From Hyphochytrium catenoides (lineage: Eukaryota > Protista > Hyphochytriomycota): DNA of 45,833 nucleotides. Both the position numbers and the translations under genes were made by a program. The stretch spans positions 1-45,833 of the forward strand of contig FLMG01001412.1 in assembly GCA_900088475.1 (NCBI GenBank), written 5' to 3'. The notes below the pieces were generated by a model. That model was not told the origin of the DNA. It did not search any database and saw nothing but the letters and a program-made list of their open reading frames with translations. Shown piece after piece: positions 1 to 45,833 of this stretch (its first letter is position 1; every line of letters begins with the position of its first letter).

Positions 1-207
1 GAATGTTTGTCTCTGTCGGAGAGTCATGAGTTGCCAAGTTTACAAGCTTGTCTCTGCCTTTATCGGCCTCTCTCCCTCTGTTTGTCCTCGACCTTCTGCT
101 CGCGCTCTCTTGCTCTTCAGCTCGTTCAGTGGTCTAGCCAGTCGTTGACTTCCTCTCTTCGGGTCGCTTACAGGCAAAACTTCTCTTCGCAGCGCCCTTA
201 CTTTCCC

Positions 208-253
208 TCACCTGTTTCAAAATCTGTGCGTCACCTGTTCCAAAATCTGTGCG
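208..253. repeat. 23-bp tandem duplication (tcacctgtt[t/c]caaaatctgtgcg x2)
   Basis: Copies at 208-230 and 231-253 differ by one base. Confidence 0.9.
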
Positions 254-474
254 TTCTCTCTATCTATAAGTTCTTCATACCTCTTGAACTCTTCTCTTGC
301 TACGCGAAAGCGCATCTGAGGGTAGGATACGACCTTTCCCGTCTCCTGGGCCCCTAGCAGCAGCCAGACCCTAAGGGGTTATGGACTTGCGATAGTATAC
401 GAGGAAGAAGAAAGTCCACAGAGGCAGACTGAGCTGAACAGAAGAGTGATAGTAGCGGCCACCAAACAAGCAAG

Positions 475-3400
475 ATGGCAAGAACAAGTCAGAGATATGG
501 CTTGGGCAGTAAACCACCTTCCAAAAGCTTCAGTAGGCTCCCAAGAAAGAAGCCAGCAGCCCATGACTTCTCTCCTTCTGAACCTGTACCAAGGTTAGGC
601 CAGAAGTCTAGCGCAATGTAGTCTAGTCCAGACAATCAGTAACTTCTTCTCCGTCATTTACCTATTACCTTCAGGGTAGCCCCAGCTCCTATCTCATCCG
701 GACTCTCCTTTCGCTCTCTCCCAGAGCCAAGCTTCAGACAGGTCAGACAGAACCCCGCTATAGTCTTGGGCGCAGGTGTAACTGTTCCATTGCAGATACG
801 GCGAGCCTGCCAGTTTTATGAAAAGAAATGTGCAGGCAACTATGAGGAGAGAACAAGTCCTGCTGCTGCCAGGTCAGTGGTCCTTCCGGGTGATCAAAAC
901 CACCGAAAAACCACCTCCTTTCGGGTCGGGTTACGCCCTGGGGTCCTCCTTCTCAAGCGTCACTCCTTTCTGACATCCCATGGCTCTTACTTCGGGCGCC
1001 GGTCGCCTACTTCTGACCTCCAGGTTTGCTGCCGCTCTCTCTGTACCTTCTGCTGCTAGATATGTCTTTGCTTTATCAAGAGAAGTGCAGTCCGTCTTAG
1101 ACAGAGTGGAAGCGAATGAAATCTCAATGAAGAAAAGGCTCAAGGAAATGGAGGTGTGTCTACCCTTAGGGCCATATACTCTGTCCTCGTGGGTCCGAGC
1201 TCCTTTCAGCCTTCACTCATGTTATGTTTCTTGCGCTTGCCTTTCTCTCGTTCTCATGCTTGCCTCTGCCTACAACTGTCTCTTCCTCTCTCTTATTAGA
1301 CCATTACCAAGGACTGGAACGACGCCTTTGGTCCCGACAGCAACTGTGGGGTAAGCATGGCAGCCCATCATTGATGGACCCTTTGGCCGAGTCACGCTGA
1401 ATGTTGGACGTGTCGCTCTAGGTCCAGCTGGGAATTGGATGCATTCCTGTGACACCTTCCTACTTAGCTGGCCTGCTAAAAGAGCTAAAGGCGAAGGTGG
1501 TGAAACAGCAGGAAGACCTGGATAAAGTTAATAGAAAGCGAGGTGGGGCCCGAAGCCATTGCCATGTATAAAGATACCTGCTCACTGTTTATACCTACTT
1601 CTCTAAATAATGCTCCAGAGGAGGAGGCTGAGCGTTTTCAGCGGTCTGCCTTTGATCTTCGCTCTGAGCTCGAGTTCAAGCAAAACAAGCAGCTCCAAGG
1701 ACTGAAGGTTGGCTACAGCAGGCACCTTTAACTCAAGGTTCAATTGGAGTCAGGACCATTAACTCTCTCTCTTTTTCTAGGATGAGTATGAAGCCAAGTT
1801 GCGCGAGGAGGAGACTAAGTATGTGTCCAAGATGCTCGAGCTTAACGAAAAGCACAAAAGACAGTGCAAGGAGTTCGCCAAGGAGAAGGTTCGGCTCGTT
1901 CACTCTATCAATCACTTCTTGGATCATCCTCTTTTGCAAGCCGGCCGTTCTCTACTATGTTGGTTTTGTTTCGGCTTTTTGCGGCTTGCTCTCCTTGGTG
2001 GCTTGAGGTTCTGGCTTTCCTGGTGCTTGTGTAACACCGTGTCTCTCTCTACATGTACTGATCATGTCCAACGTGAATGTGCCATCGGGATATGCTTTCT
2101 AAAGTCTATCTCTTGAACAGGAGAATGAACTTAAAGAGGTCATGGATGACTATGAAGAGCAGCTGCGCTTAATAGAACTTAAGACAGCGAAGCAAGAGGC
2201 TAGCGAGAAGATGAATAGTGTAAGCAATAGCTTTGACAGTACGCAATACATTATCTTTCCTCTACCTAGACACATTCTCCCTTCAACAACCATCTTTTGC
2301 TCTCTCTCTCTTTCTATTCCTCTATTGGCTTTTAGTCAAGCTTTTACGTAGTTTAAAGTGTGGGTCTGACGGGAACGTCCCTAGGTTGCTCCTCCGGTCA
2401 TGAAGGACAAAGCTACCCAGGTCACTGGTCGCAGGCGATCTATACCCAGGCAGACGGACACCCAGACAGGAGGCCCATTGCCAAGGTAAGGAGGCAGAGC
2501 CACCTCTTTCTATAGTCGGACGGGTGCCTGCTGTCTAAGCTGTTGACATCCAACTTCTCCTTTGTGTTCACATGGTATCAATTCTAGAGAAAGTCCTCGT
2601 GAAGGCCATACGACCACCCGCGATGCTAGTTCCTTTGCAGGGAAGATAGACAATGCTTCAAGGTCAGAGGTTTGAAGTCGTCTCTAGGTCAAAGCGTACA
2701 CAATGTCTCACCTGTTTTTTATCAACCTTCTCGGGATAACGCAGAGAGGAAACCGCTTCGCTCTCATCCAGACCATCAAGACGTTTTGCAGGTCCACAAC
2801 CGAGCCTTAGTGGGCGTTCATTTCAGTCTTCTTCGACGCAGCATCTCCATGGCGGTGACAATCAGCGGAACGATCCTCAAGAAGTCAGCAGCTTCTACTC
2901 TTTGGGAAGTATCAGTCAACCCCGAGCTATTCAAAGCGACGATAGAGCAGAGTCTCGACCAGCCCTGACGAAAGTAGTGGAGAAAGAGGCGCAGGAAGAA
3001 GACGAGGAAGATGATCTCTTAGGTTCCCCAACTCGGCGGTTTGAGGACGACAGCGAAGATTCCCTTTTGGAGAGCGAAGGTCTCTATGATGGCACTGAAG
3101 TCACTATAGCGCCTGAGCCACGATCGAGGAAGGAAGCCAACCTACAGGAGGAGGTGAACGCGTTGAAGGTGATACTGTCCATTACGGTCACCTTCTGAAG
3201 ATGTCACATCTAATTCTGTGGGCCCTGCGTTTTTGCTCTCACCAAGGATAAGATGGAGGCAGCTCAGATCGAAAAAGACTCAATTTACCAAGAAAATCTA
3301 TGGCTCAGATACAAGGTTGGCGGTAAGCGAGGGATAATTAACTTGATAGGCGGGGAGAAACCCCACTGAACTCTATTCTGGACAGAGCTCGAGAAGATTA

Positions 3401-3651
3401 TTTCTCTGCTTCAAGCGCATCTTCACCCGTCAGGGAGCCCAGGCGTTGACGTCCACAACGAAGGTAAGGGGATCTACGAGGCTGACCTCTCTCTGACCCT
3501 AACTTTCCCTCAAATCTCTCCAGCAACGAGCGAGCATAAACCAGCCCGCAAAGCCTCGCGATCTCAACCGCTGAACTTTGAAACGAGCTGGAATAGGCCA
3601 CATATGACACCTGAGGCCAAGGCGTGGCGCGAGTCCTTACGCCCACAATAA
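475..3651 (+). CDS. Multi-exon coiled-coil hypothetical protein
   Basis: Manual GT-AG splicing keeps frame from MARTSQRYGLGSKPP (ATG 475) through FAAALSVPS..EISMKKRLKEME, DEYEAKLREEETKYVSKMLELNEKHKRQCKEFAKEK, EVMDDYEEQLRLIELK and NLQEEVNALK to ..WRESLRPQ-TAA (3649-3651). E/K/L-rich heptad-like composition. Start and some middle junctions are uncertain. Confidence 0.6.
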
Positions 3652-3699
3652 TGGGTCGTCATACAACTCTGTGATATTAGGTCTCTCATCCCTTTCCTA

Positions 3700-5480
3700 C
3701 GCGCGCGATCCAAACATCCCTTCAACATCAGTATATAGAATCTGCGAACAGAAGAGGAAGAGCTGTGCTATCATCGCGTAGCACGGTTCATCATCTGCTG
3801 TGGGCTGAAAGTAGCGGGCGCTCAAGGCACCCAGGAAAAAATTGGTGGCAAATAAGTTATGAGTCAGCACGGCGCACTCAGTAGAACCTGTTTCAAGGCA
3901 CCAAAATCATCAATCGTCAGTGGCAGCAGGAAGTTGAGCTTCAAGGGCAATAGATCTCCTACCTTCATGGTGGGCCGAGCTTCCCTCGGTCGAACTGAGC
4001 TCCATCCTCCGCTGTCGGTCCATTTCGGCCTGCATCTGAGTGGATACACGGCACAATTGACTTCTGCAAGAGTCAGAGCTTGTACCCAGGAAAACTGAGG
4101 CATAGACAATATTCCGTATTGAAGCTGCGAGATCATATATTAGAATGACTAAATAGCACGTATTCTAGATAAAATGGCAGAATGCATAACTGGTCAAGCG
4201 CTTCATCAGCGCGAGATGAGCGGCGGAAGATGCGATGTCCAGTTATACTGAAGAAGGAAACTACTAGTTAATAATCCCATTATTGAGGAGAGGAGAGGTG
4301 TCGTCTGCAAGACCTCCTAATAGATGCCGCTCCGCCTCGCTGACTTTGGGTGGGTCTATTCCTTCTTCTTCAGAGCTATTTGCTGGAGGAGGTTGATCGC
4401 TAGGAATAGGTCAGCTGCTGGCTTGAGCCAACCTCCTCCAGTGAAGGAAAGGAGGGCTAGGCATCAGCCTGGTGGGATCCTACCCACTGACCTCAAGTCT
4501 TTTCAGTCTTCTTCTCCTGTTGGTGGGTCCCCCATAATCTTCATGGTGTAGTGCAATAACGCCATAATGAGCTCGAATACGTTTAAGTACTACAAAGCCT
4601 AAGTATGTAAAGCTATGGACTTGACATGCAAGAGAGAAAGCAGAGGTATGTATGCTCTAACTAATAGAGCGATCCGGGATTGATAGAAGGTCATCAAGAA
4701 CTCACCTAGAAGGGAGGATGAGCTGTTTTTCTATAAAGAATAAACCAGCAATAACTTGGACGTAGAGCGGAAGGAATAGGACGAGAAAGGACGTAAACAA
4801 AAAGAGTGCCCAGCCATAGAGAACCTAAAGAAAGAGTTCTCAACCCTCTTCACTTCAAAAGCAGCTGGGTGAAGCTGGAGCCGCAGATTGCGAGTTCGGA
4901 GGAGGAGGATGGACCCAAATAAAAAAGCACATCTCCGGTAAGCTCGAAGAAGCCTATCTTGAGAAAGCTGGAGTTAAACACTAGAACCGGCTCCTGAGCA
5001 ATATATGCTGGCGCGCCTAGGTCGCACCAACTTGAGGATTGTCCGCTGCATGCTTTGAGACGCCAGCCTACAACGAGTCATCTACTGGTGGTGGTGGGCT
5101 GACCAACTACAGCCATCAAAGCAAAGGCGGGGAGGAAGACATCTTGGAAGGTGCAGAATGGCGTGAGAAGGTGCATCATCTGTACATCGCCCGCTCTATC
5201 CTCTCTGCACTGCACTGCCCTGCCCTGCCCTGCCCTGCGCCAGATAGCCAGTACACCTCTGTCTGCATGATGAACGGGAGGAGGAGAAGGTACGACGCGG
5301 CGGGCAAGGCCTGCTCATCGATCTCACTAACTGCTCACTCCAAAAAGGTGGTTACAAAATGGAAACCTTTCAAACGGTAGCTGACGAAGCTTTCAATGGA
5401 CTTACTGTCTGAATTTTCTCAACTGAATCTTTCACTGACGATGCTTGTATCTTTCCGGTGCTTCGCATCTGCATGTCGCT
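3700..5480 (-). CDS. Possible multi-exon gene(s), probably including a multi-pass membrane protein
   Basis: Minus-strand open segments flanked by GT/AG: MMHLLTPFCTFQDVFLPAFALMAVV, FLKIGFFELTGDVLFLFGSILLLR and VLYGWALFLFTSFLVLFLPLYVQVIAGLFFIEK. I could not assemble one consistent full frame. Confidence 0.3.
5206..5238. repeat. Pentanucleotide microsatellite (ctgca/ctgcc)n
   Basis: ctgca ctgca ctgcc ctgcc ctgcc ctgcc ctg is visible directly. Confidence 0.85.
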
Positions 5481-5977
5481 CATCATCTCCGTCACCTCTG
5501 GGCCTTCCACCTCCACCATCTCGTCTTCAGCCTTCTCTTGCTCCGTTTCCCTACTTGCAGGTCTAGCTCTCCTCTTCTTTTTTCTCATCCTCTTCCTCCG
5601 TCTCGTCTCGCTGCTCTCTCCCTCTCTTGCCTCCCCCTGTCTCTCCTTTGCTTCCAAACTTTGGCTTCGTCTGTTCTCTAATCCATTCTCTTGCCTTACT
5701 TGACCTAAGCCCAAAGTCCCAGCCAACCACTTTATTCTTGTATGATTTTGGGCGCTTTGGCTCCAGCTTTAGACAGCTTTAGCCAGCTTCACGCACATCC
5801 TATCGTGTAAGCTGGCCAGTAAACCTGATGTTATGATGTCAAGCTCCGTCTAGAGTAAGCTCAAAATTTCCAGTCAGCTGGCCAGCAGTGCAGGGCCCCA
5901 TAGTGCTGACGCAAAGCACGCCAGTTACCACTCTTCGATCTGCTCACCTTAAAGAATAGGATCCGGAACACCGCACC

Positions 5978-7502
5978 ATGACGAACAACAGAGGTACCAG
6001 GGTCAGTTTAGATCTCGGGCCCAAGAACCGAAGCTTCAAGGATATCCTCCTTGGCTATGATAACTCCAGCGTCCCCAATGCCGATAAAGGTCCGATTGCC
6101 TTGTGCGGCTGGCTATGGAAAATGAAGCGGAACGGGAAGATGGTAATAAGAACTTCGGCCTCCTCCTCTCAGCCTCGATTCTCTGTTGCTAAGGCCTGAG
6201 ACTCTCTTCTAGTTCCTGCCAGGCATGAACCGTCGCTGGTTTAGCGTGGAGGGCAGTGAGCTCAAGTACTATAACTCCAACAAATCAACAGAGCCCTCAG
6301 GTACTATCAGCCTGCTGAGCATCACGTCGATCAGGAAGTTTGCAGACAAGAACTCGGACTCCAAGCTCTTCAAGTCAGTAGCAGAACCTTTACCTCCTGG
6401 TTGACGGTGAAATCGATGCTGATCCACATTCAAATGGTTCTCTTTGTCCACTCTCCTGCAGCTTTGTCATCCAGTCAGAATCCCGTAGCTTCTTCCTCAG
6501 TGCAGAGACAGAGAGCGACATGAATCGATGGGTCAAAGGTCTGCGCCTGCAACAGGAACTATGGCAAAAGAAGCTCGATAAGAACGCAAAAAGTGACCAA
6601 AAGAGCGGCGCCCATAAGGCTAAGACGAAATCCCATGGAGCCACTCAGAAGAAGGAAACTAAGCAAAGGTCTCCGAGGTATGGTACCAAGATTGAAGTGT
6701 GTTGCAAGGGAGAGCCAGAGCCAGAGCATACGAGAGAAAGGGTTCACAATGACTTCTATCAGTATGCATACTGGATTAAGGGAGGATGTGGCTGACTGGT
6801 GGCACGAAAATGACTGAGTGTTGCTAAGCAGCTCCTTGGACACGTGGCGGGACTTTGACGCAGCGATGGAAGATATGGACAAGGCTGTAGGGAGCCGTTC
6901 AGGTACGCAGCAGCTACTGTGATATCTCTCTTGAGGCTTTCTCCAGGAAGTCCCCTCATTCTGTCTCCCTAAACGTGTATGCTGTGCTAATATTTTATCC
7001 TTTGTGGTATCATGAACAGACTCGGAAGACGAAGATAAACATCGCTCGCATCGAAACAACAGGGATAAAGAATGTAGCCCTAAGAATGACGGCAGTGGCT
7101 TTAGGAGGAGGAAGGAGCGAGCTCGTGATGAATGGAGTGATAGTGAAAGCGAGCAGTCAGCCTCCTCTCAAGAAGAGGACCAACACCAAGAACAGGTAGC
7201 TACATAGACTGACATCGGCCTCCAACGCGTGATGTCACACCTCGGAACCGTTGGCATCTATGTAGAGACGTGATCGGAGACCGCGGGAAGCTAATGGAAG
7301 ACGTCACAAACCACGTGCCAGACTACAAAGACCAAGAAGCCGCTCAGGAACTGGACGAGACCAGAAGGAGAGCGCGACAAATACATCATTACGCTCCCGA
7401 AGAGAAGGGGCATCGCCTTCTAGAAGGCAGGGAGCTGAACATAACGATAAGGATGGGCTAATCGTAGAAGACGCAGATGATTTCACCTTTTCGGAGGACT
7501 AG
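5978..7502 (+). CDS. PH-domain protein with a charged, disordered C-terminus
   Basis: Spliced: LCGWLWKMKRNGKM|FLPGMNRRWFSVEGSELKYYNS..PSGTISLLSITSI..|FVIQSESRSFFLSAETESDMNRWVKGL. This has the canonical PH pattern (GWLxK, RRWF, LxYY, C-terminal helix Trp). Later exons stay in frame to TAG at 7500-7502. Confidence 0.85.
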
Positions 7503-8227
7503 TATAATGGATCATTCTCTTGTCTTTAAGACTGAAGAATACACTTGACGTTAGTTCTGTGGCTGTTTTAATGTGCTGTTGAAACCTCGGAACCATTGAC
7601 TGGCCTGTCGTAAGAGGAACAGGCCGGCGGGTGTGCGTCACATATAGACAATTGCTATTGCCTTCATGGAATTTAAAAGCTGAGGTGAGTTCAGCAGTTC
7701 TTAGACAAAGACAAGATGCTAGACGGCTGCTTCTTATGAAAGGAACCCTGTTGCTTACATCATCATGGAACCCATGGGACCATAGTAAGGAGGATGCAGG
7801 ATCCTTCAAGCTATGCGGACAAGCGTTCAAAGCTTTTTGCTCTGAGCCATCTTCTCTCTGAGTCGGACCTGTTACTGACTTCATCGGCAGCCTGGGTTGG
7901 TTGTTCCCGTCAAGAGCCAAAGATAGTGAAAGAATCGCGAGGACTATTATGAAAAGCTCCGGTAGGAGTCCTGACCAAACATCGTCAGCGCTCATTAACA
8001 GTGATGGCCGCTGCGGTTCTTGCGGGTTTTTTCTCCGCCTGCTGTCTTTTTACTGGGCGATGGATGCAAGGAACCCTTGCCCCCTGTGATAGAACCTTCT
8101 TCACTAGTCGCACCACTCAAACCGCAACAAGAATTGAGCCCTCCATCTTCAAGGTATTAAGCATCATGCGATAGCCCTGACCCCATGTTGCGCCTCACGG
8201 CTTTAGCTCCCTTTAAAAGTCTCCACT

Positions 8228-8828
8228 TTAAGGAGACTCAGGGCCAGTAGTAGAAGGAAGTTTAACTGGTACATCATAACACTCTGCCATATCCTCTCTT
8301 GACAGCAGCAGACAGACACCATCAATCATCTTCCAACCTTCTTCGCTTCTCTTCCTACTGTCCATCACCTCGCTGCTGGAGAGGATCTTCTTCCAGCCTT
8401 CTTCCGCGCTCCTCCGCAAGCATCATCGGGCCCAGACCTGACCTCAAACAGCTCCTCAAACTTCTCTCTCCCGAGTCGTTACGATACAACGCCGTCAGCT
8501 AGCCGCTAACCCCCAACCATATCTATAGCCGTTACCGCCAAGAATAAAGGGCGGTTAGCGGCTAGTCTATGGCTATGTAACGTGTGTATATGTCTCGAGG
8601 AGCAGGGAAGAGGTGGCCCCGATCTGAGCTTCAGGAGCAGAGGCGGATGAACAGACGCGGGCGGGCTGCTGGAGGTGGAGACAGAGAGGACAGAGGAGAA
8701 AAGAGTAGCACGGACGACGCTGCTTGGGGGCTCGACCTCCTGATAGTTTGATGATGGTGATGCCTCCACCCATGAGGAAGGAGGCAGGTCTGAAGAAGAA
8801 GAATGATTAACGCCAAGGACGGTGACAT
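8228..8828 (-). CDS. Possible small secreted protein (unresolved)
   Basis: Signal-peptide-like start MSPSLALIILLLQTC and a downstream ORF with an internal imperfect repeat (RRSAEEGWKKI / RKRSEEGWKMI). The exon chain was not resolved. Confidence 0.2.
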
Positions 8829-9105
8829 TAGCAGCTTGTTAGCTGGTCAGCCAGGGAGCTCCAGTTGAATCAAGAGCCCCTCGAGTCATGAATAGACACT
8901 GCAAAGAGTGAGCTACACTTGGATACCTTGTGATTAGTATGAAAGTTGTCTGCTTTAACTTGGCGCCCCCTAAGCTAAGGCAAGTTGATAACTCACGGAG
9001 GTGACATCAAGCACTAAAAGTGGCACAATCTAGGGTTTACTTAGAGAGACGACTGAGGAGAAAGGCTATTGCTCTCAGGATCACCAAAAGTACAGAGTAG
9101 GGAAG

Positions 9106-12100
9106 ATGCTCCCAAAGTTTTTTATACTACTGGTCCTCTGCTCGCTCTGGCGACAAGGAGTAGGTGCTATGAGTTCTGAGGCCATAGACCTTGTTCCGGT
9201 CACAGCCTCAGCGATCCGGCTTAGACTTGAGCTTACCCTTGATACGCCCCTAGCGATGGGAGAGGCACTCACCCTCTCGCTCCCAGCTGAGCTGACATGG
9301 AATACTCCGCTCACGCTCTCGGTTCTCTCTAGTTTGCCTGCTGGCTCCACTGCTAGTGCTTCTGGGCAGGACGCCGTTATCACCGTGGGAGCAGGAGGCT
9401 GTCCATCTGGTGCCCTCATCGCTCTTACTTTGGAGACTCTGTCCATAGATCCCTCAACCAACCCTCCTACTCTGTCGTTCTCTCTCTCTACACCGTATGA
9501 GTTTGGTTCTCCTTCCATCAGAACGTTCCAGTTGTTCCAGGCAGAAGTAGCCTCCACCGTCTATGGGACAGCAGAAGAGGCCATCCTGACTGTCTCCTTT
9601 ACCACATTGGTGGAGAGCTGGGGTGACTTTGAGATCTTACTGGCCTCTAGTTCTCTCTCTGTGCCTTCAAGCCTCTCGCTTATCGCCAGCACTGGCTTCG
9701 ATGTTTTTACATCGGCCATCACCTGGGGAGCTGCAGGGGGAGACTTAGTCGTCCAAGTGGCTCCGTCAGCCATGGTGCCTCCTGGCTTTGTCTCTTTCAC
9801 GGTTAGTAGAAGCTATAGCCTGTGTGCGATGCGGTGGCTCAGCCTTGTCACCAACAGTCCTTTTCATTGTATCTTTGGTCCTGTCAACAAGCTCTTATTG
9901 GTGGCACTCTTCTGGCATTTGTCTTGTATTACTTCATACATATAATATGGCCACGTACCTATTGACCCTCCTTCATTTTATCTCCTTTTCTCTTGATCAC
10001 TCTTAGTTTTCCGGCGTCCAGAATCCAGCTGGAGCAGGCACCACGGGGGCCATCACGGTCCGAAGCAGGACTTTTATCTTTGGAGATACTGTGCAAGGGT
10101 CCACCCTACCAGGTCTCACCTATTGGTCCCCGAAAAGAGCGCTGGATGCAGAGATTCTCCTCTCTCCCTACTCACCGGAAGTGGCGGCGACACTTGCCGT
10201 ACAGCTGCGGAATGACGAAGAGTCACCGTCATGGCAGTACATCAAACTCACGTTTTACGCTGGTAACAACACTGTTCCTAGACCTTCCCTTCCCTCAAGT
10301 TGTCTATTATGTGCCAACTGACTAGGGCCTTTCTGCTGGTTTGCTAGTGGTCAAGGATCCTTGGACTCTTTCCTCTTCTCGTCGGTCCGTTCCTAATTCT
10401 GGTCTTACCAACACCCTACCATATAGCTGTCACCTGCAGTGTCTCCCTTGTCAACTGCTGCACTGCTGTTTTCTCTCTCTCTCTTCAATGCGACTGGCCA
10501 TGATGATGTTTGTCCGTCTTATGTTGCCTCAAGACTTCCCAGTCTCTGTGCTAACAGTCACTATTCCTCTACTCCAACGTTCAGATGCTTGGATAGTCAG
10601 CAGCATCAGTGTCTCGAGCACTTCAGGCTTCTCTGCCGTGAGCTTGACCACCTCCTCTCTCTACAGTGACAGCAATAGTCTCTCGGTGTTTGATGTCGTG
10701 ATTGAAGCATTCTTTCCTGCTTTCCCGACGGATTCCCTTCTCTCTTTCACCGTAAGAAGACTAATGATTGATGCCTGTCATCATCCACACTCTTTTTTGC
10801 GCTAGGTGACTTGCCACCATACTCTTTGGCCCTCTTTATCCCCTGAGAGCTCTCTTTCTTCTTACTTTTATGAGCCTCAGCATCCTTCTTTTCCTGTGCT
10901 TTCTTTTCCTGCTACTGAGTTATCCTTGGCATTGAGAAATAGACGCTGCTTTTGTTCTTGTCCAGTCTCGAGATACAAAGCGTTGCCATAACCATTCCTC
11001 GTCTGACTCCACCTACCCGCAACAGCTGGAAGGCGTGGACTATCCCCCCGTCACCATTGCCCCATCTACCACCTTCACCCTCTCTCTCCTGGACTCTCAG
11101 TCCAATACGCTTTCATCCCGCGGGCTGACAGGCAGTTTTCCTTATACTGCCAGCATCGACGAGCTCTATGCCTTCATGGTGAATCCGCAGGGAGGCAGGA
11201 CTGGAACTCTGGCTTTTAATCTAACAACGGGCGTGGACTATCCAGTTGGGAGCACTATCACCGTCATCCTCCCTCCACTCTTCTCTCTGGGAGCCACTCC
11301 TATAGTGGCCTACCACCGGCATATTTCTGCACTGACATCCATATCGTCAGTAGACCAGCTGAGAAGGTCCGTCACAATGACGGTGAAAGAGACCACAGGT
11401 GACGCAACATGTCTATCGTTTCCTTAGGTCCAGGCTTCCACTTCCTGGTCTAACCTTGTCCTCTCCACCTTTCCCTCCTTGGGATGTTGCCTCAGACCCC
11501 CACTTACTGAGTGTTTTTGACCATCAGGCGTTTTCCCTCCGCCGCCTCTCGTCGCTCGGCCTAGTAGATTCCGCTCATTTTGAACACCTTCTCTCTTGTC
11601 CCTCGTTGCATCGCTCCTGCCATTGTCCTATCAGTGACAGCGGGGAAGGATCGGTTCTTCGCAATGAACCTTGTGACGCCGCCCGGGACCTCTTGCGATG
11701 AGGAAGACGTTGACATTTGTGGTCAGAGGACAGACCCCTTTCTGGTGATGGTTAGGTAAGCTACCGGCTTGGCCAGTCATATTGCTCTCAGTACTCTCTG
11801 TTCCTGTCTTTTGTGTCTCCTCTCTCTATCACGTTTCCCCTTCCATGTTTCCTTCGTTACATCGTCCATCCAGTTTGTTCTCGGTCTCATCGCCACTTTT
11901 GCCATTGCTCCGGTCTAGGTCGCCTTCTACTGTCATCGATGTGATCTCAGTGCCTGGGGTTCGGCTCATCAAGAGCCCCTTACCTCCGGACACTTACGTT
12001 AGTCTTTCGGATACTCGGCCGCTGCAGCCTTCAATAGCAACAGTGGTAGGCTTCTTCCTGTGGGACTGATACCATTTAACTATCCTGAATGATTGGTCTT

Positions 12101-14021
12101 AAGTCGCGTTTCCCATCTCTTTCATCGCGTCTTTTTATCGTCTTGCCCAAGGCCAGAGCTTCATTCTTCCGTCTCCCTCAACTGCCACATACTACTTTTA
12201 CTGTGAGCCACTCTTGTCTCACTTTGGGCAAGGACTGATGCTAGTGAGCCTAACTCCTTCCCTCCATTTGCTGTACTTATGCCACAGTTCTTCAAAACTA
12301 AAGTAGAAGTGCCCATCAATGGAAGAATAAGAGTCGGCTTTCCGTCAGGCTTCGGTCTCGGCCCTGCTCTTGCATTGACAGATTCTAATGTTGAAAATGC
12401 AGGAGTAAAACTTCGAATATTGGACGTGACAGGAAACAATGTGACGGTCTTGGTTCTTGGTGCTCCTCTTTCTGTCTCTTTGGGGTCGCAAGGCGTATCA
12501 TTCAAGCTGACAGACCTCACTAACACCGGCACGCTGGACACGGGAACCTTTATCATTCAGACAATGGATGAAGGTTTGAGTTCTACTTGGTCCAAGCACT
12601 TAGTAGACTTGCGTGCGTTCTTTCGCATATCCTTCTTCTTTCTTGTTCTCGCATGGTAGTTCTTTCCCACTTGCACTACACTTTTATTAGCACGACCTAT
12701 ATTGCTGACCGTGCTGCTTTAAATGCAATGTTCCCTCCACTACGTGGATGCGGCAGGTGGACGGTCTTTCGAAGAGTTGGTGAAGATTCCTGGTTTGGGC
12801 TGCGCCATGTTAAAAGATTGCAATCGGCATGGAGGTGATCATAGACTCTAAAATAGTCTTCCTTGTCTATCTTTTTTACAACCGCGCTGACTAAGTGTCT
12901 GACGATTGTGTGGCTAACCCTTCTCTGTCCACTTGCTGGGCTATGTCCAGCATGTACGACTCTCTCCCAGCAATGTGTCTGCGAAGACGGATGGGGAAGC
13001 CCTAATGACATCACGTACTATCGGTCTCCAGCCTGTGACCAGAGTATGTAAAGCTCTCTCCTCTACATAACCAAAGAACTGACTAATCCTTTTGTACGTG
13101 GTTTTCTTCGCTTTATCTCGATATCAGTGGTCTGCCCGCCTGGACGACCTTGGACAGATCGTCCCGCCAACGAGACGCAAGCTCATGCGTTGGCCGAGTG
13201 CAGCAACCANNNNNNNNNNNNNNNNNNNNNNNNNNNNNNNNNNNNNNNNNNNNNNNNNCTTAACGATCCTGCTGCAGAGTGACAGGAAAGTGCAGCTGCT
13301 TTACTGGCTTTCAAGGGATAGCTTGCGAGATAAGTGAGAACTGGCCTTGAACGTTGACCCTCCAGTAGTGGTGCCGGTGGTACATTTCTTATTCTTCCTT
13401 TTCCCCGGCTTTGTCAGAATCATGCCCCAATCAATGCTCGGGACACGGCGTTTGCACTTCTAGACGTTTTGCAGCCAAGTCTATAAGTTCTTATCAGCTT
13501 GCTCTCATTAGCCCTGACTTCAAGTCCTTTGTAACCCCTCCGGTAAGCGACTGATGGTTTGGCTCTCAGGGTTAATCATTTACTCTTGCCATGAATAGGA
13601 CGAAGACGCAGTCTGGGAGAGTAGCAATCAGGTCTATGGCTGCGTGTGTGACTCTTCATGGGAGGTAGGTCTAGGACCCGGTCAAGTCCAGGGTGCCGAA
13701 TGGTTCGGTCCCGATTGCTCCCTCAGTAAGTCACAATTCTTGTTTGGCCTTGGACGACGGTGATTAAAGCACGGTCTGATAGGGCGTTGTCCAAGTGGAG
13801 ATGATCCATTGACCCCAGAGATCAACGAGACAGATTGCGCTGGAGTTGAGGGCCCAGGAGATGCTGGAACTGGAGCTCCTGGCAATCTTTGCCATGTCGA
13901 CTGCTCAAATCGCGGCGTATGCAACCATAAGACTGGCATGTGTGAGTGTTTCGAGGGCTATGATGGTCACAACTGTGGACGGCAGGATGTTCTTGCCAAA
14001 AAGCGAAGATGGCGGGTCTAA
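9106..14021 (+). CDS. Large secreted protein: S/T-rich beta-sandwich-like repeats plus a C-terminal mastigoneme-type (Ocm1/SIG-like) EGF/Cys-rich module
   Basis: Signal peptide [21 protein letters not shown]. Repeats such as [40 protein letters not shown] and [18 protein letters not shown]. In-frame splicing continues into DCNRHG|[84 protein letters not shown]|[11 protein letters not shown] and [28 protein letters not shown]. The gene spans an N-gap. Confidence 0.8.
13210..13258. other. Assembly gap (N run)
   Basis: Run of n inside the EGF-module gene. Confidence 1.
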
Positions 14022-14039
14022 TACGGTGGACTTTCCCGC

Positions 14040-14985
14040 AAATTCACACCGCGAGTTAGGGTTCCTAACGAAGACGGACCTGTTGGTGAGCCTGCCCCTC
14101 CCGGAGGAATGGTGTGAATGCATACATGATGACCGCCTGTGACGATGGTGATAGCCGTACCTGAGCAAGGGAAGATCCCTTAGCTCTTACCGAGGTCGAA
14201 TCTTCTTTAGTCGAAAGAGATAGGGACGAGATCCGTCAAGCAGAGGCACTGAGCACACGTAGACAGAAGAAGGAGATTTCCAAGATCTTCGGCTTTTGGT
14301 TCCATCATCTTTCAAAGAATATCTTTCGAGCTCTTTCCGCCTCTGAAAGATCTTGTCCGTTACAAATGCTGCATTCGATCCATAGATCAATGAATTAGAT
14401 TATCAATCACAATCTTCTCGAAGCTTCGACTTTGCAACGAAATCTTTCTGGAAAGGTCTAGAACAAGTAGAAGTTTGAGGAAAGAAACAATAATTCATAA
14501 AGAACGAATCTTTCATTGTCCGAAACTAAAACTGTTCGCAAAGACACGCCACAACTCTCTTACTACTACCTCCATCACTACTAAACATACAGACTAACCC
14601 CCAGAGAAGGCAGCATACTACTATGGGCGATCCCGCTTGCAAGGAAACGGCGAACACTTTGGCAAGAAAAAGAAAGGGAAGATCTTCATCCTCATTGTTC
14701 CTATCGTATAGCAAGTAATACAGGGCTTCACATTCATCGGCTGCCACAGCTTCATTGCTGCTCAGTAAGGTCAAATGTTCGGGCTTTGGCGGTAGCTTTG
14801 TGATGAGAAGCTTCTCATTGACTGACTGGACGCTTGTGCTAGATGCAGTGAACCTAACTCTCTGTCTGAGGGATTACCGGTTATCTTGATATTATCCAAA
14901 GCGCGTAATAGGCAGGACTCCCAGACCAACGAATCGCAGCAGACTCAGTGACAAGAGCAGGAAGACAAGTCGCCATAAGGTCATA
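14040..14985 (-). CDS. Hypothetical protein, possibly with a signal peptide
   Basis: MTLWRLVFLLLSLSLLRFV-like start near 14985, open segments ..LITKLPPKPEHLTLLSSNEAVAADECEALYYLLYD.. and FVTDKIFQRRKELERY, with plausible splice sites. Ends are uncertain. Confidence 0.35.
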
Positions 14986-15058
14986 CTATTGAGTGACTTA
15001 GAGAAGCGACAGAAGAGCTCATTCTTGGACCTCACGCATTATCTTCCTTTGGCGAAAG

Positions 15059-16253
15059 ATGGGAAGAGACTTTTATAAAATCCTTGGCGTCGACCGTAAC
15101 GCCTCCAGCGAGGACCTGAAGAAAGCGTACCGGAAGCTGGCTCTGAAATGGCATCCAGGTAAGCATTCAGCCTACGCAATAAGTCGTTTTTTAGACTCAG
15201 CTAGGACCTAACCTTCTTCCAATTGCAGATAAGAACCCTGACAACCAGGAAGAGGCACAGAAGAGATTTCAAGAGATTAGCGAAGCCTACGATGTTCTGA
15301 CAGACAAACAAAAGAGAGCGATCTACGATCAGTTTGGCGAAGAGGGACTAAAAGGTGGTGCTCCAGAGACTGGAGACAGTCCTGAGATGGATGGATTTGG
15401 TGGTGGCAGAATGCCCAGAGGATTCCACTATACCTCCGTAGACCCACGTAAGATTTTCGAGCAGTTCTTTGGGACTTCGAACCCTATGGAAGCCGAGGAC
15501 ATCTTTGGCTTCAGCGGGCCCTCGTTCTTCACAGGCACTCGAGGAGGCCGTGGCGGCGGTCCTGGCTTTACGACGTTTCAGACCTCATTTGATGGCATGG
15601 ATGGTATGAGGGGAATGGGAGGCATGGGAGGAATGGGCCGTAGAAGCAACTTTGGTATGGGCAACATGGGAGGTATGGACGGTATGGGGAGGCCTGGCAA
15701 GCCCGAACCAGTCATTCGTACTTTCCAGTGCTCGTTAGAAGAGTTGCTAACAGGCACAACGAAGAGGATGAAAGTAACGAAGAACGTCATAGACGCAAGC
15801 TCTGGCCGGTCCCTGCCGGTTGAGAAGATACTCGAGATCCAGGTCAAGCCAGGGTGGAAAACTGGTACTAAAATAACTTTTGAGGAGGAAGGCGACGAGA
15901 GGCCAGGAGAGAGACCTGCAGACATTGTCTTTGTCCTGGAGGAGAAGCCTCATCCACGATTTAGGCGGGATGGCAGCGATCTCGTCTACAAGGCACGGGT
16001 CACATTGGCTCAAGCGCTGACAGGCTTCAACCTTAGATTAACTCTGCTGGACAACCGTGAGCTGGACCTCAGAATAGACGACGTTATCACTCCTCAGGCC
16101 GTGAAAATTGTCAAAGGGGAGGGCATGCCGCACCAGAAGAATCTCCAGAGGCGTGGAGATCTGCGGATAGAGTTTGATGTCAAGTTCCCGACACGACTCA
16201 CACAAAGCCAGAAAGACCAAGTTAACATGGCTCTCCGCGGTGCAGTGTATTAG
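15059..16253 (+). CDS. DNAJB: Class B (type II) J-domain protein / Hsp40, Sis1/DNAJB1-like
   Basis: [24 protein letters not shown]|[25 protein letters not shown], with intron 15159-15228 splitting the HPD motif. G/F and G/M regions follow, then the C-terminal domains ([47 protein letters not shown]). No zinc finger. Confidence 0.97.
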
Positions 16254-16451
16254 TGTGTACATAGTCAATTTACCGTCCTATGTCAAAGCTCTTTCCACCG
16301 AGAACGGGCTAGAGAGAAAGAGTATGAAGAGAAAGAGCTACAATTGATTGCTCAGGCATTTTGTGCAATAACAGCCGGAGGATCGTTGTGCTAATGGTAC
16401 AATTCTTAGTTACAAAATTAGCAGGACACCATATCCATCATCCACTCTTGC

Positions 16452-18449
16452 TCAGAGCTTGAACTCTATGGACTTCATGCCAAGAAGCTCCATAAGCATT
16501 TCCCTATAGTTCCATACAATAACTAACTGATAAATTTGCTCGCCCTTGAAGGTGACATAGGATCTCCCTGGTATGGATATCTGTGAAGGGCGATCGGCGG
16601 ACAATGTTAGTTGGATTATGCTTAGGACCCAGCTATAGTTTCTACTCTTCAGGCTTTGTACCTGCTTCTTTCGTGCTGGAATGCCATACAAAGGTTCAAC
16701 TTGTGTGCCGCTGAAGGTCCAGCTTACCTTGAACTAGGGAATGACGTTAGCACTTGTCTACCTCTTAGCAATGTAGAAATAAACTGTCAATACCTTCTCT
16801 CCTGCCGCATCCTCCTCCTGGATATCATAGTCCAGCATGATCCCATCCGGAAACGCGCTTATTAAGCTTGACCTAGGGAAAATACGACATCACTAGCTGC
16901 ACAACCACGGTGCAGGAAAAACGCCAAGGATGATAAAGGAAGAGAAAAAGAAAGGTACCAAAGATGGCAACTGAGGGAGATGGATTCAAATGGACGGGAA
17001 ACGAGAGACGCGAAGAGAGATAGGAGATAGAAACACTGAAGAAATCCGCCAAACCGACTCATGTAGGGACAAAAAGGAGTGAAGTCGATCGTTCAGCACA
17101 AGGCGACCCTAGGACTTACCAATAAGCCATTATTTCCCCTCTACCCTTGAGCTCTCGCGAAAGATCAGGGTTGATGAGCGTTGCTTCTGGATGATAGACC
17201 TAACGCATTGACAAGAGTGAGCGGATAAGCCTTTTGGTTAGTCCAGACAGATAGATGGCGCTCATACAAGAGAGAAGTCTGAACAGAGAGGCATTGACAT
17301 GAAGCAGAACCGGAGCGAACCAGTGATCGTGTTAGGTTCAACTTTACCTCTCCAGATATCTCTTCCATGTCTTCAAGGCCGCCAATGTTCCATGCCTCCC
17401 AAATACTTTGCAATGTTTCTCGTCTCTTTCGTAAGAGCTCCTCCTTCTCAAGCATCTCCTTCATCAACGCATCGTCGTTATCGCTATCCACATCCGTTGT
17501 ATCCTCAGAATGGCGTGATCGCCTGTCCCAGCGCACGACAGTCAGACAAGGACAAACGAGGTATGGTCGAGCTTAAACAAGAACGACCCACCCTCTCCCA
17601 ACCTTCCAATCCACACCACCTCTTAGAAGAAGAAAAGGACAGCGGGCCATGAGCGACGCCCAACATTACGATAGGGAAATGCTAAAAGGAGCCAGCTTAG
17701 TGCGGCTATGGGAACTGTCGCAGCGAGCTGGACGAGGATGCAAAACGAAGGCACTGGAGCGAACAAGCGAAGAGTGCAGTTGTGACCTAAGAGTTAACAA
17801 GCAATAGTGCGGCTTGCACCATGATCCGCCAGTGCCAAGTCACCAGTGCTTACTTGCGGACATGCTTCTTATATTGTGTCAGCCTGAGCTTCTTCTCTAG
17901 CTCTGATTTTTGTTGAGCTAGCCTATATGCGATCTCTTTCATCTGCTCCAGGTCCTCATCCTTTCTGCTTGTACGGCGACCAGGAGCTTTGGCACTGAAA
18001 GGGAACACAACCAGTTAGAGGAGAGTGGTTTGAACTTCCGCATTGCACAACGGCGATTGAGTGCGTCGCTTGATCTCCTACCTTTTCGCGCCCTTCGGAG
18101 CCTTCACCTTGACCCTAGTTTTCTTTGTCGTAGCTGTGGTTGCCCTGATCTCGCTATCGGCTGGCGTCACAGGGGAACCTGGAGGTCCTGCCTTCTGAAT
18201 CTCGAGCTGCGGGCTTTCATGGAACCCCTGATCGGTAGCAATAATGGATTCTTCTGATATTGTTATTGTTGAGAGTGCTCCAAGGTCAGGAATAGCTCCA
18301 ACGTCCAAGTTCGAAACACCCAGTGGCCAGTCTAGAGGCCCTGCTTCTTCCGCTCCCAGAAGCCAAGAGGGATCCAGTTCATCCTCCGGTAAACCAACAA
18401 GCTTATCCAAAGCATCAAAGGACGCCTTCTCCCGCTTGATGGGATCCAT
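16452..18449 (-). CDS. SnoaL-like (ester cyclase, NTF2-fold) domain protein with a long acidic/basic/coiled-coil N-terminus
   Basis: Spliced C-terminus: LQSIWEAWNIGGLEDMEEISGE|VYHPEATLINPDLSRELKGRGEIMAYW|SSLISAFPDGIMLDYDIQEEDAAGEK|FKVSWTFSGTQVEPLYGIPARKKQ|ISIPGRSYVTFKGEQIYQLVIVWNYREMLMELLG. This fits the ester-cyclase pattern (AFPD, WTxxGT, GIPxxxK, W..L.xLG). Upstream exons join in frame to ATG 18449; the junction near 17750 is less certain. Confidence 0.75.
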
Positions 18450-18586
18450 CTGTCGTTGTAACTATGCTACGCTAAACACTCGGCAATAACGTTTTCGTAC
18501 ACGGTGCACCAACACCTCATCAACTAGACGCAACTCTTTCCTCAACCAGAAGCAACCTCTGAAGCTCCTTTTCGAGAGACGAAGTT

Positions 18587-20444
18587 ATGAGCTGCAGAAG
18601 AGAGTTGCTAGGGCCTGGCACCGGCCACAGAGATCATCGGCCCTCAAGGAAAGCTTCTCCTTTGCTGACGGCTCCCTTCTCGTGCTGCCAATTTCAATGG
18701 CACGAGGGAGGACAACCAACAAGGCTCCATCATGCAGGTCAAGAAACAAGAAACTTCACAACCCGTCCACAAGGGGGAAAGAGGTCAATTATAACCCCAA
18801 GCTGTAAATTTCTCATGTGAATTATGGCAAGGTTGAAGTTAGGCTAACACAAATGAGGGAGCATCGGTGATTTCTGAGTTAAATTGACAATTAAATTTTT
18901 TCATTTTTCGACCTCTGTGTTTAACCGCGAGATTGACAATGGGGGCAGTTGAGGAGTGATGAACACTGCAGCTTTTCTTGTTCAGGGAACGGAAGGAAGA
19001 TGACATCGTACGACCAGCAGCGGATGATGGAGACAGCAGAAGACAGCAGCATGGATAACCACGTCTTTCTTCAGAATGGATCAGACATTGCCTTTTCATG
19101 CGACAGTGACGATGTTCTGAGGGGAAGTTCCTTAAGAGTGAAAGAGAAGAGCGTGGTGGTGGAAGGATGTGGACGGATCTGATGTGGACGGATCTGAGTC
19201 CCTTCTCAAGTTCCTGGGTTGGTTTGTTGTCCTCTGTTTCCCTTCCTCAACCAGGAGGACGTCTATACACAGACACCGGCATCTGTGCCTACCGGCTGCC
19301 CACTCTGGCAGACTAACTTTTAAGGTAGATGAAGGTACACCTCCCTCTTCAGCTCGCCCCAGGGACAGTAGGGAGTAGTCTTCCCTTCCTTCAGCTTCAC
19401 GGTTCCCGCTCCTACGGTTATCAACCACAGCTGCAAGATATCTAGGCAGCGTCTTGACCGTTAAGCATGGAGCTACTCAATGGTACTAAGCCTCCTCTGC
19501 ATGATTTGGTGTTGGACACAACATAGCAGGATTAGCTCGTTCATGACAGGCTGCAGGGGATTAACTCATACTTGTAAGGCGATGGTACACGCACATGCAA
19601 CATTATCTAAATACTCAAAGAAGCTGGGGGATAAGCAGATCATTATCTACGACCGCTAGGTGGAGAGTTTGATATGAGAGAACTGTGGGAGAGTAAGAGA
19701 TGTCTTCTGGAGGGTGCGAGGTTGTTCTTTCAATCTGCTTGGAGAAGCAAGAGCACCTGTTAAGTAGGTTCTTGAATCTTGATGCGTGGCATCAGCGCTT
19801 CCAGAGCTACGACAGGACAGTCCCTCAGAAAATCCGCGAAGCAATGAAGCTTCAGACAACAAGAGAGTCCTCCCACTCCCGGTGCCTCTGGTGTTTCACC
19901 TTCTCCAGCATCTACTCTAGAAGTACTTCAACTGTATAAGGGCAAAGTAAGAAGAATGATCTCGTTCGTTCTTCGATGGACTAATTGGAGTGCCCGACCT
20001 CTACGGGGTTTGAATGACTACAGAGAGAAGTGCTTGCCGGGCGTTTGAGTAAGCTGCTCCCGGTTTCTGTCTCACGATAATGTCCTTCTTGCTCTTTTCC
20101 ATTCAGCTAGTGCTCCTTATGTCGCTGACCTATCTAAGGAAGACAGGGCGGAGTGGCTTGCCCAACACGGACGATGATGACTAGGTATTCACCTCTGTAG
20201 TAGGTCATGGTCGGGGTGAACGAAACGACTCTTCATGACAAGCGAATGCGTCTCATATTACGCTGTTTCCTTCTTCACCGTCAGAGAAGCTGCAACCCAA
20301 GCCGCCGCACCGCAGGGTGATAATGAGCGCATAGACTTCGAGGAATTGTTTGATGAATCTGTACGAGGAAGCACCGAGCGAGGGGGAGGAGGAAGGAAGG
20401 TGATGGATGTTGTTGATGGGATGATGAGATCAGAAGATGTGTGA
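18587..20444 (+). CDS. Hypothetical multi-exon protein
   Basis: A partial in-frame chain can be built: ARYLGSVLTVKHGATQW|ISSFMTG..|GEFDMRELWESKRCLLEGAR|FLNLDAWHQRFQSYDRTVPQKIREAMK. A possible last exon is DNERIDFEELFDE. Termini are uncertain. Confidence 0.3.
19166..19195. repeat. 15-bp perfect tandem duplication (gatgtggacggatct x2)
   Basis: Visible directly. Confidence 0.9.
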
Positions 20445-20931
20445 GTCTTAGTTTCGGATGCTGCCCATCCAAACCATGCATCCACGATTTATTTCGGTCA
20501 ATATTTCCGTTAGAGGCAAATTTACCTCTACCTTCATACAGCCATCCTGACTTATCTTGGATAAATTTCGGCCTTGCATCAATGATGTAGTTTTGGGGGA
20601 GAAGCGAAAATTTTGCATGATGGCTGCGAACGGGACTTAGGCTCACTTTCCCCGGAGTGTGAGTTAGTTGGTCAGCATGAGTTATCAGTATTATAGTTAG
20701 CGCTTATGAGGCAGTGGGCTAGAGGAAGCATTGTGTTTGCCGATATTCGCATCTCTTCAAGGCGGACGACGGCGGACAGTTCCGACTCTAGAGGAAGTGG
20801 TCCTTCAAGCTCGTAACACTAGCCCGAGCCGCTATGGCTGCGAGGGCGTGCAGATGATGTTGATCGGCAAGAGGAGGAAGTAAAGTCAGGATTGGTGGAT
20901 TAAGGCTCAAGTTTGACATGCGCTACATCTT

Positions 20932-20990
20932 NNNNNNNNNNNNNNNNNNNNNNNNNNNNNNNNNNNNNNNNNNNNNNNNNNNNNNNNNNN
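20932..20990. other. Assembly gap (N run)
   Basis: Run of n. Confidence 1.
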
Positions 20991-21074
20991 TGTCTGCATA
21001 AGGGACAGCCTCGCTTGCGGGCTTTCGACCTTGACCCGTGAAGTCTGGATTCTGGGCCAGCCTCGGTAGGTGCC

Positions 21075-22797
21075 ATGCGTACGCATGGCTTTGAGAGGCC
21101 GTTAGATAGGTTGCAGGTGAGTCTTTCAAGCCTTGATAGCTCTGTCAATGCTTTACAGAGTTCATGTATTACTGCAGATTGGCACATGGTTATTGCTCCC
21201 GCTGCTCGTAGTGGGCTTCTACGTCTTCGCAGTCCCGGTCCTTCCCTTAGGCTGGGCGATCGCCACAGGCATCGTAAGTTGATCTCTTGTGTACGAGTCT
21301 CTGTTGTCTCTTACTGTTCGCTGCTAGTTCTTTGGTACAGCCGTTATATGTACGATAGCCGCTGCGTACCTGTGCACAATAGCAGAAGCCGCAGACAAAG
21401 CGGTAGCGGAAGTGGTGAGTAGTTCGCTTGTAATATAATTGCTTCGGATCGTCCTGCAGCGACTCCCCTACTACACTATACCTCGTTCTGGTGGTGTACT
21501 TTCCGCGGCTTGCCATGGCACACTTGTCTGATGTCTTCGTGTTGCCTTGAAGAGAGGGTCCCGGCGCAGCTTGAACGTGAGTCCAGCACAGGGCTCTGCT
21601 GATACTGTTTACTGTCATGTGTGCTCAAGTTATGTGTAAGTGGAGTCCTCTGATTACCTGGAAGCCATGACCCTTGCTCTAAAGGCTAGGCTTTCTTAGA
21701 CACAAGAGTAGCAAGCACTGCCGCCTTTGCGACAAGTGCGTGCATGGCTTTGATCACCACTGCAAATGGCTGAACAACTGTATTGGGACCTACAATTATA
21801 GGTAAACCACAATGATTGATCGTCTGCTCGAGCGTCCGCAGAAGCTGACTTGGGTCACATTGTAGATACTTCCTGGTCACCGTGGCGTCCGTTATTGCGC
21901 TCTGCCTCTGTCATGGAGCGGTAGAAGTATATATTTTGGTCTGGGTTCTTGTACAGTCGGATGAAGCTGACAGCAAAGGTTTGATGCTGGAGAGCAAACT
22001 CTGTCTCTTCGACTGGTTAGACTTATCCCCTTTGACCTACAGTCAACGATCTATTCGGCTGGTCTTCGGCGAAGCCGTTACTAGGCATCACGATTGGTTA
22101 TATAGCGGTCCTTCTGCCGTGCTGCATTATGGTTTTACAGTTGGGAGGTTTCCATGTCATGCTAGGTGAGTCTCATCTCAACCGTTTACGGCTCATTAAG
22201 CATCCTCATGCAAACTTCACCGTGTACAGTGTATAAGGGAATGACCACATACGACTTCATCGTGGCTCAAAGGAGAGGAAGGCAACGACGTGCGAGGGAA
22301 AGACAGGTATGAGAGCTGCTCAGCACCTAATCGTCATTCCTTTTGATCGTAAGACAATATGCCCGTTATTGACCGCCCATTGTGTTGCAACCACTTAGGC
22401 GCAAGCTAGAGAGTCGACAGTTCTCTGCCGACCCTGTGAGGCAGATTCCGAGACACGAGTTCATACGCGACAAGACAAGCCCCCAGAGTCTGAGGTGCAA
22501 ACCTCGCATTCTTCCTTACGCTGCTGTGTATCGTGCTAAACTAGACATTTCCAGGGGGTGCGAAATATTGGGCCGAAACAACCTACAGAGCTCTCTCCTG
22601 CCCAGCTGGAGACCGGCCAGGATGCTCAGGACAAGGGGGACCCTGATACTGAATATTCGTCCATCAGGTCACCAGGTAAGACCTTTGCCGTTGGCGTTGT
22701 ATTAGGATAGACAGCATCGACTTACGCCATATGTATAGATGCTGAGGGAGAAAAGGCTGGAATTGCAGACACAACGGACCTTCAGCTGAGGAGCTAA
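21075..22797 (+). CDS. DHHC-type palmitoyltransferase (ZDHHC1/11-like N-terminus)
   Basis: [14 protein letters not shown]| followed by TM exons, then YCHVCSSYV|[34 protein letters not shown]|YF (DHHC at 21752-21763) and FHVML|[11 protein letters not shown] (TTxE-like). Stop TAA at 22795-22797. Confidence 0.93.
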
Positions 22798-23026
22798 ATT
22801 GTATCAGGATACATATTGCATAGTTAGCTATGGCTGGCTGATTATTTGTTAGGAAGCTGTACCATACAATCTAGGCAACCAGCACAGACGCAACGTCTAC
22901 ATTGGCTTGCAAAATAGACGCATAAAAAAGGTGGAGGAACTACAGAGCAAGTAGTGCCTAAAAGAAAGGATTCAGATATGAGATAGCTATATAGCCAGCC
23001 GCGCTAGATGGACAGGGGACTGCTTG

Positions 23027-23788
23027 TTAGCTGCATTTGGTGGTATACCTAACGTCCAAATGGCTAACACCATATCGAAGATAAAGATTCGCCTTATCTC
23101 CTCGAAGCTCAACTAAGCGCTGAGCATCTAAAGTGCCAATCTCATGAAACGCAACAGCGGTAAGAAGATGCCACATCGCGTGAAGTTGCGGATTAAAAGG
23201 CAACTTCTTGATAACCATGTTGCAGCCAAAGAGGTCCAAAGCCCATAAGGAGAAAGCGGATATGCTGATCACGATAATACGCCAGACATGTCTAGCAACA
23301 ACCGCAGAAGTTTTGTTGTTCAGGAAGAAGTGTCTATAAGAGATGCCCAGAGCCACAAAGAGAAGGTGCACCTCACAGAAGATCATCGAGATGACTATTA
23401 TCAGCATAGCGGACATCATGATATGAGCAAGCATCACCCATACTGAGAGTTTTGAGTGCATATAGAGCAGAGATACAAGGGCGGCAGTTTCCACCACTTC
23501 ATCAGCCTTTTGACCCCACCACCAGAGCGTTGCATGGAAAAACGCCGAAGCGATGCCGAGGAAGAGTAGAAGGCACCCAAAGAAGTAGTATTTGGTGCCC
23601 AACCGGTACCTCTTGGCACGTCTCAGGGCAGATATGCTTACCAACACGTAGGCGAGGTTTGATAAGGTGTTCCAAAACTCGGCAACAAAGTGTGACTCCT
23701 GATAGTCTTCCTCACACCAGTTAAGAGGTGCATTCGGCTTACCCCAGAAGCCTCGTAAGCCGACGCTTGGTATATGAGTGTGCGACAT
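23027..23788 (-). CDS. Alkaline ceramidase (ACER/YPC1, CREST family), intronless
   Basis: GFWGKPNAPLNWCEEDY..AEFWNTLSN, SAFFHAT, KADE and QLHAMWH motifs with multiple hydrophobic segments. The first ATG is at 23788; the ORF-track start at 23893 is GTG. Confidence 0.93.
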   Translation of the reverse strand: MSHTHIPSVGLRGFWGKPNAPLNWCEEDYQESHFVAEFWNTLSNLAYVLVSISALRRAKRYRLGTKYYFFGCLLLFLGIASAFFHATLWWWGQKADEVVETAALVSLLYMHSKLSVWVMLAHIMMSAMLIIVISMIFCEVHLLFVALGISYRHFFLNNKTSAVVARHVWRIIVISISAFSLWALDLFGCNMVIKKLPFNPQLHAMWHLLTAVAFHEIGTLDAQRLVELRGDKANLYLRYGVSHLDVRYTTKCS

Positions 23789-24555
23789 TTTTGCGGTACT
23801 AGATGGCGTTGGGGTTTGGTGCCCGAAAGAGATTGTCTTCACCCCAACCAAAGGGTATGGTGAGCTTCCAGACTGGTTAGCAGCTATGGCCACCTCTTGC
23901 TCGGGAAAGAGAGCACCTGAAGGAGTCCTCCAAACACAATAACAGCAGATACTCCGACTTAAGTCCTCGCCCTGCAGGTTGTCAGTAGTACAGACTCTAG
24001 CTTCCTGTCGGGAGGACCTTCAGTACGCAGAACAGAGACTTCCGGAGAATGGGAAGGTAGGAGAGCTTCGTGCCCGTTCAGTTCTCCCCTCAGGTCTGTC
24101 CCGCTGTCAGTGGCTCCCTTCTCTCTTCCTTCCTCACTGTCCTCCGTCAAGGCGCAGCCGTATATTCACCCGTCGTCACGTTTCATCCACCGCCTCATCA
24201 GCAACAAGCAAGGAGGCCACTGGCCACTGCCGTCGGTGCTGCTGCTCCCAACAACCGCCAGTCAGCCGAAAGGAAGCGGAACAGTGATTCACAGCCTTTC
24301 TCCATCAACTCCATAGTTCTAGATGACTTGTCCGTTGTGGTGACCACTCTGTCTTCCTCCATCCTTCCCTTCGTCGTTTCTCCCTCTAAGTTCCTCTTCC
24401 CATGTTTCTTGCTCTGTCTCGTCACGTCTCCTCCTCTCTCGTCAATCTGTTTCTGCATAGTGTAAAGGTTTTATCCTGGGAACAGCAGGGTAGTTTCCCC
24501 CATTATCTACCTCTTCAGATTCTGTCTTGGTTTGTATTCTTCCCCGTCGTCCTCA

Positions 24556-25000
24556 CTTCATTGTTTCCTAGAGAGGCCTTTGTGCCTGTTGCTGTGGAAA
24601 CAGTAGGACCAAAGCTTCATGAAAGATTCAGGCAAGTTTTCGGCGAAGCGCTCGTTTCGATTCCAAACATTCACCGCTTTCCTCATATATATTTGGGATT
24701 CCGAGGGCTGAGGGTGAAGTGAATGTCAAAGTCCGTGATGAGACATCGATGTTCCTCCTTCTCAATTAAGGGAGTGGGGACCTCTATGATAGTGGCTCAG
24801 TCGCCAGAAAGCGGCTTTCTTGCCAACTGCGAAGACGATAGTTTCGTTGTTGTGGTTATCTTTCAACGAGACTCCGCTATAGAAAGCTGACTGATGGAAA
24901 TAGTAGTCCATGGCAAGAAGCCCGATAGCGGACTTCTTCTCCCTCAATGTTTCCAGTACTGGCTCCCATTGACTGCTCTTCCTTGTTTGCTGTCAGGAAC
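24556..25000 (-). CDS. Possible small hypothetical gene
   Basis: Open segments QWEPVLETLREKKSAIGLLAMDYYFH and ..YMRKAVNVWNRNERFAENLPESFMKLWSYCF with candidate splice sites. Start not found. Confidence 0.25.
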
Positions 25001-25460
25001 CACGCAGAGACTGCCGTCAGACGTGGGCCAAGCACCTAGCGCAAGCTCTTATTATCCATAGATAATGTTAGCATGCTAGAGCTGCAGAACGTGCATCAGC
25101 TTTTCGCGCTTTTGTGGAGAGAAGCTCACTGACTTATCGCCAGCACGGTCGGGTAGAGACTCTGCGGCTTTGACAGCACGTTGGCAAGTGGACTCGTGAG
25201 AGAGCACTGATTTCCAGGACTCCAGGTGAGGGGATTTGGCTTGAAAGGCTGAGGCGATTGAAGTAGGTGACGTTTCTGCAAGCCGCTGGCTGCAGGCGTT
25301 CGTTGCCTGGGTTACTCGTTGCTTCGGGTTGCCACGACTCCAAGAGACTCTTAGTAGGGGAAAGTCCCGATACAGAGATTGGTTTGTCAGTTTCAGTGAT
25401 CACGTCTGGATTGAACTGAAGTCTGTTTGCGGGCTAAAGTCATGCTTTATTTTTAGAACA

Positions 25461-26487
25461 ATGCAGAGAGTTGTACCTCTTGTCAAGTCGGCCGCTAGGT
25501 TCCAGCCTAAGGCGTTCCAGCCTCTGGTACCACGGGCAGGTGAGACATAGTGAGGATGATGCTTTGCTGGGTCAGCTGCTTAGACATATGCGATCCAGGC
25601 GCTGCCCGCTTCCAGAGTACTTCTAGTACTACAGCTGCAGAGAGCTATTATTCTTCTGACACCTACTTTGAGTCGGAAAGGATAGACAAGCGACATGGCA
25701 ACCCTAACAGAAGAGCTTTCGCTTACTTTGTGCTCGGAGGAGCTAGATTCCTTTATGCATCTGCCACGAGACTTGCAGCAATTAAGTGAGTGTTGAACCA
25801 CTTGTTCTCTTTTTATCTATGAGTCAACACCCTGACCTTTTAGCACAGGTTCATTGCTACCATGAGTGCATCTGCAGACGTTCTTGCTCTTGCTTCTGCA
25901 GAATTTAAGCTTGATGCCGTTGAGGTAAGGTCTAGCTTTCGCCACTTGTGACGTTTATTAGCACTTAGAACCTTTGTTGTCAATGGCGTTCACAGCCCGG
26001 CCAAACTGTCACGCTAAAGTGGCGTGGCAAGCCCGTCTTCATTCGTCATCGCACCCAAGAAGAGATTGACGATGCTCTCAATGTGGATGTGAGCCAGCTG
26101 CGTGACCCAGAACCCGACTCTGATCGCGCCCTCAAGCCTGAGTGGTAAGGACCTACGTTCATAGCTCATCACGAGTGGCAACCTCCACTTAAGAGACATC
26201 TTCCCTGCAATATAGGCTTGTTGTGCTGGGTATCTGCACTCACTTGGGATGTGTGCCTATTGCAAATGCTGGCGAGTACGACGGATGGTAAGGACTGGAA
26301 TGCGGCTGACAAGCCATTCTGCTCGCTCAACTATCTAGTTCTAACTCTCGTTGCTCGATGCAGGTATTGCCCATGCCACGGTTCTCACTACGACATATCA
26401 GGACGAATTCGGAAGGGTCCTGCTCCTCTCAACCTTGAGGTTCCTCCTTATGAGTTCCTTGATGATGAGACCATTAAGATTGGATAG
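25461..26487 (+). CDS. RIP1: Mitochondrial cytochrome bc1 Rieske iron-sulfur protein
   Basis: R/A-rich presequence, [46 protein letters not shown] and [23 protein letters not shown], across 6 exons with GT-AG introns. Confidence 0.98.
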
Positions 26488-26720
26488 TTCTTTTGTGGCA
26501 GTGTGCTGTAGGGGTGGTTTCGGGTTGCATAAAGCTTGAGATGACAGAAGGAGCTTCAGATGATCTGTGTTCCTTGTCTAGAGAGCTATGGCGGGTGGTA
26601 ATTAAATATATTCTCTTATTCAGGATGCAGCTAGCACGCCTACTTGCGACAATCATTCCTAGTGGGTGCATTTAAATATTGTCAATAGCCTTCTTTTTCC
26701 AAGGCCACTTTTAACGACAG

Positions 26721-27129
26721 CTAGGCCTGTGGTGGCCTTTTTGAGCCGTACTGGACATACGGCTTGAGCTGAAGCATAACGCAAGAGATAGAGCGGGTTA
26801 GCTGCCGTGAGTGAGGCTGGAATGGGCATCAGGATAGAGCTCACCTCGAATCCCTCGAGATCAGGTGCGATGATCTCTAGCATCTTCTTCTTCTGAGCAA
26901 AAAAGTGTGCTGAGGGAAAGAGACTTGTAAGGGTAGACAGTAAGAAATAAAGCTATTCGGCAAAGAATCTACCTCGAGAGTTAACGAAACCAGGAGTCCG
27001 CCCTCCTTTGCCTTTATAGTAGTTCTTGTTTCCTCGCTTTGGGGAAAGGGGAGCTCGCTTTACCCGCCCATAACCGAACTTGCTCCCTCTAGCCAGAAGC
27101 CCACGAAGCGCATCTGCAACGACCGGCAT
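26721..27129 (-). CDS. MRPL41: Mitochondrial ribosomal protein mL41 (yeast MrpL27 family)
   Basis: Three exons: MPVVADALRGLLAR..RAPLSPKRGNKNYYKGKGGRTPGFVNSR|AHFFAQKKKMLEIIAPDLEGFE|LKPYVQYGSKRPPQA*. The KRGNKNYYKG and LKPYV motifs are diagnostic. Confidence 0.92.
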
Positions 27130-27241
27130 TGCTCCTAAGGTGCTATCCGTGTCCCTATCTCACGAATGTTAGCCTTTCGATGGCCCGGGCGCTTCAATTT
27201 TACGTAATAGCCGATCTGAAAATTGCCCATAGAAAGCAGCT

Positions 27242-27289
27242 GAAGCTCTGTCAGAAGCTCTGTCAGAAGCTCTGTCTGAAGCTCTGTCT
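27242..27289. repeat. 12-bp minisatellite gaagctctgtc[a/t] x4
   Basis: Four adjacent copies in the intergenic region upstream of mL41. Confidence 0.9.
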
Positions 27290-27804
27290 GTCAGCTCCAC
27301 CACCATCCTCTCAGACAGCCCCACCATGCAAACGCCAGACTAACCCCTATTCCAGAATGGGGGCACTTCGATTCCCGATAATGTGCCCTGATCGAGTGTG
27401 TTGGAACCAGCTTTCACTTGACAGTGGATGAAGCAAGGAAGGTAACCTGTGTATGATGATCAAAGTGGGTCTACTGTCCTACATCGATGTTTATATTAGC
27501 TGCATAGAGCCGTGGGTGTGACATGTGCCTGTGTTTGACGGCCGGCTGCTGAAGGGCTCAATTATTGAAATATCAGAAGACAGACAACGCAATGATCTTC
27601 ATCCTCCCCAATAAATAATTGCTGACAATGTCTAGAGCTACGGGTACTGTTGGCAGAAGCGCAGAGAGTTGTCTACTTCATTTGATACATTGCCCGATGC
27701 GGAAGCTTTCCCGACCGTAATTGTCAGGGTCAACCGCAGCCCTCACATTAGCTTGGTTAACTGGATATTGGGCTTCCTTACTTTTCTGGCCCCACAATAC
27801 CGTC

Positions 27805-29867
27805 ATGAGTTCACCAGGCCAGGTACATTATAATCTATGTGACCGCCAACTCACAGGAATCTCTCAAGGCAATTCGCCCGTTTAGGCTGTATTGAAGGTC
27901 AGGTCTGTCTTGTCGGACTACCTCTTTGTGGAGAAGTGGTATGAGATCGAGGTCGTGCTGACACCAGAAGACGGAAGCGCATACTCCTCAACGTAGGGCT
28001 ACAGCTGTTATGACTCTTCTCAATAGCTAGAGTGACCATATCTCAATGTATAGGTCAACTTCTCCCTTGGCAGTGACTGTGCTTTACTCTGACTCCAGAC
28101 GCCCAGTTGATAACCAAAGCATACTGGTACGATGCCCCTTTCTTTCTTCTTTAATCTTGGTCTACCGCGGGCTCACTACAACATCTTAGGATGTCAATAG
28201 GTCAAAAGCAGTTCTCGATAAGTTTGGCCTCGCCAGGTTCCAATTTCGCCTGAAATCTTTGTCTATGAACCATGGAGGCAAATCCTTCTGCCTGCAGATT
28301 CACACGCCGCGTACGACTTACCTCTTAAAGCTCTTCTTCTCTCCTCTTCCTCACTATAACTGTCACCCACCGTCGTGTAGGGTTTGTCCTCTGCCTAGAC
28401 CGTTCCTCCTTGGCCTTCCATATCTAGCCACTGAACACGTTGTGCCTCCTTTAGAGCTTCCCCAGCTGGAGCCAGCCATGACCTCAGAGTTCTCAGTGAT
28501 GTACGTCGACACTTCAGCACCCATTCCTCACTGTCGCGGAAGCAAGTTAATCGCATCACTCGTGTAGAAAGTACAAGCTGGATTTTGCAGAACAACCCCC
28601 TGAAACGTGGTATAAAGATGAAGGTGGCAGAGATAAGTGCTTGGACTTAGTTCTGGCCTTGAGGGATGATAAGGGTCAAGTACACACGGGGTTGGAGGTA
28701 AGCGTCACGTACTCTCAACCAAGTTCCCCTTTCGTCACCTACATCATGTCGGTCAACTGAACCATGCGCCGTTCTTCATGAACCTTTAATCCCTTCATCC
28801 CCAGGTGCCGTTCCTGGTTAGATTAGTATATGAGAATCATGTAGAGGTGGCCAAGCAGGAGATACTGAAAGCCAGCCAGGACAGCAAGCTCCTTATTTCT
28901 AAGGCCACAGGCAACTGCAGCATGCGCTTTCGCATTGAGGATGTTAGCAAGAACCATCAAGGACAGGTTGGCACCCTCGGCACCATCCGCTTCCACCTTT
29001 TCTTTCCTCTGTTGTGGGTCTCTCAATGCTGGACGAAGTTCCTAATGCTGCCACTTCGTCCTATAGAAATTTCGGATACGGATTGAGCCCAACACCTCTA
29101 AAGACCCAAGCTTAGCTCAGATTGGCCGTGCCTTTAGCATACCAGTCCTGGTTCGCTCGAAGAGGAACAAGAAGAGAAAGCCTGCAGATGACTATCCCGA
29201 CGGACGACAGCAGGACTATCACTCTCCTGACCCTTACTTGCGTCGCGAGAGCCATTCTCCTGGTATGGCAATAAGTGGTGAGACGACGCTCTTGTTGAGC
29301 AACCAACTCAAAAGGTTGGTGTCCTTTACGCAGGCTTAGCGCTAGGAAGTCTAAGAGAAGGCGCAGGGACGCAGATTGGAACTGGTGGGTACACCTCCTG
29401 TTTGTAGTAGCAGCACTATCTGAAAACCTCGTCACTTTAGCCTTTGAGGGCCTTCTTCGCTGGACGGGAGAGGTGGTCAGCACGCTAGACTCTCTTCAGT
29501 GGTCATTGTACGGGTGAGTAAGGTGTTCCACGTGTCTCTGTCGACGAGAGTCTAACGTCCTCCAGGTATGAGGTGGATGGGAACGCCAATCCGGACATCA
29601 ACCGGAAAATCTATCGCTGTCCTTCATGCCTTGCTATCAAAACCACGCTGACGGAGGAGACCGCAACCCATGACAGCCGCTGTCAGCTTGCTCGTTCAAT
29701 AAGAATGTGAGTGATCGCGTTCTGTGCGTGAGGGGCCACGGCGAGAGACAACGGTAGGAGTACTGACTTTTGTTTTTTATAGGTATGGCTCGGAGACCAG
29801 ACATCACCTGAATACGCTCCTCACGGAGCTCGGTCCTCTCTGTGAGGAAAATGATCGTGAGCTCTAG
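27805..29867 (+). CDS. Uncharacterised protein with a duplicated beta-rich domain, NLS-like stretch and CxxC..H..C motif (putative transcription factor)
   Basis: In-frame exon chain. Repeat 1 ends ARFQFRLKSLSMNHGGKSFCLQI; the linker is KYKL..PETWYKDEGGRDKCL; repeat 2 ends SMRFRIEDVSKNHQGQ|KFRIRI..PVLVRSKRNKKRK. Then LQWSLYG|YE..IYRCPSC..THDSRCQL. Start (MSSPGQ|) and last exon are less certain. Confidence 0.75.
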
Positions 29868-30098
29868 GCCACGTCTCAGTCCCACCAGACCACCTTCCCA
29901 GGCGATATGGCCTTTCACATGGAGACAACATTCATCAGAGTACGGCCAACAGCGGAGCTGTACTATGTCAACATCCAAATGGCTCTTCGCAGAAGCCAGA
30001 TCAGAGCATCGCGCTCTGGTGCCACTCCGCAACACCTTTAGCGCCGGGTGGATTTTTGGAAAAATCTAGTGTCCGTCACCTGCTCGACGCGGACTTCA

Positions 30099-30138
30099 AC
30101 GTCTCCCTTATCTATACGTCTCCCTTATCTTGACGTCT
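30099..30138. repeat. 17-bp-period tandem duplication (acgtctcccttatct x2 plus a partial copy)
   Basis: Visible directly. Confidence 0.85.
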
Positions 30139-30658
30139 ACCAGCGATACTCACTTCACTCTGCAGAGCTTAACTTCTTGTCTCAGTGGACCAGCTTCGCA
30201 GCCTCCAGACGTTCTTTCTAAAGAAAAAGATCCAAGGAAAATGGGAAACGACCACAAGCGCTCCGTGTACTCCCCCAGTAGCCTATAGTATTTATTAAGG
30301 ATAAAGCGTCTGTGGTTCCCTTATATAATAGCGTGGATTCGGAATAAGAGATGTGCTGGAAAGAAATGAAAGGTCTTGATCTCCAGCAGCGCCACTGCTG
30401 CCTTCGCGATCGCACTTGGGACGGGCCATCGTTTATCTCTGGGCCTTGCCCTGTCGACTGTCGACTGGTCTTCTAACATCCGCAGATGCTGTCGACATCC
30501 TTTGTCATGCCTTCACGCTGGCTGGTGCCTTCAGATCCCGCACTTTCAGATCTGCTGGTGAATCTGCTCAGAAAGCCAGACAAGCACTAGAGTGTAACGC
30601 AAATGGGCACCGGAAGTAAAGTTCTAAGCTGAACGAAGCCAACAGCGTCTACTCTAGG

Positions 30659-32964
30659 ATGGATCCAAAGCGGATCCAGGCTACAGGACGTCCTGGCCCC
30701 ACGATACTCTCCACACGAGGTGGGCAAGGAGGACGTAATACTGCTATGCAGATGCTCCTATTTCTGCTACTCGCAACAGTGCTTCAAGGAAGAGAGTGCT
30801 TTGGACAATCTGCTTCTGCAGCTAGCTGTTTATCAAAAGGTGAGCGCCGGAATCTGCTGTTGTTGCGCAGGAATTGCAGTGCCGTAACCTCCTGCCGCAC
30901 GCATTCCCCTATCACCGCCCCTACTTCTCTTAGCCCAATCCTCCCCTGCACAGCCACAATGGTTGCTCTTTCTGTGATCACTTCAGCTAGAAGCTTTACC
31001 TCATTCCTCTCTCTCCTTGTCTCTTCCACATCTATCTTGACTCAATAATGTCTACTGTTATGTTAACGTACAATGACTGTTCGACAGCTTCAGTGTCCCT
31101 GGTCGGATCCTCCGTTAGCGCGGACCCCGAACTGAGATGCCTGGTGTACAATGGGAAAGTGTTCATGAAACTGGACTCTACGAATCATGCTGTTGATTTG
31201 GCTAGCGATACTCCTGGCGTGACTTTGAGCTCCGCTTCAGGAACAAAGTCTTCAACTGCTGTGACCCCAACGCCTGGCAACGCATCCGCCAAAGAGGGAC
31301 AAGCTGGGGAAGGAAGAGAAGAGTCTTCGTCTTTTGAAGGGGATGGCAAGAACGAGAAGAGGAAGGGATACCTTGGTTATGAGACCCAGTGCGATGGCGA
31401 GGTAATCACGCCTAAGTGTGACCTGGAGCTGTTCTTGATCTATCTTGGCTCTGCCATTTTCGTGATCATGATGGCCGGAGTGATGGCAGGGCTTACAATG
31501 GGCTTCATCTCTCTTGACAAAATGAATCTGCGGATTCTTCAGCTCCAGGGAAACAAGGAGGATCGGACAGCAGCGAAGAGAGTGTTGGCGGTGGTGGGGA
31601 GGCATCATCTCCTCCTTGTCACGCTACTCATTTGGAACTCTCTAGCCAACGAGACCCTTCCTATTGTGCTGGATCGGCTCTTTGATCCAATAACCGCTGT
31701 TATTATCTCCATGTCTTGCGTGCTGCTCTTTGGTGAGGTGATCCCCTCGGCTATCTTCACGGGCCCAAGACAGCTGTACATCGCTGCAAGGATGGTGCCA
31801 GTCATAGAATTTCTTCTTATCGTCACTATGCCCATAGCTCTCCCTCTTAGCAAGGGTCTGGACTATTTGCTGGGCACTCATGATATCACAAGGTATAATA
31901 GGAACGAGCTGAAGGCCCTCATCTCTATTCAAAAAGAAGTTTTTAGCGATATTGAGACGTTGCTAGAAGATGACTCAGAAGAGCAGGACAGCGACAGTAC
32001 GAAGCGAAGGAACACGCACCTCGAGGCATCTCTGCTTGTAGAAGAAGTGAACATCATCCATGGAGCGCTCGACCTGGCCACCAAGAAAGTGAGAGACATA
32101 ATGATTCCTTGGTCCAGCTGCTATACGCTGGACACGAAGACCACGTTGGACTACAAGATAATGAGTGAAATCCTGGCCACCAACCATACGCGGATTCCCG
32201 TCTTTGAAGGTGACAAGAACAATGTCCGGGGGCTCCTAATCACCAAGCAGCTAATCATCGTGGACCCGAATGAAAAGGTCAAGACGGATTCTCTTACTAT
32301 TATTCCTGCTCTACGCGTCCATCCAGAGGACGGGCTATATCATGTCCTGACTGTCTTCGAGCAAAATAAATCCCACATGGCCCTGGTCACGCAGGAGCCA
32401 GAGTTGGTTGGAAGGCTATGGGCAGGTAACCAGCCCCTTGATCCCAAACAGGTGACGATTGAAGGCATTATCACCCTAAATGACATCATCACCGAGCTGA
32501 TGCGGAAAGAAATACTTAGTGAATCTGACCATCACCGAATCTCTTCGAAGATCTCTAAGGTCTTTATGCAGAAGCATGATAAGAATCAGCCAGATGCGCA
32601 GCTAAAGCAGAGGAGAAGCGCCAAGGAGGCACCAACAGAGCGTTCACCGACAACACAATCTTCTTCAGGCGACGTTGCGCACAGGCCGTCCGACGGCAGT
32701 CGGGGCCCCTCCGATCGAACAGTCTCGATTCTCACTCACTCAACGCAGAGCGCTCTCTCTACGACCACCACCGCGACAGGCATCGCGCGGCAGTCGATAG
32801 ATGGGAAGAAGAATAGCCCTCTGGAAGCTTTGGGCATTTATTCGACCTCGAGTGGGACCGATAGTACCACGAATGGCATTTTTTTCTCGAAAGGCGGGAT
32901 GTCCAGTGCACAAAGCGGCATGTCTTCCGATACAAAGCCTCTTCTTGGAACCAAAACGCGATAA
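30659..32964 (+). CDS. CNNM/CorC-type metal (Mg) transport protein: DUF21 plus CBS pair, with N-terminal signal peptide
   Basis: AGVMAGLTMGFISLD, HHLLLVTLLIWNSLANETLPI.LD, VLLFGEVIPSA, YNRNELKALI, IIHGALDL, HTRIPVFE, SHMALV and GIITLNDII. Exon 1 carries MQMLLFLLLATVLQG and joins in frame over an intron at about 30840-31088. Confidence 0.95.
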
Positions 32965-33824
32965 CTCTTCGAACTTTATATTTTTCGAGCAAAAGCTTTA
33001 GTATCGCCTTAGAGACAGATTACTGTCACGCTACTTCAACGCAGCCATCGAGAAGCTAGTGACAGAGTCAGCGGCCGGTGCCTTGCGCTGCCATCACCCG
33101 CTGTAGGTTCGGAGGCTATGGTAGATCAGTCTACTAGTCCCTTCTATCCTGCCCAATCACAATCTGTCTATTCTCCTCTGAGCTAAAAATTTCTTAGATT
33201 CTGATACAGGAGAAGGGGAGTACTTCTCCCTATAGGAGAGCTATAATCCCTAAACACCACCCTTATGCTCCATATGAGACTCTTAGTCGAATAGCCTTCA
33301 AAGTAAACCTTCCGGAACACTCTCATTTTCACCATCTGGCTCCATCGGCACCGCTCAATGCCTTCAACGGGGAATTCAGCGAGGGTCCGGAAGAGCACCC
33401 AGTGCCCTTGTGTACTTCTGACCACCATTATTCAGCATGTCTTTAGCTGTGACGACTCAGATGGTGAACGGGACGTGAGATTGGGAGTCTCTAGTGTATG
33501 GCTTACATCGAGGATCTCTCGGGCTCGGTCGCACGGAGGTGGCCATGACTGATCGGGGGAAGGCCATCTCCGCCCTCCTAGATACTGTCATCTATCATTG
33601 CATTGTCTATCGTTACTGACGGTAGAGCAGCAGTGTGGGCAAGGGCAAGTGCTACGTGCACCAGTACCTGGAATGAGAGAAGCGCCCCCAAGAAGCCCAA
33701 TCCTATTGGCCTCGACGGTGATCTTTCCATCCGGAGGAGACTCCTCGACACCATCTGCTCTGGCCTTCCCGTACGCTTTGAACGACAGACAGGCCACTAC
33801 TGCTTGGCAGGTAGCCGGGCCAAT

Positions 33825-33864
33825 ATGCTTCTGACTTCTGACTTGCATGCTTCTGACTTCTGAC
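33825..33864. repeat. 22-bp-period duplication (atgcttctgacttctgac x2)
   Basis: Copies at 33825-33842 and 33847-33864. Confidence 0.85.
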
Positions 33865-34399
33865 GATCTTCCCCATACAAATAACGGCCCTTACGGAAAA
33901 CTTCAACTGGGAGAATCAGTCAATGAAGTGTTTCTGATAACTAGTACTGTCTTACCTTCAAGTTCAGATTCTTTTGCGGCTGTTTTTGCTTCTCCTTGCA
34001 GACTACGAACAAAGCTCAACTCTCTCTCTCCCACATCGAGTCATCGGCTTCCCTCCGCTTACATGGCTCTGGTTCTTGGCTTCTGTCGATGATCTTCAAG
34101 GTTGGGACTCTTCTGCAGCATCCCAGGCCATTGAGATTCCTTGTACAGAGACGGCAAAAGATAGTAAGAAAGGGGAACGCTGTATTGGGGACTTTAGGGT
34201 TGGCAGGTCATTGAACGCGAGTGACAGAGAACTTCTGATTAGGTTGCTGGTGTTCGCCCAGAGTTGCCTTGAACAGGTCTTTTGGCTTGGTCTGGTTACT
34301 TGAGGCTCATCTCCGGCGCCTGTAAATGCACATTCATAATAGACGGAAGCGGGTCTAGCTGCACTTTGATTTAGCTGAGGAATGAAGACAGGCTAGACG

Positions 34400-36378
34400 A
34401 TGAGCAGGAATAACCACTTTGCCGCTGATCTTGGGGAAGAGGCAGGGCTAGGTCGGATCGTGAGTGACGATTTCCTGACAGACCTACCTCTGGGCCTGAT
34501 TGACTCATGCCTGTACAATGAGCTCAACTATGATGGTCAGCCATCCGCTGCACCTAGCACTTATGCCGGGTGTCCGCAAGACTTACTCGGGGATATTAAC
34601 GTAGCTTTGGGATACGGTCGAACTCACTCCCCTACTACTGTCCCTATTAGCGGCAGTACAGCCCATGAGCAAGCTCCAGCTCCACAGCCTGGAGTATTCA
34701 GTGGGCCCGCCAACGGCAATGTTGGAGACTCAAGGCCCAAGAAGAGGTTGGAGGAGGACACCTATGAGCGTAAGAAGGACAGGGCAAAGTTCTCTCGAAA
34801 AGAAGTGAAAGACCGCTTTGAAGAACTGTCAAAGCTCATCGAAGCCCCTCCAGGTTTGTTTGCCACTTGTTTGGACATTTTGAATGCACTAACCGCTGGA
34901 TTGCACCGCATGGGTCTGTCATCCGTCGTTGCACGTAGCTTATCGAAGGGCAAACAAAGCCAAACTCATCGAGGCCACTATTGAGTATATAACCAAGCTG
35001 AAAGCACGACTAGCTCGGGCGGAAGATGAGGTAAGCTTGACAGTGTGGATGCATTCCAAACCTAACGACTCTCATTAGCCCATGACTTTTCACCGTCTAG
35101 TTATTAGGACTTTCATCCGTTCAGTGGCTTAGTCTCAGATTGTACTCATGACTTCGCACTAATTTCCTCTTGATATTGCAGTTATGTCAACACAAGGAGG
35201 TTGACGGCAGCACATCTTCGACTAAGGTTGTCACACAGAAGGTTGCAGTGGTTCCTGCCTATGCGCCTCAGAGCCATTCTACTCCAGTGATGATGCTGTC
35301 TCCTACGACCCCTGGAGGAGTCTGGAGCCTACGACCCTTCCTCAACCTCCCCTCTCACCCTATTCTTTCCCCTCAAATGCAGTCTTCTCCTCTCTCTTTT
35401 GATCCTAAGCTTTATGGGTGCCCGCCTGCTGGAAACAACGGCAATATAGTGCCAAATGTCGTTCTTGGGCCAACTACAAGAGACGATACGATGCCGCCGC
35501 AAAGCGCAGCCGGCAGGAAGCGTCCATTGCGAAGTTTTGGAACTCCAGAGAACGGGGTCGTGGCAGCCAGGGAGCATCCTCACTTATCTCTTATAATGGA
35601 GACGTTCTACGTATTGAGCCTACTGGACAGCGTGACACTTGCAAATTGCACTAGAGTTAACCGTCATTGGAACCGGCTCTGTACCAGGAACTTTATATGG
35701 AAAGGTCTCTGTCAGAGTCGATGGTGCTGGAGCGCGGCAGATCTGAAGAAGGCGAAAATCAATCGTTACATCACGCTGTACGGCTATCTTCATGAGACGA
35801 TAGAGCCTCCTAAAACGTCCTCTTACGAGCAGGAGCTGAGCGCCTCACCTGTCTTTGCCTCGGGTCGGGCTGGGGTAAAGGTGGGAGGCTGGCTCTTCCT
35901 GGGCCACAGGTCAAACAGCCGAACACTACGGAGTGTTATGGTCAACGGAGCCCTTAGGACGATGGAGGTAGTGGAGCTCAGGCTTCTCGTCCAGAATCTC
36001 AGCGATGGCAACGTTGACTTTGACCTATCTTCCCTGGCTGTAGCTGGAGCCGATACTCCTTTCCAAGTCCTTCTGAGCTCAGATCTCTTCCAGCCGCGAT
36101 TTGTCTCCCATACCAGAGGGTTTACTTCTCCTGTTCTCACAGATAGGAGACGGTGCCCTTTAAGGGCTTACGAGACAGGGGTTATTAGCTTCTACGTGCT
36201 ATGTCCCGGATCTGAACTTGAGATAGACTTTCTCATGAAAGCTCACGTGGTTCAGTGCAGCTTCCAGTTCAGCTCTGGTATGACAGGAGAGCCAGAGGAT
36301 GGTGTCTTAAGATGCCAGTTGCCAGACGCGGCCAGGCTCAGAGAGCTGTACGGCAGCGCTTATTTGTTGCCTAAATAG
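34400..36378 (+). CDS. bHLH-like plus F-box fusion protein with an uncharacterised C-terminal beta-rich domain
   Basis: Three exons: YERKKDRAKFSRKEVKDRFEELSKLIEAPP|AYRRANKAKLIEATIEYITKLKARL (helix-loop-helix), then VLSLLDSVTLANCTRVNRHWNRLCTRNFIWKGLCQSRW (F-box). Both introns are GT-AG and frame-preserving. Confidence 0.82.
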
Positions 36379-36543
36379 CTTGTGTGAGGCTGACAGGCAG
36401 CTAATGGAGGTTTTGACGCACTTGTTTCGCAAGTGCTATCAGCGAGGGGGTGTCCACACACAAGCTCTGTCATGTTGGGGCTACTGACAATACTTCCCTC
36501 TCCCTATAATGACACAAATGAACACGAACTTTTGCACATTTCA

Positions 36544-36870
36544 CTAAGAAGGGAAGAAACGCCCATGGCGCGAGCGGCCCGCGCTCTTCCTCGGTATCGC
36601 CTGTTTGCATCCTAGTCTCTTGCAGTCCGTTGGCCTTCTACAGGCGTCTTTATCACGCTGTAGAGCTTCATCTTCAAGCTTCAACTGTAGAGTCTTCCTC
36701 TTTAATGATTGTAGCGTGTCTTCTGATGTGTGGTAGCTGAGCATTGGGGAGGACTGGTCCTCTTACACAGTTTAGTTCAAACAGCTAACTCGTACCCTCT
36801 ATAATCATTAGAAGAATGGCTTGACGGTGGCCCCTTCAAAGAGGTCTTCAGAACACTTGACAAAGGTCAG
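36544..36870 (-). CDS. Possible small coiled-coil protein fragment
   Basis: Open segment YHTSEDTLQSLKRKTLQLKLEDEALQRDK with a compatible upstream exon. Start not identified. Confidence 0.2.
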
Positions 36871-37225
36871 GGAGAGGAAGAGAAAGGCGCGGTAACTTCC
36901 CACGAAAGTTCGCGATAAACCTGCTGCGGGCCGAGCTTCAATTATCTCTTGGACGTCGATATTTCATCAGTCATACCCTGCTTGCTTGCCCAACGGTGGG
37001 ACGAGGGAAAGCACGTGAGCGTGATTGAAGATCTCAACTGGGCACTAAGTCCCACGCTGCATCTTTTGAGAGATCTGAGCTTTATACGTGGCACTGTTGA
37101 CCGGCCCATTGCCGGCCTCTCAAGCTAGGACGCAAAAGTTCAGAGAGGATCTTCCATCCTCCTATAGAAAAGACAAGAAGGCACAAAAGCTTCCGTTAAA
37201 TCTCTAGAATAGGCTTTGAAGGGTA

Positions 37226-38472
37226 ATGGAGCCAATAGCGGAGGAAGCAGTAGTGGAAGATGGCGCTTCACCTCCACCACCCCACCCCACCAGACGCTCA
37301 TGGGTGTTCATGTCAGGAAGTTGGCAGCTCTTGCCTCTTGACGCCTCTGCTTATAGAAGGTCCCGAGGAATTGCAGATGTGAGATCCACATTTCTCGTCG
37401 CCCTGGATGGCTACCCATACTGACTCTTTGTGTCACCGCCATTAGATAATCGCTGCCGAGAATGAAAGCAAGGCTGGCCAAGCTGATGCTGAAAATACGG
37501 ACGATACTGAGGTAATGTGGCCTTTTTATAGGCTATAGTTCAGCACCTACCTTGTCAGCTGATATCGTCCTTCACATGCCCGTTCTGCCATAGCTCTACG
37601 ACATTCACGATCTTCCCTTCGTACCGGGTTCCTTCCCTCCTTCTCCCGGGACGCAAACGCTTGCTGACTCAATAACTACGATGGTCTCTGAGGATGAGAT
37701 GTGAGTCTGAGTAGCCATTCTTTAACCACTGCCCTGAGTTCGACGGATCAACAGTCACTAACATCCAATAAACTTGGACTTTAGGCGGGAAAGAGGGCCT
37801 ACTAGATCAGGATCTGAGGCTTCCGACACGGAGGACTCACTTTCTCCTACATCAGCAATGCTAGGACGGGCACTAAATCAGCTTGGCAATATAATGCAGC
37901 GGCGGTCCAGCGAACAGCCTGCAGCTGTTTTACCTGAACAGAAAGTTCTTGAAGATGTAAAGTCCAATGAAGCTGAGCCAACGGTTCTCTCAGCTGGAAC
38001 TAACAGTTTGGACCTTGAAGAGGAGGCTAAAAGAGACTCACCTCTGCAGTCCGAGAACCCTATGCATGAAAGTGCGGATTATCTCGACCCTAGTGCATCA
38101 GCAGCCATGTCCTTTGTCAGCCTTCATGAAAGTGATGTAACGGAGAAAAGGCCTGCCGATCAGGCTGATGGCAACCCTTCAGACAATTCTCCTGACCCGT
38201 CGCACTCCGAGAATGGGAGATCAGAGGAGAGCTACTTTTCGTCCTCAGGATCTGACGATGAAGAGCTGTCATTGTCATTCATGGCAAGCTATTCTCTCGC
38301 CCAGAGGAAGTATGAACAACATTATCGTAAGCAAATGAGCGACGTCTCGCTATCAGGCTCCAAGATTGAAAAGTCATTGGGGAGCTCAAGGTCCAAGTTA
38401 TCCGGCGACGGCAATGACGACGATGATCTGGGCAGCGTTGTCAAGAGAATGCTGAACTTCATATGGACGTAA
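37226..38472 (+). CDS. Acidic, Ser-rich, probably disordered hypothetical protein
   Basis: MEPIAEEAVVEDG first exon, short internal exons, and a long last exon (SGSEASDTEDSLSP..VKRMLNFIWT*). Confidence 0.6.
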
Positions 38473-39255
38473 GTGACCGATCTGTTTTGCGACTTTATCA
38501 AAATTCTGGTGGTGCTAATTGCACTTCTTCTGCAGAAAAATCAAAGAGAATCGGCACATGGTGCTAAGTTTGACTTTGTCGCATACCGTGTGCATTGTCT
38601 TTACCTGGTACGTTGCCAGTCGCCGCCCCTGTCAAGCATGTGCTGGATGGTACTCGGTCCAGCGACTGGTTGCCGCGTAGTCCAACTCTTCCTTATCAAA
38701 GACGGGTGCTTAGAATGAGCTGTATCATTAGCCCGGCTGGAGCAAGGGCCTTTGGGTCCTGAATGGGTCAGAGACTTCGTAGTTCTAAAGTCAATCGCCC
38801 AGTACTGCTCAGACGGACTCGCCGACCTGTTGTCCATACAAGCATTACCCTCATGGGACGCGAGCTTAGCAAGCGGGTTCAGAGGTCCAGCTAGCTAAGT
38901 TTTAGTACAGTTGACCTTTTGCAAACTCGATGGTCTGACTTCCATTACGAGTTTTTAGGAAGAAAGTATCAACATAAGGGTTACATATAACGTTATCGAA
39001 GGATATGAGAAGACCAAGAGGGTGTCATCAGTAGCATCTAGTTTAGATGAGCGTGCTTGCGTATACAGGGCTAGTGCTTTGCTCCTGCATTGTCCATATG
39101 CCTTGGGTCCTCCCTTTGGGCTTTCGTCCGCAAAACCTAATGGATGGATAACGACCATTCCAGGGGACTCTTACTCCCTATGCTCGACCTCATCCGCAGC
39201 TCGCCAGCACCAGCAGTTTCGCCTCACTCGAGCTCCTAGACCGTTCTGCTGATGA

Positions 39256-39932
39256 TTAGTTGGACGACCAAACTTTGGGAGGGAAAGAGTCAGGTGAAGG
39301 CTGTACTTTGCAGTTATGAGACTTTATTGTCTTAGAATCTGCCACCAGCGTCAGGACCCCATAATGAATGGGCCATATTCCACTTCTCCGCAATGTTTTG
39401 CATGCAATTTCATTTGTGATACCTTTGCTAACGGCTTGGCAAAACAGTGATACCTGCTGTTCTTTGGTTAGTCGTGCCGCTCTATTAGATTGTTTTGCCC
39501 AAAGATGTAATGTTTTCAAATCGGTCACTGTGCCTGGAAGGGTCTAAGATGCCGGCAAGTGGATACCGCCAGCAACGCATATCTCTTTGGGCCTTTGATG
39601 TCAGAGCCAGTTCCCCCTTGATAGATTATACGGCTGTCACCGACTATTGTTCAATGGCCTAGATCCTGGAGCATATTTGTTGAGGTGATCTACTACTACC
39701 CATCTCTCTATAATAAGAGCAGTGTCAGTGAAAGGCTATCAACCCGACGGGCCATAGCGGGTGCCAGCTGGAGCAGCATTCCTCTCCTTAGAGTGCGCAA
39801 CAAAGGCCGTGAATGAAGGAAGATATCAGATATGAGGTTGAAGAAGCTCAAGAAATCTGTATCTGGACACTGTTCTGAGACTTCATTAGAAGACCCAGAG
39901 TACCGCTTCGAACTATTTTCGGCACTAGACAT
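39256..39932 (-). mobile_element. Possible decayed pogo/Fot1-type DDE_1 transposase remnant
   Basis: Stop-interrupted minus-strand segments in the expected order: RPLL..LTLLLL / STNMLQDL (compare TTHLLQPLD) / AVSKGITNEIACKTLRRSGIWP (compare AW..IT..NI..GFRKTGIWP). No TIRs identified. Confidence 0.3.
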
Positions 39933-40486
39933 GAGAACAGCATGAATAGAACTGTACCCTTCAAAATCGTTACCGAATTCAGCTCACAGAAACGACGAAA
40001 GCACAAGTATTATAAAATGCAGTAACTAGATAGTGGTTACTAGATACGTATGTGGAATGAAAGGCGGCGAGTAAGGCGGGAGATATTATCATGCCAAGAA
40101 AGGTCTTTTCCTAACAAATGATGTATATTACTACACGCGCCACCCCCTGGACCTTGGCGCGGCAGCTGAATGTATGGGAAATAATGACTGGCGGAGCTCT
40201 GTACAGAGAGCGGCGGAATTGCTCTATCAGCGCCGCACCATCGCGAAAGCAAGAACTTGATGGTCTGGAAGCTCCACTTCCGAGTCCCTCAGCCGATTAT
40301 TAGAAGGATCTAGGCAAGGTACGAGCGCCGGCATTGCCATTGTAGTGCCTTAGAATTGATTGGGAGGGTGTGGACCAGGTGATTTTGTTTATTGCCCATT
40401 AGCGTCTTCTCTCTGGCTCCTGCCATCTGTCGCTGACTTGGATAATCAGTTGGCAACTAAGACAACTACCCTCTCTTTCTCCTCAG

Positions 40487-40982
40487 ATGAAGTTCAACCC
40501 AAACGTAACCTCCTCTCGCCGGAAGTGCCGCAAGGCTCACTTCACGGCCCACTCCACGGCCAGGAGAAAGATTATGAGCGCTCCTCTGTCCAAGGAGCTC
40601 CAGGCCAAGTACAATGTAAGCTTTGGCAACTTGGCAGCACCCATTCTTATTCAGGTAGCTTAGGTGAATCCATCTCTAGGTACGCTCCATGCCTATCCGT
40701 AAGGAGGACGAGGTGACCATTGTTCGCGGTCTTTACAAGAACAGAGAGGGCAAGGTCACCAGCGTCTACCGCAGGAGATACGCTATCTACATCGAGCGCG
40801 TGACCCGTGAGAAGGCCAATGGCGCAACCGTAAATGTCCCCATCGATCCTTCTAAGGTTGTCATCACAAAGTTGAAGCTGGACAAGGACCGTAAGGCAAT
40901 CCTTGAGAGGAAGAATCGCTCCAAGACCGCTGACAAGGGCAAGTTCACCGACCAGGAGGTCAACATGGCCACTGTGGACTAA
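40487..40982 (+). CDS. RPL26: 60S ribosomal protein L26 (uL24)
   Basis: [43 protein letters not shown]|[64 protein letters not shown]. Confidence 0.98.
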
Positions 40983-42149
40983 GCAGGTGTCGATAATACT
41001 CCTATTATTAGTCAGCTGCAGGGATGACTGTTTGGCCGGAGCAGAGGTTGCTTGTAATAAATGGGTTCTTACTTCGCGATTACCCAGCGCTACCAGCGAA
41101 TGCCGGCGGTAACAATGGTGAATTACTGATATGCATCGGTAGGGTCTTTCAGGTCTCAGACTTTACAGAGATGGGGCAGGTACTGGGGTCAATTTAGGAA
41201 AGGAAAGGATGATTGCAGCAGATTGTAATGTTGAGGTTGGATAAAGATGCAGGCTTAGAGTGGTCAATTTGTTTTGAGGTGTTGAAAGAAGGGAAATGGT
41301 GTCCAGACGACATGTGAAAGATCGCGAATATGGCAAGAGACTTTGAAGGCTTCTTGATGCGAGACCGGTACCTTCATTGCCAGAACTATGTTCAGCAACA
41401 ACCACCTGCTGCAAATAGTTTACGCTCTATCCGATGGCGAAGTATGGTGGTTTGGCTGATGCCCTCAGCAATACTGGGAAGAAAACTGACAATTGCGCTA
41501 CAGCATTAGACTGAGGCCATCATTTACTGTCTTGACCCACTCTTCTATATGATCTCACACGGTGCTTCTAATAAGTGTATTGGCGACAGAGTCAGTTACC
41601 CCGTCCCCGATCCTCCTTGTATAAAATAACTCAGCTTTGCCCTGTATATGTAAAGACAACAATGCTGCCGATGGCTTTCTCAGATATGAAAGCCTCAAAA
41701 GAAGAGGAAACAGGGAAGAAGCCAAGGTGGCTAGCTTCTATATTCTAAGGCAAGCCCAGCTTTCCATCGGAGAGCAGCTCGACATCATCATCAAGAAAAT
41801 TACTATGCTCTTCCCTCAGAAAGTACCCGCACAAGTTGCGCACAAATTCATGATGAAGGTAAGGCTGTCCTTGAATTGGACCGAGAACGGTTTGTACATG
41901 TACCACAACAGAAACTCGAGGTGCGGATTTGTCTGAGGTTTTGTCATGGAAGTGGTAGAAAAGAGCGCTTCTGAACAAACCAGGGATTTGGAGAAGAGCG
42001 CCAGTCGCTTCTTGCCTCTGCGCTTTTCCCTGAAGAATCACACTTTCCTCCCGTTCACGGAAGATATCAGCTTACAGAAGAGACAACGAGGTGTTCCCGG
42101 CCATTACCAACGTGGCTGAGCATCAAGAGATCTTCAATCGCACTAAAGG

Positions 42150-44596
42150 ATGGGCCGTAAGAAGGGGTATTCGCATCTGGCCCTGTGGATGTGCGTCGTG
42201 GCGCTCCTGGCCTCCGCTGGGGCTTCTGGTGATTGGCAGAGTACTATGTGGTCGACCTTTGGCAAAGTTAGAGATGTGCTTGATGGTGCTCGGCATGCAA
42301 CTAGTGAAGCTATGAAGAATGTCTTAGGGTTAGGTAAGGCGGGAGTAGTCCTTAGGTCTTTCAGTCAGACACCCTCTCTAAGCCTCATTTCTTAGACTAT
42401 TGTGAGTACGTCGAGGAGCCCGTTAAGTCCGTGCGCTCTCTCCTGTCAGAGCGCCTTCGAGGCCAAGATATTGCAATGGATGTCATGGTAGCAGCTATTG
42501 AGGCGTGGGAGTTCAAGTAGGTCGCTTATAGCATTCTTCTTCCGACGCAAATCACATGCCGTCACAGCATCACCTGAACCAATCTCTTTGTCCTTTCCCC
42601 CTGTCATTACTCTCCGTGAGGCAGCCGCCATAGCGAGACTAAGGGTCGGCCATTGACAATGGCCTTCACAGGTCCAACGGGAGTGGGGAAGACTGAGAGT
42701 TCCTACCTCATTTCGGAAGCTCTTTTCAAACATACCCGGGCACACCGCGGAGAGCTGCGAGGGATGAAGGGGTTGCTTGTCTTTCGGTAAGAGGCTTGAG
42801 GCAAACGTGGTGAGATCTGAACTGATGCGCATCCTCGGCCTCTCTCCATACTTCTTCAGTGGGGAGGATTTCATGGATACCAAGGACAATCCGCTCAGCC
42901 GCTATCACGATCAGATCAAAACAAGGTATTGGGCCTTAAACTCTCTGTGTCCCTCCGTAGACTGTCGTATAAACTTCCATCAATTAGGCTGAGAGATCAC
43001 TTGGCTAAGTGTGAGGGACGCACCGTGGTTGTGTTTGATGAAGTACAGAAGGTGGTGCCTCATACGCTCGATGGTACGGTCCTCATACTGAGTCTGTACC
43101 GGCCAGTTTATTCAGACCATCGCTCTGTCTTTTTCCGCCGCTATTCACACTTTTCTTGCTGCTTCTTTAGCTTCCAAACTGCTCTTCTTCGCTCCCGGAA
43201 TTGGTGAGGCTATCGAGGACTATTCCAACTCTTCTATGCCTTTCTTTTCGAGGTCTGCTATTGATGAGGTCCTAACCTACATGCGCAGTTCTGATTGAAC
43301 CCATGAGCGATCAAGCGCAGTTCACTTACTACCACGAGAGTGAGAAGAAGGCTGTCACTTATGATACAAGCAAAGTGGGTTCCTCATCCTTACTGTCCGT
43401 AAGCACCTTGATAGACAAGGACCTCTGTTGCTGCTTCTCGTCTGGCTGCCACTTCCGCGGCTCCTTCTGGAGCTTCCCTCTCTTTGCTCCCGCTTCGAGG
43501 CTCGACGTCCTTTGATAAAAGGTTTTCCTGCGATTCTAACCAATATTTCAGGTCATCTTCATACTTATATCGGACATTGGGGCAGACAGGATGCTGAGAC
43601 TGATCATTGAGAAAGGCAGTCGGGAGAAAGTTCCTATGGTACCTTCAGTATTCTCCTTGATTATCTCTCTGCAAAGCTCGTAGACCTTCCTTTGCCACGC
43701 TGGCATAAGCTATGGACTCACCTAAGCTCTTCTTTGTCTGGTATCACGTTGAGTAGGAGGATTTTCGGAGAGTAGTGAAGGATGCACTGGACAGCCAATG
43801 GCAGAGGTTGCAGTTTGGCAAAGTAATTGACGAGGTAATCTAACACACAACATCCAGAGTCTACTGGTCACGATGCTGGGAGGCCGTCTCTCACAGTCTC
43901 TTATAGGTGGTGCCCTTTCTCCCGTTAGAGCAGGAGCACATAATTTCTATTATAGAGCTGAAGCTGCAGGAACTCGATTATCTGAACCGAAACAAGTACT
44001 GGCGAGTGCTTAATGCCACGGTGAGCTCCTCTTTGTGATGGTTCTTCTCTCTACTAGCTGTCTCTATACTACGCTTCCGCTTTGAACCTCTGGGTCCGTT
44101 TGGCAAGCGACATGCAAGCCCTCCACTCTAGCTGCTTGACAACTCCCTAGCCTCATTCTCCTAAATTGCGTCCTTGCCTTATCTGTCTCTCCGATGGCGC
44201 TTAGTGAGCTTGACCTTTTATGACCCATGGCAGGATCCGGACTTTGTCCGTCACCTTTCGACTCCAAAGTTCATCACGTATATCAACGCCTCATTGCCAG
44301 GCCATAGAGGACAGATCGTTTTTGCAAATTATGGGGCAAGGAACATTGCTGTGGGCGGACCTCTACATAGGCTCAAAGCCAAGCTCTTCCGCTATCTTCA
44401 ACCTCCTAACCCGGCAGCAGATGTGGTATTGAGCTTTGATGCTGCTAGCCAAGAAGTGAAAATAGAGTCGTGCCTTTCCCAACCTCAAGACCAAAGGGTT
44501 TGCAGCTCAATAGGAGGCAGCGAGGTCTGTGAAGCACAACCTTCAACGCAAGAGACCGTCATGGAATGCATCACAATGTGGATGGGAGAGTTATGA
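42150..44596 (+). CDS. Torsin-like single-module AAA+ ATPase with N-terminal signal peptide
   Basis: Ten exons. Signal peptide LALWMCVVALLASAGASG, LRGQDIA, PLTMAFTGPTGVGKT (Walker A, 42671-42694), VVVFDEVQK (Walker B), VIFILISDIG (sensor-1 position), VIDE|VVPFLPLEQEHI and FANYGARNI (sensor-2 position). Confidence 0.88.
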
Positions 44597-45294
44597 TGGA
44601 GGACACACTCTTGAGAACCTGGCTCAACCTATTTATGACCGTTCCCGGCCGAACCTCTCGTAGGACTCTCCCTCACCTGCTTCACCTCCTCATGCTGATC
44701 GACGGGCCTGGGGACTACTGCTTGGTGTGGGAGGATGTACGGCTCGAAGGACACGAGGCAGACAGCCGCCCAGCAGCAGTGAAAGCACTGACAGGCACGT
44801 AGTAGAGCGCCAACTCTGCCTCTGTGGCCGCGCGGACAGCCTTTGAGATGTCGGCTGTCGCCACACAGAATCAGAGCAGCTATCCTTTCCTATTTAAGTC
44901 GCATAAAGCTTACAGTAACACCTCCTAGCTTATTGATTACCTATAGTGATAGCGCTTGAGTGTTTTGTCAAGCCTTTAGGTTGTAGTGTGTCTCCTGAAT
45001 AGGTCGCCTTGGACCTAAAGGAGTAACTCCTCCACGACCTACTAACGGCTAGAAAGACCATCGATTCTCCAAGATGTGGAGATTTTCCTCTGTAAGTTGA
45101 GCTTCAGGGAGATTTTTATTGGATATTTCTGTCATGCTTCTCAGCTCAGCTGGGGGTTCCTCCGTGACGTGACGGTGTATGACTTGCTCGGGAGACTGTC
45201 CTCTAGCTTGTCTGACTTCTTTTGTGGTAAGACTCGCAAGGATATAGGTCGTCGAGGTGTTCCTCTTTGAGTCTTTCCATTTTTAGATAAGAAC

Positions 45295-45833
45295 ATGGAC
45301 TGGCTGGGGCGCCTGGTAGGCAGCTCATCCTCCCAGCTGCCGTATGAGATCGGTCCGACAGCAGATGATCGTTTCAATGGAGGTCTAGCCAAATGGGAGC
45401 TCAGAAGGGGCTCCAAAAAAGACGGTCTGGGCACGAAGGTGTCCATTTTCAAGTATGACAAGACCAAGTCATCCCCCTCAACCCTGGCAATCGCTCAGAA
45501 CGCACTCCGCCGCATGAAAACTTTACGGCACCCGAACACGCTTGCCTTTCTGGTAGGCCTCGCATGATTAAGCCACGCCTTTGCACCGCCTTCTATAGCT
45601 CTCTTGCCTTGCTCTTGCTCTCATCAACCGCCCTATCCTTTGTTGTTTGCGGCCGTATGTGTTCAGCCCTCGATTTTCTGTCTCGCCTCTGGTCTTGTAC
45701 ATGGTATCCTTCGAGCCTATTCACAGGAAATGCATATTTTGGCTGTCTTTGACTGGGTTAGGATGGCATTGAGAGCGATAAAGAGATCATTATAGTTACA
45801 GAGGAAGTCACGCCTTTGGCAGCGGTGATCTCG
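45295..45833 (+). CDS. SCYL1: SCYL1/Cex1-like pseudokinase, 5' part (runs off the window)
   Basis: LPYEIG..WELRRGSKK..VSIFKYD..AQNALRRMKTLRHPNTLAFL|DGIESDKEIIIVTEEVTPL is the typical SCY1-family N-terminus. Confidence 0.9.

What the first reader, a model, noticed from the sequence alone, without database searches (positions are those of the whole stretch)
16452..18449. SnoaL/ester-cyclase domain fused to a regulator-like N-terminus
Seen in sequence: a complete SnoaL-like domain, invisible in the ORF track because it is spread over five exons. Upstream lie an acidic hydrophobic segment (DELDPSWLLG..LDWPLG), a Lys-rich stretch (TKKTRVKVKAPKGAK) and a coiled coil (IAYRLAQQKSELEKKLRL). Established knowledge: SnoaL-like ester cyclases are mostly small stand-alone microbial proteins with a hydrophobic pocket. 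Inference: a small-molecule-sensing or dimerising regulator, perhaps bZIP-like, built from an intron-colonised and possibly horizontally acquired domain.
Basis: partly seen in the sequence, partly recalled or inferred. Interest (0 to 1): 0.7.

Follow-up and report, generated by a model that had tools for sequence, protein, structure and literature searches.

The report
Zipper-plus-SnoaL regulator-like gene, one transcript
This is a real seven-exon protist gene that joins a conserved coiled-coil "zipper" (a decayed bZIP) to a SnoaL/NTF2-type small-molecule pocket domain, and it belongs to an unstudied protein family also present in Phytophthora and other water moulds.

Summary
On the minus strand, 18449-16452, there is a seven-exon gene with GT..AG introns of 87, 331, 148, 247, 60 and 81 nt and a 347-codon frame. 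Its last five exons encode a SnoaL-like domain.

The key doubt was whether the first two exons belong to a separate transcript. An orthologous, syntenic contig (L001) argues strongly against that. It has all seven exons and all six introns at the same positions and phases. Its exon B to exon C gap is only 82 nt, and protein conservation resumes exactly at the acceptor.

Exon-by-exon matches place the gene in a family of about 300-420 aa proteins. The named members are oomycete proteins (Phytophthora, Bremia, Peronospora, Plasmopara, Pythium) labelled only as hypothetical or "SnoaL-like domain-containing". All 50 members scanned match Pfam SnoaL, and 7 of 50 weakly match bZIP_1 just upstream.

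Exon B aligns to that bZIP-like stretch. Its zipper is 90% identical between the two orthologues, but its basic region lacks the bZIP signature and contains Pro-Gly.

Function is untested. Dimeric nuclear regulator or sensor is the likelier reading, enzyme the less likely. No RNA run was listed. Horizontal acquisition was not tested.

This scan has already noted bZIP-SnoaL genes on other DNA of this genome.

The parts
18082..18449 (-). Exon A. ATG at 18449-18447, with an in-frame stop four codons upstream. Acidic, hydrophobic, probably disordered N-terminus. It ends in a Lys-rich patch (18084-18128) and in phase 2.
   Evidence: The first ~67 residues are 56% identical to L001:278-475. No Pfam, NCBIfam, word-search or Atlas relative. 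No detectable homology to oomycete N-termini.
17995..18081 (-). Intron 1 (87 nt, GTAGGA...TTTCAG)
   Evidence: Same position and phase as L001 intron 1 (78 nt).
17854..17994 (-). Exon B. Decayed basic region (17961-17994) followed by a conserved zipper helix (about 17871-17960), then a basic cluster that runs across the splice junction into exon C.
   Evidence: 90% identical to L001:755-877. pN 0.085 against pS 0.92. 42% identity to P0008 residues 27-62, E 1e-6. hhalign against the family, E 3.9e-5. Family profile positions 129-167. No Pfam bZIP hit.
17523..17853 (-). Intron 2 (331 nt, GTAAGC...GGACAG, phase 2). Read unspliced, the donor creates TAA at 17850-17852.
   Evidence: The acceptor has a poor pyrimidine tract. 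The orthologous intron in L001 is 82 nt (880-961), in the same phase, with a good acceptor. No sequence is conserved with L001 and there are no repeats.
17348..17522 (-). Exon C. Acidic Ser/Asp linker, then the first helix of the SnoaL-like domain. The domain starts near 17419. The internal ATG at 17462-17464 would be the start of a stand-alone protein.
   Evidence: 75% identical to L001:963-1142, starting at the acceptor. hhalign against the family 97.6%, E 2.7e-12. Profile positions 171-211, 47.5 bits.
17200..17347 (-). Intron 3 (148 nt)
   Evidence: L001 equivalent is 66 nt.
17120..17199 (-). Exon D (SnoaL-like domain)
   Evidence: 96% identical to L001. Profile positions 214-239.
16873..17119 (-). 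Intron 4 (247 nt)
   Evidence: L001 equivalent is 72 nt. In L002 the intron sits three codons upstream.
16794..16872 (-). Exon E (SnoaL-like domain, AFPDG motif)
   Evidence: 96% identical to L001. Profile positions 242-266.
16734..16793 (-). Intron 5 (60 nt)
   Evidence: Absent in L002 and L003, where E and F are contiguous.
16662..16733 (-). Exon F (SnoaL-like domain, FSGTQ motif)
   Evidence: 88% identical to L001. Profile positions 267-290.
16581..16661 (-). Intron 6 (81 nt, stop-free and in frame, so F+intron+G reads as one 93-aa stretch)
   Evidence: Absent in L002 and L003.
16452..16580 (-). Exon G (end of the SnoaL-like domain; stop TGA at 16452-16454)
   Evidence: 89% identical to L001. 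Profile positions 291-327, 41.5 bits. Atlas feature search of F+i6+G gave PF07366 clusters as its best hits, score 0.91.

Best explanation
One gene (18449-16452, minus strand, seven exons, 347 codons) encodes a member of a stramenopile family. The family layout is a disordered acidic N-terminus, a basic or bZIP-like helix, a short acidic linker and a C-terminal SnoaL/NTF2-type alpha+beta cone domain. SHOWN: the exon-intron structure is conserved in an orthologous syntenic locus. Exons B to G match the family collinearly. The family domain is SnoaL by Pfam and by predicted fold. The zipper and the SnoaL domain are under strong purifying selection. The basic region in front of the zipper is not conserved and lacks the bZIP DNA-contact signature. 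INFERRED: the protein is nuclear, because basic clusters flank the zipper. It dimerises through the zipper, and probably through the NTF2-like domain too. It acts as a regulator whose SnoaL pocket binds a hydrophobic small molecule. This is the same effector-then-sensor order as the bZIP-LOV aureochromes. Because its basic region has decayed, this member more likely works by pairing with another protein than by binding DNA as a canonical bZIP homodimer. A paralogue with an intact basic region would be one possible partner. My odds: single fused gene and family membership about 0.9; regulator or sensor rather than enzyme about 0.5-0.6.
For: Gene model: all introns are GT..AG and the frame is open. 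Orthologue L001 (Logan contig, with the DnaJ neighbour tail-to-tail as in the window) carries all seven exons. Its six introns are at identical positions and phases, 66-98 nt long, with the B-C intron 82 nt. Synonymous sites are saturated (pS 0.77-1.0), whereas pN is 0.085 in exon B, 0.06 in the SnoaL exons and 0.26 in the 18 codons upstream of the internal ATG. Introns are unalignable. Family. Pfam SnoaL matches 50/50 members and bZIP_1 7/50; P0070 scores 22.7 bits on bZIP_2 against a cut-off of 22.3. The exon-wise profile hits are collinear, as are the tblastn hits of family proteins on the window. An AlphaFold model of the closest contiguous relative, P0008, has pLDDT 85.8, one 54-residue helix and then an alpha+beta cone. 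Foldseek finds AclR, SnoaL2, AknH, PhzA/B and putative polyketide cyclases, E down to 3.5e-9, target TM up to 0.87. Exon B to the bZIP-like stretch.
Against: There is no transcript evidence: no RNA run was listed. The window's intron-2 acceptor has a weak pyrimidine tract, and the intron is the longest in the gene. Exon B has no Pfam bZIP hit, and most family members fall below the bZIP gathering scores. No ligand, DNA binding, localisation or dimerisation has been tested for any member, and I found no paper on the family. The catalytic residues of SnoaL-type cyclases were not mapped, so enzymatic activity is not excluded. The fold was predicted for a relative about 50% identical in the domain, not for this protein.
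Confidence: 0.65

Rival explanations
1. Two genes. A 170-aa disordered protein (exons A+B) ends at TAA 17850-17852. A stand-alone 158-aa SnoaL protein starts at the ATG at 17462-17464.
For: Read unspliced, exon B runs straight into a stop codon. An ATG sits a few residues before the domain. The 331-nt gap is the longest in the model and its acceptor is pyrimidine-poor. No RNA data exist. Stand-alone SnoaL proteins are the rule in bacteria.
Against: In L001 the same gap is only 82 nt with consensus splice sites. That leaves too little room for a 3' UTR, a promoter and a 5' UTR. The stop follows automatically from a GTA(A/G)G donor in phase 2, and L001 has the same arrangement. Protein conservation starts at the acceptor, 19 codons before the ATG, with an in-frame 6-nt indel. 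Oomycete homologues carry the N-terminal extension and SnoaL in single proteins of 300-420 aa. The word search found no ~170-aa homologue of exon A.
Confidence: 0.05
2. One fused gene whose SnoaL domain is an active enzyme (cyclase, isomerase or hydroxylase-like). The N-terminal extension would serve only for localisation, oligomerisation or regulation of the enzyme, not gene regulation.
For: The best structural matches are enzymes or putative enzymes such as AclR, SnoaL2, AknH, PhzA/B and ChaU. Sources name members 'ester cyclase'. Many polar and aromatic pocket-type residues are invariant in the family. The basic region is decayed here.
Against: The stretch before the domain is bZIP-like in the better-preserved members. 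It is flanked by NLS-like basic clusters and preceded by an acidic activation-like region. That is a transcription-factor layout and is unusual for a metabolic enzyme. Paper PMC5023847 states that no polyketide synthase genes were detected in model Phytophthora genomes.
Confidence: 0.22
3. One fused gene that still binds DNA directly as a non-canonical bZIP homodimer, with the SnoaL pocket gating binding. This would be a true one-component ligand-sensing transcription factor.
For: The region before the zipper is still basic: 7 K/R in the last 17 residues of exon A, plus RR..RK. Family members hit bZIP models. It is established knowledge, not checked here, that oomycete bZIPs often carry substitutions at the conserved Asn.
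Against: Aligned to the family, the signature positions read S..AP..RT in the window instead of Q/N..A(V/A)..(H/S)R. A Pro-Gly pair sits inside the would-be DNA-contact helix. This stretch is not conserved between the window and L001, although the zipper is 90% identical.
Confidence: 0.15

Closest known systems
Oomycete 'SnoaL-like domain-containing protein' family (e.g. Phytophthora infestans PITG_13248, P. nicotianae PPTG_16759, Bremia lactucae CCR75_000352, Plasmopara halstedii 'Polyketide cyclase SnoaL-like domain')
   Same: Same order of parts: acidic N-terminus, RKRK/bZIP-like helix, linker, C-terminal SnoaL domain. The SnoaL exons are 46-53% identical, totalling about 180-190 bits. Profile matches are collinear.
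   Different: The oomycete proteins were returned as single predicted proteins; their gene structures were not examined. This gene has six introns. The N-terminal region shows no detectable sequence homology. The basic region here is more decayed. None of them has a studied function.
Aureochromes (bZIP-LOV) and bZIP-PAS factors of stramenopiles
   Same: An N-terminal zipper-type effector is followed by a C-terminal small sensor domain in the same lineage. The analogy is one of architecture and possible logic.
   Different: The sensor is a SnoaL/NTF2 cone, not a PAS/LOV fold. There is no flavin-binding motif. The basic region is not canonical. There is no evidence of homology beyond the bZIP-like helix.
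Bacterial SnoaL-type polyketide cyclases and relatives (SnoaL, AknH, SnoaL2/AclR, PhzA/B)
   Same: Same fold for the family domain (Foldseek E 1e-7 to 3.5e-9). Pfam PF07366 matches in all homologues.
   Different: Only 10-20% identical. A sequence profile of the family finds no solved structure at E<=0.1 in its SnoaL part. Those proteins are stand-alone proteins of about 130-160 aa. Catalytic residues were not mapped here.
Secreted SnoaL-like proteins of Pythium proposed as bacterial transfers (McCarthy & Fitzpatrick 2016, PMC5023847)
   Same: SnoaL-like domains in oomycetes.
   Different: Those have a signal peptide and two SnoaL domains and are restricted to Pythium. This is a different family, so that paper's transfer argument does not carry over.

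Membership tests
SnoaL-like / NTF2-like superfamily (Pfam PF07366, PF12680) | Pfam PF07366 match above the gathering score | tested here: inconclusive
Single exons by reference gave no hit because the pieces are 24-58 aa. The homologues to which the exons match collinearly score 31-54 bits against a cut-off of 28.4, and 50/50 match at E<=0.01.
SnoaL-like / NTF2-like superfamily (Pfam PF07366, PF12680) | Alpha+beta cone fold (three helices packed on a curved sheet) | tested here: met
   Met for relative P0008, which is about 50% identical in the domain. The model has pLDDT above 90 across the domain. The Foldseek top 50 are SnoaL-type or NTF2-like proteins, target TM 0.7-0.87. It was not run on the window protein itself.
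SnoaL-type aldol/ester cyclases (enzymes) | Catalytic acid/base residues of SnoaL/AknH in the pocket | not tested
   No residue-level alignment to SnoaL or AknH was obtainable with the tools. From memory of the motif, the corresponding positions look hydrophobic here, but that is a lead, not a test.
bZIP transcription factors (PF00170, PF07716) | Basic region signature N-x2-AA-x2-(S/C)-R immediately before the zipper | tested here: not met
   Aligned to the family's Q-R-E-A-V-K-R-H-R stretch, the window reads S-A-K-A-P-G-R-R-T. Asn/Gln, the second Ala, Ser/His and the Arg are all replaced, and a Pro-Gly pair is present. This stretch is not conserved with L001.
bZIP transcription factors (PF00170, PF07716) | Heptad Leu (or hydrophobic) zipper following the basic region | tested here: met
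   M/L/L at seven-residue spacing, plus further Leu residues. 90% identical in L001. The equivalent part of P0008 models as one long helix. It is short, about three heptads.
bZIP transcription factors (PF00170, PF07716) | Pfam bZIP_1 or bZIP_2 match | tested here: not met
   Exon B gave no family at E<=10. Among relatives, 7/50 hit bZIP_1 and 3/50 hit bZIP_2 at E<=0.01. Only P0070 reaches a gathering score, 22.7 against 22.3.
Stramenopile zipper-SnoaL family (oomycete 'SnoaL-like domain-containing proteins') | Collinear match of zipper, linker and SnoaL domain to the family profile | tested here: met
   Exons B to G hit profile positions 129-327 in order and abutting, 12 to 47.5 bits each. tblastn of members on the window gives the same order.
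Stramenopile zipper-SnoaL family (oomycete 'SnoaL-like domain-containing proteins') | Zipper and SnoaL domain on one polypeptide | tested here: met
   Met by comparative evidence only: an orthologous locus with an 82-nt in-phase intron, and contiguous ORFs in P0008 and the oomycetes. There is no RNA evidence.

The most novel reading that the evidence does not exclude
Stramenopiles, including the Phytophthora crop pathogens, may possess an undescribed class of one-component regulators in which a SnoaL/NTF2 pocket senses a lipid-like or aromatic metabolite and controls a bZIP-type zipper. This gene would be a member that has lost its own DNA-contact residues and acts as a ligand-dependent heterodimer partner or inhibitor of DNA-binding paralogues.
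Probability: 0.25. Interest if true: 0.75.

Novelty: new variant of a known kind. Interest (0 to 1): 0.55.

Why it matters
If the pocket really gates the zipper, this would be a second sensor-fused bZIP-type family in stramenopiles, beside the light-sensing aureochromes, but tuned to a chemical rather than to light. The family is present in every oomycete genus returned by the search, including major crop pathogens. No member has a paper in the library searched. For genome annotation, the case shows that a domain split into 24-58 aa exons is invisible to ORF and Pfam scans, yet can be recovered by comparing orthologous loci. It also shows that the in-frame stop after exon B comes from the splice donor and does not mark the end of the gene.

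Tried and rejected
RNA evidence: the look-up of sequencing runs listed no run.

Pfam, NCBIfam and PDB sequence searches with single exons or the stop-free F+i6+G stretch gave only sub-threshold hints: TsrD E 1.2, TIGR02096 E 0.1, 3f9s E 0.47.

The exon A word search, Pfam, NCBIfam, Atlas and profile comparison with oomycete N-termini found nothing.

I tried to reach the genome's own annotation by exact look-up of a neighbouring 638-aa ORF. It is not on record.

No in-window paralogues were found. There are no repeats in the long introns and no intron conservation with L001.

The rep-search hits P0003, P0007 and P0015 were rejected as spurious. P0003 and P0007 are long repeat proteins matching, in 10-11 stretches, a part of the query (residues 28-74 and 29-46) that is largely or wholly intron-derived. 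P0015 is a Tudor repeat protein.

The published Pythium SnoaL transfer (PMC5023847) was rejected as a different family.

Alternative first exons inside intron 2 were considered by eye, such as a short ORF at 17505-17666. I dropped them because L001 has no room for them.

Full report
**Observation**

The region is eukaryotic, spliced and coded on the minus strand. Reading the three minus-strand frames and joining them at GT..AG sites gives seven exons:
- A 18449-18082
- B 17994-17854
- C 17522-17348
- D 17199-17120
- E 16872-16794
- F 16733-16662
- G 16580-16452

The introns are 87, 331, 148, 247, 60 and 81 nt, and the open frame is 347 codons. Exon A carries the acidic, hydrophobic N-terminus: 13 D/E against 4 K/R in its first 60 residues. 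It ends in a Lys-rich tail with 7 K/R in 17 residues. Exon B carries a heptad helix. The domain is spread over exactly five exons, C to G.

The joined protein was built only inside sandbox scripts, to check the frame and to compare it with the orthologue. It was never sent to a search or fold tool. All searches were made exon by exon, or with stop-free stretches, by reference. The joined Pfam scan and fold are left out and named under next steps.

**Is it one gene?**

The rival reading is that exons A+B form one gene ending at the TAA at 17850-17852, and that a stand-alone SnoaL protein starts at the ATG at 17462-17464. From the window alone this looked plausible. Intron 2 is the longest, and its acceptor has only 50% pyrimidines. 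No RNA run was listed.

A word search with the stop-free stretch F+intron6+G (window:16455-16733, minus strand) settled the matter. It returned P0001 from a 4348-nt Logan contig and P0002 from a 685-nt metagenome scaffold, fetched as L001 and L002.

L001 is a syntenic orthologous locus:
- Its gene lies tail-to-tail with a DnaJ gene that is 75-97% identical to the window's neighbour.
- All seven exon peptides hit L001 in order, at 56, 90, 75, 96, 96, 88 and 89% identity.
- Its gene model has six GT..AG introns at the same positions and phases, only 78, 82, 66, 72, 98 and 69 nt long, and an open 356-codon frame.
- The B-C gap is 82 nt with a good pyrimidine tract. That is too small to hold a 3' UTR, a promoter and a 5' UTR.
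- L001 shows the same "stop" right after exon B. It follows automatically from a GTA(A/G)G donor after AA in phase 2.
- Protein conservation resumes exactly at the acceptor (RSRHSE against RSRQSE). It runs through the 19 codons upstream of the internal ATG, with an in-frame 6-nt indel.

Synonymous sites between the two species are saturated (pS 0.77-1.0). Non-synonymous divergence is 0.085 in exon B, about 0.06 in the SnoaL exons, 0.26 in the linker and 0.41 in exon A. The introns do not align.

L002 comes from an AT-rich relative (25% GC). It has E|F and F|G contiguous and introns at other places. L003, the locus of P0008, has the zipper and the whole domain in a single exon. These independently confirm the predicted junctions.

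I put the two-gene reading at about 0.05.

**Is it SnoaL?**

Single exons are too short for Pfam. Sequence searches of the PDB and NCBIfam gave only hints.

The exhaustive representative search with the 93-aa stretch found 16 proteins. Apart from two long repeat proteins and a Tudor repeat protein, which are spurious hits, they are SnoaL proteins. Several are 325-417 aa long with the match at their C-terminus. They match PF07366 at 31-48 bits against a cut-off of 28.4.

A profile search gathered 56 members. The named ones are all oomycetes: many Phytophthora species, Bremia, Peronospora, Plasmopara, Hyaloperonospora, Pythium, Globisporangium and Nothophytophthora. They are labelled hypothetical, "SnoaL-like domain-containing protein" or "ester cyclase".

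Several further results tie the window to this family:
- In a 50-member alignment (A4), 50/50 match SnoaL.
- A profile of A4 hits the window's exons collinearly and abutting: B 129-167, C 171-211, D 214-239, E 242-266, F 267-290, G 291-327, at 12 to 47.5 bits each.
- tblastn of family proteins on the window gives the same picture, with gaps exactly at introns 5 and 6.
- Exons C to G are 46-53% identical to members from all branches.
- The AlphaFold model of the closest contiguous relative, P0008, has mean pLDDT 85.8 and above 90 across the domain. It shows a 54-residue helix followed by an alpha+beta cone.
- Foldseek returns AclR, SnoaL2, AknH, PhzA/B, ChaU and putative polyketide cyclases, E down to 3.5e-9 and target TM up to 0.87.
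- The Atlas feature search of the window stretch also pointed to PF07366 clusters, score 0.91.

**What is the N-terminal half?**

The family consensus just upstream of the domain is a basic stretch followed by a heptad helix. Seven of 50 members hit bZIP_1 (best E 1.6e-5) and three hit bZIP_2. P0070 just reaches the bZIP_2 gathering score, 22.7 against 22.3. The family profile also weakly finds GCN4 and a CREB3-like bZIP in the PDB.

Exon B aligns to this stretch. It is 42% identical to P0008 residues 27-62, E 1e-6. hhalign against A4 gives 70% probability, E 3.9e-5. P0055's bZIP_1 region hits 17990-17877.

Only the zipper is preserved, however. At the positions where the better members read Q-R-E-A-V-K-R-H-R, corresponding to bZIP's N-x2-AA-x2-(S/C)-R, the window reads S-A-K-A-P-G-R-R-T. 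That includes a helix-breaking Pro-Gly and a Thr in place of the invariant Arg. L001 differs again there and is one residue shorter, while the following zipper is 90% identical. Exon B gets no Pfam bZIP hit.

Exon A has a conserved first ~30 residues shared with L001, and faintly with L003. It has no detectable relative otherwise and no homology to oomycete N-termini beyond its acidic, hydrophobic character.

**Mechanism**

Shown:
- One polypeptide with a conserved zipper, an acidic linker and a SnoaL-fold domain.
- Strong purifying selection on the zipper and the domain.
- A decayed basic region.

Inferred:
- Nuclear localisation, from basic clusters on both sides of the zipper, one of which spans the B/C splice junction.
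- Dimerisation through the zipper.
- Binding of a small hydrophobic ligand in the cone.
- A regulatory output.

Because the DNA-contact signature is gone, pairing with another protein is more likely than canonical homodimeric DNA binding. One candidate partner would be the bZIP-SnoaL paralogues that earlier notes of this scan report elsewhere in this genome.

An enzymatic role for the domain is not excluded, since the catalytic residues could not be mapped. I give it about 0.22.

**Comparison and novelty**

The closest known proteins are the uncharacterised oomycete "SnoaL-like domain-containing proteins". The closest functional analogy is the aureochrome (bZIP-LOV) and bZIP-PAS layout of stramenopiles.

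I found no paper describing a bZIP-SnoaL architecture or this family. One 2026 survey mentions SnoaL+LOV combinations only. The secreted two-domain Pythium SnoaL proteins proposed as bacterial transfers are a different family. The age and spread of the fusion do not, by themselves, support a recent transfer.

This scan had already flagged bZIP-SnoaL genes on other pieces of this genome. I used those notes as leads only. Independently of them, I established three things: the public family, its oomycete membership, and the fact that this copy has a decayed basic region.

**Verdict**

"bZIP-like" is right for the zipper and wrong for the basic region. Function is open. The gene is a new variant of the sensor-fused zipper-regulator theme, of moderate interest.

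Noticed in passing
window 15387-16253 (+) and L001:1981-3057 (-): A Sis1-type DnaJ gene lies tail-to-tail with the target, about 200 nt from stop to stop, and this synteny is kept in L001. In L001 the J domain and the C-terminal domain are in one 358-aa ORF. The window ORF holds only the DnaJ_C part, so the J domain must lie in upstream exon(s).
   Followed up: partly
window introns 17523-17853, 16873-17119, 17200-17347 against L001 introns: Three of the six introns are 2-4 times longer in the window than in the orthologue (331 vs 82, 247 vs 72, 148 vs 66 nt). They have no repeats in the window and no conserved sequence, which suggests lineage-specific intron growth.
   Followed up: partly
L002:1-685 (ENA metagenome scaffold, 25% GC): A very AT-rich relative carries the same domain (76% identity in exon G) with a different intron pattern. 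Introns 5 and 6 are absent. There are ~50-nt introns inside the equivalents of exons E and F, and one three codons upstream of the window's intron 4. This is a small case of intron turnover or sliding.
   Followed up: partly
L003:3770-4669 (ENA metagenome scaffold): The P0008 gene model in the database is truncated. An upstream 76-aa ORF, starting with a motif like the window's N-terminus, joins it through one phase-2 intron. This completes a better-preserved basic region.
   Followed up: partly
window 16455-16733 (-): Intron 6 is stop-free and in frame, so exons F and G read as a single 93-aa stretch. Its orthologue in L001 was called as a 94-aa 'protein' (P0001) by a prokaryote-style gene caller in the public collection. 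That is how the orthologous contig could be found.
   Followed up: yes
Bremia lactucae proteins P0016 and P0021: Two proteins of the same length (359 aa) that fall in one 90%-identity cluster carry nearby locus tags (CCR75_000352 and CCR75_000349). This suggests a recent local duplication of the family gene in that oomycete.
   Followed up: no
window 31048-32964 (+), 23027-23893 (-): Neighbouring ORFs match CNNM/CBS (metal transporter-like) and ceramidase Pfam families. The 638-aa CNNM ORF is not on record by exact sequence in the public gene collection.
   Followed up: no

Follow-up and report, generated by a model that had tools for sequence, protein, structure and literature searches.

The window analysed here is a 45,833-nucleotide stretch of Hyphochytrium catenoides DNA (contig FLMG01001412.1). 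At 34400-36378 of its forward strand, to which all coordinates below refer, lies a three-exon gene for which predicted splicing keeps the reading frame intact and gives a single protein of ~580 residues. Three open stretches are found in this interval: an ORF that starts with the ATG at 34400, a short stretch in another frame that contains NKAKLIEATIEYITKL, and a 398-codon frame that runs from 35182 to the stop codon TAG at 36376-36378. Exon 1 (34400-34853; 151 codons plus one base, ending in phase 1) encodes the acidic N-terminus, a low-complexity region, a basic motif and helix 1 of a helix-loop-helix (HLH) domain; it is defined by the ORF and its translation, and its 3' part is matched by 19 homologues in tblastn searches. 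Intron 1 (34854-34938; 85 nt, GT..AG, CAG/GTTTGT...GTAG/C, phase 1) falls inside the HLH loop and is required for the frame change into exon 2 (34939-35030), which supplies the last part of the loop together with HLH helix 2 (NKAKLIEATIEYITKLKARLARAEDE) and was placed by alignment and by BLASTP against helix 2 of the homologues P0015 and P0005. Within intron 2 (35031-35181; 151 nt, GAG/GTAAGC...TTGCAG/T, phase 0) the frame of exon 2 meets a stop at 35076 and that of exon 3, stop-free after 35149, is open only from 35152. Exon 3 (35182-36378) ends in the TAG.

The exact splice junctions are predicted from the sequence. Enumeration of all GT..AG pairs identified other frame-compatible ones, several of which would likewise retain both HLH helices, and the pairs chosen for introns 1 and 2 have the best consensus sites. 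The original prediction had proposed the same joining by splicing; all of the peptides that it quoted were found in place, and with the predicted junctions the frame is preserved across the three exons. The resulting working gene model is supplied for a genome that carries no annotation. In the upstream neighborhood, a 638-codon ORF (31048-32964) matches the CNNM transmembrane domain at 92.9 bits and, weakly, CBS, and probably encodes a CNNM/CorC-type Mg2+ transport mediator.

The N-terminal half of the protein is of low complexity and contains two short recognizable elements upstream of the basic motif. The first is the acidic-hydrophobic motif VSDDFLTDLPLGLIDS (34460-34507), which, judged by eye, resembles activation-domain motifs; counterparts of this motif (DDFLTDLPLGLID), namely TFLDDLL, AFLDELL, MDDLLALG and LEDLLDF, are present in the N-termini of homologues, again as compared by eye and with no statistics attached. 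The second, GYGRTHSPTTVP (34610-34645), aligns in tblastn to GFG(G/K)(N/T)HVVPSVP of the metagenomic homologues P0024, P0028 and P0039. On the other side of the HLH domain, exon 3 begins with a Pro/Ser-rich linker (35182-35577), which is evident from the translation, aligns weakly with the homologue linkers and is probably disordered. Both the acidic N-terminus and the Pro/Ser linker of the original prediction are present in the translated protein.

The basic motif YERKKDRAK and HLH helix 1 (FSRKEVKDRFEELSKLI) occupy 34763-34840, as delimited by the homologue alignment and by tblastn matches with E-values down to 5.8e-08. When 19 longer homologues were compared with the window by tblastn, each of them matched exon 3 as well as the 3' end of exon 1 (34751-34849, motif YERKKDRAKFSRKEVKDRFEEL). 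The motif common to exon 1 and these proteins is (N/A)YERKKxRAKxxRxx(L/V)NxxFxxL; its residues Y, E, R, K, K, R, A, K and R hardly vary over the 19 homologues, and the window protein retains all of them. Exon 2 matches helix 2 of the stretch recognized as HLH by Pfam in the Globisporangium homologue P0015 (BLASTP E 4e-07, 48% identity) and in the Phytophthora homologue P0005 (E 6e-07).

A Pfam scan for HLH with exon 1 alone or exon 2 alone gave no match at E-values up to 10. Because intron 1 splits the domain, this result was not counted against the HLH. Seven of the 40 relatives (P0005, P0007, P0011, P0013, P0015, P0019 and P0021) score 29-33 bits and pass the cut-off of the Pfam HLH family (PF00010, 20.7 bits), and the Aphanomyces astaci homologue stays below it with 16.4 bits; in all eight proteins the HLH lies N-terminal to the F-box or the beta-sandwich domain. 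Comparison of a profile of the homologue HLH region with solved structures retrieved SREBP-1a as the best match (E 9.4e-05), as well as Max, E47/TCF4, MITF, ID1 and Cbf1. The AF2 model of residues 35-115 of P0015 (pLDDT 86.9) contains two helices, 2-36 and 47-71, corresponding to a long helix formed by the basic motif plus helix 1, a loop, and helix 2. Its best Foldseek matches are MITF, TCF4, ID1 and MYC2, with target TM-scores of 0.6-0.73 and E-values of at least 0.31, which are not significant, a result to be expected of a domain this small. The predicted HLH of the window protein, which was part of the original prediction, stands by homology: both of its helices align to proteins that pass the Pfam cut-off.

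The name bHLH under which this domain was first described holds for the HLH part and fails for a canonical basic part. In bHLH proteins, the glutamate at position 9 of the basic region contacts the CA of E-boxes, and E-box binders read H/K5-E9-R13. Positions 5-9-13 of the window protein read K-A-R when counted back from the Pfam and SREBP alignments, the latter of which begins only at position 11-13 of the basic region. Glutamate is absent from position 9, which is occupied by alanine in the window protein and by an invariant alanine in ten aligned homologues; the lysine at position 5 and the arginine at position 13 are retained in the window protein and the homologues. Judged from these residues the basic region is non-canonical, and classical E-box binding is not expected since the glutamate that reads the E-box is replaced by alanine.

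The F-box (35578-35724) consists of three helices and was identified by Pfam, by a family profile and by superposition of its model. Among the Pfam families tested (PF12937 and PF00646), the F-box-like family matches residues 143-178 of exon 3 at 29.5 bits, above the cut-off of 24.3 bits. The exon 3 sequence matches solved F-box proteins at E 2.5e-06, and the family profile matches solved F-boxes at E 1.6e-12, with the match confined to the F-box part of the solved proteins. Superposition of the model gave Z 8.9 with Skp1-bound Fbs2 (rmsd 2.9 over 72 residues), Z 7.9 with FBXO31 and Z 7.7 with Cdc4. Thus, the F-box named in the original prediction scores above the Pfam cut-off and has a three-helix fold that matches Skp1-bound F-boxes. 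At the N-terminus of the F-box, no LPxE(I/L) segment can be recognized: the window reads HLSLIMETF, the Pfam match begins at profile position 11, and a helix is modeled there. Many working F-boxes do without LP.

An AF2 model of 35569-36375, built with an alignment of 40 relatives, has a pLDDT of 88.9 and a pTM of 0.87. It shows the F-box as three helices, followed by a linker of another three helices, a beta-sandwich of ten strands and, last, a closing helix. The stretch of the linker helices (35734-35844; AF2 helices 56-61, 67-76 and 85-92) aligns to mouse FBXW12/19/21/24. The Ig-like beta-sandwich with its closing helix (35851-36363) forms a block with pLDDT mostly >90, in agreement with the ~200-residue beta-rich C-terminal domain expected at the outset. 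Its conserved positions include W237, RSNxxTxR at 243-250, VVELRxxVQN at 263-272, in which Q271 and N272 are invariant, and CPGxxxExxFL at 341-351. Of the 41 positions that are most conserved in the family, 39 are retained in the window protein.

The identity of the sandwich among known domains was addressed by sequence and by structure. No Pfam family, including ApaG/DUF525 and FBA, matches it at E-values up to 10, and no solved relative was found by sequence. Structural matches are generic and Ig-like (Z 6-8), and include YcdA, the gamma-adaptin and COPI ears, the ApaG domain of FBXO3, and PDIP38. Foldseek and VIA-align single out no sandwich family; an ApaG domain such as that of FBXO3, with Z-scores of 6.5-6.7 within the crowd of unrelated Ig-like sandwiches at Z 6-8, and a gamma-adaptin ear were considered and not adopted. 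An Atlas feature search with the C-terminal part returned only the family's own F-box cluster (score 0.76); the Atlas shape search returned the same cluster (TM 0.64), the remaining matches being bacterial DUF11-type sandwiches below 0.4. We presume that the sandwich is a substrate-binding domain. Solved F-box proteins such as Fbs2 and FBXO3 likewise place a beta-sandwich C-terminal to the F-box.

A word-index protein search with exon 3 found no relatives. An exhaustive search of 1.84 billion representatives identified 40 relatives at E-values up to 1e-3, with alignments that span the F-box and the complete C-terminal domain. The 19 longer homologues come from Phytophthora, Nothophytophthora, Pythium, Globisporangium, Lagenidium, Aphanomyces and Saprolegnia, from the ochrophytes Chrysoparadoxa and Ectocarpus, and from several metagenomic eukaryotes. 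In every one of them the basic motif is located upstream of the F-box and the sandwich, and the oomycete ones have a Pfam-scoring HLH. The closest known systems are these uncharacterized oomycete and ochrophyte homologues, for example those of Phytophthora cactorum/aleatoria (KAG6968301.1), Globisporangium ultimum (K3W9N4), Pythium oligandrum (TMW59945.1), Lagenidium giganteum (DBA03418.1), Aphanomyces astaci (XP_009833665.1), Saprolegnia parasitica (XP_012204464.1) and Chrysoparadoxa australica (CAM9407337.1). The oomycete and ochrophyte proteins share with the window protein the acidic motif, YERKKxRAK, HLH, linker, F-box and beta-sandwich in this order, with 25-34% identity over the F-box and sandwich; they differ from it in the conserved asparagine of helix 1, which is a lysine in the window protein, and in the loop, which is one residue longer in the latter.

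By these alignments, the window protein is a member of a conserved, uncharacterized stramenopile family. The original prediction had placed the acidic N-terminus, HLH, linker, F-box and beta-rich domain in one protein, and it had treated this fusion as a one-off. The architecture is upheld and recurs in oomycetes, Chrysoparadoxa and Ectocarpus, so that the fusion belongs to a family rather than to a single gene; its conservation in many species indicates that it is not a gene-model artefact. In databases, the relatives appear as hypothetical proteins or under the automatic names 'BHLH domain-containing' and 'F-box domain-containing'. A full-text literature search that included homologue accessions, with incomplete coverage and hence no proof of absence, found no paper on the HLH-F-box architecture and returned only papers on plant immunity or on diatom bHLH-PAS proteins. 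The architecture is new to the literature and is already in databases as hypothetical proteins.

The one-gene structure is most directly seen in Phytophthora aleatoria, in which, in contrast to the intron-split HLH of the window, the HLH and the F-box are in a single ORF. At the locus of P0005 (L001, JAENGY010000244.1), one uninterrupted ORF at 1501-3402 encodes residues 1-447 with the HLH at 164-211 and the F-box at 379-413. This indicates that both domains belong to one polypeptide and stands in for RNA evidence. In the deposited model of the same gene (L001 1501-3561), the first intron follows residue 447, is 81 nt long, in frame and free of stops, so that the ORF 1501-3402 is continuous; it may be a genuine intron or reflect a decision made during annotation. 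It is a coincidence that the ORF and the annotated protein have the same length, 633 residues.

Shorter relatives with the F-box and sandwich only, and no HLH, were found as Saprolegnia and Aphanomyces paralogues and in pelagophytes, an ochromonad and the rhizarian Amorphochlora. This distribution makes the unit of F-box and sandwich the older module and the more widespread one. In a tree of this unit, an oomycete clade with the N-terminal HLH module is supported at 96/93, and an ochrophyte-like clade that keeps the basic motif at 94/91. The deep forks have support of 51/41 and the window protein is on a long branch; since the tree leaves both unsettled, a single origin of the HLH-F-box fusion is possible.

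Several database entries depart from the common architecture. The Nothophytophthora sp. protein P0013 (RLN47666.1) has an HLH at 192-239 and a sandwich from 273, with no Pfam F-box match, and helix 2 is truncated in the deposited models of P0027 and of Saprolegnia P0002; these incomplete architectures are probably gene-model errors and not biology. Some strain annotations of A. astaci (P0044 and P0046, 730-742 aa) join the homologue to a DM10-domain protein, probably by merging neighboring genes. A metagenomic subgroup (P0016, P0020, P0024, P0028, P0034 and P0039) keeps AYERKKQRAK and replaces the usual helix 2 by a region that ends in an invariant KKWDRP(S/A)FV; these six proteins have N-terminal extensions of 290-470 residues.

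Comparison with known systems identifies counterparts for parts of this architecture. bHLH factors and F-box proteins are normally separate, and SCF receptors meet bHLH factors in trans at promoters, as is the case for Met30 with Met4-Cbf1, Skp2 and Fbw7 with Myc, and Fbw7 with SREBP. The Met30, Skp2 and Fbw7 systems differ from the window protein in that they comprise two proteins and use WD40 or LRR substrate domains, whereas the latter is one chain. KDM2A and KDM2B (FBXL11 and FBXL10) have a DNA-binding module on the same chain as an F-box and bring Skp1-containing complexes to chromatin. The family profile matches the F-box of KDM2B at E 5.6e-07, the only part in which the two are homologous: the KDM2 proteins read DNA with a CxxC zinc finger and not with an HLH, and have JmjC, PHD and LRR domains and no beta-sandwich. 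FBXO3 (F-box, SUKH, ApaG) and Fbs1/Fbs2 (F-box, FBA sugar-binding sandwich) share with the window protein the succession of F-box, helices and a beta-sandwich substrate domain, and are among its structural matches (Fbs2/Skp1 Z 8.9, FBXO3 Z 8.1, FBXO3 ApaG domain Z 6.7). However, they have no HLH, and the window sandwich matches theirs no better than it matches gamma-adaptin ears or bacterial lipoproteins. With SREBP, Max, E47 and MITF the family shares helix 1, loop and helix 2, the usual hydrophobic pattern, the lysine at the end of the loop, K5 and R13. It differs from them by Ala in place of Glu9, Asn or Ser in place of Arg12, an extra invariant Tyr-Glu just upstream, the lack of a long zipper, and the F-box in the same chain.

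The reading that we favor, with confidence that is about evenly balanced, is that the protein serves as an SCF substrate receptor, dimeric through its HLH and guided by it to DNA or to HLH partners. Skp1 of the SCF (Skp1-Cul1-F-box) ubiquitin ligase would be the docking partner of the F-box, and the beta-sandwich would hold the substrate. Besides joining two receptors into a dimer, the HLH would place them either on DNA, via the invariant basic helix YERKKxRAK, or on other HLH proteins. Ubiquitination would then be aimed at chromatin-bound or HLH-associated targets. Recruitment of SCF to HLH partners or to chromatin, or else self-degradation, had been put forward in the original prediction as functions that the protein could have. 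The DNA-binding step is putative given the missing E-box glutamate, and the basic run could simply be a nuclear localization signal.

This last point leads to the most serious competitor, which we regard as possible and as clearly the less probable of the two. The HLH could be a dimerization device only, like the D-domain of Fbw7, beta-TrCP and Cdc4, with YERKKxRAK as a nuclear localization signal, and the protein would be an ordinary dimeric nuclear F-box receptor that is never on DNA or on other HLH proteins. The invariant alanine at position 9 of the aligned homologues is consistent with such a role, as are the ochrophyte-like homologues that keep the basic motif with a degenerate helix 2 and no Pfam HLH match, and KKKRAK-type runs resemble classical nuclear import signals. 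However, no part of the N-terminal half is as well conserved as the basic motif, whose nine nearly invariant positions go beyond the needs of an import signal. Moreover, the homologue model joins this motif and helix 1 in one continuous helix, as in DNA-bound bHLH proteins, and K5 and R13 are retained.

We consider it improbable that the protein is mainly a transcription factor, with an acidic activation motif and a bHLH, in which the F-box and sandwich are a built-in turnover or licensing module that recruits SCF to the factor itself, so that it is destroyed while acting. F-box proteins are often auto-ubiquitinated and the potency of activators can be coupled to their destruction, as exemplified by Skp2-Myc and Met30-Met4; the acidic-hydrophobic FLxDLL-type motif common to the homologue N-termini would fit this scheme. 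Nevertheless, the strong conservation of the sandwich (invariant QN, RSNxxTxR and CPG) and the presence of the F-box and sandwich without an HLH in Saprolegnia, Aphanomyces, pelagophyte and Amorphochlora paralogues argue for an independent substrate-binding role.

There is very little chance, in our estimate, that the F-box binds Skp1 outside a cullin ligase, like yeast kinetochore Ctf13 or Rcy1, and that the protein is a structural factor associated with DNA or chromatin: F-box/Skp1 complexes of this non-SCF type are known on DNA and the F-box N-terminus is degenerate, but nothing specific supports this role, and the best matches by sequence and fold are ordinary SCF receptors. We reject as close to refuted the view that an adjacent HLH gene and F-box gene were joined by imagined splicing, which could appeal to the several alternative GT..AG pairs and to the predicted nature of the splicing, given the 19 homologues from different lineages in which basic motif, HLH, F-box and sandwich follow one another in the same way, the uninterrupted P. 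aleatoria ORF, the lack of a start codon context for exon 2, and an exon 3 frame that opens only at 35152.

A bolder, speculative proposal can be formulated, which we put forward as doubtful. The HLH of the family may bind DNA in a sequence-specific manner by a new recognition code (K5-A9-R13 plus the invariant Tyr-Glu), with the SCF docking site and the substrate trap built into the same protein, i.e. a single-chain, promoter-tethered ubiquitin ligase receptor conserved across oomycetes and ochrophytes.

The fusion of an HLH and an F-box described in this work is real, conserved and unstudied, yet it is made of familiar parts. The unnamed beta-sandwich with its invariant QN, RSNxxTxR and CPG is a new candidate substrate-recognition domain. 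Members of the family occur in major pathogens of plants and animals (Phytophthora, Pythium, Aphanomyces and Saprolegnia), in which the control of transcription is poorly known. If both functions are united in one conserved chain, nature would have provided an experiment in which a ubiquitin ligase is tethered to DNA or to HLH partners. If the proposal of a promoter-tethered receptor is true, such a protein would mark chromatin-bound partners at defined loci or couple activation to its own destruction.

What the first reader, a model, noticed from the sequence alone, without database searches (positions are those of the whole stretch)
42150..44596. Secretory-pathway Torsin-like ATPase with ClpB-type motifs in a non-animal eukaryote
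Seen in sequence: signal peptide, one AAA+ module and Torsin-like segments (L.GQ.IA, PL.M.F.G, FDE..K, VPFLPLE..H). Walker A is canonical (GPTGVGKT) and sensor-2 is YGAR. Established knowledge: animal Torsins have GKN and GCK at those sites, lack the arginine finger, need LAP1/LULL1, and are related to the second nucleotide-binding domain (NBD2) of ClpB/Hsp104, which has GPTGVGKT, GAR and the arginine finger in NRID. Here the equivalent site reads KVID (no Arg) and the sensor-1 Asn appears to be Asp (ISDIG). Inference: an ER/nuclear-envelope ATPase intermediate between ClpB-NBD2 and Torsin that should need an unknown trans-acting activator. It may be an under-described protist Torsin system.
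Basis: partly seen in the sequence, partly recalled or inferred. Interest (0 to 1): 0.8.

Follow-up and report, generated by a model that had tools for sequence, protein, structure and literature searches.

The report
Secreted-pathway Clp/Torsin-type ATPase gene
A real ten-exon protist gene encodes a signal-peptide-bearing, single-module ATPase from an unstudied family (water moulds, brown algae, unnamed protists) that mixes features of the bacterial-type ClpB/Skd3 protein disaggregases and the animal Torsins and, like the Torsins, lacks the arginine that normally triggers ATP hydrolysis.

Summary
Window 42150-44596 (+) splices into a 448-aa protein from 10 exons with 9 GT-AG introns.

It is a full-length member (488 bits) of a conserved family found in oomycetes, brown algae and many unnamed protist sequences. 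A few database records are auto-named "Torsin". I found no paper on the family.

Across 51 relatives:
- The Walker A Lys, Walker B Asp-Glu and sensor-2 Arg (YGAR) are invariant.
- Sensor-1 is Asp in 50 of 51.
- The residue aligned to the human CLPB/Skd3 arginine finger (R561) is never Arg. It is Val287 in the window protein.

The family sits in the twilight zone of both Pfam models: Torsin 28-40 bits and AAA_2 31-37 bits, against a cut-off of 27. By sequence profile and predicted fold it is closer to Skd3 and ClpB NBD2 than to TorsinA. [quoted passage not shown]

So "intermediate between ClpB NBD2 and Torsin" is supported, and "it is a Torsin" is not. Nuclear-envelope location and the need for a partner that supplies the arginine remain inference. 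I could not fetch animal Torsin sequences, so the decisive tree was not built.

The parts
42150..42333 (+). Exon 1. Start codon, predicted signal peptide (aa 1-25, window 42150-42224) and the start of an N-terminal helix.
   Evidence: An in-frame stop lies one codon upstream of the ATG. Hydropathy peak at aa 10-24 and an AGA|SG site. Donor TAG|gtaagg. Relatives begin the same way.
42396..42516 (+). Exon 2. Conserved Cys64 (42401-42403) and the helix before Walker A, with LRGQDIA...AIEAWEF.
   Evidence: Aligns to CxF/YVxxP...L.GQ..A...V.AIE.WEF in all relatives. Cys is nearly invariant (C58 of P0038).
42625..42786 (+). Exon 3. Strand beta1 (PLTMAFTG), Walker A GPTGVGKT (42671-42694; Lys124, Thr125) and strand beta2 (GLLVFR).
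   Evidence: Walker A Lys is invariant in 51/51 relatives. The acceptor at 42624 was chosen by phase and length; 42633 is an in-frame alternative.
42860..42925 (+). Exon 4. GEDFMD...NPLSRYHDQIKT, the shortened pore-loop region with a near-invariant Tyr.
   Evidence: The family profile has a 6-residue deletion where Skd3 has its IGSPPGYVGHEEGG pore loop. Tyr is at least 90% conserved (Y166 of P0038). This stretch is matched by the Pfam Torsin model in relatives but not in ClpB or Skd3.
42988..43073 (+). Exon 5. Conserved Cys186 (43010-43012) and Walker B VVVFDEVQK (43025-43051; Asp195, Glu196).
   Evidence: Cys, Asp, Glu, Gln and Lys are invariant in 51/51 relatives. Skd3 also has this Cys.
43289..43374 (+). 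Exon 6. Pre-sensor-1 beta-hairpin (VLIEPMSDQAQFTYYHESEKKAVTYDTSK).
   Evidence: tblastn with P0005, P0003 and P0002. The AlphaFold2 model of relative P0038 shows strands 212-217 and 220-225 here.
43552..43638 (+). Exon 7. Sensor-1 strand VIFILISDIG (43555-43581), with Asp243 where ClpB, Skd3 and Torsin have Asn.
   Evidence: Asp in 50/51 relatives. It aligns to Skd3 N496, the sensor-1 residue.
43757..43834 (+). Exon 8. Helix ending in QWQRLQFGKVIDE. Lys286 (43820-43822) and Val287 (43823-43825) occupy the arginine-finger site.
   Evidence: Family Met/Val aligns to Skd3 R561, the arginine finger. No Arg at this position in 51/51 relatives. Lys at the preceding position in 36/51.
43907..44020 (+). 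Exon 9. VVPFLPLEQEH (strand beta5 and the start of the small domain) and an NAT sequon at Asn326.
   Evidence: P-x-L-P is invariant or nearly invariant. Skd3 has the related YFLPF. Sequon.
44234..44596 (+). Exon 10. Rest of the small domain, sensor-2 YGAR (44330-44341; Arg364), a family-specific Cys-containing beta tail ending ...CITMWMGEL, and the stop codon at 44594-44596.
   Evidence: The representative search with this piece recovered the family. Arg is invariant in 51/51. Tail Cys and W-x-G are conserved. The model of P0038 has strands 384-423 here.

Best explanation
The gene encodes a soluble AAA+ ATPase of the secretory pathway, most probably in the endoplasmic reticulum lumen. It has one nucleotide-binding module of the Clp/Hsp100 NBD2 type (HCLR clade). 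It belongs to a conserved but uncharacterised family found in oomycetes, brown algae and other, unnamed protists.

Shown here:
- Gene structure and family membership.
- An N-terminal signal sequence or signal anchor conserved across the family, and conserved cysteines.
- A complete ATP-binding and hydrolysis core: Walker A Lys/Thr, Walker B Asp-Glu and sensor-2 Arg.
- Three departures from ClpB and Skd3: no arginine at the finger position, Asp instead of Asn at sensor-1, and a shortened pore-loop region.

Inferred mechanism:
- The protein binds ATP and assembles into ring or spiral oligomers, as its relatives do.
- Its own subunits cannot supply the arginine that stabilises the transition state, so hydrolysis is slow.
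- Hydrolysis would then be gated from outside, most likely by a lumenal partner that inserts a basic residue into the composite site, as LAP1 and LULL1 do for animal Torsins.
- This would make the protein a regulated remodelling switch for lumenal or membrane-bound clients, not a free-running threading disaggregase.

In evolutionary terms it looks like a stage between a ClpB/Skd3-type NBD2 and the animal Torsins, or a parallel version of that change.
For: Gene model:
- 10 exons, all introns GT-AG, one open frame.

Family membership:
- 487.9 bits over HMM positions 5-434 of 440.
- 32-46% identity to members.
- The family including the window protein is one side of a branch with 100/100 support against Skd3 and bacterial ClpA/B/C NBD2.

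Distribution:
- Pythium, Phytophthora, Peronospora, Albugo, Saprolegnia, Aphanomyces, Ectocarpus, Ascophyllum, Scytosiphon, and many unnamed metagenome or EukProt proteins.

Secretory targeting:
- Hydrophobic N-terminus in the window protein and in 39 of the 47 relatives in the census; most of the rest are probably truncated gene models.
- Some relatives carry a type II signal anchor instead.
- Conserved Cys at four positions and two N-glycosylation sequons.

Catalytic census:
- Walker A Lys 51/51.
- Walker B Asp-Glu 51/51.
- YGAR Arg 51/51.
- Sensor-1 Asp 50/51.
- Arg at the finger position 0/51.

Residue equivalence with Skd3 N496 and R561 comes from HMMER alignments. The roles of those residues come from PMC11975511.

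Fold:
- AlphaFold2 model of relative P0038: pLDDT 92.6.
- Best Foldseek PDB matches: Skd3 and ClpB NBD2, E about 1e-17.

Torsin-like traits:
- The Pfam Torsin model matches relatives over positions 11-127 at 28-40 bits. In ClpB, ClpA and Skd3 it matches only positions 13-82 at 12-26 bits.
- 6-residue deletion at the pore loop.

The precedent for trans-activation is TorsinA with LAP1 and LULL1 (PMC4999309, PMC4358337).
Against: - No partner is known and none could be searched for. Only 46 kb of this genome is available, and its neighbours gave no lead.
- A Lys sits directly before the finger position in the window protein and in 36/51 relatives. It might serve as an in-house finger.
- The strictly conserved Walker B Glu and sensor-2 Arg show that hydrolysis matters, but not how it is triggered.
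- There is no KDEL/HDEL-type tail, so ER retention is unexplained. The compartment could be another part of the endomembrane system.
- Sequence and fold place the family nearer to Skd3 and ClpB, which are self-sufficient hexamers, than to TorsinA.
- The structure prediction was done on a 46%-identical relative, not the window protein, and only as a monomer.
Confidence: 0.55

Rival explanations
1. A self-sufficient lumenal unfoldase or disaggregase. The protein forms homo-hexamers like Skd3 or ClpB NBD2. The conserved Lys next to the lost arginine (Lys286) acts as a lysine finger, and the conserved Tyr of the shortened pore loop grips substrates. No partner is needed.
For: - Closest solved relatives by sequence and fold are Skd3 and ClpB NBD2.
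- Walker A, Walker B and sensor-2 are intact in 51/51 relatives.
- Lys at position -1 of the finger site in 36/51, plus Arg in 2 and Lys at the finger position itself in 3.
- A near-invariant Tyr aligns within one residue of the Skd3 pore-loop Tyr.
Against: - 10 of 51 relatives have no basic residue at either position (GL, SV, AV, QN, QA), so the Lys is not a family constant.
- The pore-loop segment is 6 residues shorter than in Skd3. In the model of P0038 the Tyr lies in the first turn of a helix, not in a loop.
- Sensor-1 Asp puts a negative charge where the gamma-phosphate is sensed.
Confidence: 0.25
2. An ATP-binding but essentially non-hydrolysing scaffold or regulatory subunit. In this reading the protein is itself the non-catalytic partner of another ATPase, and nucleotide binding only controls assembly.
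For: - No arginine finger and an Asp at sensor-1 across the family.
- AAA_2 scores have fallen to 31-37 bits, against 175-244 in working ClpB and Skd3.
Against: - Walker B Asp-Glu and sensor-2 Arg are invariant in 51/51 relatives. This is unexpected if hydrolysis were dispensable.
- Known non-catalytic partners such as LAP1 and LULL1 have lost their Walker motifs (PMC4999309).
Confidence: 0.1
3. The N-terminal signal directs the protein somewhere other than the ER lumen, either into a complex plastid or its periplastid space, or out of the cell.
For: - Many stramenopiles import plastid proteins through the ER using a signal peptide.
- There is no KDEL/HDEL tail.
Against: - The family is present throughout the plastid-less oomycetes.
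- The residue after the likely cleavage site is Ser, with no transit-peptide-like extension before the conserved domain.
- An ATPase would have no ATP supply outside the cell.
Confidence: 0.07
4. An ordinary organellar or bacterial ClpB fragment, a contaminant, or a gene-prediction artefact.
For: - The Walker A and GAR motifs are ClpB-like.
- Pieces of the gene give no significant Pfam hit on their own.
Against: - Nine spliceosomal GT-AG introns in a eukaryotic gene neighbourhood.
- 488 bits to the family HMM, against about 100 for Skd3 and 82 or less for bacterial ClpB.
- The family is monophyletic at 100/100.
Confidence: 0.02

Closest known systems
Human CLPB / Skd3 nucleotide-binding domain (mitochondrial intermembrane-space disaggregase; PDB 7TTR, 7US2, 7XBK)
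   Same: - Best solved match by family profile (101.9 bits) and by fold (Foldseek E 3e-17, TM 0.72 on the target length).
- A single NBD2-type module.
- Walker A G-x-x-G-x-GKTE.
- A Cys just before the Walker B strand.
- hhhFDEV-x-K Walker B, and a pre-sensor-1 hairpin.
- An FLPF/FLPL motif after the finger helix.
- YGAR sensor-2.
   Different: - Skd3 has ankyrin repeats and mitochondrial targeting; this protein has a signal peptide and no ankyrin repeats.
- Skd3 has sensor-1 Asn496, arginine finger Arg561 and a GYVG pore loop. Here these are Asp243, Val287 and a segment 6 residues shorter.
- Skd3 scores 175 bits on Pfam AAA_2 and has ClpB_D2-small. Family members score 31-37 bits and no D2-small is detected.
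- The family adds a Cys-containing beta tail.
ClpB / Hsp104 / ClpC second nucleotide-binding domain (NBD2)
   Same: - HCLR-clade fold.
- GPTGVGKTE Walker A and GAR sensor-2.
- Profile scores of 60-80 bits.
- Foldseek E about 1e-16 to 1e-17.
   Different: - No NBD1, N-domain or M-domain.
- No arginine in the N-R-I-D position.
- Asp instead of Asn at sensor-1.
- No GYVG pore loop.
- Secretory rather than cytosolic or organellar targeting.
Animal Torsins (TorsinA, PDB 5J1S, 6OIF; Pfam PF06309)
   Same: - Signal sequence, so lumenal topology.
- A single AAA+ module.
- No arginine finger.
- No canonical pore loop.
- A Y-x-x-Q...C...hhFDE stretch between Walker A and B that the Pfam Torsin model matches over its full length in relatives.
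- VPFLPLE.
- TorsinA is a significant hit to the family profile (63.1 bits, E 2e-16).
   Different: - Torsins have Walker A GKN, a Gly-Cys-Lys sensor-2 paired with a second Cys near the adenine, sensor-1 Asn and a three-helix small domain (PMC4999309).
- This protein has GKT, YGAR, Asp and, in the model of a relative, an alpha/beta small domain with an extra beta tail.
- TorsinA ranks below Skd3, ClpB and ClpC in profile score and is not among the 50 Foldseek matches listed.
- Torsins are described as metazoan proteins that always occur with LAP1 or LULL1 (PMC7175109). No such partner is known here.

Membership tests
Uncharacterised signal-peptide AAA+ family of oomycetes, brown algae and other protists (alignment A2) | Full-length match to the family profile and placement inside the family clade. 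| tested here: met
   487.9 bits over HMM positions 5-434 of 440; the HMM was built without the window protein. The family including the window protein has 100/100 support. Identity to members is 32-46%.
Uncharacterised signal-peptide AAA+ family of oomycetes, brown algae and other protists (alignment A2) | The family's invariant residues: Walker A Lys, Walker B Asp-Glu-x-Gln-Lys, sensor-1 Asp, P-x-L-P, YGAR, and conserved Cys before the module, before Walker B and in the tail. | tested here: met
   All are present in the window protein: K124, D195/E196/Q198/K199, D243, VPFLP 292-296, R364, and Cys at 64, 186 and in the tail at 408/418/427/440.
Torsin (Pfam PF06309; animal Torsins) | Pfam Torsin model at or above its gathering score of 27 bits. 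| tested here: inconclusive
   Five relatives score 28.3-39.7 bits over model positions 11-127, only just above the cut-off. Its Walker A exon alone gives 15.3 bits.
Torsin (Pfam PF06309; animal Torsins) | Signal sequence with a lumenal AAA+ module. | tested here: met
   By hydropathy and the -3/-1 rule. Conserved in 39 of the 47 relatives in the census. Localisation was not tested experimentally.
Torsin (Pfam PF06309; animal Torsins) | No arginine finger. | tested here: met
   Val287 aligns to the Skd3 R561 position. 0 of 51 relatives have Arg there.
Torsin (Pfam PF06309; animal Torsins) | Gly-Cys-Lys sensor-2 with a paired conserved Cys next to the adenine (PMC4999309). | tested here: not met
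   Sensor-2 is YGAR in the window protein and Arg in 51/51 relatives. No conserved Cys lies in the small domain before it.
Torsin (Pfam PF06309; animal Torsins) | Non-canonical Walker A ending GKN.
   GPTGVGKT in the window protein. Thr or Ser follows the Lys in 51/51 relatives.
Torsin (Pfam PF06309; animal Torsins) | No pore-loop consensus. | tested here: inconclusive
   There is a 6-residue deletion where Skd3 has GYVG. But a near-invariant Tyr remains within one aligned position of the Skd3 pore-loop Tyr.
Torsin (Pfam PF06309; animal Torsins) | Dependence on a LAP1/LULL1-type activator that supplies the arginine. | not testable with these tools
   Only 46 kb of the genome is available, and there is no biochemistry. 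No AAA+-like neighbour was found.
ClpB / Hsp104 / Skd3 NBD2 (Pfam AAA_2 PF07724 with ClpB_D2-small PF10431) | Strong AAA_2 match plus a ClpB_D2-small domain. | tested here: not met
   Relatives score 30.8-37.4 bits on AAA_2, against 175-244 bits for Skd3, ClpB and ClpA. D2-small is detected in those proteins but not in the family.
ClpB / Hsp104 / Skd3 NBD2 (Pfam AAA_2 PF07724 with ClpB_D2-small PF10431) | Canonical Walker A (GKT), Walker B (DE) and sensor-2 (GAR). | tested here: met
ClpB / Hsp104 / Skd3 NBD2 (Pfam AAA_2 PF07724 with ClpB_D2-small PF10431) | Sensor-1 Asn, a cis-encoded arginine finger and a GYVG pore loop. | tested here: not met
   The window protein has Asp243, Val287 and a shortened loop. 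The family census and the Skd3 alignments agree.

The most novel reading that the evidence does not exclude
The family may be the surviving non-animal form of the lineage that gave rise to Torsins. On this reading, a ClpB/Skd3-type NBD2 moved into the ER lumen and lost its arginine finger and pore loop before the Walker A and sensor-2 changes seen in animals. Two consequences would follow. Gating of a lumenal AAA+ ATPase by an outside activator would be older than animals. Stramenopiles would also encode an undiscovered, non-LAP1 activator, with the family-specific sensor-1 Asp perhaps pairing with the partner's basic residue.
Probability: 0.25. Interest if true: 0.8.

Novelty: new variant of a known kind. 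Interest (0 to 1): 0.58.

Why it matters
Torsins are the only AAA+ ATPases known in the ER and nuclear-envelope lumen. They are linked to DYT1 dystonia, their substrates are still unknown, and reviews treat them as metazoan proteins that always occur with LAP1 or LULL1 (PMC7175109).

The family found here is lumenal and lacks the arginine finger, yet keeps an otherwise canonical ClpB-type active site. It occurs in oomycetes, which can be manipulated genetically, and in brown algae. It therefore offers:
- an outgroup for reconstructing how Torsin's unusual active site arose;
- a simpler system in which to ask what a lumenal AAA+ protein without its own arginine finger does and what switches it on;
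- a natural test of whether Asp at sensor-1 and Lys beside the finger site can support hydrolysis.

If it turns out to be only a divergent ER-resident Clp-type chaperone that works on its own, it would still be, to my knowledge, the first ER-lumenal Hsp100-type machine outside animals.

Tried and rejected
1. Pfam on the ten stop-to-stop pieces gave nothing significant. The exons are too short, and the spliced protein could not be submitted because it has no reference.
2. Fetching animal Torsins for a tree failed.
   - A full-length search with P0005 and a Walker-B-to-C-terminus profile search at E up to 10 returned family members and then ClpA/B/C and CLPB, but no Torsin.
   - The reason is probably the 8000-candidate word filter, since TorsinA scores 35.5 bits against the same profile in the PDB search.
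   - A short-region query would not have reached Torsins either: P0038:181-320 finds no TorsinA at E up to 10.
3. Organism identification failed.
   - Five window ORFs are absent from the protein collection.
   - The DnaJ ORF has one unnamed 70%-identical relative. Otherwise it reaches at most about 60% identity, and about 50% or less to named organisms, which include amoebae, oomycetes, plants and Cafeteria.
   - The organism is therefore a poorly sampled non-animal eukaryote. Stramenopile affinity is only suggested by the family's distribution.
4. Screening 28 ORFs for a partner or other functional lead (8, 20 more) gave only CNNM, F-box, DnaJ and ceramidase hits, none AAA+-like, and no Pfam hit for the other 20.
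5. I rejected 'VPFLPLE and the Cys before Walker B are Torsin-specific', because Skd3 has both.
6. I rejected the conserved Arg six residues upstream (QWQRL) as a substitute finger. It aligns to an Arg that ClpB (from my own knowledge of the FRPEF motif) and Skd3 keep in addition to their finger.
7. Model coordinates are not exposed, so I could not measure distances, such as possible Cys pairs or where Lys286 points.
Full report
**Observation.** The + strand between 42150 and 44596 has no long open frame, only a chain of short stop-to-stop pieces in alternating frames. Proteins recovered with the last piece served as guides in a tblastn of the region. I then inspected every junction.

- The pieces join through nine canonical GT-AG introns of 62-215 nt into one 1347-nt frame.
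- Exons: 42150-42333, 42396-42516, 42625-42786, 42860-42925, 42988-43073, 43289-43374, 43552-43638, 43757-43834, 43907-44020 and 44234-44596.
- Its first 25 residues form a basic n-region, a 16-residue hydrophobic core and an AGA|SG site. This is the most hydrophobic 15-residue segment of the protein. The only other 19-residue hydrophobic window is the buried sensor-1 strand.
- Two junctions have a nearby in-frame alternative. No RNA evidence was available.

**What it is.** Searched alone, the pieces say nothing. The C-terminal exon, however, finds a set of 420-520-aa proteins, and searching with one of them opens a family.

- All major oomycete genera are represented: Pythium, Globisporangium, Phytophthora, Peronospora, Albugo, Lagenidium, Saprolegnia, Achlya and Aphanomyces.
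- A profile search adds brown algae (Ectocarpus, Ascophyllum, Scytosiphon, Discosporangium) and many unnamed metagenome, Logan and EukProt sequences.
- Names given by the sources are 'hypothetical protein', 'AAA+ ATPase domain-containing protein' or 'conserved unknown protein'. Two Phytophthora records are called 'Torsin' and 'Torsin-2A'.
- The spliced window protein aligns end to end at 32-46% identity.
- It scores 487.9 bits over positions 5-434 of a family HMM built without it. Skd3 scores about 100 bits and bacterial ClpB 82 or less.
- In a maximum-likelihood tree (LG+C20+F+G4, 80 rows by 344 columns) the family including the window protein is separated from Skd3 and bacterial ClpA/B/C NBD2 with 100/100 support.
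- The window protein lies outside both the oomycete and the brown-alga subclades.

The rival 'ordinary ClpB fragment' is therefore refuted.

**Organism.** The window is an intron-rich eukaryotic region of about 50% G+C. It carries CNNM, F-box, DnaJ and ceramidase genes.

- None of five ORF products is in the 15-billion-protein collection.
- The DnaJ ORF has one unnamed relative at 70% identity. Otherwise it reaches at most about 60% identity, and about 50% or less to named organisms, which are scattered protists, plants and a few fishes.
- The source is a poorly sampled non-animal eukaryote. Stramenopile affinity is only suggested by where the family occurs.

**Anatomy of the family.** The census is across 51 relatives.

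| Feature | Family (51 relatives) | Window protein |
|---|---|---|
| Walker A G[PS]TGxGK[TS]E | Lys 51/51 | K124, T125 |
| Walker B | Asp-Glu 51/51, followed by invariant Gln-Lys | D195, E196 |
| Sensor-1 | Asp 50/51 | D243 |
| Sensor-2 YGAR | Arg 51/51 | R364 |
| Arginine-finger position | Met 22, Val 12, Ala 6, Leu 5, Lys 3, Ile 2, Asn 1; never Arg | V287 |

- The residue before the finger position is Lys in 36 relatives and Arg in 2. Ten relatives have no basic residue at either position.
- Equivalence with a characterised enzyme comes from HMMER alignments to human CLPB/Skd3.
- Chain position 329 of 7US2 is the E455Q Walker B mutation, which fixes the numbering offset at 126.
- With that offset, the family Asp aligns to N496 and the family Met/Val to R561.
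- PMC11975511 names N496 as sensor-1, R561 as the arginine finger and R620 as sensor-2.
- Relative to Skd3 the family lacks six residues at the IGSPPGYVGHEEGG pore loop. A near-invariant Tyr remains (Tyr171 in the window protein's SRYHDQ).
- 39 of the 47 relatives in the census have an N-terminal hydrophobic segment, and most of the rest look like truncated gene models. Some relatives instead have a long N-terminal extension followed by a signal anchor. None ends in KDEL or HDEL.
- Four cysteine positions are conserved: before the module, before Walker B, and two in a family-specific tail ending C-x3-W-x-G.
- An AlphaFold2 model of the Saprolegnia relative P0038, built with the 51-sequence alignment, is confident (pLDDT 92.6, pTM 0.87). 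It shows the AAA+ large domain with a pre-sensor-1 hairpin and an alpha/beta small domain extended by a beta tail.

**Relationship to known families.**

- *Profile against the PDB.*

| Solved protein | Full-length family profile, bits |
|---|---|
| Skd3 | 101.9 |
| ClpB NBD2 | 80.4 |
| ClpC | 75 |
| TorsinA | 63.1 (E 2e-16, one stretch over the whole module) |
| Hsp104 | 60 |

  The C-terminal-half profile and a single sequence give Skd3 first and TorsinA below ClpB.
- *Fold.* The best Foldseek matches are Skd3 and ClpB NBD2 (E about 1e-17, TM 0.7-0.78 on the target length). TorsinA is not among the 50 matches listed.
- *Pfam.* Relatives score 28-40 bits on Torsin over model positions 11-127, and 31-37 bits on AAA_2. 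Both cut-offs are 27.
- *Reciprocal control.* Skd3, ClpB and ClpA score 175-244 bits on AAA_2. They score only 12-26 bits on Torsin, confined to model positions 13-82, and they carry ClpB_D2-small, which the family does not.

So the family has left the ClpB sequence model almost as far as a Torsin would. It alone matches the Torsin model through the stretch between Walker A and Walker B.

They do not discriminate.

The Torsin hallmarks described in PMC4999309 are absent: the Gly-Cys-Lys sensor-2 with its partner Cys, and the three-helix small domain. So is the GKN Walker A.

My reading is that the protein works partly like a Torsin (lumenal, no finger, no canonical pore loop) but is not a member of the Torsin family as that family is defined. 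It is also not a working-type ClpB or Skd3 NBD2.

**Mechanism.**

- *Shown:* a lumenally targeted AAA+ module with a conserved ATP-binding and hydrolysis core and no arginine at the finger position.
- *Inferred:* ATP-dependent oligomerisation with hydrolysis gated from outside, by analogy with Torsin and LAP1/LULL1 (PMC4358337, PMC4999309).
- *Main rival:* a self-sufficient hexamer that uses Lys286 as a lysine finger. The Lys is common but not universal, which weakens this reading without excluding it.
- *Weaker rivals:* a non-hydrolysing scaffold is made unlikely by the invariant Walker B Glu and sensor-2 Arg. Plastid targeting is made unlikely by the family's presence in plastid-less oomycetes.
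- Nuclear-envelope location is untested.

**Novelty.**

- Reviews state that Torsins and their cofactors are found in all metazoans and that no known Torsin has an arginine finger (PMC7175109).
- Four full-text searches found no paper on a stramenopile or other protist Torsin-like protein.
- The family is visible in databases but undescribed. The window gene is one more member, from an unsampled lineage.
- Against characterised systems it is a new variant of a known kind.

**Limits.**

- No animal Torsin sequence could be brought in by reference, so the decisive Torsin/Skd3/ClpB/family tree was not built.
- The structure is that of a 46%-identical relative, modelled as a monomer.
- There is no RNA, localisation or biochemical evidence.
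- The rest of the genome, where a partner would be sought, is not available.

Noticed in passing
window 31048-32964 (+): A 638-aa single open frame with a CNNM transmembrane domain (92.9 bits) and a weak CBS domain. This is a CNNM/CorC-type putative Mg2+ transporter.
   Followed up: partly
window 15387-16253 (+): A 288-aa ORF with a DnaJ C-terminal domain (130 bits). Its best database relative is an unnamed 358-aa protein at 70% identity on a 4.3-kb Logan contig. Everything else is about 60% or less, and named hits (about 50% or less) are scattered over amoebae, oomycetes, plants and Cafeteria. This suggests the source organism has no close sequenced and annotated relative.
   Followed up: partly
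window 23027-23893 (-) and 35170-36378 (+): An alkaline ceramidase-family ORF (127.9 bits) and an ORF with an F-box-like domain (29.5 bits).
   Followed up: no
window ORFs 31048-32961, 34400-34981, 9106-9942, 7486-7995, 15387-16250: None of these five exact translations is in the 15-billion-protein collection. Twenty further ORFs of 90 aa or more have no Pfam hit. The genome appears unannotated in public protein sets, and most genes here are split by introns.
   Followed up: partly
window 45295-45567 (+): A new ORF starts about 700 bp downstream of the ATPase stop codon (MDWLGRLVGSSSSQLPYEIG...). It has no Pfam hit as a piece and is probably the first exon of the next gene.
   Followed up: no
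relatives P0049, P0050, P0060 (metagenome proteins): These family members have a 70-80-residue N-terminal extension followed by an internal hydrophobic segment, instead of a cleavable signal peptide. They would be type II membrane-anchored versions with the same lumenal module.
   Followed up: partly
relatives P0017 and P0035 ([Pythium] brassicae, locus tags PybrP1_004887 and PybrP1_004889): Two paralogues have near-adjacent locus tags; both list the same longest-contig length (110780), consistent with one contig. Peronospora effusa also has two copies (P0029, P0042). P0042 is the only family member with His instead of Asp at sensor-1.
   Followed up: no
human CLPB/Skd3 chains 7TTR and 7US2, compared with the family: Skd3 shares with this family, and with Torsins, a Cys just before the Walker B strand and an FLPF/FLPL motif after the finger helix. 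The E. coli ClpB sequence as I recall it lacks both. This hints at a eukaryotic subgroup of NBD2-type modules, but I did not test it. In the careful tree Skd3 is the nearest outgroup, with only weak support (79/49) and a long-branch warning.
   Followed up: partly
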